Positions 1 to 32,800 of a DNA stretch of 32,800 nt are shown here, in pieces. Location of the stretch: the UHGV virus genome UHGV-0201141; one strand, 5' to 3'. This DNA is from a virus. How positions within the stretch are numbered: the first letter of the stretch is position 1; each line of letters opens with the position of its first letter. The translations under genes and the position numbers were made by a program. The notes under the pieces were generated by a model, which was not told the origin of the DNA, searched no databases, and saw only the letters and a list, made by a program, of their open reading frames with translations.

Positions 1-1
1 G

Positions 2-130
2 TGTGCTTTCGGAATGGCATCAGACATCAGTCCGATTAGCAGGGCTTTTAAGTATGCGCTTGATGAAATCACAAAGAAAAAATCCCCGGTGGCCGCCGGG
101 GACTCTAAGCAAATTGATATGCAATTCTGA
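2..130 (+). CDS. cII: cII-like transcriptional activator, 3' fragment (5' end outside window)
   Basis: The frame ending at TGA 128-130 translates to ...KKKSPVAAGDSKQIDMQF, resembling the C-terminus of lambda CII as I recall it; position immediately upstream of the replication genes fits. Confidence 0.45.
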   Translation, partial: CAFGMASDISPISRAFKYALDEITKKKSPVAAGDSKQIDMQF

Positions 131-162
131 GGGAATTACTGGATCAATCCACAGGAGTCATT

Positions 163-321
163 ATGACAAAACGTCGTAAGAAATACCAGGAAAAAGAAGA
201 GATTCGACACCCTGATTCACCTGAGGGATTAGTGGTAGCCGCAGCAAATAACAGGGCGTTCGCAGAGCGCCTTGTTGGTGTTTACAGACTAGCCAAAGCA
301 GGAGTGAAACATGGGCGTCGT
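163..321 (+). CDS. Hypothetical small basic protein (52 aa)
   Basis: ATG at 163 preceded by AGGAG (153-157); ORF below the 60-aa track cutoff; overlaps the first possible start of the O-like gene. Confidence 0.3.
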
Positions 322-1201
322 TAAGTTAGCTGATTACAGGCATAACCCTGTACAACATCAGGAGGCATCCAGTATGGGGTATGTCTCTATACACCGCCAG
401 TTTATGGACAGCAGGCTCTATAAGGACTCTCAGGCAGTACATCTTTGGCTTCACTTAATCCTCAAGGCTAATCACGAATCTACTGTCGTCAATACGGATA
501 TCGGGCCGATAACTGTTGATCGCGGTCAGATGATAACTGGACGCCCGTCGCTGGTCAGAGAAACATTCATCCCAGACAACAAAGTTCGGAGCTTATTACG
601 GACTTTTGAGTCGAAAGGGATGCTTAATATTTGCTCGATGGGGAAGAAATTTAGCCTGTTTACAATCGTTAAATATGACGATTTTCAGGCAAAAAATTGT
701 CCAACGGTTGTCCAACGGTTGTCCAACGCAAACACCAGTAATGGCGCGGCTCTCAGCGGAGATTGTCCAACGGTTGTCCAACGGTTGTCCATAAACAATA
801 ATATAAATAATATCTCTAATACTGACGTATTAGAGAGTACCGCAGCAGACAAAAAGTCTGACAAGAAAAAACCTTCCGTTAGCTGTCAGGATGTTGTCGA
901 TGCTTACCACGAAATCCTTCCTGAAGCGCCAAAAATCCGCGCACTGAATGACAAGCGTAAAAACCAGATCCGAACGTTCTGGCGCAAAGCCGGAGTGATA
1001 ACCCGCCAGCTTGACGGGCATGGGTTCACGATGCAGGACTGGAGAAATTATTTGAGCTACGTAGGCGAAAATTGCCGATGGATGTTCGAAGAGCGTCCAA
1101 ACCATCAACGCGGAACCGTCTGGCACAAAAAGGGATTTGATTTCCTGCTTAACGACAATACCTACCTGAAAGTTCGTGAGGGTGAACACGATGACCGATA
1201 A
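311..1201 (+). CDS. Replication initiator, lambda O-like/P22 gp18-like (origin embedded in gene)
   Basis: Immediately upstream of and overlapping the DnaB-type helicase gene; contains internal iteron array and AT-rich tract as in lambdoid O genes. Alternative start at ATG 374, preceded by AGGAGG at 359-364, may be the true start. Confidence 0.75.
   Translation: MGVVKLADYRHNPVQHQEASSMGYVSIHRQFMDSRLYKDSQAVHLWLHLILKANHESTVVNTDIGPITVDRGQMITGRPSLVRETFIPDNKVRSLLRTFESKGMLNICSMGKKFSLFTIVKYDDFQAKNCPTVVQRLSNANTSNGAALSGDCPTVVQRLSINNNINNISNTDVLESTAADKKSDKKKPSVSCQDVVDAYHEILPEAPKIRALNDKRKNQIRTFWRKAGVITRQLDGHGFTMQDWRNYLSYVGENCRWMFEERPNHQRGTVWHKKGFDFLLNDNTYLKVREGEHDDR
697..795. repeat. Iteron array (putative ori): two clusters of three tandem 11-bp repeats TTGTCCAACGG, followed by an AT-rich tract
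   Basis: Direct repeats at 697-707, 708-718, 719-729 (last ends GC), then after a 33-bp spacer 763-773, 774-784 and a partial copy from 785; AT-rich tract 791-835. Confidence 0.8.
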
Positions 1202-2627
1202 TTTTTATGCGCCGCCCCATAGCATCGAGGCAGAGCAGGCGGTGATTGGTGGATTGCTTCTGGATGATGACAGCAGTGAGCGCGTCCAGAAAGTTCTGGC
1301 GATGCTGAAGCCTGATTCATTTTACAGCCGACCACACAAAATCATTTTCGAAGAAATAACCAGAATGCACCGTGAGCAAAAGCCAGTAGATGGCCTGACG
1401 CTTTTCGATGAACTGGAGCGTAAATCGTTAACGGCGTCTGTTGGCGGTTTTGCTTATATCGCTGAGATCGCAAAGAACACGCCAAGCGCAGCAAACATCG
1501 TTGCTTATGCAATGCAGGTTCGCGAAACCGCAATGGAACGCTACGCCATCAACCGCATGACTGAAGCGACGGAATTGCTCTATTCCCGCAACGGAATGAC
1601 TGCAACGCAGAAGTACGAAGCTATTCAGGCGATTTTCACGCAACTGACAGACCATGCAAAAACCGGATCGCGTCGCGGCCTTCGCTCATTTGGTGAGGTC
1701 ATGGAAGACTGGGTTAGCGACCTTGAGAAGCGATTTGACCCATCAGGCGAACAACGGGGAATGAGCACAGGGATCCCATCGCTGGACAGGATGCTGTCAC
1801 CGAAAGGTCTGGTGAAAGGCTCTCTGTTTGTCATTGGCGCTCGCCCTAAGATGGGGAAAACGACGCTATACAGCCAGATGGCAATCAACTGCGCAGTGCA
1901 TGAGAAAAAGCCAGCTCTGATGTTCAGCCTTGAAATGCCCGGTGACCAGATACTGGAAAAACTGGTAGGACAGAAGTCAGGTGTTAACCCGAATATTTTT
2001 TACCTTCCGGCGACAAATGACGCTGATGACGGCTATCAGGGTGATTACGATGGTGACTTCAACAGGGCGATCGAAACAGCCAATCGCTTGAGTGAAATCG
2101 ACCTGCTTTACATCGACGACACGCCGGGATTATCTCTGGCTCAAATCGTCAGCGAAAGTCGTCGAATCAAGCGAGAAAAAGGATGTGTTGGCATGATTCT
2201 GGTCGATTACCTGACACTAATGACCGCTGAGAAGGCCGATCGCAACGACCTTGCTTACGGCATGATCACCAAAGGACTGAAGAACCTTGCCAAAGAGCTT
2301 GATTGCGTTGTTGTGCTTCTGACGCAGCTTAACCGCGCACTGGAAAGCCGAACCAATAAGCGCCCATTACCAAGTGACTCACGAGATACAGGGCAAATTG
2401 AACAGGATTGCGATTATTGGGTGGGGATCCATCGTGAAGGTGCTTTTGATGACAGTGTTCCACCTGGTGAAACCGAACTAATCCTTCGTCTCAATCGTCA
2501 TGGCAATACCGGCACGGTGTATTGCATTCAGGCAAATGGCGCTATTTATGACACAGACCAACAGTCTGCTGAAATGCGCCGACGTGAACGCGAGGAACCG
2601 CAGTCCAAGAAGAAAGGAGGATTCTGA
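1191..2627 (+). CDS. Replicative DNA helicase, DnaB family (P22 gp12-like)
   Basis: Walker A motif GARPKMGKT; DnaB-like N-terminal region; ATG at 1191 overlaps the O-like stop (track start at 1176 is a GTG). Confidence 0.9.
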   Translation: MTDNFYAPPHSIEAEQAVIGGLLLDDDSSERVQKVLAMLKPDSFYSRPHKIIFEEITRMHREQKPVDGLTLFDELERKSLTASVGGFAYIAEIAKNTPSAANIVAYAMQVRETAMERYAINRMTEATELLYSRNGMTATQKYEAIQAIFTQLTDHAKTGSRRGLRSFGEVMEDWVSDLEKRFDPSGEQRGMSTGIPSLDRMLSPKGLVKGSLFVIGARPKMGKTTLYSQMAINCAVHEKKPALMFSLEMPGDQILEKLVGQKSGVNPNIFYLPATNDADDGYQGDYDGDFNRAIETANRLSEIDLLYIDDTPGLSLAQIVSESRRIKREKGCVGMILVDYLTLMTAEKADRNDLAYGMITKGLKNLAKELDCVVVLLTQLNRALESRTNKRPLPSDSRDTGQIEQDCDYWVGIHREGAFDDSVPPGETELILRLNRHGNTGTVYCIQANGAIYDTDQQSAEMRRREREEPQSKKKGGF

Positions 2628-2657
2628 TGACCGTCTACATCACTGAGATAATAACAG

Positions 2658-2687
2658 GGGCTATTTACACAGTAGCCCTTTTTTATT
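2658..2687 (+). terminator. Intrinsic terminator after helicase gene
   Basis: Stem GGGCTA (2658-2663) / TAGCCC (2673-2678), 9-nt loop, followed by a T-run at 2679-2684. Confidence 0.6.
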
Positions 2688-2711
2688 GGATTAAGAACGA
2701 GGGGGATCCTG

Positions 2712-2915
2712 ATGGACACCGTTAACGGAATGTGTTCAGACGCACCGCGTGCCAAAAAATGTAAGTGCGGAAAATCACCGACAATATTCGACATGGAGAA
2801 CGGGTGCCAAATCTACTGCGCTAACCACGCTGTTGTGGCGGCCGCGAATTATCGCAGTGCGGTAACGGAGTGGAATAACCTGAAATCTGTTAGAGAGGGA
2901 AGTCATGAATCTTGA
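2712..2915 (+). CDS. Hypothetical small Cys-rich protein (nin region)
   Basis: 67-aa ORF with several Cys and His (CKCGK...C..YC.NH); G-rich RBS upstream. Confidence 0.5.
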   Translation: MDTVNGMCSDAPRAKKCKCGKSPTIFDMENGCQIYCANHAVVAAANYRSAVTEWNNLKSVREGSHES

Positions 2916-3087
2916 CGAGCAAGATGCACAAACTATTAGCTCATACATAAGGTCATCAAGACCAGATTACAAAGGTCCGGTATTCGTAGATTTATCTCGC
3001 CTTGAGGAGATTTACATGTGGGAAGCAAAGCTACGTACGCATCTTTTTATTCGCAAGATGACTAGCAGCATTACAAAACCAATGTAA
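2905..3087 (+). CDS. Hypothetical protein (nin region)
   Basis: 60-aa ORF with GAGGGA RBS; start overlaps upstream stop. Confidence 0.45.
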   Translation: MNLDEQDAQTISSYIRSSRPDYKGPVFVDLSRLEEIYMWEAKLRTHLFIRKMTSSITKPM

Positions 3088-3101
3088 CTGGAGAGGTGAA
3101 T

Positions 3102-3317
3102 ATGAGCACACTAGCAGACCTTATTCATGCCGATATGGTGGAAGATGGAGCAAGGCGTAATAGGTACTGGAAATCATCAAGCCTTCCAGTTTGTGAAAGA
3201 TTCAACCACAGGCCAAAACCAAAACGTAGCCGGCGAGACAAAGTGTTGAAAAAACTCATGCAAATTAACATGGCTGGTTTTGTCAGATTCGTGAGTGAAA
3301 CGACTAACGGGGATTGA
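3102..3317 (+). CDS. Hypothetical basic protein (nin region)
   Basis: ATG at 3102 preceded by GGAGAGG; track start at 3096 is a GTG. Confidence 0.45.
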   Translation: MSTLADLIHADMVEDGARRNRYWKSSSLPVCERFNHRPKPKRSRRDKVLKKLMQINMAGFVRFVSETTNGD

Positions 3318-3318
3318 T

Positions 3319-3588
3319 ATGGACGAATCAAGAAAGCAGTTTGAAGAATGGTTTGAAAATTACACCGGATGTGATCCTAAAAATAAAATATACGCCAATA
3401 TGGTTGAGATGTATTGGCAAGCGTGGCAGGCATCGCGAGCAGCTATTGAAATAACCGCGCCAAAGTTTATCGACAGCAGAGAAGCATTAGCCAAAGGGTT
3501 TACTGTTGATTATTCCAATGGCTTCGGTGATGCAATGGATGCTTATGAGGAAAACATCCGCGCTGCTGGAATCAAAGTGAAGGAGTGA
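3319..3588 (+). CDS. Hypothetical protein, paralog A (begins MDESRKQFEE)
   Basis: ATG at 3319; shares N-terminus and the motifs WQASRAAIE and IRAAGIK with the ORF at 4046-4402. Confidence 0.55.
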   Translation: MDESRKQFEEWFENYTGCDPKNKIYANMVEMYWQAWQASRAAIEITAPKFIDSREALAKGFTVDYSNGFGDAMDAYEENIRAAGIKVKE

Positions 3589-3590
3589 GC

Positions 3591-3776
3591 ATGAGTCGAC
3601 GAAGTAGCTTTTTGGGGTTTGTAATATTCCTGTCCTGCACTGGTTACATCGTAATCTGGTCAATTTCGAACATTGACCGTGGCGGGGAATATCTCATTGT
3701 AATGTTCTTTCCTTTGTTTCTTGGGTGGTACGCCGCAAGGTTGCTGGAAGAATGGGGTTACAGGCATAAAAAATAA
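3591..3776 (+). CDS. Small membrane protein (two predicted TM segments)
   Basis: ATG at 3591 with AGGAG at 3581-3585; hydrophobic stretches FLGFVIFLSCTGYIVIW and LIVMFFPLFLGWYAA. Confidence 0.5.
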   Translation: MSRRSSFLGFVIFLSCTGYIVIWSISNIDRGGEYLIVMFFPLFLGWYAARLLEEWGYRHKK

Positions 3777-3835
3777 AGGAGTGTTCAGTGAAGCAAACCC
3801 TTTTTTATTGGATTAAGAGCGAGTGGTAAGTACCG

Positions 3836-4018
3836 ATGGTAAATGCATTTATTTGTAGTTTATTTCTTGTCGCGATTTTTCATGGATTCCTTCTGATGAT
3901 GAGTTTTGTTCTCTGGAATAATGAATATCGCATATTGGGAGTAGGTTTTGTTTTACGGTTTTCAGTTGTCTGCGCGTTGCTACCGATAATTATGGCGACT
4001 ATCAAATATTATTGGTAA
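3836..4018 (+). CDS. Small membrane protein (two predicted TM segments)
   Basis: 60-aa strongly hydrophobic ORF in an AT-rich stretch; weak RBS. Confidence 0.4.
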   Translation: MVNAFICSLFLVAIFHGFLLMMSFVLWNNEYRILGVGFVLRFSVVCALLPIIMATIKYYW

Positions 4019-4045
4019 CCCAAAAAATCATCGATGGAGAGTGAT

Positions 4046-4402
4046 ATGGACGAATCAAGAAAGCAGTTTGAGGAATACGTTGCCAAAAAATTGAGATTAC
4101 CATTCGAGATGATAACCGAGGCAAGAAATGGTGATAGGTACTTCGCATTTTCAAGCATGGATATTCGTCACTCCTTAAATGAGTGGTGGACTTTATGGCA
4201 GGCATCGCGAGCAGCTATTGAACTGGATATCGACTGGCCAGAATCGAATGACGACTTTTGGAAAGATGGTGAAGAAGGTGCTTATGCGATGGGTTATGAG
4301 GATGGGCGTGACAAAACGGTAATTGCAGTAATGAAAGCTATCAGAGCCGCTGGAATTAAAGAGAAGAATTTCGATGAAGCAAACAATATTCCTCCGAACT
4401 AA
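4046..4402 (+). CDS. Hypothetical protein, paralog A' (begins MDESRKQFEE)
   Basis: ATG at 4046 with GGAGAG RBS; near-identical DNA to 3319-3345 at its 5' end and to 3425-3450 around WQASRAAIE. Confidence 0.55.
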   Translation: MDESRKQFEEYVAKKLRLPFEMITEARNGDRYFAFSSMDIRHSLNEWWTLWQASRAAIELDIDWPESNDDFWKDGEEGAYAMGYEDGRDKTVIAVMKAIRAAGIKEKNFDEANNIPPN

Positions 4403-4784
4403 GCAACAACAGCAAGCCGCAATCAACGCCATCCTCGCAACACCACTCGATAAAGACAAGCCAGTCACCATCCGCATTACTGACTACAAGCGCAACCTTG
4501 ACCAGAACGCAAAATTTCACGCGATGCTGGCGGATATCGCACGTCAGGTTCAATGGTGCGATAAGTGGTTAAAACCAGAACAATGGAAGGTTTTGTTGAT
4601 TAGCGGTCATGCAGTGGCAACAAAGCAGGAAGCTGATGTTTTGCCCGGCCTTGAAGGCGAATACGTCAACATTCGCGAAAGTAGCGCGCAGATGAGTGTG
4701 AAGCGTATGGCAAGTCTGATTGAGTACACGACAGCATGGGCTATTGGTCAGGGCGTCAGATTTACCGACAGGAGGTACGAATGA
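4374..4784 (+). CDS. ninB: NinB (recombination-associated, lambda/P22 NinB family)
   Basis: Motif [20 protein letters not shown]...WK resembles NinB; position in nin region. Confidence 0.75.
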
Positions 4785-4963
4785 GACGACAGCGACGAAG
4801 TATCACCGACATAATCTGTGAAAACTGCAAATACCTTCCAACGAAACGCTCCAGAAATAAACGCAAGCCAATCCCGAAAGAATCTGACGTAAAAACCTTC
4901 AATTACACGGCTCACCTGTGGGATATCCGGTGGCTTAGAGAACGTGCGAGGAAAACAAGGTGA
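4781..4963 (+). CDS. ninE: NinE
   Basis: 60-aa product [29 protein letters not shown]... matches my recollection of lambda NinE; AGGAGG RBS; the track ORF 4736-4963 is an N-terminal over-extension. Confidence 0.8.
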
Positions 4964-5130
4964 TTGACCCAAATCGAAGTTACGAACAAGAAAGCGTCGA
5001 GCGGGCTTTAACGTGCGCTAACTGCGGTCAGAAGCTGCATGTGCTGGAAGTTCACGTGTGTGAGCACTGCTGTGCAGAACTGATGAGCGATCCGAATAGC
5101 TCAATGTACGAGGAAGAAGACGATGAGTGA
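4960..5130 (+). CDS. ninF: NinF (below track cutoff)
   Basis: GTG at 4960 overlapping NinE stop; product ...[54 protein letters not shown] resembles lambda NinF. Confidence 0.7.
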
Positions 5131-5335
5131 TTACCTGAAATGGTATCTCTGCCACCGCTGGTTAATTAAGTTTGCTGTAAAAGACTGGATGACAGCGGAT
5201 GCCAACAAGCTTAAGCAACGAAAGGACTATTACTACGCCAGAATGAAGGAAAACTACTGCTCAATTCGCACTCGCATATTTATTAAAAAAGACCTTCAGT
5301 CAATTCTTCAATTGCGAGGGAAGGTAAATGGCTAA
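5123..5335 (+). CDS. Hypothetical protein (nin region)
   Basis: 70-aa ORF coupled to neighbours by overlapping start and stop. Confidence 0.45.
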   Translation: MSDYLKWYLCHRWLIKFAVKDWMTADANKLKQRKDYYYARMKENYCSIRTRIFIKKDLQSILQLRGKVNG

Positions 5336-5618
5336 CCTACGCAAAGAAGCATGCGGCAGAGAATGCCAGGTACGTATTTACGGCGTATGCAATGGTAATC
5401 CTGAAACCACAGTTCTGGCACATTACCGGATGGCTGGAATTTGCGGAACTGGAATGAAGCCTGACGACCTGATCGGCGCATGGGCTTGTAGCGCGTGTCA
5501 CGATGAAATCGACCGACGCACCCATAATCTCGACAACAAAGACGCCAGGCTTTACCACCTCGAAGGCGTGATCAGGACGCAGTCGATACTGCTGAAGGAG
5601 GGGAAGATTAAGTCATGA
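5328..5618 (+). CDS. DUF1364-family protein (YbcO-like)
   Basis: 96-aa Cys/His-rich product (CGRECQ...C..CHDE); position immediately upstream of rusA as in DLP12-type nin regions. Confidence 0.65.
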   Translation: MANLRKEACGRECQVRIYGVCNGNPETTVLAHYRMAGICGTGMKPDDLIGAWACSACHDEIDRRTHNLDNKDARLYHLEGVIRTQSILLKEGKIKS

Positions 5619-5977
5619 GCGAATATCAGTTTGTGCTTCCATACCCGCCGTCGGTGAACACCTACTGGCGAAGACGGGGAAGCCAATACTACATCAGCGA
5701 TAAAGGCCAGAAATACCGAAAAGACGTTCAGCAAATCATCCGCCAACTTAAGTTAGACATTTTCACCAAATCACGACTCCGCATCAAAGTCATCGCAGAC
5801 GTTCCAGACTCCCGCCGCCGCGACCTCGACAACATCCTGAAAGGTTTACTCGACTCCCTTATCCACGCCGGATTTGCGGAAGACGACGAGCAATTCGATG
5901 ACATTCGCGTAATTCGTGGCGTGAAAGTACCAGGCGGAAGGCTTGGAATAAAAATCACCGAACTGGAGAACGCATGA
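5615..5977 (+). CDS. rusA: Holliday junction resolvase RusA
   Basis: 120-aa product with RusA-like motifs (LPYPPSVNTYW, RRRDLDN, GGRLGIKITE); ATGA start/stop overlap with flanking genes. Confidence 0.85.
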   Translation: MSEYQFVLPYPPSVNTYWRRRGSQYYISDKGQKYRKDVQQIIRQLKLDIFTKSRLRIKVIADVPDSRRRDLDNILKGLLDSLIHAGFAEDDEQFDDIRVIRGVKVPGGRLGIKITELENA

Positions 5978-6162
5978 ACGCCACAATTCAAACGATACCA
6001 GAGCTTCTTATCCAGACACGAGGCAATCAGACTGAAGTGGCAAGGATGCTTTCCTGCGCAAGAGGAACAGTGCTCAAGTACAACCGAGACAGCAAAGGCG
6101 AGCGTCATGTAATAGTTAACGGCGTCCTGATGGTCAAACAGGGCAAGAGGGGAAGACGATGA
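5974..6162 (+). CDS. ninH: NinH
   Basis: GNQTEVAR..C.RGTV.KY...G..H.IVN.VLMV pattern resembles lambda NinH. Confidence 0.75.
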   Translation: MNATIQTIPELLIQTRGNQTEVARMLSCARGTVLKYNRDSKGERHVIVNGVLMVKQGKRGRR

Positions 6163-6782
6163 GACTCGAAAGCGTAGCTAAATTTCATTCGCCAAAAAGC
6201 CCGATGATGAGCGACTCACCACGGGCCACGGCTTCTGACTCTCTTTCCGGTACTGATGTGATGGCTGCTATGGGGATGGCGCAATCACAAGCCGGATTCG
6301 GAATGGCTGCATTCTGCGGTAAGCATGAACTCAGCCAGAACGACAAACAAAAGGCTATCAACTATCTGATGCAATTTGCACACAAGGTATCGGGGAAATA
6401 CCGTGGTGTGGCAAAGCTCGAAGGAAATACTAAGGCAAAGGTACTGCAAGTGCTCGCAACATTCGCTTATGCGGATTATTGCCGTAGTGCCGCGACGCCG
6501 GGCGCAAGATGCAGAGATTGCCACGGTACAGGCCGTGCGGTTGATATAGCCAAAACAGAGCAGTGGGGGAGAGTTGTTGAGAAAGAGTGCGGAAGATGCA
6601 AAGGTGTCGGCTATTCAAGAATGCCAGCAAGCGCCGCATATCGCGCTGTAACGATGCTAATCCCAAACCTTACTCAACCCACCTGGTCACGCACTGTTAA
6701 GCCGCTGTATGACGCTCTGGTGGTGCAATGCCACAAAGAAGAGTCAATCGCAGACAACATTTTGAATGCGGTCACACGTTAG
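6159..6782 (+). CDS. Q: Late gene antiterminator Q (lambda-type)
   Basis: 207-aa product with zinc-finger CRDCHGTGR...CGRCKGVGY; matches lambda Q as I recall it; followed by a PR'-like promoter. Confidence 0.9.
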   Translation: MRLESVAKFHSPKSPMMSDSPRATASDSLSGTDVMAAMGMAQSQAGFGMAAFCGKHELSQNDKQKAINYLMQFAHKVSGKYRGVAKLEGNTKAKVLQVLATFAYADYCRSAATPGARCRDCHGTGRAVDIAKTEQWGRVVEKECGRCKGVGYSRMPASAAYRAVTMLIPNLTQPTWSRTVKPLYDALVVQCHKEESIADNILNAVTR

Positions 6783-6824
6783 CAGCATGATTGCCACGGA
6801 TGGCAACATATTAATGGCATGATA

Positions 6825-6853
6825 TTGACTTTTTGAATAAAGTTGGGTAAATT
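6825..6853 (+). promoter_or_regulatory. Late promoter PR' with overlapping qut-like site
   Basis: -35 TTGACT (6825-6830), 17-bp spacer, -10 TAAATT (6848-6853); same hexamers and spacing as lambda PR' as I recall it. Confidence 0.7.
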
Positions 6854-6888
6854 TGACCCAACGATGGATAAATGCACTCGTTAAATAA

Positions 6889-6918
6889 AGCCCTGAGTTA
6901 ATAGCTCGGGGCTTTTTG
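6889..6918 (+). terminator. Intrinsic terminator shortly downstream of PR' (tR'-equivalent)
   Basis: 9-bp stem AGCCCTGAG / CTCGGGGCT with one G-U pair, followed by TTTTT; about 30-55 nt downstream of the predicted start site. Confidence 0.6.
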
Positions 6919-7338
6919 CGTTACAATCACAAAAGGAAGAGCGTTAGGTGAATCGGCGATACTGCCCCACAAGCCCGTTAATCGATAGAGGTAGACTAGC
7001 GCTCTTCCTTTTGTGCTGAATTAATCGAATGCCGGAAGCAGAACCGGATCACCAAATGCGTACAGGCGTCATCGCCGCCCAGCAACAGCACAACCCAAAC
7101 TGAGCCGTAGCCACTGGCTATCCTGAATTCATCAGTGATAGTTATGCTGCGGCCTTCTACACATGACCTTCGTGAAAGCGGGTGGCAGGAGGTTGCGCTA
7201 ACAACCTCATGCCGTTTTGCCCGTGCATATCGGTCACGAACAAATCTGATTACTAAACACAGTAGCCTGGATTTGTTCTATCAGTAATCGATCTTATTCC
7301 TAATTAAATAGAGCAAATCCCCTTATTGGGGGTAAGAC

Positions 7339-7662
7339 ATGAAGATGCCAGAAAAACATGACCTGTTAGCCGCCATTCTCGCGGCAAAGGAACAAGGCAT
7401 CGGGGCAATCCTTGCGTTTGCAATGGCGTACCTTCGCGGCAGATATAATGGCGGTGCGTTTACAAAAACAGTAATCGACGCAACGATGTGCGCCATTATC
7501 GCCTGGTTCATTCGTGACCTTCTCGACTTCGCCGGACTAAGTAGCAATCTCGCTTATATAACGAGCGTGTTCATCGGCTACATCGGTACTGACTCGATAG
7601 GTTCGCTTATCAAACGCTTCGCTGCTAAAAAAGCCGGAGTAGAAGATGGTGGAAATCAATAG
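7339..7662 (+). CDS. S: Holin/antiholin S (class I, dual-start)
   Basis: 107-aa product beginning [20 protein letters not shown], essentially lambda S as I recall it; Met1-Lys2-Met3 dual start present. Confidence 0.95.
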
Positions 7663-8122
7663 TCAACGTAAGGCGTTCCTCGATATGCTGGCGTGGTCGG
7701 AGGGAACTGATAACGGACGTCAGAAAACCAGAAATCATGGTTATGACGTCATTGTTGGCGGAGAGCTATTCACTGATTACTCCGATCACCCTCGCAAACT
7801 TGTCACGCTAAACCCAAAACTCAAATCAACAGCCGCAGGACGTTACCAGCTTCTTTCCCGTTGGTGGGATGCCTATCGTAAGCAGCTTGGCTTGAAAGAT
7901 TTCTCTCCGAAAAGCCAGGACGCAGTTGCACTGCAGCAGATTAAGGAGCGTGGCGCTTTACCGATGATTGACCACGGTGATATTCGTCAGGCAATCGACC
8001 GTTGCAGTAATATCTGGGCTTCACTTCCGGGGGCTGGTTATGGTCAGTTCGAGCATAAGGCTGACCGCCTGATTGCAAAATTCAAAGAAGCAGGCGGAAC
8101 GGTCAGAGAGATTGAGGCATGA
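7646..8122 (+). CDS. R: Endolysin R (lytic transglycosylase)
   Basis: 158-aa product closely matching lambda R; overlaps S stop. Confidence 0.95.
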
Positions 8123-8586
8123 GCAGAGTCACCGCGATTATCTCCGCTCTGGTTATCTGCGTCATCGTCTGCCTGTCATGGGCTGTTAATCATTACCGTG
8201 ATAACGCCATCGCCTACAAAGAACAGCGCGATAAAAAAGTCAGTGAGCTGAAGCAGGCGACCGCCACCATTACTGACATGCAGCAGCGCCAGCGTGATGC
8301 TGATGCACTTGATGCTAAATACACGAAGGAGTTAGCTGATGCGAAAGCTGAAAATGATGCTCTTCGGCGGAAGCTTGATAATGGTGGCAGGGTGCTCGTC
8401 AAAGGAAAATGCCCTGTGCCATCCTCAGACGAAACCTCCAGCGCCTCCGGCATGGGCAATGATGCCACCGTCGAACTCTCTCCAGTTGCTGGACGAAACG
8501 TTCTCGGTATCCGGGACGGAATTATCCGCGACCAAACAGCACTGAGAACGCTTCAGGAATACATCAGGACGCAATGCCTTCGATGA
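8119..8586 (+). CDS. Rz: Spanin inner-membrane subunit Rz
   Basis: N-terminal TM segment, coiled-coil body; ATGA overlap with R. Confidence 0.9.
8339..8545 (+). CDS. Rz1: Spanin outer-membrane lipoprotein Rz1 (embedded in Rz, +1 frame)
   Basis: ORF wholly inside Rz in another frame; lipobox-like MVAGC followed by a Pro-rich segment PPAPPAW. Start could be the Met at 8339 or an internal Met. Confidence 0.75.
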
Positions 8587-8760
8587 TAGCGATAATTTTA
8601 CTCATCATCCTTCACATCTGGCTCTGTAGACAGGGTGGTGATCGCTTCTGGAGTGAATCCAGATTAAACATCTCATTGCTGATGCTTGATATTGAGCATC
8701 TGGCGCGCAGTAAGGGGTTGCGTTGAGATAAGAGCCAGATCATTACAAATACCAGGATTT

Positions 8761-8790
8761 AGCCTCGCATTCGCGGGGCTTTTTTATATC
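8761..8790 (+). terminator. Intrinsic terminator downstream of lysis cassette
   Basis: 8-bp stem AGCCTCGC / GCGGGGCT (one G-U), 4-nt loop, followed by TTTTTT. Confidence 0.6.
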
Positions 8791-8929
8791 TGAATTTCAC
8801 AGCGTATCTCACGCGCATATAAACGAGAGCCTTTCAGTAAGCGAGCCTGAGAAATGCCGTTATAGGTGGCGACCTCTCTCGGGCGGCTTTTCTGTGAGAC
8901 AGGCTCACTTTCTAAAAGGTAAAGACGCC

Positions 8930-9454
8930 ATGAATAATCATTCAGTTATTCCAGCCTTCGACTTCCGAGAAATGGTGCAAGCCAAAAACGGAGAGGTCGT
9001 TACCACATCCAGAAAAATTGCCAAGTACTTCGGCAAGCGACACGGTGATGTTCTCAGGAAAATCGAGCAGGTTAAGGCTGATTGCTCGTGTGAGTTTAGC
9101 CAACGCAATTTTGCGTCGGCTGATTATATCGATGAGCAGGGCAAGGTTCGCCCGATGTACAGCCTGACGAAAGATGGCTGGATCATGGTTGTGATGGGGT
9201 TCACCGGGAAAGCTGCTGCGGCAATCAAGGAGAGCTATATCGCGGCATTCAACTGGATGGCAGAGCAACTGAGCCGCCGCATGGCAATTGGCGAAGAAAT
9301 GCAGCACCGCTACGCCATCAAAGAAACACGCTCAAAGCTGAAAGGTACGATCGGCAGTCGGTTAATGAACGAACGGAAGAAAGAGAAGCGTGTCCTGGCT
9401 GTCGAGCATGAATACATCTTGCAGGTGACGCAGCCCGAATTGCTGATTAATTGA
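8930..9454 (+). CDS. Rha-family phage regulatory protein
   Basis: N-terminal pattern VIPAFDFREMVQ...TTSRKIAKYFGKRHGDVLRKIEQ typical of Rha proteins; ATG at 8930 (track start 8894 is a GTG). Confidence 0.65.
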   Translation: MNNHSVIPAFDFREMVQAKNGEVVTTSRKIAKYFGKRHGDVLRKIEQVKADCSCEFSQRNFASADYIDEQGKVRPMYSLTKDGWIMVVMGFTGKAAAAIKESYIAAFNWMAEQLSRRMAIGEEMQHRYAIKETRSKLKGTIGSRLMNERKKEKRVLAVEHEYILQVTQPELLIN

Positions 9455-9753
9455 AGATGCCATCACAAAGCCCATCTACGGGTGGGCTTGATAATGAAAC
9501 CGGAATTTATTCTAGGTCACCAGTTACGGCAGTACAGCGAAACAACCCAAGCCAGTAAGTGGGGAAATAACACTGGCAGCCACTGAAAGATGAACCTCCT
9601 GCCTTATGGCAAAAAAGATTCTTTGTGGTGGCGGACTGATGGAAAGACATCGGTTATTGCAGAGGCCATTCAATGAATGGTCTCGACAATGGCTTATACC
9701 CTACACGGGATAACTTAACTGATATCCCTTTTAACGGATAAACGGAGCCAACA

Positions 9754-9996
9754 ATGGCAGAGATTATTCCCATGACTGAAGAACAGAAATTCCAGTTAGA
9801 GATTTACAAACTGGTCATGAACCAGAACGCAGCCGCAGAAGAAGCATTTCAATTCATTGGCACTGACGAGCTGAAGCTTGAGCTATTCAAAATTCACTTC
9901 CAGTCAGGCGGCGCTAATTCAGATATCACGACCCGCACTATCGAAGCGGTACGTAAATCGAAGGAAGCGTTAGACCTGTTCACTACCGGAGCATAA
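9754..9996 (+). CDS. Hypothetical protein upstream of terminase
   Basis: 80-aa ORF ending 2 nt before the small terminase start. Confidence 0.45.
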   Translation: MAEIIPMTEEQKFQLEIYKLVMNQNAAAEEAFQFIGTDELKLELFKIHFQSGGANSDITTRTIEAVRKSKEALDLFTTGA

Positions 9997-9998
9997 AC

Positions 9999-10439
9999 AT
10001 GGCGCGCCCAACAAAGTATCAAGAGGCGTATGCCGAACAGGCACGCAAACTGTGCTTGCTGGGCTACACCGATGCAGAACTTGCTGATTTCTTTGAAGTC
10101 AGTGAGTCAACTATTAACAAGTGGAAGCTTGATTATCCTAAGTTTTCGGAGTCCATAAAAAAGGGTAAGGCCGTCGCTGATGCAGAAGTTAGTGATCGTC
10201 TTTATCAACGCGCTATGGGCTTCGTGGCTCCAGACATCGATATTCGTGTTATTGAAAACAGAATTGTCGAAACTCCGCTTGAGAAGTATTACCCGCCTGA
10301 TACAACCGCTGCCATCTTCTGGCTTAAGAATCGACAGAAGGATAAATGGCGCGACAAGGTTGATCACGAGCTAACAGGCAAAGACGGCGGCGCAATCCAG
10401 ATTGAAACATCACCGATGAGCACTCTATTCGGAAAATGA
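9999..10439 (+). CDS. Terminase small subunit
   Basis: 146-aa ORF directly upstream of and overlapping (ATGA) the large terminase; N-terminal HTH-like region. Confidence 0.7.
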   Translation: MARPTKYQEAYAEQARKLCLLGYTDAELADFFEVSESTINKWKLDYPKFSESIKKGKAVADAEVSDRLYQRAMGFVAPDIDIRVIENRIVETPLEKYYPPDTTAAIFWLKNRQKDKWRDKVDHELTGKDGGAIQIETSPMSTLFGK

Positions 10440-11851
10440 CCTCGATTAATCCTATCTTTGAACCGTTCATTGAGGCGCATCGCTACAAAGTCGCCAAAGG
10501 CGGTCGAGGTAGCGGTAAATCATGGGCAATTGCGAGGCTGCTTGTTGAGGCGGCGCGTCGGCAGCCTGTGCGTATTCTCTGCGCTCGTGAACTGCAAAAC
10601 AGTATCAGCGATTCGGTAATCCGGCTGCTTGAAGATACCATCGAGCGTGAAGGGTATTCGGCTGAGTTTGAAATTCAGCGTTCAATGATTCGTCATCTCG
10701 GAACGAATGCTGAATTCATGTTCTACGGCATCAAAAACAACCCGACGAAGATTAAATCGCTCGAAGGTATTGATATCTGCTGGGTGGAAGAAGCGGAAGC
10801 GGTAACGAAGGAATCATGGGATATCCTGATACCAACCATCCGTAAGCCGTTCTCTGAAATATGGGTGAGCTTTAACCCGAAGAACATACTCGACGATACC
10901 TATCAGCGGTTCGTCGTAAATCCTCCCGATGATATTTGCCTGCTGACGGTGAACTACACCGACAACCCGCACTTTCCTGAAGTTCTCCGGCTGGAGATGG
11001 AAGAGTGTAAACGCAGAAACCCGACACTGTATCGTCACATCTGGCTTGGTGAGCCAGTGAGCGCAAGTGATATGGCAATCATCAAACGTGAATGGCTTGA
11101 AGCTGCTACCGATGCGCACAAGAAACTCGGATGGAAAGCGAAAGGCGCGGTTGTTTCTGCGCATGACCCATCAGACACAGGGCCAGATGCTAAAGGTTAC
11201 GCATCGCGTCACGGTTCGGTAGTTAAGCGCATTGCCGAAGGCCTGCTGATGGACATCAACGAGGGCGCTGACTGGGCTACTTCTCTGGCGATTGAAGACG
11301 GCGCTGACCACTACTTGTGGGATGGTGATGGTGTTGGTGCAGGTCTACGCAGACAGACAACGGAAGCGTTCTCCGGTAAGAAAATCACCGCCACGATGTT
11401 CAAGGGCAGCGAATCGCCATTCGATGAGGATGCGCCTTATCAGGCCGGGGCATGGGCTGATGAAGTCGTACAGGGTGACAACGTTCGCACTATTGGTGAT
11501 GTGTTCCGCAATAAGCGAGCGCAATTCTATTACGCGCTGGCTGACAGGCTTTATCTGACATATCGGGCGGTTGTCCACGGTGAGTATGCAGACCCCGACG
11601 ACATGCTGAGTTTCGACAAAGAAGTGATAGGCGAGAAGATGCTGGAGAAGCTGTTTGCAGAACTGACGCAGATTCAGCGCAAATTCAATAATAACGGGAA
11701 GCTGGAGCTTATGACTAAGGTCGAAATGAAGCAGAAGCTCGGTATCCCATCTCCTAACCTGGCTGATGCGCTGATGATGTGTATGCATTGCCCGGAGTCG
11801 GCTGCGCAACCCGACTATTCCAGTTACTCAATTCCTTGTGGTGTAGGTTGA
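10436..11851 (+). CDS. Terminase large subunit
   Basis: Walker A-like KGGRGSGKS near N-terminus; size 471 aa; position before portal. Confidence 0.9.
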   Translation: MTSINPIFEPFIEAHRYKVAKGGRGSGKSWAIARLLVEAARRQPVRILCARELQNSISDSVIRLLEDTIEREGYSAEFEIQRSMIRHLGTNAEFMFYGIKNNPTKIKSLEGIDICWVEEAEAVTKESWDILIPTIRKPFSEIWVSFNPKNILDDTYQRFVVNPPDDICLLTVNYTDNPHFPEVLRLEMEECKRRNPTLYRHIWLGEPVSASDMAIIKREWLEAATDAHKKLGWKAKGAVVSAHDPSDTGPDAKGYASRHGSVVKRIAEGLLMDINEGADWATSLAIEDGADHYLWDGDGVGAGLRRQTTEAFSGKKITATMFKGSESPFDEDAPYQAGAWADEVVQGDNVRTIGDVFRNKRAQFYYALADRLYLTYRAVVHGEYADPDDMLSFDKEVIGEKMLEKLFAELTQIQRKFNNNGKLELMTKVEMKQKLGIPSPNLADALMMCMHCPESAAQPDYSSYSIPCGVG

Positions 11852-11852
11852 T

Positions 11853-14051
11853 ATGGCAGAAAAAAAGATGACTGACTGGCATCGCAAGGTGCTGTGCAAC
11901 TTTGATAATGCCTGGTCAGCAACGCAGGATATGCGTGAGCAGATTATTGAGGCTCAACGTTTCGTCCGGGTATCCGGCGCACAGTGGGAAGGCAGCACAA
12001 ACGCTGGTTACTCATTTGATGAAGGCAGGTTTGAGCATTATCCGCGCTTTGAACTGAATAAGATTGCCCGTGAATGTGATCGCATCATTGGCGAGTATCG
12101 ACAGAATCGCATAAGCGTTAAATTCAGGCCGAAGGACGATAAGGCATCGGAAGCGTTAGCCGAAAAGATGAACGGCAAATTCCGCGCTGACTATCAGGAA
12201 ACATCCGGTGGCGAAGCGTGTGATAACGCATTTGATGATGCCGTAACGGGCGGATTCGGTTGTTTCCGCATGTGTGCCGATTACGAAGATGAAATGGATC
12301 CTAGTAATGAGCAGCGGCGCATCAGCCTTCTTCCTGTTTACGACCCGGCGACATGCGTCTTCTTCGATCAGGACAGCAAGCAATATGACCGCTCTGATGC
12401 TATGTGGGCTATGGAAATGTTCTCCATGACGCCTAAAGCGTTCGAGGCTGAATACCCTGATTCCATCGCGGCAAGCCTTTCTCGTGATGACACTGGTACT
12501 CAGTATGACTGGTCAACGCCCGATGCCATCTATGTTGGACGTTACTACGAAGTCCGCATAGAGAAGGTGAAGCTCACAGCATGGCGTAACCCTGTCAGCG
12601 GAGAAACGGCAATCTATGATGAAGAGCAAATCAAAGATATTGTCGACGAGCTGACCGATGGTGCATTCGAACTGATTGGCGAGCGAACGGTGAAGAAGCG
12701 CCGCGTTTATTGCGGTCTTCTGTCTGGCGCTGAATGGCTGGAAGAACCGAAGCGTATTCCGGGCGAACATATTCCTCTCATCCCGGTATATGGGCGTCGC
12801 TCATTTGTTGATAATCAGGAGCGAATCGAAGGCCACGCAGCAAAAGCGATGGATGCACAGCGTCTTGAGAACCTGATGGTTTCTATGATTGCAGATAACG
12901 CTACTCAGGCTGGCGGTGATGGCATTCCTGTAGTTGATGTTGACATGATTCCTGGTCCTCTCGCCAATCATTGGGCGGAGCGCAACAAAAAGCGCCCGGC
13001 GTTCCTGCCGATGGTAAGTCTGAAAAACAAAAACGGAGATATTACTGCGCAGGCTCAGGTCAGCAGTTATACACCTCCGACACAAATGCCTCCTGCTCTT
13101 GCCGGGTTATTGCAGTACACCGGAACGGCTATTCAGCAAATTACCGGGGCTTCGCAGCTTGAGAACATGCCGAGCAACGTCGCCACCGATACCGTTGATA
13201 GCATCTTTAACCGGATGGACACGCAGTCCTATATCTACATGGACAACATGGCTAAATCCATGCGTCGCGCTGGCGTTGTGTGGCTTTCTATGGCGCGTGA
13301 GGTCTATGGCAGTGATACGCCGATGCGTATCGTGAATGAGGACGGCAGCGATGACGTGGCGCTGATGACTGGTGAAGTGGTTGACCGTCAGACAGGGCAG
13401 GTTATCGCGCTTAACGACCTTTCGCAGGGTAACTATGAAGTGACTGTCGATGTCGGTCAGTCGTTCGCTACTCGCCGTGATGCAACGGTTAAGTCGTTAC
13501 TTTCCATGCTGGCACTTATCCCACCAGGAACGCCGAAGCACGACCTTGTATCGTCGATGATTCTCGACAATATGGACGGCGAAGGGATGGACGACCTGAA
13601 AGAATACAACCGCAATCAGTTGCTTCTGTCTGGCGTTATCAAGCCGAGAACGCCTGAAGAACAGCAAATGGTTGAGCAGGCGAAACAACAACAGGCCAGT
13701 CAGCCAGATCCGGCTATGGTTGCTGCGCAAGGTCAGCTTCTTGCTGGTCAGGCTGAATTGCAGAAAGCGCAGAACGAACAAGCAGCCATTCAGGTTAAAG
13801 CATTCCAGGCACAGACGGATGCTCAGGTTGCTGCGGCAAATGTTGTGAAAATACTCGCATCTGCCGATAGCCAGCAAAAATCTGATATCCGTGAGGCGCT
13901 GAAACTGCTCGGACAGTTCCAGCAACAGCAAGGAGATAATGCCCGTGCTGATGCAGAGCTTGTCCTGAAAAGTCAGGCACAGGGCCATGCGCTGCGCATG
14001 GACATCAGCAGCATCCTGCAAAAATCAACTCAGCAACAACCACAGCAGTAA
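11853..14051 (+). CDS. Portal protein (P22/Sf6-type with long C-terminal helical extension)
   Basis: 732-aa product with Gln/Ala-rich helical C-terminus; sits between terminase and scaffold. Confidence 0.85.
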   Translation: MAEKKMTDWHRKVLCNFDNAWSATQDMREQIIEAQRFVRVSGAQWEGSTNAGYSFDEGRFEHYPRFELNKIARECDRIIGEYRQNRISVKFRPKDDKASEALAEKMNGKFRADYQETSGGEACDNAFDDAVTGGFGCFRMCADYEDEMDPSNEQRRISLLPVYDPATCVFFDQDSKQYDRSDAMWAMEMFSMTPKAFEAEYPDSIAASLSRDDTGTQYDWSTPDAIYVGRYYEVRIEKVKLTAWRNPVSGETAIYDEEQIKDIVDELTDGAFELIGERTVKKRRVYCGLLSGAEWLEEPKRIPGEHIPLIPVYGRRSFVDNQERIEGHAAKAMDAQRLENLMVSMIADNATQAGGDGIPVVDVDMIPGPLANHWAERNKKRPAFLPMVSLKNKNGDITAQAQVSSYTPPTQMPPALAGLLQYTGTAIQQITGASQLENMPSNVATDTVDSIFNRMDTQSYIYMDNMAKSMRRAGVVWLSMAREVYGSDTPMRIVNEDGSDDVALMTGEVVDRQTGQVIALNDLSQGNYEVTVDVGQSFATRRDATVKSLLSMLALIPPGTPKHDLVSSMILDNMDGEGMDDLKEYNRNQLLLSGVIKPRTPEEQQMVEQAKQQQASQPDPAMVAAQGQLLAGQAELQKAQNEQAAIQVKAFQAQTDAQVAAANVVKILASADSQQKSDIREALKLLGQFQQQQGDNARADAELVLKSQAQGHALRMDISSILQKSTQQQPQQ

Positions 14052-14141
14052 TTAACCCATAACGTGCAATGGCTGTCTTTATGAGGCCTGGCACCCTATT
14101 GCCTTCCGATGGGCTGAACATCGAGTAAACAGGGGTAACAA

Positions 14142-15035
14142 ATGGACCAGATGGCAGAAAACACACCAGAAGTTGAAATCGAAACCGACGCGTCAGAGCA
14201 GATTCCTGATGATGTCGAACTGGCTGAAGAAGTCGAAACAGAAGATGGCAGTGAGTCCTCTGGCAATGATGCAGAGGAAGCTACTGAAACTGATGACGAC
14301 GAATCAGAACAGGAATTCTACTTTGGTGACGAAAAGCTGGATTCGCCAACCAGCGAAGATAGCGCAGAGCATGGACTGGTAAAACACCTGCGCAAGACGA
14401 TTAAAGAGAAAGACCGCGAGCTGAAAGAGCTGATGCGTCAGTCTCAGAAACCCGTCGAGCAGCAGCCGGTAATCACTCAACCACCGCGAATGCCAAAACT
14501 GGATGATGAGGACATCGGTTTCGATGAAGAAATCTATCAGCAACGCATGGCTAAGTGGGCAGAGGATAACGGCAAGTACCAGGAGCAAGTACGAGAGCGG
14601 AAACGAGAGGAAGAGGCGCGTACCGCAACGCTTCAGCAGAAAGCAGCCAATTACATGCAGAGAGTAAAAGCACTGAAAGTGGCTGGCTACCAGGATGCAG
14701 AGCAGGCTGTACGCGAAGATGTTCCTGTTCATATTCAGGACATGATCCTTCTTGAGTCAGAGAAGCCGGAAATCGTTGTTCTGGCACTCGGTCGCAACGC
14801 TGAACTGCGCAAGCAACTGGCAGAAGCTACCAACCCCGTAGCAATTGGTCGTCTGCTGGAACGTATCGAATCGAAGGCCAGAATCATGCCAAAAGCAAAA
14901 ACCACGGCAGCCACAACCCCGACAGTTAAGGGGAGCAACGGCGCAGTAATCAACAACCTCGACAAACTGAAAGCCAAGGCGCTGGAAACTGGTGACTGGA
15001 CGCCGTATTTCGCCGCTAAAAAGGCAAAAAAATAA
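14142..15035 (+). CDS. Scaffolding protein
   Basis: 297-aa acidic, helix-rich product between portal and coat genes. Confidence 0.7.
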   Translation: MDQMAENTPEVEIETDASEQIPDDVELAEEVETEDGSESSGNDAEEATETDDDESEQEFYFGDEKLDSPTSEDSAEHGLVKHLRKTIKEKDRELKELMRQSQKPVEQQPVITQPPRMPKLDDEDIGFDEEIYQQRMAKWAEDNGKYQEQVRERKREEEARTATLQQKAANYMQRVKALKVAGYQDAEQAVREDVPVHIQDMILLESEKPEIVVLALGRNAELRKQLAEATNPVAIGRLLERIESKARIMPKAKTTAATTPTVKGSNGAVINNLDKLKAKALETGDWTPYFAAKKAKK

Positions 15036-15053
15036 CCTATCGGAGCATTAAGC

Positions 15054-16307
15054 ATGGCTAACCAATTAGCAAAAGACCTTGAAATCATGTTCGAAAACTA
15101 CGTTGAAGGCTTTGAGGCCGCCTGCGTAGTTTCCCGTAACGCTAAAAAATTCCGTCCCGGTGATACAGCAATGCAGCGAGCAGGTGATGTTCTGTATCGT
15201 CCGCAGCATTACCACATGAACATTGAGGAAGGCCTCGATCTCAGCGGAAAAACGCCAACAGCACTGGTTCAGCGCCTTGTTCCTTCAGTGTTCAAGGAGC
15301 CGAAAAACATTCTGTACACTCTGGATGCGCGTGAAATGCGTGACCCGGAACATAAAACTGAAGCTGGTCGCGCCGCAGGTATGCGCCTTGCTGCACAGAT
15401 TGACTCTGACCTGATTTCCATGGTCACACAGCGTGCTACTAACGTGATCACAATGGCTGACTCAACCACTGGTTCACAGGGCCGTGATTTGTGGAACTGT
15501 GCGGCAGGTATTGATGCCACCATGACGGCGATTGGTGTACCACAGGGTATCAACCGCCGCTCTTTCTGGAACCCCTTCAACTATAAAGACCTTGCTGGCG
15601 AGCTTGGTCACCGTGCCTATGCTCAGGGCGCAACCCTGACAGCATACGAAAAAGCGCAGATCCCTCCGGTTGCTTCCTTTGATAGCTACAAGACCGATAT
15701 TTCTGGTCGTGTTCCGAAGGGTACAGCAACTTCCATTACGCTGGCAGCAGCACCTGCGCACAAGGTTGAAGCGAAAGATGCTAACGATATGCCAGTGGAT
15801 AACCGACAGGGGACCATTACGGTATCTGCTGAAGGTTTGCAGGTTGGCGATGCGTTTACCATCGCAGGGGTGAATTCCGTACACCAGATCACCAAAGATA
15901 CCACCGGGCAGCCGCAGGTATTCCGCGTTCTGGCAGTTAGCGGAACGACAGTAACTATCTCCCCGAAAATTCTGCCGCCTGACAACGCGGATGTCGCCAG
16001 CCGTCCATATGCAAACGTTGATGCTAATGCGGCAAGTAGCGCAGCAATTACCATTCTCAACAAAAATGCCGCACCGGCTAACCTGTTCTGGGCTGATGGT
16101 TCTGTTGAACTGATGTACGGCAAACTGGCGTTCCCGACTGGTCAGGGTCCACAGGTAATGACAGCAACCACCGAGCAGGGCGCTACGCTGATCATGTCTT
16201 ACGCCTTCGACCATATCAAAGGCGTAACCACTGCGCGTTTCACCACTCTGTACGGTTGCTCTGTACTGGTTCCTGAATATACGGGCATCGTTATTGCCGG
16301 GCAGTAA
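15054..16307 (+). CDS. Major coat protein (P22/Sf6-like)
   Basis: 417-aa ORF with strong RBS, followed by a terminator; position and size match a P22-like coat protein. Confidence 0.8.
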   Translation: MANQLAKDLEIMFENYVEGFEAACVVSRNAKKFRPGDTAMQRAGDVLYRPQHYHMNIEEGLDLSGKTPTALVQRLVPSVFKEPKNILYTLDAREMRDPEHKTEAGRAAGMRLAAQIDSDLISMVTQRATNVITMADSTTGSQGRDLWNCAAGIDATMTAIGVPQGINRRSFWNPFNYKDLAGELGHRAYAQGATLTAYEKAQIPPVASFDSYKTDISGRVPKGTATSITLAAAPAHKVEAKDANDMPVDNRQGTITVSAEGLQVGDAFTIAGVNSVHQITKDTTGQPQVFRVLAVSGTTVTISPKILPPDNADVASRPYANVDANAASSAAITILNKNAAPANLFWADGSVELMYGKLAFPTGQGPQVMTATTEQGATLIMSYAFDHIKGVTTARFTTLYGCSVLVPEYTGIVIAGQ

Positions 16308-16313
16308 TTTTAG

Positions 16314-16335
16314 TGGGGCTTCGGCCCCATTTTTA
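16314..16335 (+). terminator. Intrinsic terminator after coat gene (UUCG tetraloop)
   Basis: TGGGGC-TTCG-GCCCCA hairpin followed by TTTTTATT. Confidence 0.75.
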
Positions 16336-16348
16336 TTGGGAGAAGACA

Positions 16349-16537
16349 ATGGCACGAACAATGCTCTATAAGCCGGGCAACATGATCACCTGTGGTCAGT
16401 TTGCTGTCGATTACATCATTGTTGATGACGAAGAAGTTAAATCTCACCTGAAAAAAGGATGGGTAAAAACTCCTGAAGAAACCGCAACGAAGCAAAAAGT
16501 GGCTAAGGCGGAAGAAGATGGCGAAAACGAAGGGTGA
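16349..16537 (+). CDS. Hypothetical small protein between coat and gp4-like genes
   Basis: ATG at 16349 with GGGAGAAG RBS; the track start at 16313 lies inside the terminator hairpin. Confidence 0.45.
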   Translation: MARTMLYKPGNMITCGQFAVDYIIVDDEEVKSHLKKGWVKTPEETATKQKVAKAEEDGENEG

Positions 16538-16979
16538 TCTCGTTCTAAAGGCTTTACGAAAAGCCGGGCTGTATTCCAATGCCACGTTGACAGATGCTGA
16601 CCCTCAGGCAATTGAAGATGCCATTAATGACCTCGAAGACATGATGGCAGCATGGCAGGCTAAAGGTATCGAGCTTGGGTATCAGTTTGCTGATACAGAA
16701 AACGGCATCATGCCGTTACCTGACGATGATTCAGGTATCCCTGCATGGGCAAATGATGGCGTCGCTTTGAAACTCGCTGTGCAAGTGTGCATGGATAACG
16801 TCATTCAGCCGTCAGACGCTCTCCTTACCGCTGCTGACAGTGCATATCAGACAATCTGTATCGCTTTAACCAAAATACCACCACTTGAGCGGCGAAATGA
16901 CATGCCTCGCGGTAGTGGTAACAAAAGCGCGTTTACGTGGAATCGGTTTTACATCGAGAAAGATGATCCGAGTACGTGA
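16518..16979 (+). CDS. Head-to-tail adaptor (P22 gp4-like)
   Basis: N-terminal KTKGDLV.AL.K.G...ATLTD..PQ...DA..DLE.MMA.W pattern as in P22 gp4; gene order. Confidence 0.8.
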   Translation: MAKTKGDLVLKALRKAGLYSNATLTDADPQAIEDAINDLEDMMAAWQAKGIELGYQFADTENGIMPLPDDDSGIPAWANDGVALKLAVQVCMDNVIQPSDALLTAADSAYQTICIALTKIPPLERRNDMPRGSGNKSAFTWNRFYIEKDDPST

Positions 16980-16988
16980 GGTGAATAA

Positions 16989-18407
16989 ATGCCGATTCAG
17001 CAACTTCCGCTTATGAAAGGTGTCGGCAAAGACTTTCGAAACGCCGACTATATCGACTATCTGCCAGTGAATATGTTGGCTACACCCAAAGAAATCCTCA
17101 ACAGCAGCGGATATCTTCGTTCATTCCCGGGCATTGCCAAACGTTCTGATGTGAACGGCGTATCGCGCGGCGTCGAGTACAACATGGCGCAGAGTGCTGT
17201 TTATCGCGTGTGTGGTGGCAAGCTGTACAAAGGAGAAAATGCAGTCGGTGATGTTGCCGGAAGTGGTCGCGTATCAATGGCGCATGGTCGAACATCACAG
17301 GCGGTAGGCGTTAACGGGCAACTGGTCGAATACCGTTATGATGGCACGATTAAAACCGTCTCAAACTGGCCTGCAGACAGCGGGTTTACGCAGTATGAGT
17401 TAGGTTCGGTTCGCGACATTACGCGCTTACGTGGGCGTTATGCGTGGTCAAAAGACGGTACTGATTCATGGTTTATCACTGACCTTGAAGACGAATCGCA
17501 TCCTGACCGTTACAGCGCACAATATCGCGCAGAATCGCAGCCGGACGGCATCATCGGTATCGGCACATGGCGAGACTTCATAGTCTGCTTTGGTTCGTCG
17601 ACGATTGAATATTTCTCCCTGACTGGTGCAACCACAGTTGGTGCTGCTTTGTATGTCGCACAGCCATCACTGATGGTGCAAAAAGGCATCGCCGGGACTT
17701 ACTGCAAAACGCCATTCGCTGATTCTTATGCGTTCATCAGCAATCCGGCAACTGGTGCGCCGTCTGTGTATATCATCGGCTCCGGTCAGGTATCACCAAT
17801 CGCCAGCGCGAGCATTGAGAAAATTCTCCGCTCCTACACTGCTGATGAACTGGCTGATGGCGTGATGGAATCGCTGCGATTTGATGCGCATGAGTTGCTG
17901 ATTATCCACCTTCCGCGCCATGTTCTAGTATACGACGCATCTTCAAGCGCCAATGGTCCGCAATGGTGTGTACTGAAAACAGGCCTGTATGACGATGTGT
18001 ACCGCGCTATCGACTTCATTTACGAAGGCAACCAAATTACGTGCGGCGATAAGCTTGAATCGATGACAGGGAAATTGCAGTTCGATATCAGCAGCCAGTA
18101 CGACAAGCAACAGGAACACCTGCTGTTTACTCCGTTGTTCAAAGCGGATAACGCCAGAGTTTTCGACCTTGAAGTTGAATCGTCAACTGGCGTTGCGCAG
18201 TACGCTGACCGCCTGTTCCTCTCTGCAACCACTGACGGCATAAATTACGGTCGTGAGCAGATGATTGAGCAGAATGAACCGTTCGTTTACGACAAACGCG
18301 TTTTGTGGAAGCGGGTCGGACGCATCAGGAAAAATGTCGGATTCAAATTGCGCGTTATCACGAAGTCACCTGTCACTATTTCTGGCTGCCAGATAAGGAT
18401 TGAGTAA
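16989..18407 (+). CDS. Tail hub protein (P22 gp10-like)
   Basis: 472 aa, same size and position as P22 gp10. Confidence 0.7.
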
Positions 18408-19255
18408 TGGCGGATTCATCACTGAATAATCCTGTCGCGGTTCAGGCTACGCGCCTTGATGCTTCAATTTTGCCACGCAATATATTCAGCCAGTCTTACC
18501 TGCTGTATGTCATAAATCAGGGTGCTGATGTTGGTAACGTGGCTAACAAGGCCAACGAGGCCGGACAGGGCGCTTATGATGCACAGGTCAGGAACGATGA
18601 GCAGGATGTGATTCTCGCTGACCATGAGCAGCGAATTTCTGCTGCGGAAGCAACGCTTGTTAATCATGAGGAGCGAATCAGCCAGGCAGAATCAACTCTT
18701 CAGGAACATGAAACACGAATAGCTCAGAATGAAAGCGATATTGCGTCGCTTGATACCAGAGTTCAGTCGCTGGAATCGCAGGTTTCAGACCATGAAACGC
18801 GCATCGATGCTCTGGAGTATGCCACTACTCGCAAGAAGTCAGAGGTTGTTTACTCTGGCGTATCTGTAACCATCCCGACAGCGCCGACCAACCTTGTTAG
18901 CCTGCTGAAAACGCTAACGCCGTCATCCGGCACGTTGGCACCATTCTTCGACACCGTTAACAACAAGATGGTTGTGTTCAACGAGAACAAAACCTTGTTC
19001 TTCAAGCTGTCGATCGTCGGGACGTGGCCCAGCGGAACCGCCAACAGGTCAATGCAGCTAACCTTTTCCGGCTCTGTTCCTGACACACTTGTGAGCAGTC
19101 GTAATGCGGCGACAACAACCGATAACATCCTGTTAGCTACGTTCTTCAGCGTGGATAAAGACGGCTTTCTTGCCACAAATGGCAGCACGTTAACCATTCA
19201 GTCAAATGGTGCGGCGTTTACTGCCACAACCATCAAAATCATTGCGGAGCAGTGA
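18407..19255 (+). CDS. Tail needle (P22 gp26-like) with C-terminal knob domain
   Basis: N-terminal region then heptad-repeat coiled coil ([39 protein letters not shown]), then a ~120-aa non-helical C-terminal domain. Confidence 0.8.
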
Positions 19256-19734
19256 TGGAAATAAAGCTCATCGATAATCCGGTGAAGCTTGCAGAATTCC
19301 TCAACAACCCGGCAAACACGGGAAATATCGTAGACATTGGAGATAAATACTACATCAAGACTGATGCGGTATACCTCGGCATCTACGAAGGATTAGTGCT
19401 GGCTGGCGTTCATGAAGTGCGTAACTTCTGGCATAGCGTTGTTGAATGCCATGCGGTGTACGACCCCGGATTCCGTGGTGAATATGCACTGCAAGGGCAT
19501 CGATTATTCTGCAAATGGCTTCTCGAAAACTCACCATTCCTTAACAGCATCACTATGGTTCCTGACACAACGAAATACGGACGGGCAATTATCCGTTTGC
19601 TTGGCGCTACCCGTGTTGGTCACCTTGATGATGCTTATACAAGCAATGGAAAGCCTGTAGGCATCACGATTTATCAGTTACCGCGCTCAAAATACGAGGA
19701 GCTAAAGAATGTTAATTTTCCAGATTGCCAATAA
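19252..19734 (+). CDS. P22 gp14-like protein (assignment by position)
   Basis: 160-aa ORF between needle and ejection-protein genes; no recognisable motif. Confidence 0.5.
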
Positions 19735-20365
19735 GCACCTCAGCAAAGCTGTGTACTGCAAAGGTGGCAGTGATAGCGGAGCAAAAGAGCAGGCCCGCGC
19801 AACTGAAAAGGGCATCGAACTGCAGCGTGAAATGTGGCAGACGAACATGCAGAACCTTGCACCGTTCACGCCACTCGCTCAGCAGTACGTATCACAGTTG
19901 CAAAATCTTTCCTCTCTTCAGGGGCAAGGTCAGGCGCTTAACCAGTATTACAACTCCCAGCAGTACAAAGACCTTGCAGGGCAGGCGCGTTACCAGAGTC
20001 TGGCAGCAGCAGAGGCAACGGGGGGATTAGGCTCTACGGCAACCGGAAACCAGTTGGCAGCAATCGCACCTACACTCGGTCAAAACTGGCTGTCAGGTCA
20101 GATGAACAACTACAACAATCTGGCAAATATCGGCCTTGGTGCTCTTACAGGTCAGGCAAATGCCGGACAGACCTATGCAAACAATGCCAGTCAGTTGTAT
20201 CAACAGCAGGCAGCAGCAGTCGCAGCAAATGCCAACCGACCATCTACAGGTCAGAAATTGATTGGTGGAATAGGTTCTGGTGCTGCTATTGGTGGCAGTG
20301 TTGGTGGTCCATGGGGAGCAGCAATTGGTGCAGGTGTAGGCGCTCTCGGCTCTCTTCTTTACTGA
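19709..20365 (+). CDS. Ejection protein (P22 gp7-like) with Gly-rich C-terminus
   Basis: Position; Q-rich body and glycine-zipper-like tail GGIGSGAAIGGSVGGPWGAAIGAGVGALG. Confidence 0.6.
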   Translation: MLIFQIANKHLSKAVYCKGGSDSGAKEQARATEKGIELQREMWQTNMQNLAPFTPLAQQYVSQLQNLSSLQGQGQALNQYYNSQQYKDLAGQARYQSLAAAEATGGLGSTATGNQLAAIAPTLGQNWLSGQMNNYNNLANIGLGALTGQANAGQTYANNASQLYQQQAAAVAANANRPSTGQKLIGGIGSGAAIGGSVGGPWGAAIGAGVGALGSLLY

Positions 20366-20377
20366 TGGAGGTGAACA

Positions 20378-21790
20378 GTGGCAACTTGGCAACAGAGCAT
20401 CAACTCCGGTGGTTTTCTGGCTGGAATTGGTGCGCAAAATGAGAATGCGCCAAAGGCGAGTGATGTAAATGAGACACTGGCTTACATTCGTCAGAATAAT
20501 GAGGATGCCAGGCTTGGTCGCAACAATATCGGTCTGCAGGCTCTGCAGGGAATAACAAGCACAATGCAAGGATTGCAGCAATATGATCAGCAGAAGCAAG
20601 AGGCAGCATTCAGAAAGGATTATGCTTCTGCTATTCAATCAGGTGATCGACAGCAGGTGCGAGATTTGATGACCAAATATCCTGGTCAATTAGAGAAGAT
20701 TCAGTCTGGCATGAAGTGGGCAGACGAAGACCAGCGCAATTCTATCGGCACCTTAGCGGCTGGCGCACGCCTTGCGGCCTCGTCTCCAGAAGCAATGCAA
20801 TCATGGCTGCAAAACAACGCCAATGAGCTGGCGCGCGTCGGTGTTGACCCTAATAACGTTGCTCAGATGTATCAGCAGAATCCTTCAGGATTTGGTGAGT
20901 TTGTTGATCACCTTGGAATGGCTGCTCTTGGTCCGATTGACTACTTCAATGTTCAGGACAAGATGGCTGGTCGTGAGATTGACCGAGGCAGGCTGGCAGA
21001 GACAATCCGCAGCAATCAGGCTGGTGAAGCACTTCAGGCGAGAGGGCAAAACCTTTCCTATCAGTCAGCAATGACTGGGCACAATATCGCAGCACAACGC
21101 TTGGCTCTGGATCAGCAAGAGTTCGGGTTTAAGATGCAGCAAGCGCAGGAAAAGGCTCAGCAGTTGATTAGTGAAGCACCTAAGCTGTCAGTAAACATGG
21201 AAAAAGGCATCGAGACGGCCGTAAACAATGCTACAGCATCATCAAACTCAGCCAATTCTATGAGTGCGCTTGCTCAACAGTTCAGAGCAGAAAAACCAAC
21301 GACAGGTTTGTTCGGTAACGCACAGAACATGTTCGCAAAACTTACCGGAAGCGATACGACATTGCGTGATTTGCGCATTCGCCAAAATGCCCTTGTTAAC
21401 AGTCAGGTTCTTAAATTCCTACCTCCCGGCCCAGCAACGGATAAAGACGTTGAGATCGTTCGGCAGGGTGCGCCAACTGACATGGATAATCCTGAGACGG
21501 TCGCAAGATGGCTTGATGCGATGGCAAACCTTGAGCGACGAAACGCGCAGTTTAATGAGTTTAAAGCCGAGTGGATGAGCGCGAATGGCAACCCAGGACA
21601 ATCGCGCAATGGCGGTCAGATATTGGGGTTGGATGTTAAAAAAGGTGAATCATTGGGGAGTGCCGTTAAGCGGTATATGTCAATGAATACTGACGCAGCG
21701 CCAGCACAAGATTCGACTCCTTCAGGAGAACCACGGAATCAGGTTGGATCATATACCTCAAAATCAGGCATTCAATTTACGGTGGAATGA
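20378..21790 (+). CDS. Ejection protein (P22 gp20-like)
   Basis: 470 aa; position; GTG start with GGAGGTG RBS. Confidence 0.6.
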
Positions 21791-23628
21791 TGAAAGTAAC
21801 TGCAAACGGTAAGACATTTACCTTTCCTGATGGTACGAGCACCGAAGATATTGGCACCGCCATTGATGAGTATTTTGCTGGTCAGGCTGTTCAGCAACAA
21901 ACAGTTAATCAGGCCAATAATGCACCAACACGGGACGAACCATCATTGATGCAACAAGCTGGCGATTGGCTCACTGGTGGTCAAAGTGCAGGGCAAATTG
22001 CAGAACAGGCTGGTCGTGGTCTGGTAAACATACCATTTGACGTATTGCAGGGTGGCGCAAGTCTGATTAATGCAATCAGTCAGGGGCTTGGTGGGCCAAA
22101 AGTTTTAGATGATGTTTATCGTCCAGTAGACAAACCGACAGACCCATACGCACAAGCCGGTGAAACAATTGGTGGGTATTTAGTTCCAGGAGTTGGAACG
22201 GCAGGAAGCATGGCTATTGGATCGCTGGCAGAGGCCGCAAATCAGAAAGGCGATTTCGCACAAAATGCAGCCAAAAATGCCGGAGTTAACCTTGCCGCTC
22301 AGGGGGTTCTTTCCGCAGCAGCAAAGGGAATAGGGCGTGGAATAACGGCTATAAAAGGTGATATTGCGCCAGAGGTGGCGAAGAAAATTGCCACCTCAGA
22401 ATCGATGGGCGTGACACCAATGACATCTGATGTTATCCCGCCGAAAAATGCTTTCACTCGCGGCCTTACTCAGGACGCCGAGGGGGCTTTGCTCGGGACA
22501 GGCTCAAAGCGAGCGGAGCAATATGCAACGCGTAGTAAGCTGGTAAGCAATTATTTTGACCGTTTTGGTGAGTACAACCCTGATGATGTGGTGAAATCTC
22601 TGACCACCACGTTAAGGGGGCGGAAGGATGCTGCTGGCGCTGTTATCAATGACGTCACCAATAAAATGGGTAATGCCGCAGTTGATACCACAAATACCAT
22701 GAATGCTCTGAATACAGCGATCGCAAGACAGGAACGGCTTGGGACGTCTGCCAATCAAAGCCTGCTTACATCCTTGCGTAACCTACGTGAAGAATTAGCA
22801 AACCCTGCAACTGATTTGGATGTTACGTTTGATCTCTTGCGTCAGCACAGAACAGCATTTAGATCTAATGTTCAGGGAGATGCTATGGTCTTCCCCAACC
22901 AGGCAAAAGCAGCTACCAATATGGTAGAGAATGCAATGTCAAAAGACCTTCGTAACGCAGTTGCTAAAAACCTCGGTGCATCAGACGCAGCAAAATACCT
23001 TAAAGCAAATTCCGATTATGCAAACGTTTATAATAAGGTGCTTAATAAAAACATTGCCAACAAGCTCAACAAGGCAAGCAGTGAAGCCAGTCCTGAACTT
23101 ATAAATACCGTTGTATTAAGCAGAAAACCATCTGACGTGAAACGAATCTGGAGCGCACTGGATGATAAGGGGAAAGATGCTATGCGTGCAGCTTACGTCA
23201 GCAAAATAGCGGAAAAGGCCGGGGACTCTCCAGCCAAGTTCATCACTGAAGTTAATAAGCTGAAATCTCAGTCAGGCGGTGAAATTTACAACACTATTTT
23301 TTCTGGAAAGCACATGAAAGAGCTTGATGCTCTTCATGAAGTTCTACAGCAAACAGCAAGGTCAGACACCGCAAATGTAGTAACTCAGACGGGGCAATCG
23401 CAAGCCAACAGGATAAGGACGATTGGCGCAACTGCGACCCTTGGCGTATCAATGGGGCTTGAGGCTGGTTTTGGTGCAATGATGCGCTTGTATGAGTCCA
23501 AAGCAGCAAGGAATATGCTTCTTCGTTTGGCAAACACCAAAGCAGGAACACCAGCCTATGAAAGAGCGATAAATAACGCTGCGAATGCCATCAGACCGCT
23601 GTTTGCTACTGAGGCAACACAGCAGTAA
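21787..23628 (+). CDS. Ejection protein (P22 gp16-like)
   Basis: 613 aa; position; ATGATGA overlap with upstream gene. Confidence 0.6.
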
Positions 23629-23652
23629 CGTATGGGAAATTGGATTCAATCG

Positions 23653-24042
23653 CTAACATTTTCTTTTTACTTTTCCAACAAAAGCTTTGGTTGAATCCAT
23701 ATTTCCATAACCGGAAATGGTTTTTGACATTAAAACTGTTCCAGTAGGATGTATTACCCATGAGTCGATAACGCGTTGAGTTTCGCCATTCGCGCCGATT
23801 CCTATGATGGAGTTTTTAGACAATGCTTTGTAAGCCATGCCGCCCGCATCTGTCCCAGAATATGTGATGCTGGCATCTTCACCGTTTGTCTTAATGATGA
23901 ATGTTCCACTAAAACCATCTTCTTCCGGATGGAAATTATTTCGTTCTGAATAGCTTATTCCGCGCATATCTCCAACGACCCAGCACTCTGCTGTAGCCCC
24001 AAAAGATATGAATAAGAACATAGCAGTAAGAAATTGCTTCAC
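23653..24042 (-). CDS. Small secreted protein of unknown function (signal peptide, two Cys)
   Basis: GTG start at 24042 with AAGGAGG RBS 5 nt upstream; N-terminus MKQFLTAMFLFISFGATA then E, a typical Sec signal peptide. Confidence 0.6.
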   Translation of the reverse strand: MKQFLTAMFLFISFGATAECWVVGDMRGISYSERNNFHPEEDGFSGTFIIKTNGEDASITYSGTDAGGMAYKALSKNSIIGIGANGETQRVIDSWVIHPTGTVLMSKTISGYGNMDSTKAFVGKVKRKC

Positions 24043-24102
24043 GCCAACCTCCTTAGTTTTGAGCAGGATACCAGATGATAATGTGTCGCTTCCTAAAGGA
24101 TA

Positions 24103-24744
24103 TCAAAGCAACGGGATTTCAAGGTAAACTGCGGTTGCCAAAATACTAACATCTTCATTTCTAACAAGAATATTAGGATACATTGGGTTTAGGGATACTA
24201 GGTTTGTCTCTATTTCACCAATGTAAACCTGTTTGAAGCTCAATATTTGCTCTTTATCCAATGATGCTATTACATAATCTTTGCTTTTAGCTTTTACTAG
24301 AGGGCTGAACGTGACAACCGATCCTCTGGGAAAGCTAATACCTGAACTTGTAGTCATAGCTTCACCTTCAATAGTCAATGCAAATGCAGAGTCACCAACA
24401 TTGTATATTGCCGGATGAAATCTAGACGATGAATGTTCACCTGTGTTTAGGTAATGCATAACTTCATCTAGTTTGAGGATTGGTATTTGCTTTACCAGAA
24501 CGTCAGGCATGACGTTTTTTGTTCCCGGACCCTGACCTTCACCCAGAGCTAACCACTCAGCTGTAGTACCTAATGCGTTGGCTAATGCCTGCAATACCCG
24601 AAGCCGTGGTTTAGCCTCACCACCCTCGTATGCTGCTATTTGACGTTGAACAACACCAGCTAATTTTGACAACTGCGCCTGCGTCATACCCCTGGACTGT
24701 CTTGCCAGAGATACTCTTGATGGGAATTGATCGTCAAAATTCAT
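24103..24744 (-). CDS. CI-like repressor (HTH_XRE N-domain plus S24/LexA-like C-domain, apparently non-cleavable)
   Basis: N-terminal HTH (MTQAQLSKLAGVVQRQIAAYEGG); C-terminal segment DSAFALTIEGEAM...SFPRG...FKQV...LNPMYPNI parallels the lambda CI C-domain as I recall it, but with Ala where the catalytic Ser would be. Confidence 0.75.
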   Translation of the reverse strand: MNFDDQFPSRVSLARQSRGMTQAQLSKLAGVVQRQIAAYEGGEAKPRLRVLQALANALGTTAEWLALGEGQGPGTKNVMPDVLVKQIPILKLDEVMHYLNTGEHSSSRFHPAIYNVGDSAFALTIEGEAMTTSSGISFPRGSVVTFSPLVKAKSKDYVIASLDKEQILSFKQVYIGEIETNLVSLNPMYPNILVRNEDVSILATAVYLEIPLL

Positions 24745-24765
24745 TAGTTCACCATAAAAAATTCA

Positions 24766-24794
24766 TTGACTCATACTGAGTGTGAGTGAATAAT
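24766..24794 (+). promoter_or_regulatory. Candidate sigma70 promoter for the arc-like/antirepressor operon, with palindromic operator-like site
   Basis: -35 TTGACT (24766-24771), 17-bp spacer, -10 AATAAT (24789-24794); palindrome ACTCA-TAC-TGAGT at 24769-24781 overlaps the -35. Confidence 0.5.
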
Positions 24795-24843
24795 CAAACT
24801 ACAAAAAGTGAGATTATGAGTTTTTTAAAAACAGGAGTGCATA

Positions 24844-25017
24844 ATGACTGAAAAGATATCTTCCATCAAGCCGCGTCAGGTTCGTTTTACAGAAAAGGTT
24901 GATTCACATATCCGCGAATCAGCAAAAAGATGCCATAGGTCAATTCAGGCAGAGATAGCTTATCGAATGGAGTTATTGATGAAACTTGAGGCAAAGGGCG
25001 ATGTTGTCATCCAATAA
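24844..25017 (+). CDS. Arc-like ribbon-helix-helix protein (57 aa, below track cutoff)
   Basis: ATG at 24844 with AGGAG RBS; small basic product with predicted N-terminal strand then helices, resembling Arc/Mnt-type RHH repressors; directly upstream of the antirepressor. Confidence 0.55.
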   Translation: MTEKISSIKPRQVRFTEKVDSHIRESAKRCHRSIQAEIAYRMELLMKLEAKGDVVIQ

Positions 25018-25090
25018 AAATAGTGAAGCCCGGCAGTGCGCGAACACAAACCGGGCCTCTATGTCAGTAACCGTATGCAAGGAAACTAAC

Positions 25091-25717
25091 ATGAATATTG
25101 TAGCAAAATCAGATTACAACTTCCACGGAGTTGAGTTGGTGCCCACCCGTGATATGCATGGTGTTTGGTTTACGTCATCTAATATTGCATCTGCACTTAA
25201 ATATGCAAATAGCCGTGCAGTAACAATGATTTATAACAAGTATAGCGATGAGTTTAGCACCGGAATGACTCAGGTACTCGAAGTGAGTACCTCAGGAAAT
25301 TATCGCAAAAAAGTGCGAGTTTTCTCACTACGCGGTGCCCACCTAATCGCGATGTTTGCTCGCACTCCGGTAGCAAAAGAGTTCCGCCGCTGGGTGCTGG
25401 ATATTTTGGATCGGCAGGCAGAATGCTCACCGATTGCAAAACAGTTTACTGACGAAGAACTGGTTAATCTCTGCTACTTACAATTGTGGATGGAGAAGAG
25501 TCAACAAATGTGCAAACACATCTACCCAGGAATGAAGCAAATTTGTTCTGAGCTTTCAGGAAGGATTTACGATATCGCATATGAGACTCGCTATATGTCA
25601 GAAGAAACCAAGAAATCACTTCTTCGTGAAATGAAGAATCTTGATACCAACAATTTTGTCGTAAAGAACGCTCAGCCAATGCTGGCAAAACTGCGCGGCG
25701 AGGAATGGATTCATTGA
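25091..25717 (+). CDS. Antirepressor, Bro-N domain family
   Basis: N-terminus MNIVAKSDYNFHGVELVPTRDMHGVWFTSSNIASALKY fits the Bro-N pattern; AAGGA RBS; the track start at 24986 overlaps the arc-like gene and is rejected. Confidence 0.65.
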   Translation: MNIVAKSDYNFHGVELVPTRDMHGVWFTSSNIASALKYANSRAVTMIYNKYSDEFSTGMTQVLEVSTSGNYRKKVRVFSLRGAHLIAMFARTPVAKEFRRWVLDILDRQAECSPIAKQFTDEELVNLCYLQLWMEKSQQMCKHIYPGMKQICSELSGRIYDIAYETRYMSEETKKSLLREMKNLDTNNFVVKNAQPMLAKLRGEEWIH

Positions 25718-25805
25718 TTGGTGCGCCGGACGGCGCAAAAAGAAAACCGCCAGTGTGCTGCTGGCGGCCTATGTCACACCCTTACTACCACATAAGGAAT
25801 GCCTA

Positions 25806-26534
25806 ATGACTTTTAAGAATGTAGCAAACATCGGATCCGTTGTCACGGATAAAACCATTGACAGCCAGCGCCTTCTTGAGATGGTAAATCAGGCTCGTAG
25901 ACAGTGCGGTGAGCCGGAGGTTCGTAATAACAAATTCATCGAGAAAATTGAAGATGAATTGGATGGAGAGCACTACACAAAAAGTGTAGTGCAAAAAGCG
26001 AACAAAACTTCGATGGTTATCATTGAGATGTCAATCAAGCAAGCATTGCGAGTTGCCGCTCGCGAGTCAAAAGCCGTTCGCCGCTCACTGGTAGACCAAC
26101 TTGAAAGTATGCAAGAAGCGCACATTAAAAGCGGTAAATCAGCGAGTGGACTTGTTGAGTATCGTCAAGCGCGAACATTGAAAATGACGGTTGAAGCTGT
26201 TACCAATCTGTTCGATCTGATGCCAAATCTTGCGCCTGAGGCAAAGCAGACAGCGGCAGCAAGTATAATCAACCCGCTCGTTGGTTTTAATGCAATACCT
26301 CTTCCGGCAATAGAAGAGCATTACTACTCAGCAGGGGAGGTTGCAGAGCAGCTTGGAGTAACGGCCAACAAGATTGGTCGCATTGCTAACGCAAACAACC
26401 TCAAAACTGAGCAGTACGGGAAGTTCTTCCTGGATAAATCGGCGCATTCCAGCAAACAGGTAGAGGCGTTCCGTTACAATTCTGAAGGCGTTAAAGCACT
26501 ACAACACCTACTACATGGCTCAAATGTGGCGTAA
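25806..26534 (+). CDS. Hypothetical protein (possible antirepressor-associated or DNA-binding protein)
   Basis: ATG at 25806 with AAGGA RBS; track start at 25755 is a GTG inside a hairpin; last gene of the + strand operon before a terminator. Confidence 0.5.
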   Translation: MTFKNVANIGSVVTDKTIDSQRLLEMVNQARRQCGEPEVRNNKFIEKIEDELDGEHYTKSVVQKANKTSMVIIEMSIKQALRVAARESKAVRRSLVDQLESMQEAHIKSGKSASGLVEYRQARTLKMTVEAVTNLFDLMPNLAPEAKQTAAASIINPLVGFNAIPLPAIEEHYYSAGEVAEQLGVTANKIGRIANANNLKTEQYGKFFLDKSAHSSKQVEAFRYNSEGVKALQHLLHGSNVA

Positions 26535-26553
26535 CATTTTATAATGAAAACTA

Positions 26554-26577
26554 AACCCGCTTAATCGCGGGTTTTTT
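26554..26577. terminator. Terminator hairpin between convergent genes
   Basis: Stem AACCCGC / GCGGGTT followed by TTTTTT on the + strand; overlaps the stop codon of the mnt-like gene. Confidence 0.6.
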
Positions 26578-26818
26578 CTTTCCTTAGAATTTCAGCCGCA
26601 ACTTCTTTTACTCGTTCCGAGATTAATGAGGCCAGCCTCTCTTCTTCATCACGATACCCGCTTACAGGTGATGGTTTGGAGAGCGATTCTTCCATCGTAG
26701 CCACAATTTCGGAATTGATAGACCTGTTATTCATTTTTGCACGTTGCTTAATCTTGGCGTGCAACTCGTGCGTAAGCCTCAAGTGGAACTGCGCCTCATC
26801 GTATTTGCTGTACATCAT
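26561..26818 (-). CDS. mnt: Mnt-like ribbon-helix-helix repressor
   Basis: 85-aa product with F.LR...E...K.K.RA..N.RS.NSE...LSKPSPVSGYR...ERLA pattern resembling P22 Mnt as I recall it; the 217-aa track ORF is an over-extension across the tailspike start. Confidence 0.7.
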   Translation of the reverse strand: MMYSKYDEAQFHLRLTHELHAKIKQRAKMNNRSINSEIVATMEESLSKPSPVSGYRDEEERLASLISERVKEVAAEILRKEKTRD

Positions 26819-26950
26819 CAATGCCTCACCAAATGGGTGGAATGGCATCGTAAAACCTACTGTACAAATCAACAATCGTACCGTTTCGGTATGCAACAAA
26901 TACCAACCGTAGCCATGCTGCGGCGATTCCTTGTATCTGGAGCAAATTAA

Positions 26951-29656
26951 ATGACAGACATTACAGCCAATGTTGTAGTGAGCATGCCTTCGCAACTCTT
27001 CACTATGGCGCGTTCTTTTAAAGCCGTAGCTAATGGCAAAATTTATATCGGTAAAATTGACACTGACCCGGTAAATCCTGAAAACCAGATTCAGGTTTAT
27101 GTAGAGAACGAAGACGGTTCTCACATTCCTGTTTCGCAACCAATCATCATTAACGCTGCTGGTTATCCGGTATATAACGGACAGATTTCCAAATTCGTTA
27201 CCGTGCAAGGCCATTCTATGGCTGTTTATGATGCATATGGTGCTAAGCAGTTCTATTTTCCGAATGTGCTGAAGTATGACCCAGATCAGTTTGGCCCAGA
27301 CTTCAAAGAGCAGTTATCTCAATCAGGAGCATACATTAATGATGATTCAAAAGGTGATGCATTAATTGGGGTAAGGCAGCCATTTACCGGGGCTGTAACT
27401 ATAACTCAGCATGAAAACAATGCTCTTTTCTTAAATGTAAAACAATTTGGAGCAATTGGGGATGGGAAATATCATCCATTATCTGAGTGGTTTTCTTCAA
27501 TTTCTGAAGCAAAATCCTTATATCCTTTTGTTGACTCATTATCTCAGTCAATAGACTGGGCCGCGTGGCAAGCTGCCCTTAACACAGGAAAGGTTATTTA
27601 TGGTACTGATAATGCGTATGTAATAACGGATACGTTAACACCTGTTTCTGGTGGTGGGATAATTTGTCTTGGTGTGGGCAAATGGGTCTCAGGATATACT
27701 GCAACATTTGCTCCTGATATTACCACAGGGACCACATTCCTGATGTACGGTGTAGGAAATAAAAAATATACTGTAGATTGTGTTTCTAATATGGATGTTA
27801 GTGGTGGTGTGGTTTCTAATCCATCTTCCGAAGACCCGTATACAACAACGGCACCTGCGTCATCATATGATTTATTGGATTTTACTAACGGTGATGCTAA
27901 TGGGGCTACAAGAGCCACGCTTAAACCATTCTCTGCCGCAATATTGATGCCAGAGACAGGATGTGTTCGCCTTGAGAACTTTCGTATTGTTCCATATTTC
28001 AATGGGCTGGATGGTTATAAAGACATTGCAAATACCGGTCTTGGCGATGAGTGGGATGTAGGTATTTGGTCACGTGCGTCTTTTGGCAATGAATACCGCA
28101 ATTTGCAGGTGGTTGGATACTGGCGCAAGACGGCACTTTTAAAAACGAACATTCCTGTATCTGGCACGCTGGCCGCTCAGGGCGAGGATGAAAACTATTA
28201 TCACTGTAGATTCCAGGGATTCAAGGGTGTTTCGATCCGCGCCCATGATGTATTCCGAATTACAGCGGTAACGTCCAGCACTATCGAAATTCCATGGTCA
28301 GCAAGCCACACCTTCGAAACGTCCGGGGTTTTAAGATCTGTAGGCAGGAATTTCACTTATTCAGGATTATCCGTATCCGGTGATAAGTTAGTATTTACTG
28401 GAGTGTCTAACGCTTCTGAGGCAACAGTAGGTTCTACTATACGGCGAAATGACATAGATAACTTTGGTATGGCGGGAACGCAATTTTTCGATTGCTACAT
28501 TACCAGCCTGTATCACCACACACATCTGCTTGCCACATCGCAATACCTGTCTCAACCATTCAGCCGACCATCAGAGTGTATGGAGGTTTCAGGGGAACCA
28601 GTTCGCGGTGTACAGGTACATGCAGGAACCATTCAGGGATGGGATGATGTTCTTATTCATCTGCATGACTGTGGAAATATGAACTTTTACAGTACATATT
28701 TCGAAAGCCAGCAAGCATATGTAACTATAAATGGTGGTAATGCTATTGGTTATGGAGCACGTATGATAGCTTCCCGGCAATCAACAAGCTCATTACCATA
28801 TGCAGCAGGGAATACACGAGTGCTTAGAATGGTCGGGTGCTCTGAAGGCAATGGCGTTGACTGGGGTCCTGTATTTAACAACTATACAGGAGGAAGATAT
28901 AATTCTGGAGACGGTGTATTTAACCCCCGCGATGCATTTATAGACCATAAATCTCTTCCTGAGCAGTCAGGAGGTGAGTCAAGACTCGTATCACAAAAAG
29001 GAAATGCCAGAGTAGTATGTGGTGTTGGTAAAACTGTACTGCTTGGACCAACGTCAGGAGATTGTAATTTACAGAGTAATACCGGAAGTTTAAATATTAG
29101 AAGTGGGATAAGAGTAAGAGTCGGTCACGCTGATGGAACAGACTGGTGGTTGGCAGATGCTAATAAAATAGCTCCTGTTGATGATAATGTTAAAGCTATT
29201 GGACAGCCATCAAACAGATGCTCTGTTATCTATGCAGGAACCGGGTCAATCAATACATCAGATGAAACTCTTAAAACAAGATATGATATTCTTAATGCAG
29301 AGCGTGATGCCGCTATTGAAATAAAGTCAGTCATCTATAAATTTAAATTTAATGACTCAATTAATCACAAAGGAATTGAGTCGTCCAGGTATCATTTTGG
29401 CGTTGGCGCTCAAACCGTAGGGGATATTCTTAGAAAGCATGGTTTAAATCCTGAGCAATATGCTTTTTGGTGTTACGATGAATGGCCTGACGTATGGGAT
29501 GAAGAGGTGATAACTGAAGAGAGCACAGATCCTGATACAGGTGAGAAAATTTATTCTCAATATAAAACAGGAGATATGATTCTTGTAAAAAAAGCAGGAG
29601 GACGCTACGGAATTCGTTATGACGAATTGGCTATGTTTATATTAATGGCAATGTAG
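26951..29656 (+). CDS. Tailspike: P22-type head-binding N-domain, divergent receptor-binding domain, C-terminal intramolecular chaperone (peptidase S74-like)
   Basis: N-terminus [11 protein letters not shown]...[33 protein letters not shown]...LKYDPDQ matches the P22 gp9 N-domain; the last ~130 aa carry S74-chaperone-like motifs (TSDETLK...[11 protein letters not shown]). Confidence 0.8.
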
Positions 29657-29674
29657 TTGCAATAAATGCAGTAT

Positions 29675-29705
29675 ATCCCGCATAAAAATGCGGGATTGTT
29701 TTTAT
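29675..29705 (+). terminator. Intrinsic terminator after tailspike
   Basis: Stem ATCCCGCAT / ATGCGGGAT, AAAA loop, followed by TGTTTTTAT. Confidence 0.75.
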
Positions 29706-29828
29706 CTGGTGTATTTATGAATTTTAAGTAAATTTTAGTATTGATTACTGCATCGCAGTTAAAGCCTCATTACCTATGAGGCAAAACTGAGACACACAAG
29801 GCTTTGCACTGGATTGCAAGGCTTTGTG

Positions 29829-31010
29829 CTATCTGAGATATAGCAATGTTGGTTGCTCCACCTTTTCATCAAGCCAGTCCGCCCACCACTGCATCATTTC
29901 TCTGCGCTTATCGAGATACTGAGCATGGTTGTAAATCCCGCGCACAGATCCGCCATTGGCATGTGCCAGTTGCACCTCAATAGCGTCAGCAGGCCATTCG
30001 TGCTCGTTCATAATCGTGCTGAATTCATGCCTGAATCCGTGACCGCTTTCCAGACCCTCATAGCCGATTTGTTTGATCACAAGTAGCACCGCGTTCTCGC
30101 AGATTGGCTTCTTCTTATCGTTGCGCCCGGCAAAAACAAACTCTGATACTGGTTTAGTGATTGAGCTTAGTGTAGTGAGAAGTTCAACCACCTGGTCTGA
30201 CATCGGGACAACATGAATTTTGCGTCCCTTCATCACACTGGCGTCGATGGTGATAATCATGTTTTCAAAATCGACGTTCTTCCATAGCATGGAACGAAGC
30301 TCTTTCGTTCTTAGGGCTGTGTAGCGTAAGACTTTGGTCGCAATGAGCGATACGATACTTCCTGAAAATGTTGCCAGTGCTTTGTTGAATGCAGGGATCT
30401 GGTCTGCTGGAAGAAACGGGAAGTTCTTCTTGCGGTATCCTTTCATGGCGTCTGCAAGGTCAGGTGCCGGGTTATATTTAGCCCTTCCGGTGACAATAGC
30501 GTAACGAAAAACCTCGCCGCATCTTCTGCGGGCTTTATTGGCTCGTTCCATTGCACCGCGATCTTCAAATCTGCGGATTACTTCCAGCAGTTGCATCGGC
30601 TCAATATCCTGAATCTCAAGACCGCCGATGATGGGCAAAATGTCGTCATCAAACATTTTGGCAAGTTCAGTCGCATACCCTACAGACCAGACTTGCTTCT
30701 TGTGCTCGTACCATTCCTTGTAAATGGCGCTAAAGGAATTGTTGTTAGACGAAGCCTTTTTCGCTTTTACCGGATCGATGCCAACCGAGATGTCTTTCCT
30801 CGCAGTCCATGCCTTATCCCTTGCCTCCTGCAAAGTCATAAGCGGATATTTTCCGACGGTCAGGATTTTCTCCTTACCGTCAATCTTGTAGCGAAGCTGC
30901 CATACCTTTTTCCCGGATACAGGGACATAAAGGTACAGGCCATTACCATCGAGAAGGCGGTATGGTTTTTCTTTCGGCTTTGCTGCTTCAATCTGCTTAA
31001 CGGTGAGCAT
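29829..31010 (-). CDS. intS: Tyrosine integrase, IntS/P4-like family
   Basis: C-terminal catalytic pattern HGFRHEFST...LAHANGGSVRGIYNHAQY; ATG at 31010 (MLTVKQIEAAKPKEKPYRL...) preferred over the track's GTG at 31046; lies beside the tRNA 3' end. Confidence 0.85.
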   Translation of the reverse strand: MLTVKQIEAAKPKEKPYRLLDGNGLYLYVPVSGKKVWQLRYKIDGKEKILTVGKYPLMTLQEARDKAWTARKDISVGIDPVKAKKASSNNNSFSAIYKEWYEHKKQVWSVGYATELAKMFDDDILPIIGGLEIQDIEPMQLLEVIRRFEDRGAMERANKARRRCGEVFRYAIVTGRAKYNPAPDLADAMKGYRKKNFPFLPADQIPAFNKALATFSGSIVSLIATKVLRYTALRTKELRSMLWKNVDFENMIITIDASVMKGRKIHVVPMSDQVVELLTTLSSITKPVSEFVFAGRNDKKKPICENAVLLVIKQIGYEGLESGHGFRHEFSTIMNEHEWPADAIEVQLAHANGGSVRGIYNHAQYLDKRREMMQWWADWLDEKVEQPTLLYLR

Positions 31011-31246
31011 GGGTAAAAATCCGGTGGGTAAAATTATTTTATCCACTTTTTACCCGTCATGGTGTGCGGCTGTCAACGATCTGACGCGAACCATTACGAA
31101 CTGTGAATCTATGGAAGGCTTGATATGCAGGGGATTTTGCGGACTAGTACGGATGGGAGCGAACTGATAAATGGTGTCCCCTGCAGGAATCGAACCTGCA
31201 ATTAGCCCTTAGGAGGGGCTCGTTATATCCATTTAACTAAGAGGAC
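31011..31246. other. Putative attL region (integrase-tRNA intergenic DNA plus tRNA 3' end)
   Basis: Inferred from the tRNA-int arrangement; core and arm sites not delimited because the second att copy lies outside the window. Confidence 0.4.
31172..31246 (-). tRNA. argW: tRNA-Arg (anticodon CCU)
   Basis: Reverse complement folds as a cloverleaf: acceptor stem GTCCTCT/AGGGGAC, anticodon stem AGCCC/GGGCT with loop CTCCTAA, T-loop TTCGATT, 3' CCA encoded. Confidence 0.9.
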
Positions 31247-31321
31247 AATGCGGCATGAGTATACCCGCTAATGGACTACGGGGTAAGTACACAGCCGCTC
31301 GATTGCTTAAACCCTCGCCAT

Positions 31322-32254
31322 TTATGCCGGGTTTTTATCATTTTTCTTAATGTTTTCCGCACGTTCTGCTTTTTGACGTGCTTCTACTTTGCGCTTGTTG
31401 CTCATGTCGTTACGAATCTGTGCATGACTCATTAACGCGAAGATAAAGGTGCCGCCGCAGATGTTCCCCGCTAAAGTAGGTAGTGCGAAGGGCCAGATGA
31501 AATCGCTCCAGTGCAGCGTGCCGTTAAACACCAGATAGAGGATTTCAACAGAACCGACAACGATGTGGGTGGTGTCACCCAGGGCAATAAGCCAGGTCAT
31601 CAATATAATCACCACAATCTTTGCCGCACCCGCTGCAGGAAACATCCATACCATAGTGGCGATCAGCCAGCCGGAAATGATCGCGTTGGCAAACATCTCG
31701 CTGGGGGTGTTCTTCATCACATCCATGCCGATTTTGACAAATGCATCGCGAGTTTCTTCATTGAAGATAGGCATATATTCAAATGCCCACGCAGCAATAC
31801 CTGTCCCGATAATATTACCCAGCAGCACGATGCCCCATAACCGCATAAGTAAGCCGACGTTGCTCATTGTCGGTTTTTGCATGACGGGTAGTACCGCAGT
31901 TACGGTGTTTTCGGTAAATAATTGCTGGCGGGCCATTATGACGATAATAAAACCAAAGGTATAACCGAGATTCTCCAGCAAGAAGCTGCCCGGCACGCCT
32001 TCCAGTTCGACATGAAATATCCCTTTTGCCAGTAGCGAAGCGCCCATCGACAGGCCCGCCGCAATGGCTGACCACAGTAGCGCCATTGCGTCGCGTTCCA
32101 GCTCTTTTTCACCATCCTGGCGGATATGCTCATGAATTGCCATCGCCCGGGAGGGGAGTCGGTCTTCATCTATTTCTATTTTTTTACCGCGCTCTTTTTC
32201 TTCGCTCTCAACTTCAATTTCGTCGCTGTGTTGATCAATTTTGTCGTTGTCCAT
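31322..32254 (-). CDS. yfdC: Formate/nitrite transporter family inner-membrane protein YfdC (host)
   Basis: 310-aa multi-TM protein; sequence and position next to argW match the E. coli yfdC-argW locus as I recall it. Confidence 0.8.
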   Translation of the reverse strand: MDNDKIDQHSDEIEVESEEKERGKKIEIDEDRLPSRAMAIHEHIRQDGEKELERDAMALLWSAIAAGLSMGASLLAKGIFHVELEGVPGSFLLENLGYTFGFIIVIMARQQLFTENTVTAVLPVMQKPTMSNVGLLMRLWGIVLLGNIIGTGIAAWAFEYMPIFNEETRDAFVKIGMDVMKNTPSEMFANAIISGWLIATMVWMFPAAGAAKIVVIILMTWLIALGDTTHIVVGSVEILYLVFNGTLHWSDFIWPFALPTLAGNICGGTFIFALMSHAQIRNDMSNKRKVEARQKAERAENIKKNDKNPA

Positions 32255-32547
32255 GGTCTCTTCTCTTGAATTAGCACGTATAGCTAAAGCGTAGCGGCTT
32301 TTTTGCTCGCAACTGGCGGGAGTTACTCTGAAAATGTAGAAAAGGCCGCGTTTGCCTTTTTCTGTTTCTATAGAATCAAGTAGCCTACAGGGCGGCGATT
32401 ACCAGGCTATGATCAAATCAGCAAATCAGGGCGTCTGGACATCAGTTGACGTGCTGTTACAATCGCCCACACCTAAACAGGCGGATACGGTATCGTTCCG
32501 TCATGGATGGCAAACTGCATAAGCCATAAAAAAACAGGGAGACATTT

Positions 32548-32800
32548 ATGAAGCTTCGCCTGTCGGCGCTTGCTCTGGGAACTACGCTTCTGGTGGGGTG
32601 TGCGAGTTCCGGTACAGATCAGCAAGGGCGTTCTGACCCGTTAGAAGGGTTTAACCGCACTATGTACAACTTCAACTTCAATGTATTAGACCCGTATATT
32701 GTTCGACCGGTCGCTGTCGCCTGGCGTGATTATGTTCCGCAACCTGCGCGTAACGGTTTGAGCAACTTTACCGGCAACCTTGAAGAACCTGCGGTGATGG
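32548..32800 (+). CDS. mlaA: Outer-membrane lipoprotein MlaA/VacJ, 5' fragment (continues beyond window; host)
   Basis: N-terminus MKLRLSALALGTTLLVGCASS (lipobox); GGGAG RBS; neighbour of yfdC. Confidence 0.8.
   Translation, partial: MKLRLSALALGTTLLVGCASSGTDQQGRSDPLEGFNRTMYNFNFNVLDPYIVRPVAVAWRDYVPQPARNGLSNFTGNLEEPAVM

Follow-up and report, generated by a model that had tools for sequence, protein, structure and literature searches.

Organisation of the locus

The open reading frame described here, orf129, belongs to a P22-like (Lederbergvirus-type) prophage within an E. coli-type chromosome. The window, i.e. the whole stretch of DNA that was analysed, comprises 32,800 nucleotides (UHGV virus genome UHGV-0201141). 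Its first part carries, in this order, the replication, nin, lysis, terminase, portal and coat genes, gp7 (PF25688), gp20 (Inj_translocase) and a homologue of gene 16, which is convergent with orf129. On the other side of orf129 lies a CI-like repressor gene, and beyond it a + strand operon with an arc-like gene, a Bro-N antirepressor and a second antirepressor. These are followed by an Arc/Mnt-like gene (- strand), a 901-aa tailspike, the integrase and a host gene of the formate/nitrite-transporter family. The coordinates of the features discussed below are collected in Table 1.

The first-pass annotation of this DNA had put the CI-like gene 60 bp away from orf129 and had assigned orf129 to the slot that holds exclusion genes in P22. 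Both statements agree with our analysis, i.e. the CI-like gene ends exactly 60 bp upstream of orf129 on the same strand, and orf129 occupies the sieA slot, between gene 16 and the immI-like region. A structural component of the virion was also considered as its product and was rejected, since orf129 lies on the strand opposite to the late operon, encodes a signal peptide and is missing from most P22-like phages.

Table 1. Positions of orf129, its signals and its neighbours in the window
Feature	Position	Strand	Remarks
Gene 16 homologue	21787-23628	+	Convergent with orf129
Hairpin	23595..23626	-	Directly 3' of the orf129 stop, within the 3' end of the convergent gene 16
orf129 CDS, Hex family (PHROG 2651)	23653..24042	-	129-aa precursor; ORF list, sequence, homology
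orf129 stop codon TAG	23655-23653	-	Sequence
Mature protein, residues 19-129 (predicted)	23656..23988	-	111 aa, pI about 7, GRAVY -0.33
Sec signal peptide MKQFLTAMFLFISFGATA (predicted)	23989..24042, codons 1-18	-	Predicted signal peptidase I cut before E19
orf129 start codon GTG	24042-24040	-	Sequence
Shine-Dalgarno AAGGAGG	24048..24054	-	5-nt spacer to GTG; sequence
Promoter-like string TTGATA (24106-24101), 17 nt, CATTAT (24083-24078)	24078..24106	-	Scan, 9/12 matches; weak
CI-like repressor gene	24103..24744	-	213 aa; HTH_3 9e-13, Peptidase_S24 1e-12 (Pfam); 28% identical to 434 cI

The gene and its expression

orf129 is a genuine, conserved gene. A comparison with an 87%-identical allele gave a pN/pS of 0.14 for the mature part of the protein, and this value, together with the approximately 190 clusters of relatives described below, led us to reject a chance open reading frame. 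In the assembly collection, 2809 blocks contain a protein identical to the orf129 product. Within the window, orf129 is the sole representative of its family. The AAGGAGG ribosome-binding site is a strong one; it is kept in every context in which the same allele occurs, and it is also found before an alternative cassette of 62 aa (see below). At the other end of the gene, the segment 23570-23660 of the - strand folds with -26.4 kcal/mol (z = -2.6 relative to shuffled sequences). The hairpin within this segment has no U-tract and the terminator scan made no call there; it may perhaps represent the 3' end of the orf129 RNA, or stabilise that RNA.

It had been proposed in the first-pass annotation that orf129 has a plausible promoter of its own on the - strand. 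The promoter-like string is indeed present at the positions then given, where it overlaps the stop codon of the CI-like gene, but the proposal found no statistical or comparative support beyond the -10-like element. The scan detected 2 promoter-like sites in 1.7 kb, which is fewer than expected from shuffled sequences (4.3 +/- 2.1), and when the upstream neighbour of orf129 changes, the -10-like part and the ribosome-binding site are kept and nothing else of the string. A terminator scan of the 60-bp gap between the CI-like gene and orf129 detected no terminator-like site. The CI-like gene is probably the source of orf129 transcription in the lysogen, by read-through, and this is a simpler route of expression than an own promoter. 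By this route orf129 would be expressed from the prophage.

Predicted export and fold of the orf129 product

In the N-terminus of the protein, MKQFLTAMFLFISFGATA|ECW, a K in the n-region is followed by a hydrophobic core of 11 residues and by A at both -3 and -1, and this cleavable signal peptide is the only hydrophobic segment of the protein. The lipobox [LVI][ASTVI][GAS]C is absent, as the site reads G-A-T-A|E-C with E preceding the Cys, and a lipoprotein was rejected on this ground. By all sequence criteria applied the product appears to be secreted; its localisation rests on sequence rules, and these point to the periplasm.

The first-pass annotation had described a textbook signal peptide, two Cys residues (one near each end of the mature protein) and a beta-rich composition, and all three observations were borne out. 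The signal-peptide features, seen in orf129 with its ATA|EC site, are general across 122 aligned relatives. There are exactly two Cys residues, C20 and C129, i.e. position 2 and the final residue of the mature protein. The AlphaFold model (pLDDT 88.8, pTM 0.77) has nine strands, from residues 19-32 for the first to 115-128 for the last, and the helix is confined to the signal peptide. According to this model the mature protein is predicted to be a small, closed up-and-down beta-barrel, in which strand 1 would neighbour the last strand and bring C20 beside C129, so that a C20-C129 disulfide would be expected. A Foldseek search of the model against PDB and BFVD gave no match with E < 1e-3, and a structural match to PhiA was weaker than matches to plainly unrelated barrels. 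With a GRAVY of -0.33 the mature part is hydrophilic. A soluble, oxidised periplasmic protein is the most economical reading of these features.

orf129 belongs to the Hex family

No family had been recognised for orf129 in the first-pass annotation. This turned out to be wrong, as a profile search assigns the protein to PHROG 2651 (listed as 'unknown function'), the family of 434 Hex and Sf6 gp38, with E 2.9e-61; no other PHROG is matched by orf129 at E <= 0.1. Hex of phage 434 matches the same PHROG with E 1.4e-58. A direct BLASTP comparison of the two proteins (3e-12, 27% identity) covers the full length of orf129, residues 1-129, and hhalign of the orf129 and Hex subfamily profiles gives 99.5% probability and E 1.3e-22. 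The AlphaFold model of Hex (pLDDT 85.2, pTM 0.76) also contains nine strands, in the same order as in orf129, the two proteins having been modelled separately and compared by strand order. In phage genomes, a relaxed tblastn search found 27%-identical full-length matches in 434, lambda imm434, HK446, HK633, Sf6 (gene 38), Sf101, Huey and Chlobot, and wherever a repressor is annotated, which is the case for 434, lambda imm434, HK446, Sf101 and Huey, the match comes directly after cI. The regions of 434 and Sf6 were examined more closely. In 434 the match is the hex gene itself, annotated as 'repressor protection protein', and in the record of phage Emek a 97%-identical orf129 is already annotated as similar to Sf6 gp38.

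The relatives brought up by an exhaustive HMM search at E <= 0.001 form about 190 clusters at 50% identity. Nearly all of the 144 listed members are stand-alone proteins of 120-140 aa, with a few truncated or N-terminally extended calls, and a further homologue search with the alignment of 122 sequences added almost no new members. In this alignment the residues corresponding to C20 and C129 are the sole invariant columns, while G28 and G123 are nearly invariant. The signal-peptide statistics are similarly uniform: A, S or G is found at -1 in 108 of the 122 members, A, S, V or T at -3 in 100, and K or R in the n-region in 119, and the median core hydrophobicity is 2.8. In most members a single polar residue separates the A-x-A from the Cys, and many distant members contain a second pair of Cys residues in the middle of the protein, approximately ten residues apart. 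Neither orf129 nor any of the 122 family members matched a Pfam family, and there was no match among NCBIfam, PADLOC or PDB sequence profiles. That cleavable signal peptides and the terminal pair of Cys residues occur family-wide argues for an exported family, and the Hex proteins are, on sequence evidence, apparently periplasmic. That orf129 is a member of this family and is exported, both taken together, we regard as very likely.

The annotation of a Hex homologue in one phage record suggests a different kind of barrel, namely an outer-membrane beta-barrel of the PagP/OmpX/Lom kind. We consider this very improbable. Four of the nine strands are just 5-6 residues long, a polar-free face is found on one of nine strands in orf129 and on two of nine in Hex (a crude test, with no positive control), the invariant Cys pair is located at the termini, and there is no match to an outer-membrane protein family in Pfam. 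The beta-signals of outer-membrane proteins typically end in an aromatic residue, whereas the C-terminus of orf129 is KRKC.

The closest known relatives of orf129 are 434 Hex and Sf6 gp38. They and orf129 are alike in size, in having a signal peptide followed by x-C-W and in the C-terminal motif F-V-G-x-V-x-x-x-C, and 434 hex, like orf129, follows a same-strand repressor gene of its prophage. There are differences too. Firstly, the 434 gene is located in immC, while orf129, which belongs to a separate subfamily, lies beside gene 16 in the immI/sieA slot. Secondly, 434 hex overlaps cI by 4 bp, whereas orf129 begins 60 bp after a CI-like repressor that is 28% identical to 434 cI. Thirdly, a protein identical to that of orf129 is found in other prophages without a repressor gene upstream. 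orf129 is a divergent member of a known, poorly understood family, in a new slot (immI/sieA, not immC).

Genomic contexts of the family

The contexts of the family genes were inspected in about 30 sampled places, and a related-locus search with a 29-sequence alignment pointed to 3 loci (Cellvibrio, Edwardsiella and Aeromonas). Genes for the orf129-identical protein are always convergent with gene 16 of P22-like prophages, and it is the upstream neighbour that differs: it can be an Mnt gene with an opposite-strand gene for 139 aa, a 418-bp gap after an arc gene, or the CI-like gene. The 87%-identical allele comes third in an operon mnt / Rap1a-like (PF18602) / orf129. Genes of the Hex subfamily in Enterobacter, Yersinia and Klebsiella prophages overlap a 434-type cI by 4 bp, those of 434 and Sf6 also overlap cI by 4 bp, and a distant member of the family overlaps a 121-aa repressor gene without an S24 domain. 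The family gene can thus follow four types of repressor, i.e. 434-type cI, the CI-like protein, Mnt (via the Rap1a-like gene) and the 121-aa non-S24 repressor. Lone family genes are found next to an integrase (Aeromonas), at the end of a P2-like prophage (Rahnella) and before a terminase. A repressor gene upstream on the same strand is therefore a property of orf129 that is not universal in the Hex family.

The CI-like gene is present in 264 complete E. coli genomes and is followed by orf129 in 2 of them. Behind the same ribosome-binding site, related prophages carry a 62-aa membrane ORF in place of orf129; in strain UTAK-8 the same promoter-like string, ribosome-binding site and GTG-AAG start lead into this ORF, which has two transmembrane segments (PHROG 21338) and is unannotated. 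Phage JEP4 has an unannotated gap of 266 bp, of the same length and in the same place as in UTAK-8.

Exchange is seen within the gene as well. Between the two orf129 alleles, pS is 0.81 in the codons of the signal peptide, which is nearly saturated, as opposed to 0.14 in the mature part. This difference across the cleavage site indicates a mosaic joint there, i.e. the signal-peptide segment was exchanged between alleles. Given the varied repressors upstream, the lone positions, the replacement by the 62-aa ORF and the mosaic structure of the alleles, orf129 behaves as a moron cassette that is sited wherever the prophage has lysogen-active transcription, and not as the partner of one particular repressor.

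Comparison with the published biology of Hex

Two different observations have been attached to Hex, and they need to be kept apart: the exclusion of P22 by 434 lysogens, and the readier induction of hex mutants. The first is the source of the name. As summarised in PMC3564112 with reference to Susskind & Botstein 1980, P22 is excluded by Salmonella lysogens carrying lambda imm434 but not by hex- lysogens. The second comes from the work of Shkilnyj, Colon and Koudelka (PMC3564112), who showed by RT-PCR that the 434 PRM transcript extends through hex in lysogens. In their study the hex::cat mutation raised lambda imm434's spontaneous induction about 30-fold, an effect limited to recA+ hosts, and plasmid-made sHex restored about 7-fold (PMC3564112). 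sHex is a 6-kDa fragment that arose from an MBP-Hex fusion and has Glu43 and Asn103 of a 158-aa reading frame as its ends; in purified form its 61 residues inhibited RecA-stimulated cleavage in vitro, both of the 434 and of the P22 repressor, and overproduced full-length Hex was toxic (PMC3564112).

Transferred to orf129, this would mean that the product or a fragment of it stays in the cytoplasm, shields the adjacent S24-type repressor from RecA-stimulated autocleavage and so lowers spontaneous induction. The induction rise in hex::cat, the partial restoration by sHex and the inhibition of cleavage in vitro (PMC3564112) speak for such a role, as does the fact that orf129 follows an HTH+S24 repressor and that the Hex subfamily is, in the sampled contexts, always joined to a 434-type cI by the 4-bp overlap. 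Several features of the family are at odds with it. Essentially all of the 122 aligned members show signal-peptide features and all of them the terminal Cys pair, which points to an exported, oxidised protein. On translation of the 158-aa frame, Glu43 turns out to be the E of ANS|ECW, so that sHex starts exactly at the predicted signal-peptidase site; this terminus and the toxicity of Hex are as would be expected for an exported protein. When placed on the AlphaFold model of Hex, sHex takes in strands 1-5 of the nine in the barrel, without the C-terminal Cys, and the native fold would be out of its reach. In the hex::cat allele, cat sits at the 3' end of cI and brings along a promoter and a terminator of its own (PMC3564112), an arrangement that could alter cI expression. 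The family is also found behind repressors without S24 (Mnt, the 121-aa repressor) or with no repressor at all, and orf129 itself is missing in 262 of the 264 E. coli genomes with the same CI-like gene.

We therefore consider protection of the repressor an improbable function of orf129. The published activity of sHex is not disproved by this, but a cytoplasmic role appears hard to reconcile with the family, since the export signal and the Cys pair are its most conserved features and the repressor upstream is often non-cleavable or absent. Our literature searches found no mention of a signal peptide in Hex, and no further description of the exclusion phenotype for which it was named. This secretion signature, present in the whole family, weighs more than orf129 itself, as it conflicts with the sole published mechanism of Hex.

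Comparison with other systems and possible function

It is instructive to compare orf129 with SieA, the exclusion protein of P22. SieA blocks the gp16/gp20 conduit, and its gene is found in 22 of 66 P22-like phages (PMC10883804). The sieA gene lies in the same slot as orf129, convergent with gene 16, before immI and on the strand opposite to the late genes, and SieA is expressed from the prophage and acts at an envelope step of infection. The proteins themselves are different: SieA, a protein of approximately 160 aa, sits in the inner membrane with three transmembrane segments (PMC10883804) and has no signal peptide, whereas the product of orf129 is predicted to be a cleaved, soluble, all-beta barrel (mature GRAVY -0.33). 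The resemblance is thus one of position and presumed role only.

Other resident phages use small exported proteins, among them Sim of P1, Sp of T4 and Cor/Llp, to keep out the DNA of a newcomer, either at the receptor or after adsorption. No sequence or fold relation of orf129 to Sim, Sp or Cor/Llp was found; T4 Sp is helical and not a barrel, and Cor and Llp are lipoproteins with a lipobox, unlike orf129 (ATA|EC).

We propose the following sequence of events. orf129 would be transcribed with the CI-like gene in the lysogen, to which the conserved -10-like element may add some transcription. Sec would export the product, and its cleavage before E19 and oxidation would give a mature barrel of about 111 residues, soluble in the periplasm, in which the C20-C129 disulfide ties the first and the last strands together. 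This protein might bind the apparatus by which an incoming phage delivers its DNA across the envelope, or an envelope component which that apparatus needs; in the case of P22-like phages the target would be the needle and the gp7/gp20/gp16 conduit. The phage DNA would then be kept from the cytoplasm. An abortive mechanism acting after entry is hard to envisage for a periplasmic protein.

The first-pass annotation had named orf129 a candidate exclusion factor, and this suggestion now has a precedent, because its homologue 434 Hex was named for the heterologous exclusion of P22. Superinfection exclusion, taken by itself as the function of orf129, is plausible by analogy and the likeliest of the roles considered, even if we lean slightly towards doubt. 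As to the explanation as a whole, i.e. a periplasmic barrel of the Hex family, carried as a moron in the sieA slot and mediating heterotypic superinfection exclusion, we find the grounds for accepting and for doubting it evenly balanced.

The main rival to exclusion is another protective function in the periplasm, unrelated to phages. The protein could be an inhibitor or immunity protein against T6SS peptidoglycan effectors, lysozymes or colicins, or a ligand-binding barrel that aids the fitness of the host. MliC/PliC and the Rap1a-type T6SS immunity proteins are likewise small and periplasmic and neutralise an incoming enzyme that degrades the envelope, and the fold of orf129 is of an inhibitor-like class; MliC/PliC are 8-stranded barrels. 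In related P22-like prophages a Rap1a-like gene (PF18602, a T6SS immunity fold) is located immediately upstream in the mnt operon; this shows that the slot also takes periplasmic genes unrelated to phages and counts against exclusion. The high divergence of the family, with structural residues alone invariant, is as one would expect of a binder in an arms race. On the other hand, the MliC family of Pfam is not matched by any of the 122 members (E <= 1), nor is any other Pfam family, PADLOC and NCBIfam gave no match, and the PhiA match is outscored by unrelated barrels. The sampled contexts are all phage or prophage, none of them beside T6SS or toxin genes, and the sole genetic phenotype known in the family, as far as the published summary of the early work goes, is phage exclusion. 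We regard this alternative as unlikely.

orf129 is very common and yet annotated as hypothetical everywhere, and the link to Hex gives it a testable function. If exclusion from the periplasm is indeed what these proteins do, they would make up a prophage defence that has been missed by the current catalogues of defence systems (no PADLOC match), and the Hex family would offer a simple soluble probe for the little-understood trans-envelope DNA delivery of short-tailed phages.

Finally, we speculate that the whole Hex family might consist of disulfide-stapled periplasmic barrels that jam the trans-periplasmic DNA conduit, as soluble counterparts of SieA which are swapped with small membrane proteins behind a shared ribosome-binding site. 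The published repressor protection would then be incidental, arising from the misfolding of a half-barrel fragment and from the polarity of a cassette allele. The family spans prophages from Enterobacterales to Aeromonas and Cellvibrio, and this generalisation is rather doubtful in its full form.

Proposed exchange at the orf129 locus

The two parts of orf129 differ sharply in their divergence from the 87%-identical allele of locus L004. In the signal-peptide codons (window 23989-24042 vs L004 5001-5054) pS reaches 0.81, i.e. substitutions are near saturation, whereas in the mature part it is only 0.14. This difference indicates a recombination joint between the two alleles, positioned at the boundary of signal peptide and mature protein.

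In E. coli UTAK-8, orf129 is replaced by a hydrophobic ORF of 62 aa for which the record carries no annotation. It has two predicted TM segments and matches PHROG 21338; no Pfam match was found for it. The promoter-like string, the RBS and the GTG-AAG start preceding this ORF are identical to those of orf129, which suggests that the start codon is a point of cassette exchange. Phage JEP4 has an unannotated gap of 266 bp at the corresponding place.

Many P22-like prophages (L004-L008) contain an operon of mnt, a Rap1a-like gene and an orf129 allele. The Rap1a-like gene (PF18602, PHROG 3870) has a T6SS immunity fold, so the sieA slot appears to carry a T6SS-type periplasmic immunity gene as prophage cargo. 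In the arrangement that most often surrounds the identical orf129, represented by L013, mnt and orf129 are separated by a gene of 139 aa on the opposite strand (PHROG 6823). The first 20 residues of its product bear a weak resemblance to the Cor lipoprotein signal, so the gene may be another envelope moron.

As for Hex, the phage 434 homologue, the published active fragment sHex begins at Glu43 of the 158-aa frame (L002 2929-3405; PMC3564112). This N-terminus is exactly the predicted signal-peptidase site of Hex, between ANS and ECW. Of the nine strands in the predicted barrel, sHex covers only strands 1-5. The homologue in phage Huey (PQ850609.1, 25928-26323) carries the annotation 'antimicrobial peptide resistance and lipid A acylation protein PagP'; most probably a generic small barrel has been mis-annotated here on the basis of its fold.

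Repressor region and prophage right end

The immI-like region of the window is controlled by the CI-like HTH+Peptidase_S24 protein, the gene of which is divergent from the operon of the arc-like gene and the two antirepressors. In P22, on the other hand, this position is held by Mnt; with an S24 repressor in its place, expression of the antirepressors would become SOS-responsive. The CI-like protein shares 28% identity with 434 cI, and its gene is carried by 264 of 5426 complete E. coli genomes.

The window also contains an over-extended 217-aa ORF that overlaps the tailspike start. Its Arc/Mnt-like domain occupies residues 140-185. Homologues are annotated with a length of 95 aa, which corresponds to window 26561-26848 with M123 as the start.

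The integrase is followed by a host gene of the formate/nitrite-transporter family, which places the prophage's right end and attachment site inside the window, at about 31050-31320. The prophage of L013 occupies the same insertion site.

Coordinates of the features discussed
Feature	Sequence	Position	Strand	Basis
CI-like HTH+Peptidase_S24 gene	window	24103-24744	-	domain matches
arc-like gene, divergent operon	window	24844-25017	+	
Bro-N-P22AR antirepressor, same operon	window	24986-25717	+	
Second antirepressor, same operon	window	25755-26534	+	
217-aa ORF	window	26561-27214	-	
Integrase	window	29829-31046	-	
Host formate/nitrite-transporter-family gene, beyond integrase	window	31322-32254	-	
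mnt / Rap1a-like / orf129-allele operon	L004-L008	4399-5390		
139-aa gene	L013	5464-5883	-	
62-aa ORF	E. coli UTAK-8 (L019)	3821-4009	-	
Unannotated gap	phage JEP4 (L027)	2368-2633

Follow-up and report, generated by a model that had tools for sequence, protein, structure and literature searches.

A CI-like repressor with an apparently dead S24 active site, encoded divergently from an Arc-like/antirepressor operon

The window analysed here, a stretch of 32,800 nucleotides from the virus genome UHGV-0201141, a P22-like phage, carries on its minus strand a gene (24103–24744) for a 213-residue CI-like repressor that combines an HTH_3 domain with an S24 domain that appears catalytically dead. The gene was delineated from its ORF, which starts with ATG, and characterized by Pfam, sequence and fold matches to lambda repressor, and strong purifying selection. 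The gene for a 129-residue signal-peptide (secreted) protein (23653–24042) follows on the same strand, 60 bp downstream. Divergently, on the plus strand, a predicted sigma-70 promoter (P_ant, 24766–24794; TTGACT-17-AATAAT, 10 of 12 consensus matches) precedes an operon that begins with a gene for a 57-residue Arc-like ribbon-helix-helix (RHH) protein (24844–25017). This is followed by an antirepressor gene with Bro-N and P22_AR_C domains (25091–25717; phrog_245, anti-repressor Ant, E = 4e-52) and by a second antirepressor-like gene (25806–26534; phrog_1726, anti-repressor, E = 9e-101, aligned from residue 18), the ORF of which opens at a GTG at 25755, with ATG 25806 as the likely start. A bidirectional terminator-like hairpin (26553–26574) lies between the operon and an 85-residue mnt homologue of the Arc family (26561–26818, minus strand; Pfam Arc, E = 1.7e-14), annotated as 'regulatory protein mnt' in phage JEP4, which is convergent with the operon and divergent from the tailspike gene. 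The entire region is flanked by ORFs for a gene-16-like ejection protein (21787–23628) and the tailspike (26951–29656).

The Arc-like assignment of the first cistron (phrog_10182) derives from an alignment in which a beta-strand is followed by a RSxQxEI helix motif, as in Arc; Pfam support for the family is weak (ParD_like, E = 8e-4 for the window protein, with Arc and RHH_5 also seen), with the Arc model itself matched by 8 of 37 relatives. Opposite the junction between this gene and the antirepressor gene lies a candidate sar-like antisense RNA (25012–25102, minus strand), with a TACAAT −10 element at 25097–25102, a poor −35 element, complementarity to the ant ribosome-binding site and start, and a hairpin plus U-run terminator (fold energy −35.5 kcal/mol, z-score −5.5). 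An Rfam search of 23600–27000 returned no sar or other small RNA, only sub-threshold chance matches to RyhB and SymR, and an NCBIfam scan returned no named family. PADLOC defence models gave HTH-region matches alone for the CI-like repressor (RmrA, capH), and none for its neighbours.

The CI-like fold proposed in an earlier note on this DNA was borne out by Pfam, by phmmer searches against PDB chains and by a structural model. The HTH_3 domain (residues 14–65, 24550–24705; E = 9e-13) is of the 434/P22 type; residues 8–69 match residues 3–63 of the 434 repressor chain (PDB 1per, E = 4e-6), and the recognition helix reads Q33-R34-Q35-I36-A37-A38. The Peptidase_S24-like domain (PF00717, residues 108–206, 24127–24423; E = 1.3e-12) matches the C-terminal domain of lambda CI (2ho0, 3bdn, 1kca and 1f39; E = 1e-7 to 6e-6). 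In the AlphaFold (AF2) model (mean pLDDT 84.9), five helices are predicted in the HTH region (7–17, 22–29, 33–40, 48–58 and 62–67), and the best PDB fold matches are to lambda repressor (3bdn, E = 2e-11; C-terminal domain 1f39, TM-score 0.84, r.m.s.d. 2.1 Å), with LexA and UmuD' also among the matches.

Lambda CI cleaves itself at Ala111-Gly112, with Ser149 as nucleophile and Lys192 as general base. In the window protein, the first two of these features are altered. The phmmer alignment places GEAM on lambda GNSM, so that Ala129 (codon GCT, 24358–24360) falls in the Ser149 column, and SFKQV on lambda TFKKL, so that Lys171 (AAA, 24232–24234) falls in the Lys192 column; MAFFT alignments of lambda CI with 22 to 127 relatives gave the same columns. 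In the cleavage-site alignment (query IPILKLDEVMHY, lambda YPVFSHVQAGMF; MAFFT), Val95-Met96 (24457–24462) occupy the scissile-bond position, and residues 92–101, which correspond to the cleavage-loop segment, are predicted to be helical. Profile and fold comparisons agree with the sequence alignments on all three positions. A dipeptide check of the whole protein found no Ala-Gly or Cys-Gly in the linker, the sole occurrence being Ala29-Gly30 inside the HTH turn. The earlier note had called the Ser-to-Ala replacement, the retained Lys and the missing Ala-Gly, and all three readings hold; Ser119 (GDSA), which it had named as a residue that an alignment might place at the catalytic position, aligns by phmmer with a non-catalytic Ser of lambda SDSAF. 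The protein thus appears to be uncleavable, and RecA-stimulated self-cleavage would not be expected.

Sequencing error can be excluded as the origin of Ala129. An identical protein is encoded by phage JEP4 and 23 further IMG/VR contigs, the proteins of three others diverge from it in no more than one or two residues, and the gene with its upstream region recurs at 98.7–99.6% DNA identity in 28 complete E. coli genomes; in diverged relatives the Ala is encoded by GCA rather than by the GCT of the window. A scan of genome contigs with one strict peptide pattern recovered only 10 loci and is informative for host range only. Our literature search found no study of this protein or of its cassette, and only two papers (PMC2629481 and PMC3121763) proved relevant.

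Judged from the alignments, the window gene is not alone in its dead active site; Ala-Gly has been lost throughout the ant-linked family, and Ser and Lys have gone repeatedly. The canonical Ala-Gly is kept in 2 of 105 members (P0016 and P0048), both of which also retain Ser and Lys. The catalytic Ser is absent in 31 and the Lys in 29 of the 105, each having changed about nine times across the family, with dyad variants that include Ala + Arg, Gly + Val and Asp. Most relatives keep Ser and Lys although Ala-Gly is missing; in an 81%-identical relative the Ser is back, while the cleavage site is still lacking. In the closest clade the Ser toggles, with one Ser-bearing relative nested among Ala-bearing ones. 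The GxxM frame around this position is conserved, with G127 nearly invariant and M130 invariant. Such replacement is more in keeping with a neutral dyad than with one that still catalyses.

The CI-like gene belongs to a widespread mobile 'ant moron' cassette, which consists of the CI-like repressor gene, the divergent Arc-like RHH gene and either one antirepressor gene or two. At each of the 81 related loci, namely 8 contexts from exact protein look-up and 73 IMG/VR loci, a divergent Arc-like gene of about 57 codons lies roughly 100 bp from the CI-like gene and is followed by an antirepressor gene, which confirms the divergent position described earlier and extends it to an invariant arrangement. 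Each of the 8 look-up contexts, which lie in lambda-like, HK97-like and P22-like tail regions or beside an integrase, has a divergent gene of 57–67 codons followed by a gene with an antirepressor domain, and all 73 IMG/VR loci have the divergent ORF of about 57 codons some 100 bp upstream. Among 47 non-redundant first large ORFs scanned, that of the window included, Bro-N was matched in 34, P22_AR_C in 17, P22_AR_N in 8, ANT in 3, and KilA-N and pRha in 2 each. The genes that flank the cassette, including that for the 129-residue protein, vary between loci. The CI-like gene carries the label 'C2' in JEP4, but a role as the primary immunity repressor was rejected: JEP4, whose CI-like protein is 100% identical to that of the window, has a canonical C2 beside cro and c1 in immC, with SAG, GDSM and FKK motifs, and another locus (L008) also encodes a separate Phage_CI_repr + S24 repressor.

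Both P_ant hexamers have been kept in relatives that are saturated at synonymous sites, and the block ATGAGTCAATG, comprising the −35 element and its flanks, is invariant in all seven aligned loci with saturated coding synonymous sites. Over the −35 element and spacer lies a palindrome, ACTCAtacTGAGT (24769–24781), the only match with at most one mismatch to the consensus in the 32.8-kb window, which we propose as the operator of the CI-like protein on the basis of conservation and covariation. By the offset of the PDB alignment, HTH residue 33 corresponds to Gln28 of 434 repressor, a base-contacting residue. Across 37 loci the covariation is perfect: Arg33 occurs with GTGTCAA in 11 of 11 loci, and a residue other than Arg occurs with GTGTCAA in 0 of 26, with about seven co-switches of residue and operator on the protein tree. 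Joint recombination of N-terminal domain and operator as one module could also account for these co-switches, and since the palindrome is assigned to the CI-like protein by covariation only, the Arc-like RHH protein could be its binder. A second conserved block (24808–24823, about +8 to +23 of P_ant; reverse complement AAACTCATAATCTCAC) could be either a second CI-like site or an Arc-like operator; across 40 loci its covariation with the type of RHH beta-strand is not clean. For the CI-like gene itself, a consensus scan of the minus strand of the 99-bp intergenic region gave no convincing sigma-70 promoter, and manual inspection found only a weak cAtnAT −10 element without a −35. No LexA box (CTGT-N8-ACAG, at most one mismatch) was found in 24745–24843, and matches in the whole window were at chance level.

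It is therefore likely, in our view, that the CI-like protein is a second, immC-independent repressor of the lambda-CI/434 type that silences the antirepressor operon without being subject to SOS cleavage. A dimer joined by the S24-fold C-terminal domain would bind ACTCAtacTGAGT at P_ant and hold the operon off in the lysogen, the part that Mnt plays in P22. With Ala in place of the nucleophilic Ser and Val-Met in place of Ala-Gly, no RecA-stimulated self-cleavage would occur, and the proposed antirepressor lock would therefore be insensitive to SOS; induction would be left to the canonical, cleavable C2 of the phage. Expression of Ant would be confined to a period following infection in which the CI-like and Arc-like repressors, and possibly an antisense RNA, have yet to accumulate. 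The earlier suggestion of a CI-fold maintenance repressor of the antirepressor at the mnt position is supported with one qualification. Synteny over the 81 loci, the −35 palindrome and the covariation back the proposed control of the antirepressor operon, but the protein is not a simple replacement for Mnt in this genome, as the moron also encodes a genuine mnt homologue next to the tailspike gene.

Inactivation of the CI-like repressor by proteolysis or SOS could still proceed by a non-canonical route, be it another nucleophile (S119, T131, T132, S133 or S134) acting at a site other than Ala-Gly, cleavage in trans by C2 or by an S24 protein of the LexA/UmuD type, or a host protease. The conserved Lys171 and GxxM frame would suit such a route, as would the Ser-Lys dyad that could still act in most relatives and the several relatives, P0004 and P0005 among them, with an Ala-Gly just ahead of the first core strand (DAGDSA). 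We nevertheless regard it as rather unlikely: Ala stands at the nucleophile position in every alignment and in the fold match, S119 falls on a non-catalytic Ser, Ala-Gly and Cys-Gly are absent from the window protein apart from the HTH turn, a helix is predicted where the cleavage loop would lie, and one or both dyad residues are replaced in many relatives, with the Ser toggling in the closest clade. The loss of catalytic residues and cleavage site might suggest a decaying, functionless relic of an immunity repressor that travels with the moron, a region of rapid gene flux (PMC2629481). This reading is scarcely tenable, given that the ORF is intact in every locus, that DNA-contact residue and operator co-evolve, and that dN lies far below dS across the whole protein, S24 domain included. 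Nor is the protein decaying: the relative P0002, at 92% protein identity, is only 76% identical in DNA and 43% at third codon positions, with synonymous sites saturated. For the C-terminal domain, dN between the same two genes is 0.086 with dS saturated, and dN/dS is about 0.11 where dS could be estimated (Nei–Gojobori; saturation affected most pairwise dS values, so identity at third positions was used together with those few pairs that could be computed). Across 22 sequences, down to 37% identity, 33 positions are invariant and 23 nearly so.

P22 relies wholly on RHH proteins to control ant, and the window, too, contains an Arc-like gene as well as an mnt homologue. One or both of these might regulate P_ant, with the CI-like protein acting on its own gene and on that of the adjacent signal-peptide protein, or on other prophages in cross-immunity or exclusion; the close half-sites of the palindrome (13 bp overall) would suit an RHH tetramer, and Mnt, encoded 2 kb away, could in principle act on P_ant. 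Against this stand the strict association of the repressor family with the RHH-ant operon at every one of the 81 loci while flanking genes vary, which is hard to account for otherwise, the covariation of the −35 element with an HTH recognition-helix residue and not with RHH type, the lack of another good operator match in the window, and the likely Mnt palindrome (26878–26892), which occurs only upstream of mnt and the tailspike gene, with no copy at P_ant. We consider this division of labour unlikely. An improbable further reading sees the dead S24 domain as a retained sensing or docking surface, either binding RecA* reversibly without being cut or serving as the target of antirepressors from competing phages. 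If so, P_ant would be a hub for phage–phage cross-talk, and a family that has dropped its cleavage site yet often keeps Ser and Lys would have exchanged irreversible for reversible signalling instead of simply decaying.

The findings have a wider significance. The three-gene cassette defined here hops between the tail regions of unrelated Enterobacterales phages, and the graded loss of autoproteolysis within it, with a few members complete, many lacking the site only and many lacking the dyad, makes the family useful for studying how a cleaving switch becomes a plain repressor. Genes of this kind are annotated as 'repressor protein C2' or 'LexA family', labels from which prophage inducibility and immunity groups could be wrongly predicted. 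The predicted lock would also explain the control of ant morons that lack the P22-style mnt–Pant arrangement. One of these, the 'HS-1' moron of the E. coli HS prophage, was flagged as puzzling in 2008, its control being noted as different from that of P22 (PMC2629481); this prophage carries the same cassette.

The CI-like cassette is a variation on the theme of P22 immI (mnt / arc-ant, sar RNA), the 'ant moron' of P22-like phages (Villafane et al. 2008, PMC2629481). As in immI, the ant genes of the window sit between genes for a gene-16-type ejection protein and the tailspike, an Arc-like RHH gene is the first cistron and is followed by an antirepressor with P22_AR_C and Bro-N domains, the putative maintenance-repressor gene is divergent with overlapping promoter regions, and a candidate antisense RNA would cover the ant ribosome-binding site. 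By contrast, the divergent repressor is a 213-residue HTH + S24-fold protein rather than the 82-residue RHH protein Mnt of P22, the mnt homologue is found instead on the side of the tailspike gene, transcribed towards the operon, which itself has two antirepressor-type genes, and the cassette is not confined to P22-like phages but occurs also in lambda-like and HK97-like siphoviruses, within their tail regions.

With lambda CI, P22 C2 and 434 CI (MEROPS S24), the window protein shares the two-domain architecture and fold, lambda repressor being the best PDB match, an HTH closest to the 434/P22 C2 type, the Lys general base and the GxxM frame. It differs from them in the Ala for Ser, the Val-Met for Ala-Gly and the predicted helix in the cleavage-loop segment, and in not being the immC repressor, for which this phage type has a separate canonical C2. 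In the LexA-controlled antirepressor modules (GfoA and GfhA of Gifsy-1/-3, Tum of coliphage 186 and AntC of N15), host LexA is cleavable, so that Ant is induced by SOS and drives induction, while FsoA of Fels-1 is under a phage repressor and not LexA (Lemire et al. 2011, PMC3121763). There, too, an S24-family repressor keeps an antirepressor gene outside the immunity region switched off, as is predicted here, and antirepressors give cross-talk between prophages. However, the window repressor is phage-encoded, dedicated to its cassette and apparently uncleavable, and P_ant has no LexA box; P0016 and P0048, with Ala-Gly, Ser and Lys in place, may work more like the LexA-controlled modules.

The closest parallels to the substitutions themselves are found in laboratory non-inducible mutants, namely lambda cI ind-, LexA S119A and LexA G85D (lexA3), which carry changes of the same kind. 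LexA S119A and G85D have been crystallized and are non-cleavable, and the corresponding structures (1jhh and 1jhf) are among the fold matches of the CI-like model. Unlike these mutations, the changes in the window protein are natural, combined, and found in a family under purifying selection throughout. We propose that the protein is a natural and widespread counterpart of the laboratory ind- repressor, in which a lambda-CI-type protein would have been recruited to the antirepressor lock and shed its SOS trigger.

The CI-like repressor gene (24103-24744, minus strand) encodes 213 residues carrying Pfam HTH_3 (residues 14-65) and Peptidase_S24 (residues 108-206) domains. When searched by phmmer against all PDB chains, the protein matched the lambda CI C-terminal domain (E about 1e-7) and also retrieved the N-terminal domains of 434 and P22 C2. 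In the phmmer alignment, GEAM lies on lambda GNSM and SFKQV on lambda TFKKL, placing A129 in the column of the nucleophile S149 and K171 in that of the general base K192; both assignments were reproduced by MAFFT with lambda CI and with 22, 105 or 127 relatives. The other candidate nucleophile, Ser119 (GDSA), falls on the non-catalytic Ser of lambda SDSAF. At the position of lambda A111-G112, MAFFT places V95-M96 (IPILKLDEVMHY versus YPVFSHVQAGMF), and the sole Ala-Gly in the whole protein, A29-G30, is in the HTH turn. The top PDB fold matches of an AlphaFold2 model (22 input sequences; mean pLDDT 84.9) are full-length lambda repressor (3bdn, E 2e-11) and the lambda CTD (1f39; TM score 0.84, r.m.s.d. 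2.1 Å), with LexA and UmuD' further down; residues 92-101, equivalent to the cleavage loop, are predicted to be helical. Because ORF, alignments, PDB matches and fold matches agree, the observation in the earlier note of a Ser nucleophile replaced by Ala, a retained Lys and a linker devoid of Ala-Gly is confirmed in every detail.

The loss of catalytic features is not peculiar to this gene. Only two of 105 unique family members keep the canonical Ala-Gly (P0016, IMAG; P0048, VQAG); many others have a VQA-x remnant at the cleavage position (such as VQAR, VQAS or VQSR). The nucleophile Ser is missing in 31/105 and the Lys in 29/105, each through about 9 changes on an NJ tree, and the dyad variants include Ala+Lys, Ala+Arg, Gly+Val and Asp. 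In the clade of the window protein, Ala is found in four lineages (codon GCT or GCA); P0003, a homologue that dN distances place among these, combines Ser (TCT) with Val-Met where the cleavage site would be, so that the Ser toggles as if neutral. In some relatives an Ala-Gly directly precedes the first core strand, a position not homologous to the cleavage site. Since Ala-Gly is almost entirely gone and Ser and Lys have been lost repeatedly, the dead S24 domain represents the end state of a family-wide loss.

An identical protein is encoded by E. coli phage JEP4 (Lederbergvirus) and 23 other IMG/VR contigs, three further contigs differing by at most one or two residues. The gene and its upstream region occur in 28/5426 complete E. 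coli genomes (98.7-99.6% DNA identity), and the 99% cluster holding the protein comprises 62 sequences, Salmonella among them. The homologue P0002 shares 92% protein identity with the window protein, with DNA identity of only 76% and 43% at third codon positions; synonymous sites are saturated, against a dN of 0.06 for the whole protein and 0.086 for the S24 domain. With a dN/dS of about 0.1 in pairs where dS is estimable, these values point to strong purifying selection on the catalytically dead domain, and exclude a non-functional remnant. RefSeq names for the gene in E. coli are 'helix-turn-helix domain-containing protein' or 'LexA family transcriptional regulator'. In JEP4 (MT740315.1, 14133-14702) it is annotated 'repressor protein C2', with a start 24 codons 3' of the conserved MNFDD start (570 versus 642 nt). 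A role as immunity repressor is ruled out, as JEP4 has a separate canonical immC C2 (SAG, GDSM, FKK) adjoining cro and c1; the CI-like gene is therefore a second repressor.

The window genome is P22-like, and the gene lies in its 'ant moron', between the genes for a gene-16-type ejection protein (21787-23628) and the tailspike (26951-29656). Divergent from it, across 99 bp, is a three-gene plus-strand operon: a 57-aa Arc-like ORF with the beta-strand and RSxQxEI pattern of Arc, an antirepressor gene (Bro-N + P22_AR_C; phrog_245) and a second antirepressor-family gene (25755-26534; phrog_1726, anti-repressor) in which no Pfam domain was found. The last has its closest DNA match in Klebsiella phage phiKp_30 (92.5%); JEP4 instead has a KilA-type gene there, indicating mosaicism inside the cassette. 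A bidirectional terminator-like hairpin separates the operon from a convergent mnt homologue (26561-26818, minus strand; Arc family, 85 aa), itself divergent from the tailspike gene, an arrangement also seen at the related locus L009 and in E. coli HS. The palindrome GTACCGTTTCGGTAT (26878-26892), unique in the window, lies in the mnt-tailspike intergenic region and may be the operator of Mnt, which suggests that the target of Mnt in this genome is transcription into the tailspike gene and not the ant operon. Downstream of the CI-like gene by 60 bp, on the same strand and with its own promoter-like site (24078-24106), is a gene for a 129-aa protein (23653-24042; phrog_2651, function unknown) with a signal-peptide-like N-terminal segment and no match in a Pfam search. 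It is missing from JEP4, other genes take its place at related loci, and it may represent a moron for lysogenic conversion or exclusion.

The predicted sigma-70-like promoter P_ant (24766-24794, plus strand; TTGACT-17-AATAAT) points into the ant operon. Alignment of intergenic regions from relatives with saturated synonymous sites revealed four conserved blocks: the -10; the invariant ATGAGTCAATG, which is the -35 plus flanks; AAACTCATAATCTCAC, at about +8 to +23; and two ribosome-binding sites. A palindrome, ACTCAtacTGAGT (24769-24781), has the -35 block as its right arm; it is the sole good consensus match in the whole window, and some relatives have it in perfect form (ACTCATTATGAGT or TTGACAC-N5-GTGTCAA, for example). 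In the 37 loci compared, this element and the HTH residue at the position of Q33 show perfect covariation: GTGTCAA accompanies Arg in 11/11 loci and non-Arg residues in 0/26, and the two switch together about 7 times on the protein tree. Judged by the offset in the alignment with 434 repressor, Q33 is the counterpart of 434 Gln28, which contacts the outermost operator base in published 434 repressor-operator structures. On the basis of this covariation and correspondence, the palindrome is assigned as the predicted operator of the CI-like protein.

The same triad of CI-like gene, divergent 57-67-aa gene and antirepressor-domain gene was found by exact protein look-up at all 8 homologue loci (92% to 42% identity). 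Its insertion sites are tail-gene regions in lambda-like and HK97-like siphoviruses, ant morons in P22-like phages, or a position adjoining an integrase. A divergent ~57-aa ORF lies about 100 bp upstream of the CI-like gene in 73/73 IMG/VR loci. Domain scanning of 47 non-redundant first large ORFs, the window's own included, matched Bro-N (34), P22_AR_C (17), P22_AR_N (8), ANT (3), KilA-N (2) and pRha (2). Hosts are Escherichia, Salmonella, Klebsiella, Leclercia, Yersinia, Providencia, Morganella, Xenorhabdus and Tatumella. In many members (P0012-P0021, L046-L070; 256-288 aa) the S24 domain is followed by ~50-70 further residues, absent from the window protein, that end in a conserved helical leucine-rich segment (for example ERLxxLExKLDxLLxLL) and may form an extra oligomerisation element. 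The cassette is also present in the E. coli HS prophage (L086; NZ_CP185286.1, 1054303-1064050), where an IS3-family element splits the second antirepressor-like gene and the CI-like, ribbon-helix-helix (RHH) and first ant genes are intact. The 'HS-1' ant moron was described as apparently lacking arc, so that ant control must differ from that of P22 (Villafane et al. 2008; PMC2629481); the Arc-like gene and CI-like repressor could supply this missing control.

We propose that the CI-like protein would repress P_ant by occluding the -35, and that it would dimerise through its S24-fold domain, as lambda CI does. As nucleophile and scissile bond are both missing, it should be insensitive to RecA*, and as no LexA box was found at P_ant, the SOS response would not induce Ant. 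Such an arrangement may plausibly have been selected because, with a cleavable lock on ant, induction would occur at a lower threshold than the one set by C2. Post-infection shut-off, effected in P22 by Arc and sar, probably falls here to the Arc-like protein together with a candidate antisense RNA of ~70 nt from the Arc-like-to-ant intercistronic region (25012-25102, minus strand). This region, without a matching Rfam family, has a TACAAT -10 (25097-25102) and a strong hairpin with U-run (-35.5 kcal/mol, z = -5.5); like sar, the candidate RNA would be complementary to the ant ribosome-binding site and start codon. A near-identical hairpin occurs at the related locus L006.

Cleavage of the CI-like protein by a non-canonical route is unlikely given the alignments, the lack of any site at all and the neutral-looking turnover of the dyad. 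It is possible that P_ant is controlled by RHH proteins alone, but three observations speak against this: the CI-like family and the ant operon strictly co-occur, HTH residue and operator covary, and the Mnt-type palindrome is confined to the region upstream of mnt and the tailspike gene. The proposed control by the CI-like repressor gives a coherent and readily testable account of the cassette.

The protein scored above the cut-off of no NCBIfam model and belonged to no PADLOC system, and we found no paper on it or its cassette; catalytically inactive S24 homologues and repressor-controlled antirepressors are already familiar concepts. Its fold is that of lambda CI and LexA, yet it lacks two of the features by which self-cleaving repressors are defined, a Ser nucleophile and an Ala-Gly scissile bond. 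Its proposed function resembles that of P22 Mnt, although it is not a Mnt homologue. In the antirepressor modules of Gifsy, 186 and N15 (PMC3121763) control is by LexA, whereas the repressor here is phage-encoded, dedicated and predicted to be uncleavable.

Follow-up and report, generated by a model that had tools for sequence, protein, structure and literature searches.

The immunity I (immI) region of phage P22 is the textbook case of layered antirepressor control, exerted by two ribbon-helix-helix (RHH) repressors and an antisense RNA. Antirepressors under LexA control are found in the Gifsy phages, 186, and N15, and proteins of the CI family are able to activate transcription. In TF-smORF modules a transcription factor turns on a divergently placed gene whose product, a small protein without a recognizable domain, inactivates cI (Silpe et al. 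2023; PMC10432266). The HS prophage has been placed among the ant-moron types; it has a putative antirepressor and apparently no arc gene, and its control must differ from that of P22 (Villafane, Casjens et al. 2008; PMC2629481).

The DNA analyzed here is a stretch of 32.8 kb (the window) from a P22-like (Lederbergvirus) genome. The region of interest lies between homologues of genes 16 and 9, the slot that immI occupies in P22. The gene 16 homologue is a 613-aa ORF (21787–23628) in the position taken by gene 16, for the DNA transfer protein, in both JEP4 (a phage isolate) and P22, and the gene 9 homologue, the tailspike gene, starts at 26951 and matches the P22 head-binding domain at 5.7e-66. 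Judged by its gene content and arrangement, the region 24103–26950 is a variant of P22 immI that looks to be in working order, in agreement with an earlier note that had described an immI-like antirepressor module. It belongs to a known system and is not a new kind; what differs is a CI-like repressor in the place of Mnt and a predicted antisense unit opposite each antirepressor-type gene. Our reading, to which we give a probability of about 0.6, is that the region is a functional immI-type anti-immunity cassette of a P22-like prophage that follows the logic of P22 immI, with a maintenance repressor drawn from another protein family and one additional layer of control.

Layout and distribution of the region

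The features of the region are as follows; all those named in the earlier note were found at its coordinates or close to them.

24103–24744, minus strand: CI-like repressor gene, 213 aa (Pfam HTH_3 9e-13, Peptidase_S24 1.3e-12)
24766–24794, plus strand: Pant-like sigma-70 promoter, TTGACT-17-AATAAT (10/12 consensus; predicted start ~24801)
24769–24775, plus strand: left arm ACTCATA of an inverted repeat, candidate operator core, overlapping the −35 and spacer
24769–24781: 13-bp palindrome ACTCATACTGAGT, with arms of only 5 bp around 3 bases
24777–24788, plus strand: tandem TGAGTG TGAGTG in the promoter spacer, a direct repeat with spacing 6, possible extra half-sites
24815–24821, plus strand: right arm TATGAGT of the inverted repeat, candidate second operator core, at about +15 to +21 from the predicted start
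24841–24869, minus strand: candidate leftward promoter (P_L) for the CI-like gene (8/12 consensus)
24844–25017, plus strand: Arc-like RHH gene, 57 aa (RHH57), first in the operon, with an AGGAG ribosome-binding site
25017–25090, minus strand: homologue of the P22 sar antisense RNA, ~74 nt, aligning with the annotated P22 sar
25091–25717, plus strand: antirepressor Ant, 208 aa (Bro-N 1e-10, P22_AR_C 2.5e-13)
25097–25125, minus strand: Psar-like promoter in ant codons 3–12 (−35 TGGAAG, 17-bp spacer, extended −10 TGcTACAAT)
25737–25811, minus strand: predicted second antisense RNA, sar2, ~75 nt (minus-strand terminator hairpin 25744–25770, then UUUUCUUUUU)
25806–26534, plus strand: p242, candidate two-domain antirepressor-like protein, 242 aa (possible winged-helix-like N domain and KilAC/ANT-like C domain)
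25818–25846, minus strand: predicted sar2 promoter (Psar2) in p242 codons 5–14 (GTGACA, 17-bp spacer, extended −10 TGcTACATT)
26553–26574, both strands: bidirectional intrinsic terminator, ending the operon and the Mnt-like gene
26561–26818, minus strand: Mnt homologue, 85 aa, RHH (Pfam Arc 3.2e-15; full-length alignment with P22 Mnt)
26877–26893: candidate operator of the Mnt homologue, CGTACCGTTTCGGTATG (7+3+7, one mismatch)

Comparison with P22 immI, which the earlier note had proposed, gave agreement in the slot, the RHH first gene, ant, and sar, and a CI-like gene in place of the divergent mnt. Both regions have a strong promoter followed by a small RHH gene and an antirepressor gene with P22_AR_C, a sar unit spanning the boundary of these two genes and served by a promoter within the opening codons of ant, an operon terminator upstream of the tailspike gene, and a divergently transcribed repressor gene. 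In P22 that repressor is the RHH protein Mnt, whereas here it has an HTH and an S24-like domain (CI/LexA family). The candidate CI-like promoter faces Pant, with convergent starts ~33 bp apart, whereas Pmnt and Pant of P22 overlap back to back. The N-terminal domain of Ant is Bro-N here and P22_AR_N in P22, there is a second antirepressor-like gene (p242) with a predicted antisense unit of its own, and an extra Mnt homologue of other predicted specificity lies at the far end. The P22 arrangement of an mnt gene divergent from arc, with overlapping Pmnt and Pant and a Mnt operator at the Pant start, is thus absent: the Mnt homologue lies at a distance of 2 kb and in convergent orientation.

The earlier note had called the module rearranged, as if mnt had moved. 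That is the wrong word: since the Mnt-like unit is self-contained and the left block swappable, the region is, by its sequence, a mosaic of two cassettes. The left one comprises the CI-like repressor gene and the promoter, RHH, ant, and p242; the right one consists of an orphan Mnt gene and the Mnt-type palindrome that belongs to it (26877–26893). Locus alignments place a breakpoint at the RHH stop codon and mark the CI-like/RHH57/promoter block as a swappable cassette. The order, CI-like gene divergent from RHH, then ant (and then p242), is kept where the CI-like protein is only 41–46% identical, Yersinia genomes included.

The isolated phage JEP4 also carries the left cassette, as do 28 of 5426 E. 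coli genomes, in which it is 98.8–99.7% identical. One of these is strain HS, in which the CI-like/RHH57 cassette is 98.9% identical. Since that strain carries it, the left cassette probably corresponds to the "HS-1 ant moron" recorded in 2008; this identification comes from the strain and not from Figure 3 of PMC2629481. That paper gave no analysis of its control. The Arc-like gene, CI-like partner, sar, and predicted second antisense unit identified here suggest a specific way in which the antirepressor of the HS-type ant moron might be controlled, a question left open in 2008.

CI-like repressor and operon promoter

The CI-like gene, which the earlier note had placed upstream, does lie 5′ of the operon; in fact it is the divergently transcribed partner of the promoter, where P22 has mnt. 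Its product has an N-terminal HTH_3 domain and a C-terminal S24-like domain and matches the C-terminal domain of lambda CI at 1e-7 with ~95 residues aligned. With lambda CI, P22 C2, and LexA it shares the two-domain architecture, the S24 fold, and the conserved Lys (SFKQ versus TFKK). It differs in having Ala in place of the nucleophilic Ser (GEAM opposite GNSM in lambda CI structures) and, in a MAFFT alignment, E-V where lambda CI, LexA, and JEP4 C2 carry the A-G scissile site. No Ala-Gly cleavage site was found in any of 20 CI-like homologues compared. The alignments thus show that the active site has been lost. Most of the distant homologues retain the Ser, and likewise the Lys, so loss of cleavage is certain only for the subtype found in the window and the L040 subtype. 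With Ser replaced by Ala and no Ala-Gly bond, RecA should be unable to inactivate the protein, which should be SOS-insensitive and act like Mnt, holding the antirepressor off whatever the SOS state.

Phage JEP4 and the GN02050 prophage each have, in addition, an ordinary immC whose CI/C2 keeps Ala-Gly, Ser, and Lys. On this evidence the CI-like protein is a second repressor, encoded outside immC, and not the main repressor of the prophage. One RefSeq record labels it "LexA family transcriptional regulator". A gene for a 129-aa moron adjoins the CI-like gene.

P_L, a moderate consensus match, would serve as the promoter of the CI-like gene. It consists of a −35 TTGATG (24869 to 24864), a 17-bp spacer, and a −10 CATTAT (24846 to 24841) that overlaps the RHH57 start codon; its predicted start (~24834) places it face-to-face with the rightward promoter. 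In 11 of 12 diverged loci TTGnnn-17-CATTAT occupies this position, though the codons between differ.

The strong rightward promoter proposed in the earlier note held up well. No other promoter match within 23500–27200 reaches 10/12, and TTGAC(T/A) with a −10 at 16–18 bp is kept in every diverged version of the cassette, whatever its operator type, while the spacer sequences differ by type. Being so near to consensus, the promoter should need repression and not activation. No LexA box was found at the ant promoter, where matches occurred only at chance frequency, and no Mnt-type palindrome (TACC-N5-GGTA) was found near 24745–24843.

The 13-bp palindrome noted over the −35 exists, but it is not a conserved element: it is degraded to ACTCATTCCGAGT in L017 and L032, which encode an identical CI-like protein, and is absent from L007. 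We would weakly favor as operator element the conserved, covarying inverted repeat 24769–24775/24815–24821 instead. Its left arm stands at −35+3 in almost all types, and the two arms covary between types (ACTCATA/TATGAGT, ACTCAAT/ATTGAGT, ACTCAT/ATGAGT). The arms are only 6–7 bp long, and their centre-to-centre spacing of 35–47 bp across types is an odd range for one protein complex; the L008 and L037/L046 types fit the pattern poorly. The arms might alternatively form an RNA hairpin in the CI-like leader; folds of the leader were no better than those of shuffled sequences (z +0.4 to −2.0). The suggestion that repeated GAGTG/TGAGT motifs are extra operator half-sites fared less well. The motif is indeed enriched (TGAGT/ACTCA occurs 4 times in 24769–24821, a span in which ~0.1 is expected, against 66 times in the whole window), but the tandem is missing from L007, which has the same regulator type, and its support for half-sites is therefore weak. 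We also compared the arms with the variable recognition-helix residue and the beta-strand type to see which of the two proteins, CI-like or RHH, they belong to; the correlation with the CI-like residue is suggestive (Q/H with CATA, P/S with CAAT) but has exceptions (L008), and no assignment is claimed.

Operon genes and predicted antisense RNAs

The first gene, RHH57, is annotated "hypothetical protein" in RefSeq. Its product matches only RHH families, each below the curated cut-offs (Pfam Arc 0.011; PDB E 0.03–0.5), is ~23% identical to Arc, and has a full-length match in PHROG 10182 (2e-37). A profile of RHH57 aligned in register with an Arc/Mnt profile (hhalign E 5.7e-5), and its length is constant at 57–58 aa among types of only 28–35% identity. 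The earlier description of this ORF as an RHH gene is therefore sound. A single-sequence AlphaFold model, one continuous helix, is uninformative for an obligate-dimer RHH protein and was not used as support.

The second gene encodes the Bro-N antirepressor recognized earlier, to which the P22_AR_C domain can now be added. Ant matches the PHROG "anti-repressor Ant" at 3.6e-52 and P22 Ant with 29% identity over the C-terminal domain (BLASTP 1e-9); P22 Ant itself consists of P22_AR_N and P22_AR_C.

At the RHH/ant junction the alignment shows homology to P22 sar. The predicted RNA is the complement of the leader and ribosome-binding site of ant and consists of a 5′ hairpin, a terminator hairpin (25025–25059), and a U-rich tail. 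This two-hairpin fold is common to the homologue (z −5.9) and P22 sar (z −5.3), and three of the seven pairs of the terminator stem are changed on both sides with pairing kept. The Psar-like promoter occupies the position of the annotated P22 Psar, and all Ant variants retain its TGnTAnnnT irrespective of the N-terminal domain they carry. Rfam scans of 23000–27500 and of the RHH/ant junction gave chance-level matches only (RyhB 0.43; SymR 0.03–0.8), with no curated family at threshold.

The third gene, p242, had been listed as being of unknown kind. Sequence searches of Pfam, NCBIfam, and the PDB indeed returned nothing, and its more than 2100 homologues are nearly all unnamed or hypothetical, but PHROG 1726 "anti-repressor" matches it at 7e-101. 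Foldseek searches with an AlphaFold model (pLDDT 70) against viral models returned antirepressor and KilAC proteins (E down to 1.5e-9, with TM only 0.2–0.36); against the PDB, only weak MerR/RacA-like winged helices were found (E ~0.2). These matches suggest that p242 is a second antirepressor-family protein. Three repressor-type proteins do occur here, as had been claimed, but around two antirepressor-type genes and not one.

Conserved signals at the ant/p242 junction predict the second antisense RNA, sar2, which spans the start codon, ribosome-binding site, and leader of p242. Its hairpin and T run are conserved among 36 distinct p242 junction sequences, except in the group L119–L122, where neither is present; both are also retained in loci with another upstream gene. 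Two of the nine stem pairs are changed on both sides and still paired; the fold is only modestly better than that of shuffled sequences (z −2.1). All 13 diverse loci compared have TGnTAnnnT of Psar2 in this place despite differing N-terminal peptides, and the −35 falls in conserved codons. A covariance model built from sar homologues matched, in the window, the sar locus only and not the ant/p242 junction, so sar2 appears analogous to sar and not detectably homologous. The idea that the two junctions are duplicates, raised by a common CTATGTCA beside the hairpin, was likewise not supported by this model.

Mnt homologue and proposed control of the operon

The operon-end hairpin and the orientation of the Mnt-like gene, convergent with the operon and divergent from the tailspike gene rather than from arc, are as the earlier note described them. 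By its sequence context, the Mnt homologue is a separate, self-contained unit with its own candidate operator. Its beta-strand residues are Q-x-H-x-R, as against H-x-N-x-R in P22 Mnt. A Mnt type 69–73% identical to it has a perfect AGACCACTGTGGTCT at the same position, which resembles the core of the P22 Omnt, GGTCCACGGTGGACC; the only other exact TACC-N5-GGTA of the window lies inside gene 16. A Mnt-like gene with an operator-like palindrome is also found beside the tailspike gene in VSe13 and in two loci whose left end is a different Mnt/Arc cassette (L004 and L005). There was no indication that the Mnt homologue controls the ant promoter, which has no Mnt-type palindrome. It would probably be autoregulatory, or act on transcription into the tailspike gene or on incoming phages.

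The following course of events is proposed. By its sequence and conservation, the constitutive strong promoter drives RHH57, ant, and p242 as far as the terminator. In a lysogen the CI-like protein would bind the ACTCATA and TATGAGT elements, one over the −35 and the other just downstream of the start site, and keep the operon silent; as the counterpart of Mnt, it would keep the antirepressor off irrespective of SOS, without inactivation by RecA. On infection the promoter would be active before the CI-like protein builds up, and the RHH57 product, by analogy with Arc, would then turn it down again. The RNAs sar and sar2, each with its own terminator and an extended −10 promoter embedded early in the coding sequence of its target, would block translation of ant and p242, and would also act on read-through transcripts of the late operon. 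As a Bro-N plus P22_AR_C protein, Ant would inactivate C2/CI-type immC repressors by binding, and p242, from its family membership, may be a second antirepressor.

Several other explanations of the region were weighed. If the CI-like protein were an activator or sensor, an SOS-independent cue could switch on the divergent operon and bring about induction through Ant. Transcription activation is within the abilities of the CI family, and the retained S24-like domain could sense something. A divergent transcription factor beside a small ORF, together with an anti-repressing function, is moreover the layout of the TF-smORF modules (PMC10432266). We nevertheless consider this unlikely: the promoter already matches consensus at 10 of 12 positions; a repeat arm inside the −35 and spacer is in a repressing position; the small ORF encodes an Arc-like DNA binder and not an orphan small protein; and the operon carries sar, which belongs to the repression logic of P22. 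Alternatively, damage might lead to cleavage or inactivation of the CI-like protein and so release Ant, as in the Gifsy phages, 186, and N15. The LexA/CI architecture, the RefSeq label, and the Ser and Lys kept by most of the distant homologues would fit such an SOS-inducible system, which the Ala at the nucleophile position, the E-V at the cleavage site, the lack of Ala-Gly in all homologues compared, and the lack of a LexA box make very unlikely; the prophage's own CI is, in addition, of the cleavable type, and an SOS-driven Ant would be unneeded.

It is also quite unlikely that the right-end Mnt homologue is the true maintenance repressor of the ant promoter, acting at a distance, with the CI-like protein regulating only itself or the neighboring 129-aa moron. 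The homologue is intact and conserved, and in L004 and L005 it remains intact while the left-hand mnt is a truncated pseudogene. Yet TACC-N5-GGTA is absent both from the vicinity of 24745–24843 and from the L004 promoter region, the homologue and its palindrome adjoin the tailspike gene in phages with a quite different left end, and the synteny of CI-like, RHH, and Ant genes occurs in loci without a nearby Mnt homologue (L007, L045–L049). Finally, the region might be a decaying evolutionary patchwork, its genes intact by chance and its circuit no longer working; ant morons are known to change rapidly, several phages having truncated genes (PMC2629481), and the mnt pseudogene of L004 and L005 is a case in point. 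This we regard as highly improbable, given that all five ORFs are intact, that the cassette is 98.8–99.7% identical across the 28 E. coli genomes and present in an isolated phage, and that gene order, promoter positions, and both antisense units are kept across genera at 41–46% protein identity.

Within our preferred reading, a functional immI-type cassette with a CI-like maintenance repressor, a broader proposal can be made tentatively, although we think it rather doubtful. The cassette might represent a distinct, widespread anti-immunity class in Enterobacterales phages, with a leftward promoter in the first codons of each rightward gene (P_L for the CI-like mRNA in RHH57, Psar in ant, and Psar2 in p242). 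The operon would be held by three convergent or antisense transcripts and two repressors, one of them a CI-family protein turned into an SOS-blind "maintenance" repressor by giving up self-cleavage, and sar2 would be a new phage regulatory RNA for a second, uncharacterized antirepressor. On the preferred reading itself, the logic of P22 immI can be rebuilt with a repressor of another family, a natural example of autocleaving repressors turning SOS-blind; the sar-like RNA and the antirepressor-family protein that it predicts in addition to sar and Ant are both uncharacterized. Antirepressors act in trans on other prophages, so such cassettes would influence how prophages induce one another in E. 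coli, including the commensal model strain HS.

A similar layout occurs in the Arc-Ant cassettes of lambdoid siphophages such as the Salmonella phage SPN3UB: a Mnt-like gene divergent from a 57-aa Arc-like gene, followed by Ant, a second winged-helix (ORF6N) protein, and a small ORF. SPN3UB has an RHH (Mnt-like) protein as left regulator and an ORF6N-family member, not one of the p242 family, as second gene, and carries the cassette among tail genes. Its Ant gene is 93.5% identical in DNA sequence to the ant of the window.

Gene order and overall reading

The window covers most of a P22-like (Lederbergvirus) prophage, in which genes for replication, lysis, head and ejection functions are followed by a tailspike gene whose product carries the P22 head-binding domain. 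All features listed in the earlier note were found in it.

Features of the cassette region (minus-strand genes are marked)
21787-23628, gene 16 homologue, left flank of the cassette region
23653-24042, minus strand, 129-aa secreted-looking moron
24103-24744, minus strand, CI-like gene, 213 aa
Between the CI-like gene and the 57-aa ORF, intergenic region of 99 bp
24844-25017, 57-aa ORF (RHH57)
25091-25717, Bro-N/P22_AR_C antirepressor gene (ant), 208 aa
25806-26534, 242-aa ORF (p242)
26553-26574, bidirectional terminator
26561-26818, minus strand, Mnt homologue, 85 aa
26951-29656, tailspike gene, right flank of the cassette region

The most likely mechanism for the region is an anti-immunity control like that of P22 immI (mnt, arc, sar and ant), each functional step of which we infer from sequence and comparison. 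Two antirepressor-type genes would be guarded by two antisense RNAs, the role of Mnt would be taken by a protease-dead CI-family protein, and an Arc-like protein would act as the feedback repressor. The interpretation in the earlier note was partly right: P22-like anti-immunity control is supported, but the module is not a rearranged P22 immI and the palindrome is not conserved (both discussed below).

The 129-aa ORF, which separates gene 16 from the CI-like gene, has a signal-like N terminus and a promoter match of its own (TTGATA-17-CATTAT at 24106-24078). It matches PHROG 2651 (function unknown) but nothing in Pfam. Not every copy of the cassette has it; those that do are L025, L034 and L044, and it also occurs in phage Emek. 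It resembles an independent moron and may have a surface or exclusion role. The tailspike C terminus gave weak matches to an endosialidase catalytic domain and to an intramolecular chaperone domain (Peptidase_S74), which together with the head-binding domain suggests a self-cleaving, non-P22 receptor-binding part. Downstream of the tailspike are two large minus-strand ORFs, at 29829-31046 (405 aa) and 31322-32254 (310 aa); in P22-like phages this slot holds O-antigen modification or integration genes.

The left regulator cassette

Phage JEP4 has the same module at 95.5% identity. The CI-like/RHH57 block was found in 28 of 5426 complete E. coli genomes, strain HS included, at 98.8-99.7% identity, and an identical CI-like protein is encoded by 26 IMG/VR contigs. 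A further 14 loci, two Yersinia genomes among them, encode CI-like proteins of 41-46% identity (at locus L009 the match covers only the C-terminal part). In nearly all of these diverged loci a small, divergently transcribed RHH-type ORF adjoins the CI-like gene, and in most of them an Ant and/or p242 homologue is encoded downstream.

The CI-like gene occupies the exact position of mnt in P22 immI. Its product has HTH_3 and Peptidase_S24 domains, and a stretch of ∼95 residues could be aligned with the C-terminal domain of lambda CI. In this alignment GEAM lies opposite lambda GNSM, replacing the nucleophilic serine with alanine, whereas the lysine is retained. Glu-Val is found at the position of the Ala-Gly of lambda CI, LexA and JEP4 C2, and Ala-Gly is present in none of the CI-like homologues compared. 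Most homologues keep the serine; alanine recurs in one other subtype (L040/L042). As judged by these residue changes, the protein should be insensitive to SOS induction. An ordinary immC, the main repressor region, with a cleavable-type CI/C2 is found elsewhere in JEP4 and in the GN02050 prophage, so that the CI-like gene represents a second repressor. The majority of the distant CI-like homologues (L008, L037, L041 and L043-L049) have a C-terminal extension of ∼50-70 aa after the S24-like domain, which looks like a coiled coil and is absent from the window protein, L007 and L040.

The 57-aa gene, which is preceded by a good ribosome-binding site, had been described as RHH-like, and the families it matches are consistent with this. 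Its weak matches are all to ribbon-helix-helix proteins (ParD-like, 8e-4; Arc, 0.011; RHH_5), its structure matches are CopG and Arc at weak E values of 0.03-0.5, and its profile aligns in register with the Arc/Mnt profile (E 5.7e-5, probability 66%). An AlphaFold model from the single sequence was uninformative. The protein is 57-58 aa long in all types, which share 28-35% identity, with Arg14, Ala27, Arg32-Ser33, Gln35, Glu49, Gly52 and Ile56 invariant. We assign RHH57 as Arc-like with moderate confidence.

The proposed strong promoter, TTGACT-17-AATAAT, is present at 24766-24794 and is the sole 10-of-12 promoter match within 3.7 kb. In all loci compared, including the diverged ones, TTGAC(T/A) and a -10 hexamer 16-18 bp away are kept at a constant distance to both genes, unlike the spacer and downstream sequences, which vary. 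Fixed hexamers with variable surroundings are expected of a real promoter with type-specific operators. No LexA box was found at this promoter. For the CI-like gene there is a candidate leftward promoter, TTGATG-17-CATTAT (24869->24841), which lies across the start codon of RHH57. It recurs at this position in 11 of 12 types despite differing codons between its two hexamers. If real, it would face the rightward promoter, with starts ∼33 bp apart.

The 13-bp palindrome reported over the -35 hexamer, ACTCATACTGAGT, is present at 24769-24781 (5-bp arms, 3-base center) but is not conserved; it is broken in L017/L032, although the CI-like protein there is identical, and absent from L007, although the regulators are of the same type. 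What is kept is another inverted repeat, with a left arm ACTCATA (24769-24775) beginning 3 bp into the -35 hexamer and a right arm TATGAGT (24815-24821), 35-47 bp downstream across the types. The arms covary by type (ACTCATA/TATGAGT, ACTCAAT/ATTGAGT, ACTCAT/ATGAGT), and TGAGT/ACTCA occurs 4 times in 53 bp versus 66 times in the whole window. We take the arms to be the cores of two candidate operators; their varying spacing would be unusual for one complex. An RNA hairpin formed by the arms in the leftward leader had no energetic support. In addition, AAAATTCATT occurs twice, 22 bp apart, over the CI-like start codon (24736-24745) and just upstream of the -35 hexamer (24758-24767), and L007 has an equivalent ACTCAT repeat, likewise 22 bp apart. 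This repeat may mark a third binding site or have arisen by chance in A/T-rich DNA.

Antirepressor-type genes and antisense units

No sequence match to p242 was found in Pfam, NCBIfam or the PDB. Over its full length it belongs to PHROG 1726, 'anti-repressor', and its model (pLDDT 70) matches viral antirepressor/KilAC models with an E value of 1.5e-9, so the operon appears to contain two antirepressor-type genes. Enterobacterales encode >2100 members of the p242 family, nearly all of them annotated 'hypothetical'; in SPN3UB an ORF6N protein fills the slot of p242. Between p242 and the Mnt homologue, an additional ORF of 73 aa, unmatched in Pfam, is present in JEP4 (JEP4_18, L001 5509-5730), L004 (4023-4244) and L005 (4035-4256). 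The window lacks this ORF, the terminator lying directly 3' of p242.

The RHH/ant junction aligned with the annotated P22 gene for the antisense RNA sar and with its promoter. The predicted RNA (∼25090->25017) has a two-hairpin fold like that of P22 sar (z -5.9 versus -5.3), and across 12 diverse junctions the pairing of the terminator stem is kept despite double changes. The extended -10 element TGnTAnnnT in the first ant codons is retained whatever the N-terminal domain of Ant.

The same arrangement recurs at the ant/p242 junction, with an extended -10 promoter, GTGACA-17-TGcTACATT, within p242 codons 5-14 and a terminator on the minus strand (25770->25744) that is followed by TTTTCTTTTT. 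The hairpin and T-run accompany p242 even when the upstream gene differs, and the extended -10 element was found in all 13 diverse loci despite differing peptides. The hairpin cannot be the ant terminator, because there is no T-run on the plus strand. The predicted RNA, sar2, folds modestly better than shuffled sequences (z -2.1). Since a covariance model of sar did not detect this junction, we regard sar2 as a second antisense unit that is analogous to sar.

The Mnt homologue and the mosaic origin of the region

The alignment of the Mnt homologue with P22 Mnt spans the whole protein, but the β-strand residues differ. Its upstream region contains CGTACCGTTTCGGTATG at 26877-26893, and a Mnt type of 69-73% identity has a perfect AGACCACTGTGGTCT at the same spot, which is similar in form to the operator of P22 Mnt. 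No Mnt-type site was found near the ant promoter. The Mnt gene and its site also adjoin the tailspike gene in the L004 and L005 prophages and in VSe13. At the left end, L004 and L005 have a truncated mnt and a different Arc, and the window resembles L004 from the RHH stop codon onward. Given this breakpoint and the recurrence of the Mnt unit beside the tailspike in other settings, the region is a mosaic, not a rearranged P22 immI. Its parts are a left regulator cassette that can be swapped, a core of ant and p242 together with their antisense units, and an orphan Mnt unit. Immediately to the left of the Mnt-type palindrome, CTGTACAAATCAACAA (26860-26875) has the LexA-box core CTGT-N8-ACAG with one mismatch. 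Matches of this quality are no more frequent in the window than expected by chance, and L129 has a changed CTGT, so that as a LexA box the site is probably meaningless.

The term 'ant moron' for this slot comes from Villafane, Casjens et al., who distinguished ten types in sixteen genomes (PMC2629481). The present cassette is very probably their HS-1 type, as it is carried by E. coli HS. The authors noted that arc is apparently missing from the CUS-3 and HS-1 types, which do have antirepressor genes, so that their control must differ from that in P22 (PMC2629481). Within incomplete literature coverage, no paper describing the CI-like partner, the Arc-like gene or the second antisense RNA was found. 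CUS-3 (L053 2483-3012) has two adjacent mnt-like genes upstream of a P22-type ant, with no arc annotated, and is another uncharacterized control variant of the same slot.

Follow-up and report, generated by a model that had tools for sequence, protein, structure and literature searches.

Genomic setting and domain organization

The window analyzed here, a stretch of 32,800 nt from the viral genome UHGV-0201141, contains a 901-codon open reading frame that is the tailspike gene of a P22-like (Lederbergvirus-type) E. coli prophage at argW (Table 1). The frame proposed in the first-pass annotation agrees exactly with the ORF list. PHROG 1171 ("tail spike protein") aligned end to end with the 901-aa protein (E = 4.5e-256), and a 98.8%-identical RefSeq homologue carries the annotation "phage tailspike protein". 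On the 5' side of the gene lie the P22 injectosome translocase (PF16928, 20378–21787), an antirepressor (Bro-N plus P22_AR_C) and an Arc-family repressor, and on the 3' side a tyrosine integrase, tRNA-Arg(CCT), and yfdC. The closest complete genome, CH10508 (98.8% identity), has the same gene order, with its "phage tailspike protein" gene adjoining IntS, argW, and yfdC in RefSeq; together, gene order and this match identify the tailspike as that of a P22-like prophage at argW.

Table 1. Features of the tailspike locus. Positions are in nt, counted from the first base of the window.
Feature	Position	Strand	Basis or remark
Shine-Dalgarno GGAG	26939..26942	+	8 nt before ATG; read from sequence
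Tailspike gene, 901 aa, 98.4-kDa precursor	26951..29656	+	ORF list; ATG start
Head-binding (virion-anchor) domain, P22 gp9 type, aa 1–113	26951..27289	+	PF09008
Neck/linker, aa 114–158	27290..27424	+	holds recombination junction, nt 27292–27348
Right-handed parallel beta-helix, aa ~159–640; predicted receptor-binding and depolymerase core	27425..28870	+	
C-terminal stalk, aa ~641–769, ending at the T769–S770 bond	28871..29257	+	aligned with pre-cleavage regions of 7y5s, 3gw6, and 4uw8
D745	29183–29185	+	stalk; corresponds to T5 D1239
R756	29216–29218	+	stalk; corresponds to T5 R1250
Intramolecular chaperone Peptidase_S74, aa 770–901, 15.3 kDa	29258..29653	+	PF13884
Ser770 (codon TCA)	29258–29260	+	
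Lys775	29273–29275	+	
Intrinsic terminator: 9-bp stem, 5 GC pairs, T-run	29675..29696	+	terminator scan

Decay was considered as an explanation for this gene, namely that it is a non-functional remnant of a defective prophage. The homologue in strain 702/18 is split by an IS3 element, and only one prophage end lies within the window, both of which would fit such a history. Against it stand the intact 901-codon frame with its ribosome-binding site and a terminator beginning 19 nt past the stop codon, the intact structural and ejection ORFs on the 5' side, and hundreds of near-identical full-length copies from independent assemblies (one cluster alone has 282 member sequences), so that we regard a decaying gene as extremely improbable.

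Virion anchor

The proposal that the first ~115 residues form a P22 gp9 head-binding domain was confirmed by PF09008 (Head_binding), which matched residues 1–113 along profile positions 1–113 (E = 5.7e-66, 220.3 bits against a cut-off of 24). The genome context agrees with this family: the genome is P22-like, and the tailspike gene lies 3' of the ejection-protein genes. Solved P22 and Sf6 chains matched the N-terminus at E = 1e-44 to 1e-85 overall. Similarity to Sf6 gp14 (7sg7) was confined to residues 1–175 (E = 1.2e-85) and that to P22 gp9 chains, the full-length chains 8tvr and 2xc1 included, to residues 1–121 (E ~1e-50). The head-binding domains of P22 gp9 and Sf6 gp14 are thus homologous to the one described here, their bodies belong to the beta-helix fold class as well, and their genes occupy the same genome position, whereas sequence similarity to the 901-aa tailspike ends at aa ~121 and ~175, respectively. 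Unlike the 901-aa tailspike, both lack an S74 chaperone. The earlier view that the middle of the protein is unrelated to P22 gp9 therefore holds for sequence, with gp9 chains stopping at residue 121, but not for fold class, which the two proteins have in common.

A cassette shared between phage genera

DNA similarity to CUS-3, HK620, and other P22-like phages extends from 45 nt 5' of the ATG to nt 27291 at 93% and then stops. Positions 27349–29705, covering beta-helix, stalk, chaperone, and terminator, are 98.5% identical to a gene of E. coli YDC107 encoding a 991-aa protein (WP_105955783.1, annotated "tail fiber domain-containing protein"). The megablast breakpoints lie at gene nt 341–346 and 399. 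A 12-residue neck segment is common to the 901-aa and 991-aa forms, and Sf6 gp14 has a similar one. The N-terminal anchor of the YDC107 protein is 77% identical to that of phiV10, which points to a Uetakevirus-type prophage; this prophage occupies a different chromosomal site, adjoining yfgI/pdeF. Between the two forms, beta-helix, stalk, and chaperone share 98–99% aa identity behind different anchors, and the terminator is included in the common block.

More distant versions of the cassette were found behind other anchors: in Kayfunavirus YZ1 (T7-like; 72% aa identity) the anchor is that of a T7 tail fibre (PF03906 plus PF18668), and in Vectrevirus KMB14 (SP6-like; 41%) it is a short SP6-type adaptor peptide. 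The cassette thus circulates near-unchanged in two temperate podophage genera and occurs in diverged form in two lytic ones. Both temperate forms can reside in a single genome, as in strain 702/18, which harbors the 991-aa form together with the IS3-split 901-aa form; one protein of each type is assigned to the same 5,249,359-bp contig. Literature searches on YZ1, KMB14, and LF31P3 yielded host sequence types and no receptor. KMB14, which has two spikes, forms halo plaques (PMC11162368), an indirect hint of depolymerising activity.

Horizontal acquisition had been suggested at first pass by a central part that looked AT-richer than the head genes. A difference in GC content does exist (0.43 against 0.49 for nt 1–23000) but is not distinctive: the N-terminal domain (0.42), the chaperone (0.36), and the neighboring region 23001–26950 (0.435) are equally AT-rich or more so. 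Because the conserved N-terminal domain and the neighboring genes share this composition, we set AT-richness aside as evidence of transfer. Acquisition itself is borne out by the sharp homology breakpoints at 27291 and 27349. Beta-helix, stalk, chaperone, and terminator form a single cassette, which recombination at the conserved neck transfers from one phage chassis to another.

Stalk and C-terminal chaperone

The C-terminal region resembles the intramolecular chaperones that release themselves from several phage receptor-binding proteins. PF13884 (Peptidase_S74) matched residues 770–832 with a marginal pass (E = 1e-4, 23.0 bits against a cut-off of 22), and the last 35 model residues of PF12219 (End_tail_spike, positions 126–160) fell on aa 735–769 below the cut-off (22.9 against 25 bits). 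A phmmer search of the last 200 residues against solved chaperone-bearing chains gave clearer matches to 7y5s (E = 8.9e-23), 9vvr (2e-15), 3gw6 (2e-14), and 4uw8 (6.9e-12), and also to 6eu4 and 3gud (phi29 gp12), all six between E = 1e-9 and 1e-23. By alignment, with matches of ~160 residues to solved chaperones, the C-terminus is therefore S74-like, as had been claimed for it.

The alignments also locate the site residue by residue. The motif TSDETLK begins at residue 769; its serine, S770, aligns with the alanine positions of S911A (3gw6) and S1264A (4uw8) and with the native serine of 7y5s, and K775 aligns with the catalytic lysines K916 (3gw6) and K1269 (4uw8). Upstream, D745, R756, and T769 align with T5 pb1 D1239, R1250, and T1263. 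The serine singled out at first pass is hence exactly the catalytic one. In T5 pb1, the site consists of the scissile Ser1264 with Thr1263 before it, Lys1269, Asp1239, and Arg1250, which is contributed by the neighboring chain and senses folding (PMC4690869). Among 142 homologues with the region, D745 is conserved in 118, R756 in 123, T769 in 122, and S770 and K775 in 130 each, which supports the predicted self-cleavage near residue 770. The chaperones of K1F endoNF (3gw6), T5 pb1 (4uw8), Klebsiella phage Kp7 gp51 (7y5s), and phi29 gp12 (3gud) are likewise C-terminal and share the Ser-x4-Lys dyad and the upstream Asp and Arg over ~160-residue alignments, whereas they are only 25–40% identical and are attached to other receptor-binding bodies.

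This conservation strongly implies that the T769–S770 bond would be cleaved after trimerisation, yielding an 83.1-kDa mature spike and a 15.3-kDa chaperone. Alternatively, the S74-like domain might be kept in the mature spike in a distal binding or stabilising role, for which the marginal Pfam score could be cited. All five proposed catalytic-site residues are nevertheless present and strongly conserved in the family, the alignment extends over ~160 residues of four solved self-cleaving chaperones, and in T5 pb1 and K1F endoNF a Ser-to-Ala mutation was needed to keep the domain attached (PMC4690869). Retention is therefore very improbable, and we hold the three-part architecture with predicted self-cleavage to be very probable.

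Beta-helix core

The central part adopts the right-handed parallel beta-helix fold. A family profile built from 71 sequences and searched against PDB sequences matched the first ~100 residues of beta-helices, with phi297 gp27 at E = 9.4e-34, and also matched LKA1 gp49, phi29 gp12, GH55 glucanases, and the Sf6 tailspike at the helix start; for aa ~260–700, this search returned no solved relative among PDB sequences. The nearest solved folds, phi297 gp27 (4ru5) and LKA1 gp49 (4ru4), are 18–19% identical, their sequence similarity to the central part is confined to the first ~100 residues, and they are Pseudomonas phage tailspikes with substrates other than the one proposed here. Both are tailspikes of phages with O-antigen-bearing hosts.

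The family is large, with 311 clusters at 50% identity reaching E ≤ 1e-30, and some beta-helix relatives carry no chaperone (P0133, P0138, and P0139). Ten charged or polar residues (R345, D369, Y390, Q422, R430, D433, H522, E545, R552, and E585) are invariant or near-invariant in the 71 diverse relatives. The AF2 model of the full-length protein, from a 17-sequence alignment, had a mean pLDDT of 46.7 and was left out of the fold search; a central-domain model from 37 sequences was usable for aa 159–519 only. The poor quality of that model past aa ~520 and in the stalk precluded mapping of an active site. We consider it highly probable that the central part is a beta-helix depolymerase.

The precedent for this layout is the tailspike of CUS-3, a P22-like prophage of E. 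coli K1, which has the same three parts around an unrelated capsule-degrading core. PF09008 lies at residues 1–113 in CUS-3 too, with 88% identity to the 901-aa tailspike over aa 1–125, and PF13884 lies at 818–878, where TSDGTLK aligns to TSDETLK; over the stalk end and chaperone (aa 734–893), the two proteins are 36% identical. In both prophages the gene follows the Arc/antirepressor (immI-type) genes and has int downstream of it, directly so here and after the neuO repeat in CUS-3. The cores differ: CUS-3 has a beta-propeller endosialidase (PF12217/12195/12218) that acts specifically on K1 polysialic acid, whereas the 901-aa tailspike has a beta-helix without endosialidase domains, for which we propose a ribose–Kdo (Rib-Kdo) capsule as the target. 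The CUS-3 tailspike is the endosialidase SiaK1, for which the GenBank record cites Stummeyer et al. 2006 (PMID 16689790). An endosialidase (GH58) was rejected for the 901-aa protein, in which the PF12217 beta-propeller with its beta-barrel insert, present in CUS-3, is absent, and the label "putative endo-N-acetylneuraminidase" on one homologue (P0025) is a misnomer. A review takes the CUS-3 tailspike as an example of module exchange in P22-type spikes (PMC5380687). The architecture is thus already known, and the difference lies in the body rather than the layout.

Carrier genomes and candidate receptor

Body and chaperone together were detected in 15 of 5,426 complete E. coli genomes, behind a P22-type anchor in eight and a phiV10-type anchor in seven. 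Matching prophage tailspikes to host glycans is an accepted way of arriving at a hypothesis (PMC10408124), and we compared the surface polysaccharide loci of these carriers. YDC107 is O102:H6 (PMC6035167), and its O102 wzy/wzx genes were seen in the genome; CH10508 carries an O86 cluster, and DLL7555 belongs to ST73. The O102 wzy gene was detected in 107 genomes and the O86 wzx gene in 80, and the 60 matches listed for each included only one module carrier. On that basis, O102 and O86 were rejected as a shared receptor.

The capsule loci gave a different picture. YDC107 has a group 2 kps locus whose region 2 contains only an acetyltransferase gene and a gene for a 1,114-aa "HAD family hydrolase". 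The latter is krkA, found in 65 of the 5,426 genomes: residues 2–357 match the solved KrKA structure (E = 1.8e-236), the middle matches the ribosyltransferase-phosphatase of Bcs3, and KrkA from the K13 reference strain NCTC9022 shares 96% identity with the entire protein. KrkA alone builds the backbone ->3)-beta-D-Ribf-(1->7)-beta-D-Kdop-(2->, which K13, K20, and K23 have in common, these serotypes differing only in O-acetylation (PMC12887879). In two listings covering all 65 krkA genomes, krkA was present in 11 of the 15 module carriers (YDC107, EC21Z-144, EC21Z-151, HS4, E22, CH10508, SBF22, CS5L, 702/18, UPEC_U013, and DLL7555), against an expected 0.18. The odds ratio is ~270 and Fisher's P = 4e-19, or 2e-17 with the same-patient pair EC21Z-144 and EC21Z-151 merged, a P value that is overstated since the genomes are phylogenetically non-independent. 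Enrichment appears in both chassis (krkA in six of eight and five of seven carriers). YDC107 and NCTC9022 have acetyltransferases adjoining krkA that share only 38% identity, and both locus types occur among the carriers; a spike that used this capsule as its receptor would therefore recognize the backbone whatever its acetylation.

The krkA allele group is missing from the other four carriers, LS45, XH992, 23CRST013, and OZ547246, of which LS45 and XH992 were followed up for their kps loci. In LS45, region 1 proteins are identical to those of YDC107 and region 2 is clearly different, as if a related lineage had switched its capsule after lysogeny. XH992 has the same island as LS45; searches for its kps locus did not locate it.

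An O-antigen-specific tailspike, with the krkA link as a by-product of lineage, has to be weighed against these data. The tailspikes of P22 and Sf6 cut O antigen, as do most characterized P22-like and epsilon15-like tailspikes, and an O-antigen target would follow the pattern of P22, Sf6, HK620, and most Lederbergvirus and Uetakevirus prophages. The closest match to the N-terminal 175 residues is Sf6 gp14; the solved folds nearest to the core, those of LKA1 gp49 and phi297 gp27, also come from phages of O-antigen-bearing hosts; and prophage receptor-binding proteins usually follow the host O serogroup (PMC10408124). The carriers, however, differ in their O loci (O102, O86, and an ST73 background), the module reaches one listed genome in 60 for each of the two O types traced, and krkA accompanies the module in two unrelated chassis that are inserted at different sites. 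The ORF list moreover shows no O-antigen-modification gene between tailspike and int, the place at which P22 and Sf6 carry gtr or oac. We therefore judge an O-antigen target improbable.

Somewhat less improbable, though still unlikely, is a depolymerase for another polysaccharide (another K antigen, colanic acid, or a glycan common to ExPEC lineages), with the K13-type capsule merely correlated with lineage. The four exceptions, among them LS45 with its different capsule locus, would fit this, as would the small number of carriers, some of them related (EC21Z-144 and EC21Z-151 from one patient, LS45 and XH992 through their common island), and the finding of homologues in E. marmotae too. It accounts less readily for a krkA enrichment that arises separately in both chassis and across two krkA alleles with different acetyltransferases, and the unchanged region 1 beside a swapped region 2 in LS45 looks like a capsule switch after lysogeny. 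The presence of krkA in 11 of 15 carriers, taken with their differing O antigens, instead argues for a depolymerase of the Rib-Kdo capsule of K13, K20, and K23, a reading that we consider fairly probable on the strength of this co-occurrence. Receptor specificity, left open at first pass, can be narrowed to that candidate capsule.

Proposed mechanism and implications

We propose that residues 1–113 would anchor the trimer to the tail hub in the manner of P22 gp9 and Sf6 gp14, while beta-helix and stalk (residues ~159–769) would bind and probably cleave a host surface polysaccharide. The S74 chaperone (residues 770–901) would nucleate folding of the stalk trimer; positioning of R756 from the neighboring chain would then allow Ser770, with Lys775 activating it, to cut the T769–S770 bond, releasing the 15.3-kDa fragment from the remaining 83.1-kDa spike. 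The most likely substrate would be the group 2 capsule with the ->3)-beta-Ribf-(1->7)-beta-Kdop-(2-> backbone; with such a target, the phage would be a capsule-specific member of the P22-like group, comparable to CUS-3 with its K1 specificity. On balance, we favor this explanation as a whole, from P22-like tailspike, three modules, and self-cleaving chaperone to the K13/K20/K23 capsule target.

Phage enzymes for K13/K20-type capsules were described biochemically in the 1990s. In the searchable literature on phage enzymes for K13, K20, and K23, we found only Klebsiella K-types or nothing relevant, and no sequence of a K13-type depolymerase. It is an even call whether this cassette encodes a beta-helix glycanase that acts on the Rib-Kdo backbone whatever its O-acetylation; such a protein would be the first phage enzyme defined by sequence for the Kdo-containing K13/K20/K23 capsule, which is borne by extraintestinal pathogenic E. 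coli.

As phage biology, the locus is a case of textbook tailspike modularity and makes no conceptual addition; its practical value lies in the predicted substrate, a clinically common Rib-Kdo capsule of urinary-tract E. coli. If the prediction is true, the 83-kDa mature spike, or residues ~114–769 expressed with the chaperone in cis, would be a reagent for capsule typing or stripping and could be used in retargeting phages and tailocins, and the presence of the cassette in a genome would mark K13/K20/K23-tropic phages. In that case, this P22-like prophage and CUS-3 would be among the very few capsule-specific Lederbergvirus-type coliphages.

Gene order around the tailspike

The tailspike gene lies between a regulatory region and the right end of the prophage, the latter marked by the integrase, argW and yfdC genes (table). 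The LexA/CI-type repressor-like gene is flanked by the ejection genes on one side and the Arc/antirepressor region on the other, and it falls in the stretch where the window's GC content is lowest (24001-24500, 0.372). An adjoining ORF at 23653-24042 (-) had no match in Pfam. The genes at 24844-26534 form an immI-like module, whose last member, the 242-aa ORF, likewise gave no Pfam match. The immI region of CUS-3, a P22-like K1 prophage, differs from this module in content. A listed 217-aa ORF (26561-27214, -) overlapping the tailspike start was rejected as an ORF-caller artefact, the true gene being that of the Arc-family repressor. The strong terminator downstream of the tailspike falls within the block exchanged between prophage types, and the interval between tailspike and integrase in the window contained no O-antigen-modification gene.

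Features surrounding the tailspike gene of UHGV-0201141
Feature	Coordinates	Strand	Remarks
Repressor-like gene, LexA/CI-type	24103-24744	-	213 aa; HTH_3 + Peptidase_S24
Ribbon-helix-helix-like ORF	24844-25017		57 aa; ahead of antirepressor
Antirepressor	25088-25717	+	Bro-N + P22_AR_C
ORF	25806-26534	+	242 aa; follows antirepressor
Bidirectional terminator-like hairpin	26553-26574		just before stop end of Arc gene
Arc-family repressor	26561-26806	-	81 aa; agrees with RefSeq annotation in CH10508
Strong terminator	29675-29696		19 nt past tailspike stop
IntS-type integrase	29829-31046	-
tRNA-Arg(CCT), argW	31172-31246	-
yfdC	31322-32254	-

Capsule and O-antigen loci of the hosts

Two E. coli carriers of the tailspike cassette, LS45 (NZ_CP095448.1, 852760-872705) and YDC107, encode identical proteins in region 1 of the kps (group 2 capsule) locus, with KpsC, KpsU, KpsD, KpsE and KpsF sharing the same accessions, whereas their region 2 is entirely different: LS45 carries glf, GT2 enzymes, an acyltransferase and a dehydrogenase, and YDC107 carries the capsule polymerase gene krkA and an acetyltransferase. 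This difference is an apparent capsule-locus swap. One passage of PMC12887879 describes the ribose as acetylated in K23 and K20 as unacetylated, and another passage states the reverse; the YDC107 locus is therefore not assignable to K20 or K23 on the wording of those passages. Separately, the O86 wzy (20506-21904) of CH10508, the closest complete genome, has an annotated frameshift and internal stop, which points either to a mistake in the assembly or to a strain that is rough or semi-rough.

The tailspike cassette in other genomes

An IS3-family element interrupts the homologous 901-aa tailspike gene of E. coli 702/18 (NZ_CP074701.1, 4845217-4849267), a genome that additionally encodes the 991-aa Uetakevirus-type form (P0096); both chassis thus co-reside in one genome. 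The relatives P0133, P0138 and P0139 also have the beta-helix (30-38% identity over the entire alignment), but their C-terminus is short, of a different kind and lacks the S74 domain. The helix family is therefore not obligatorily chaperone-dependent.
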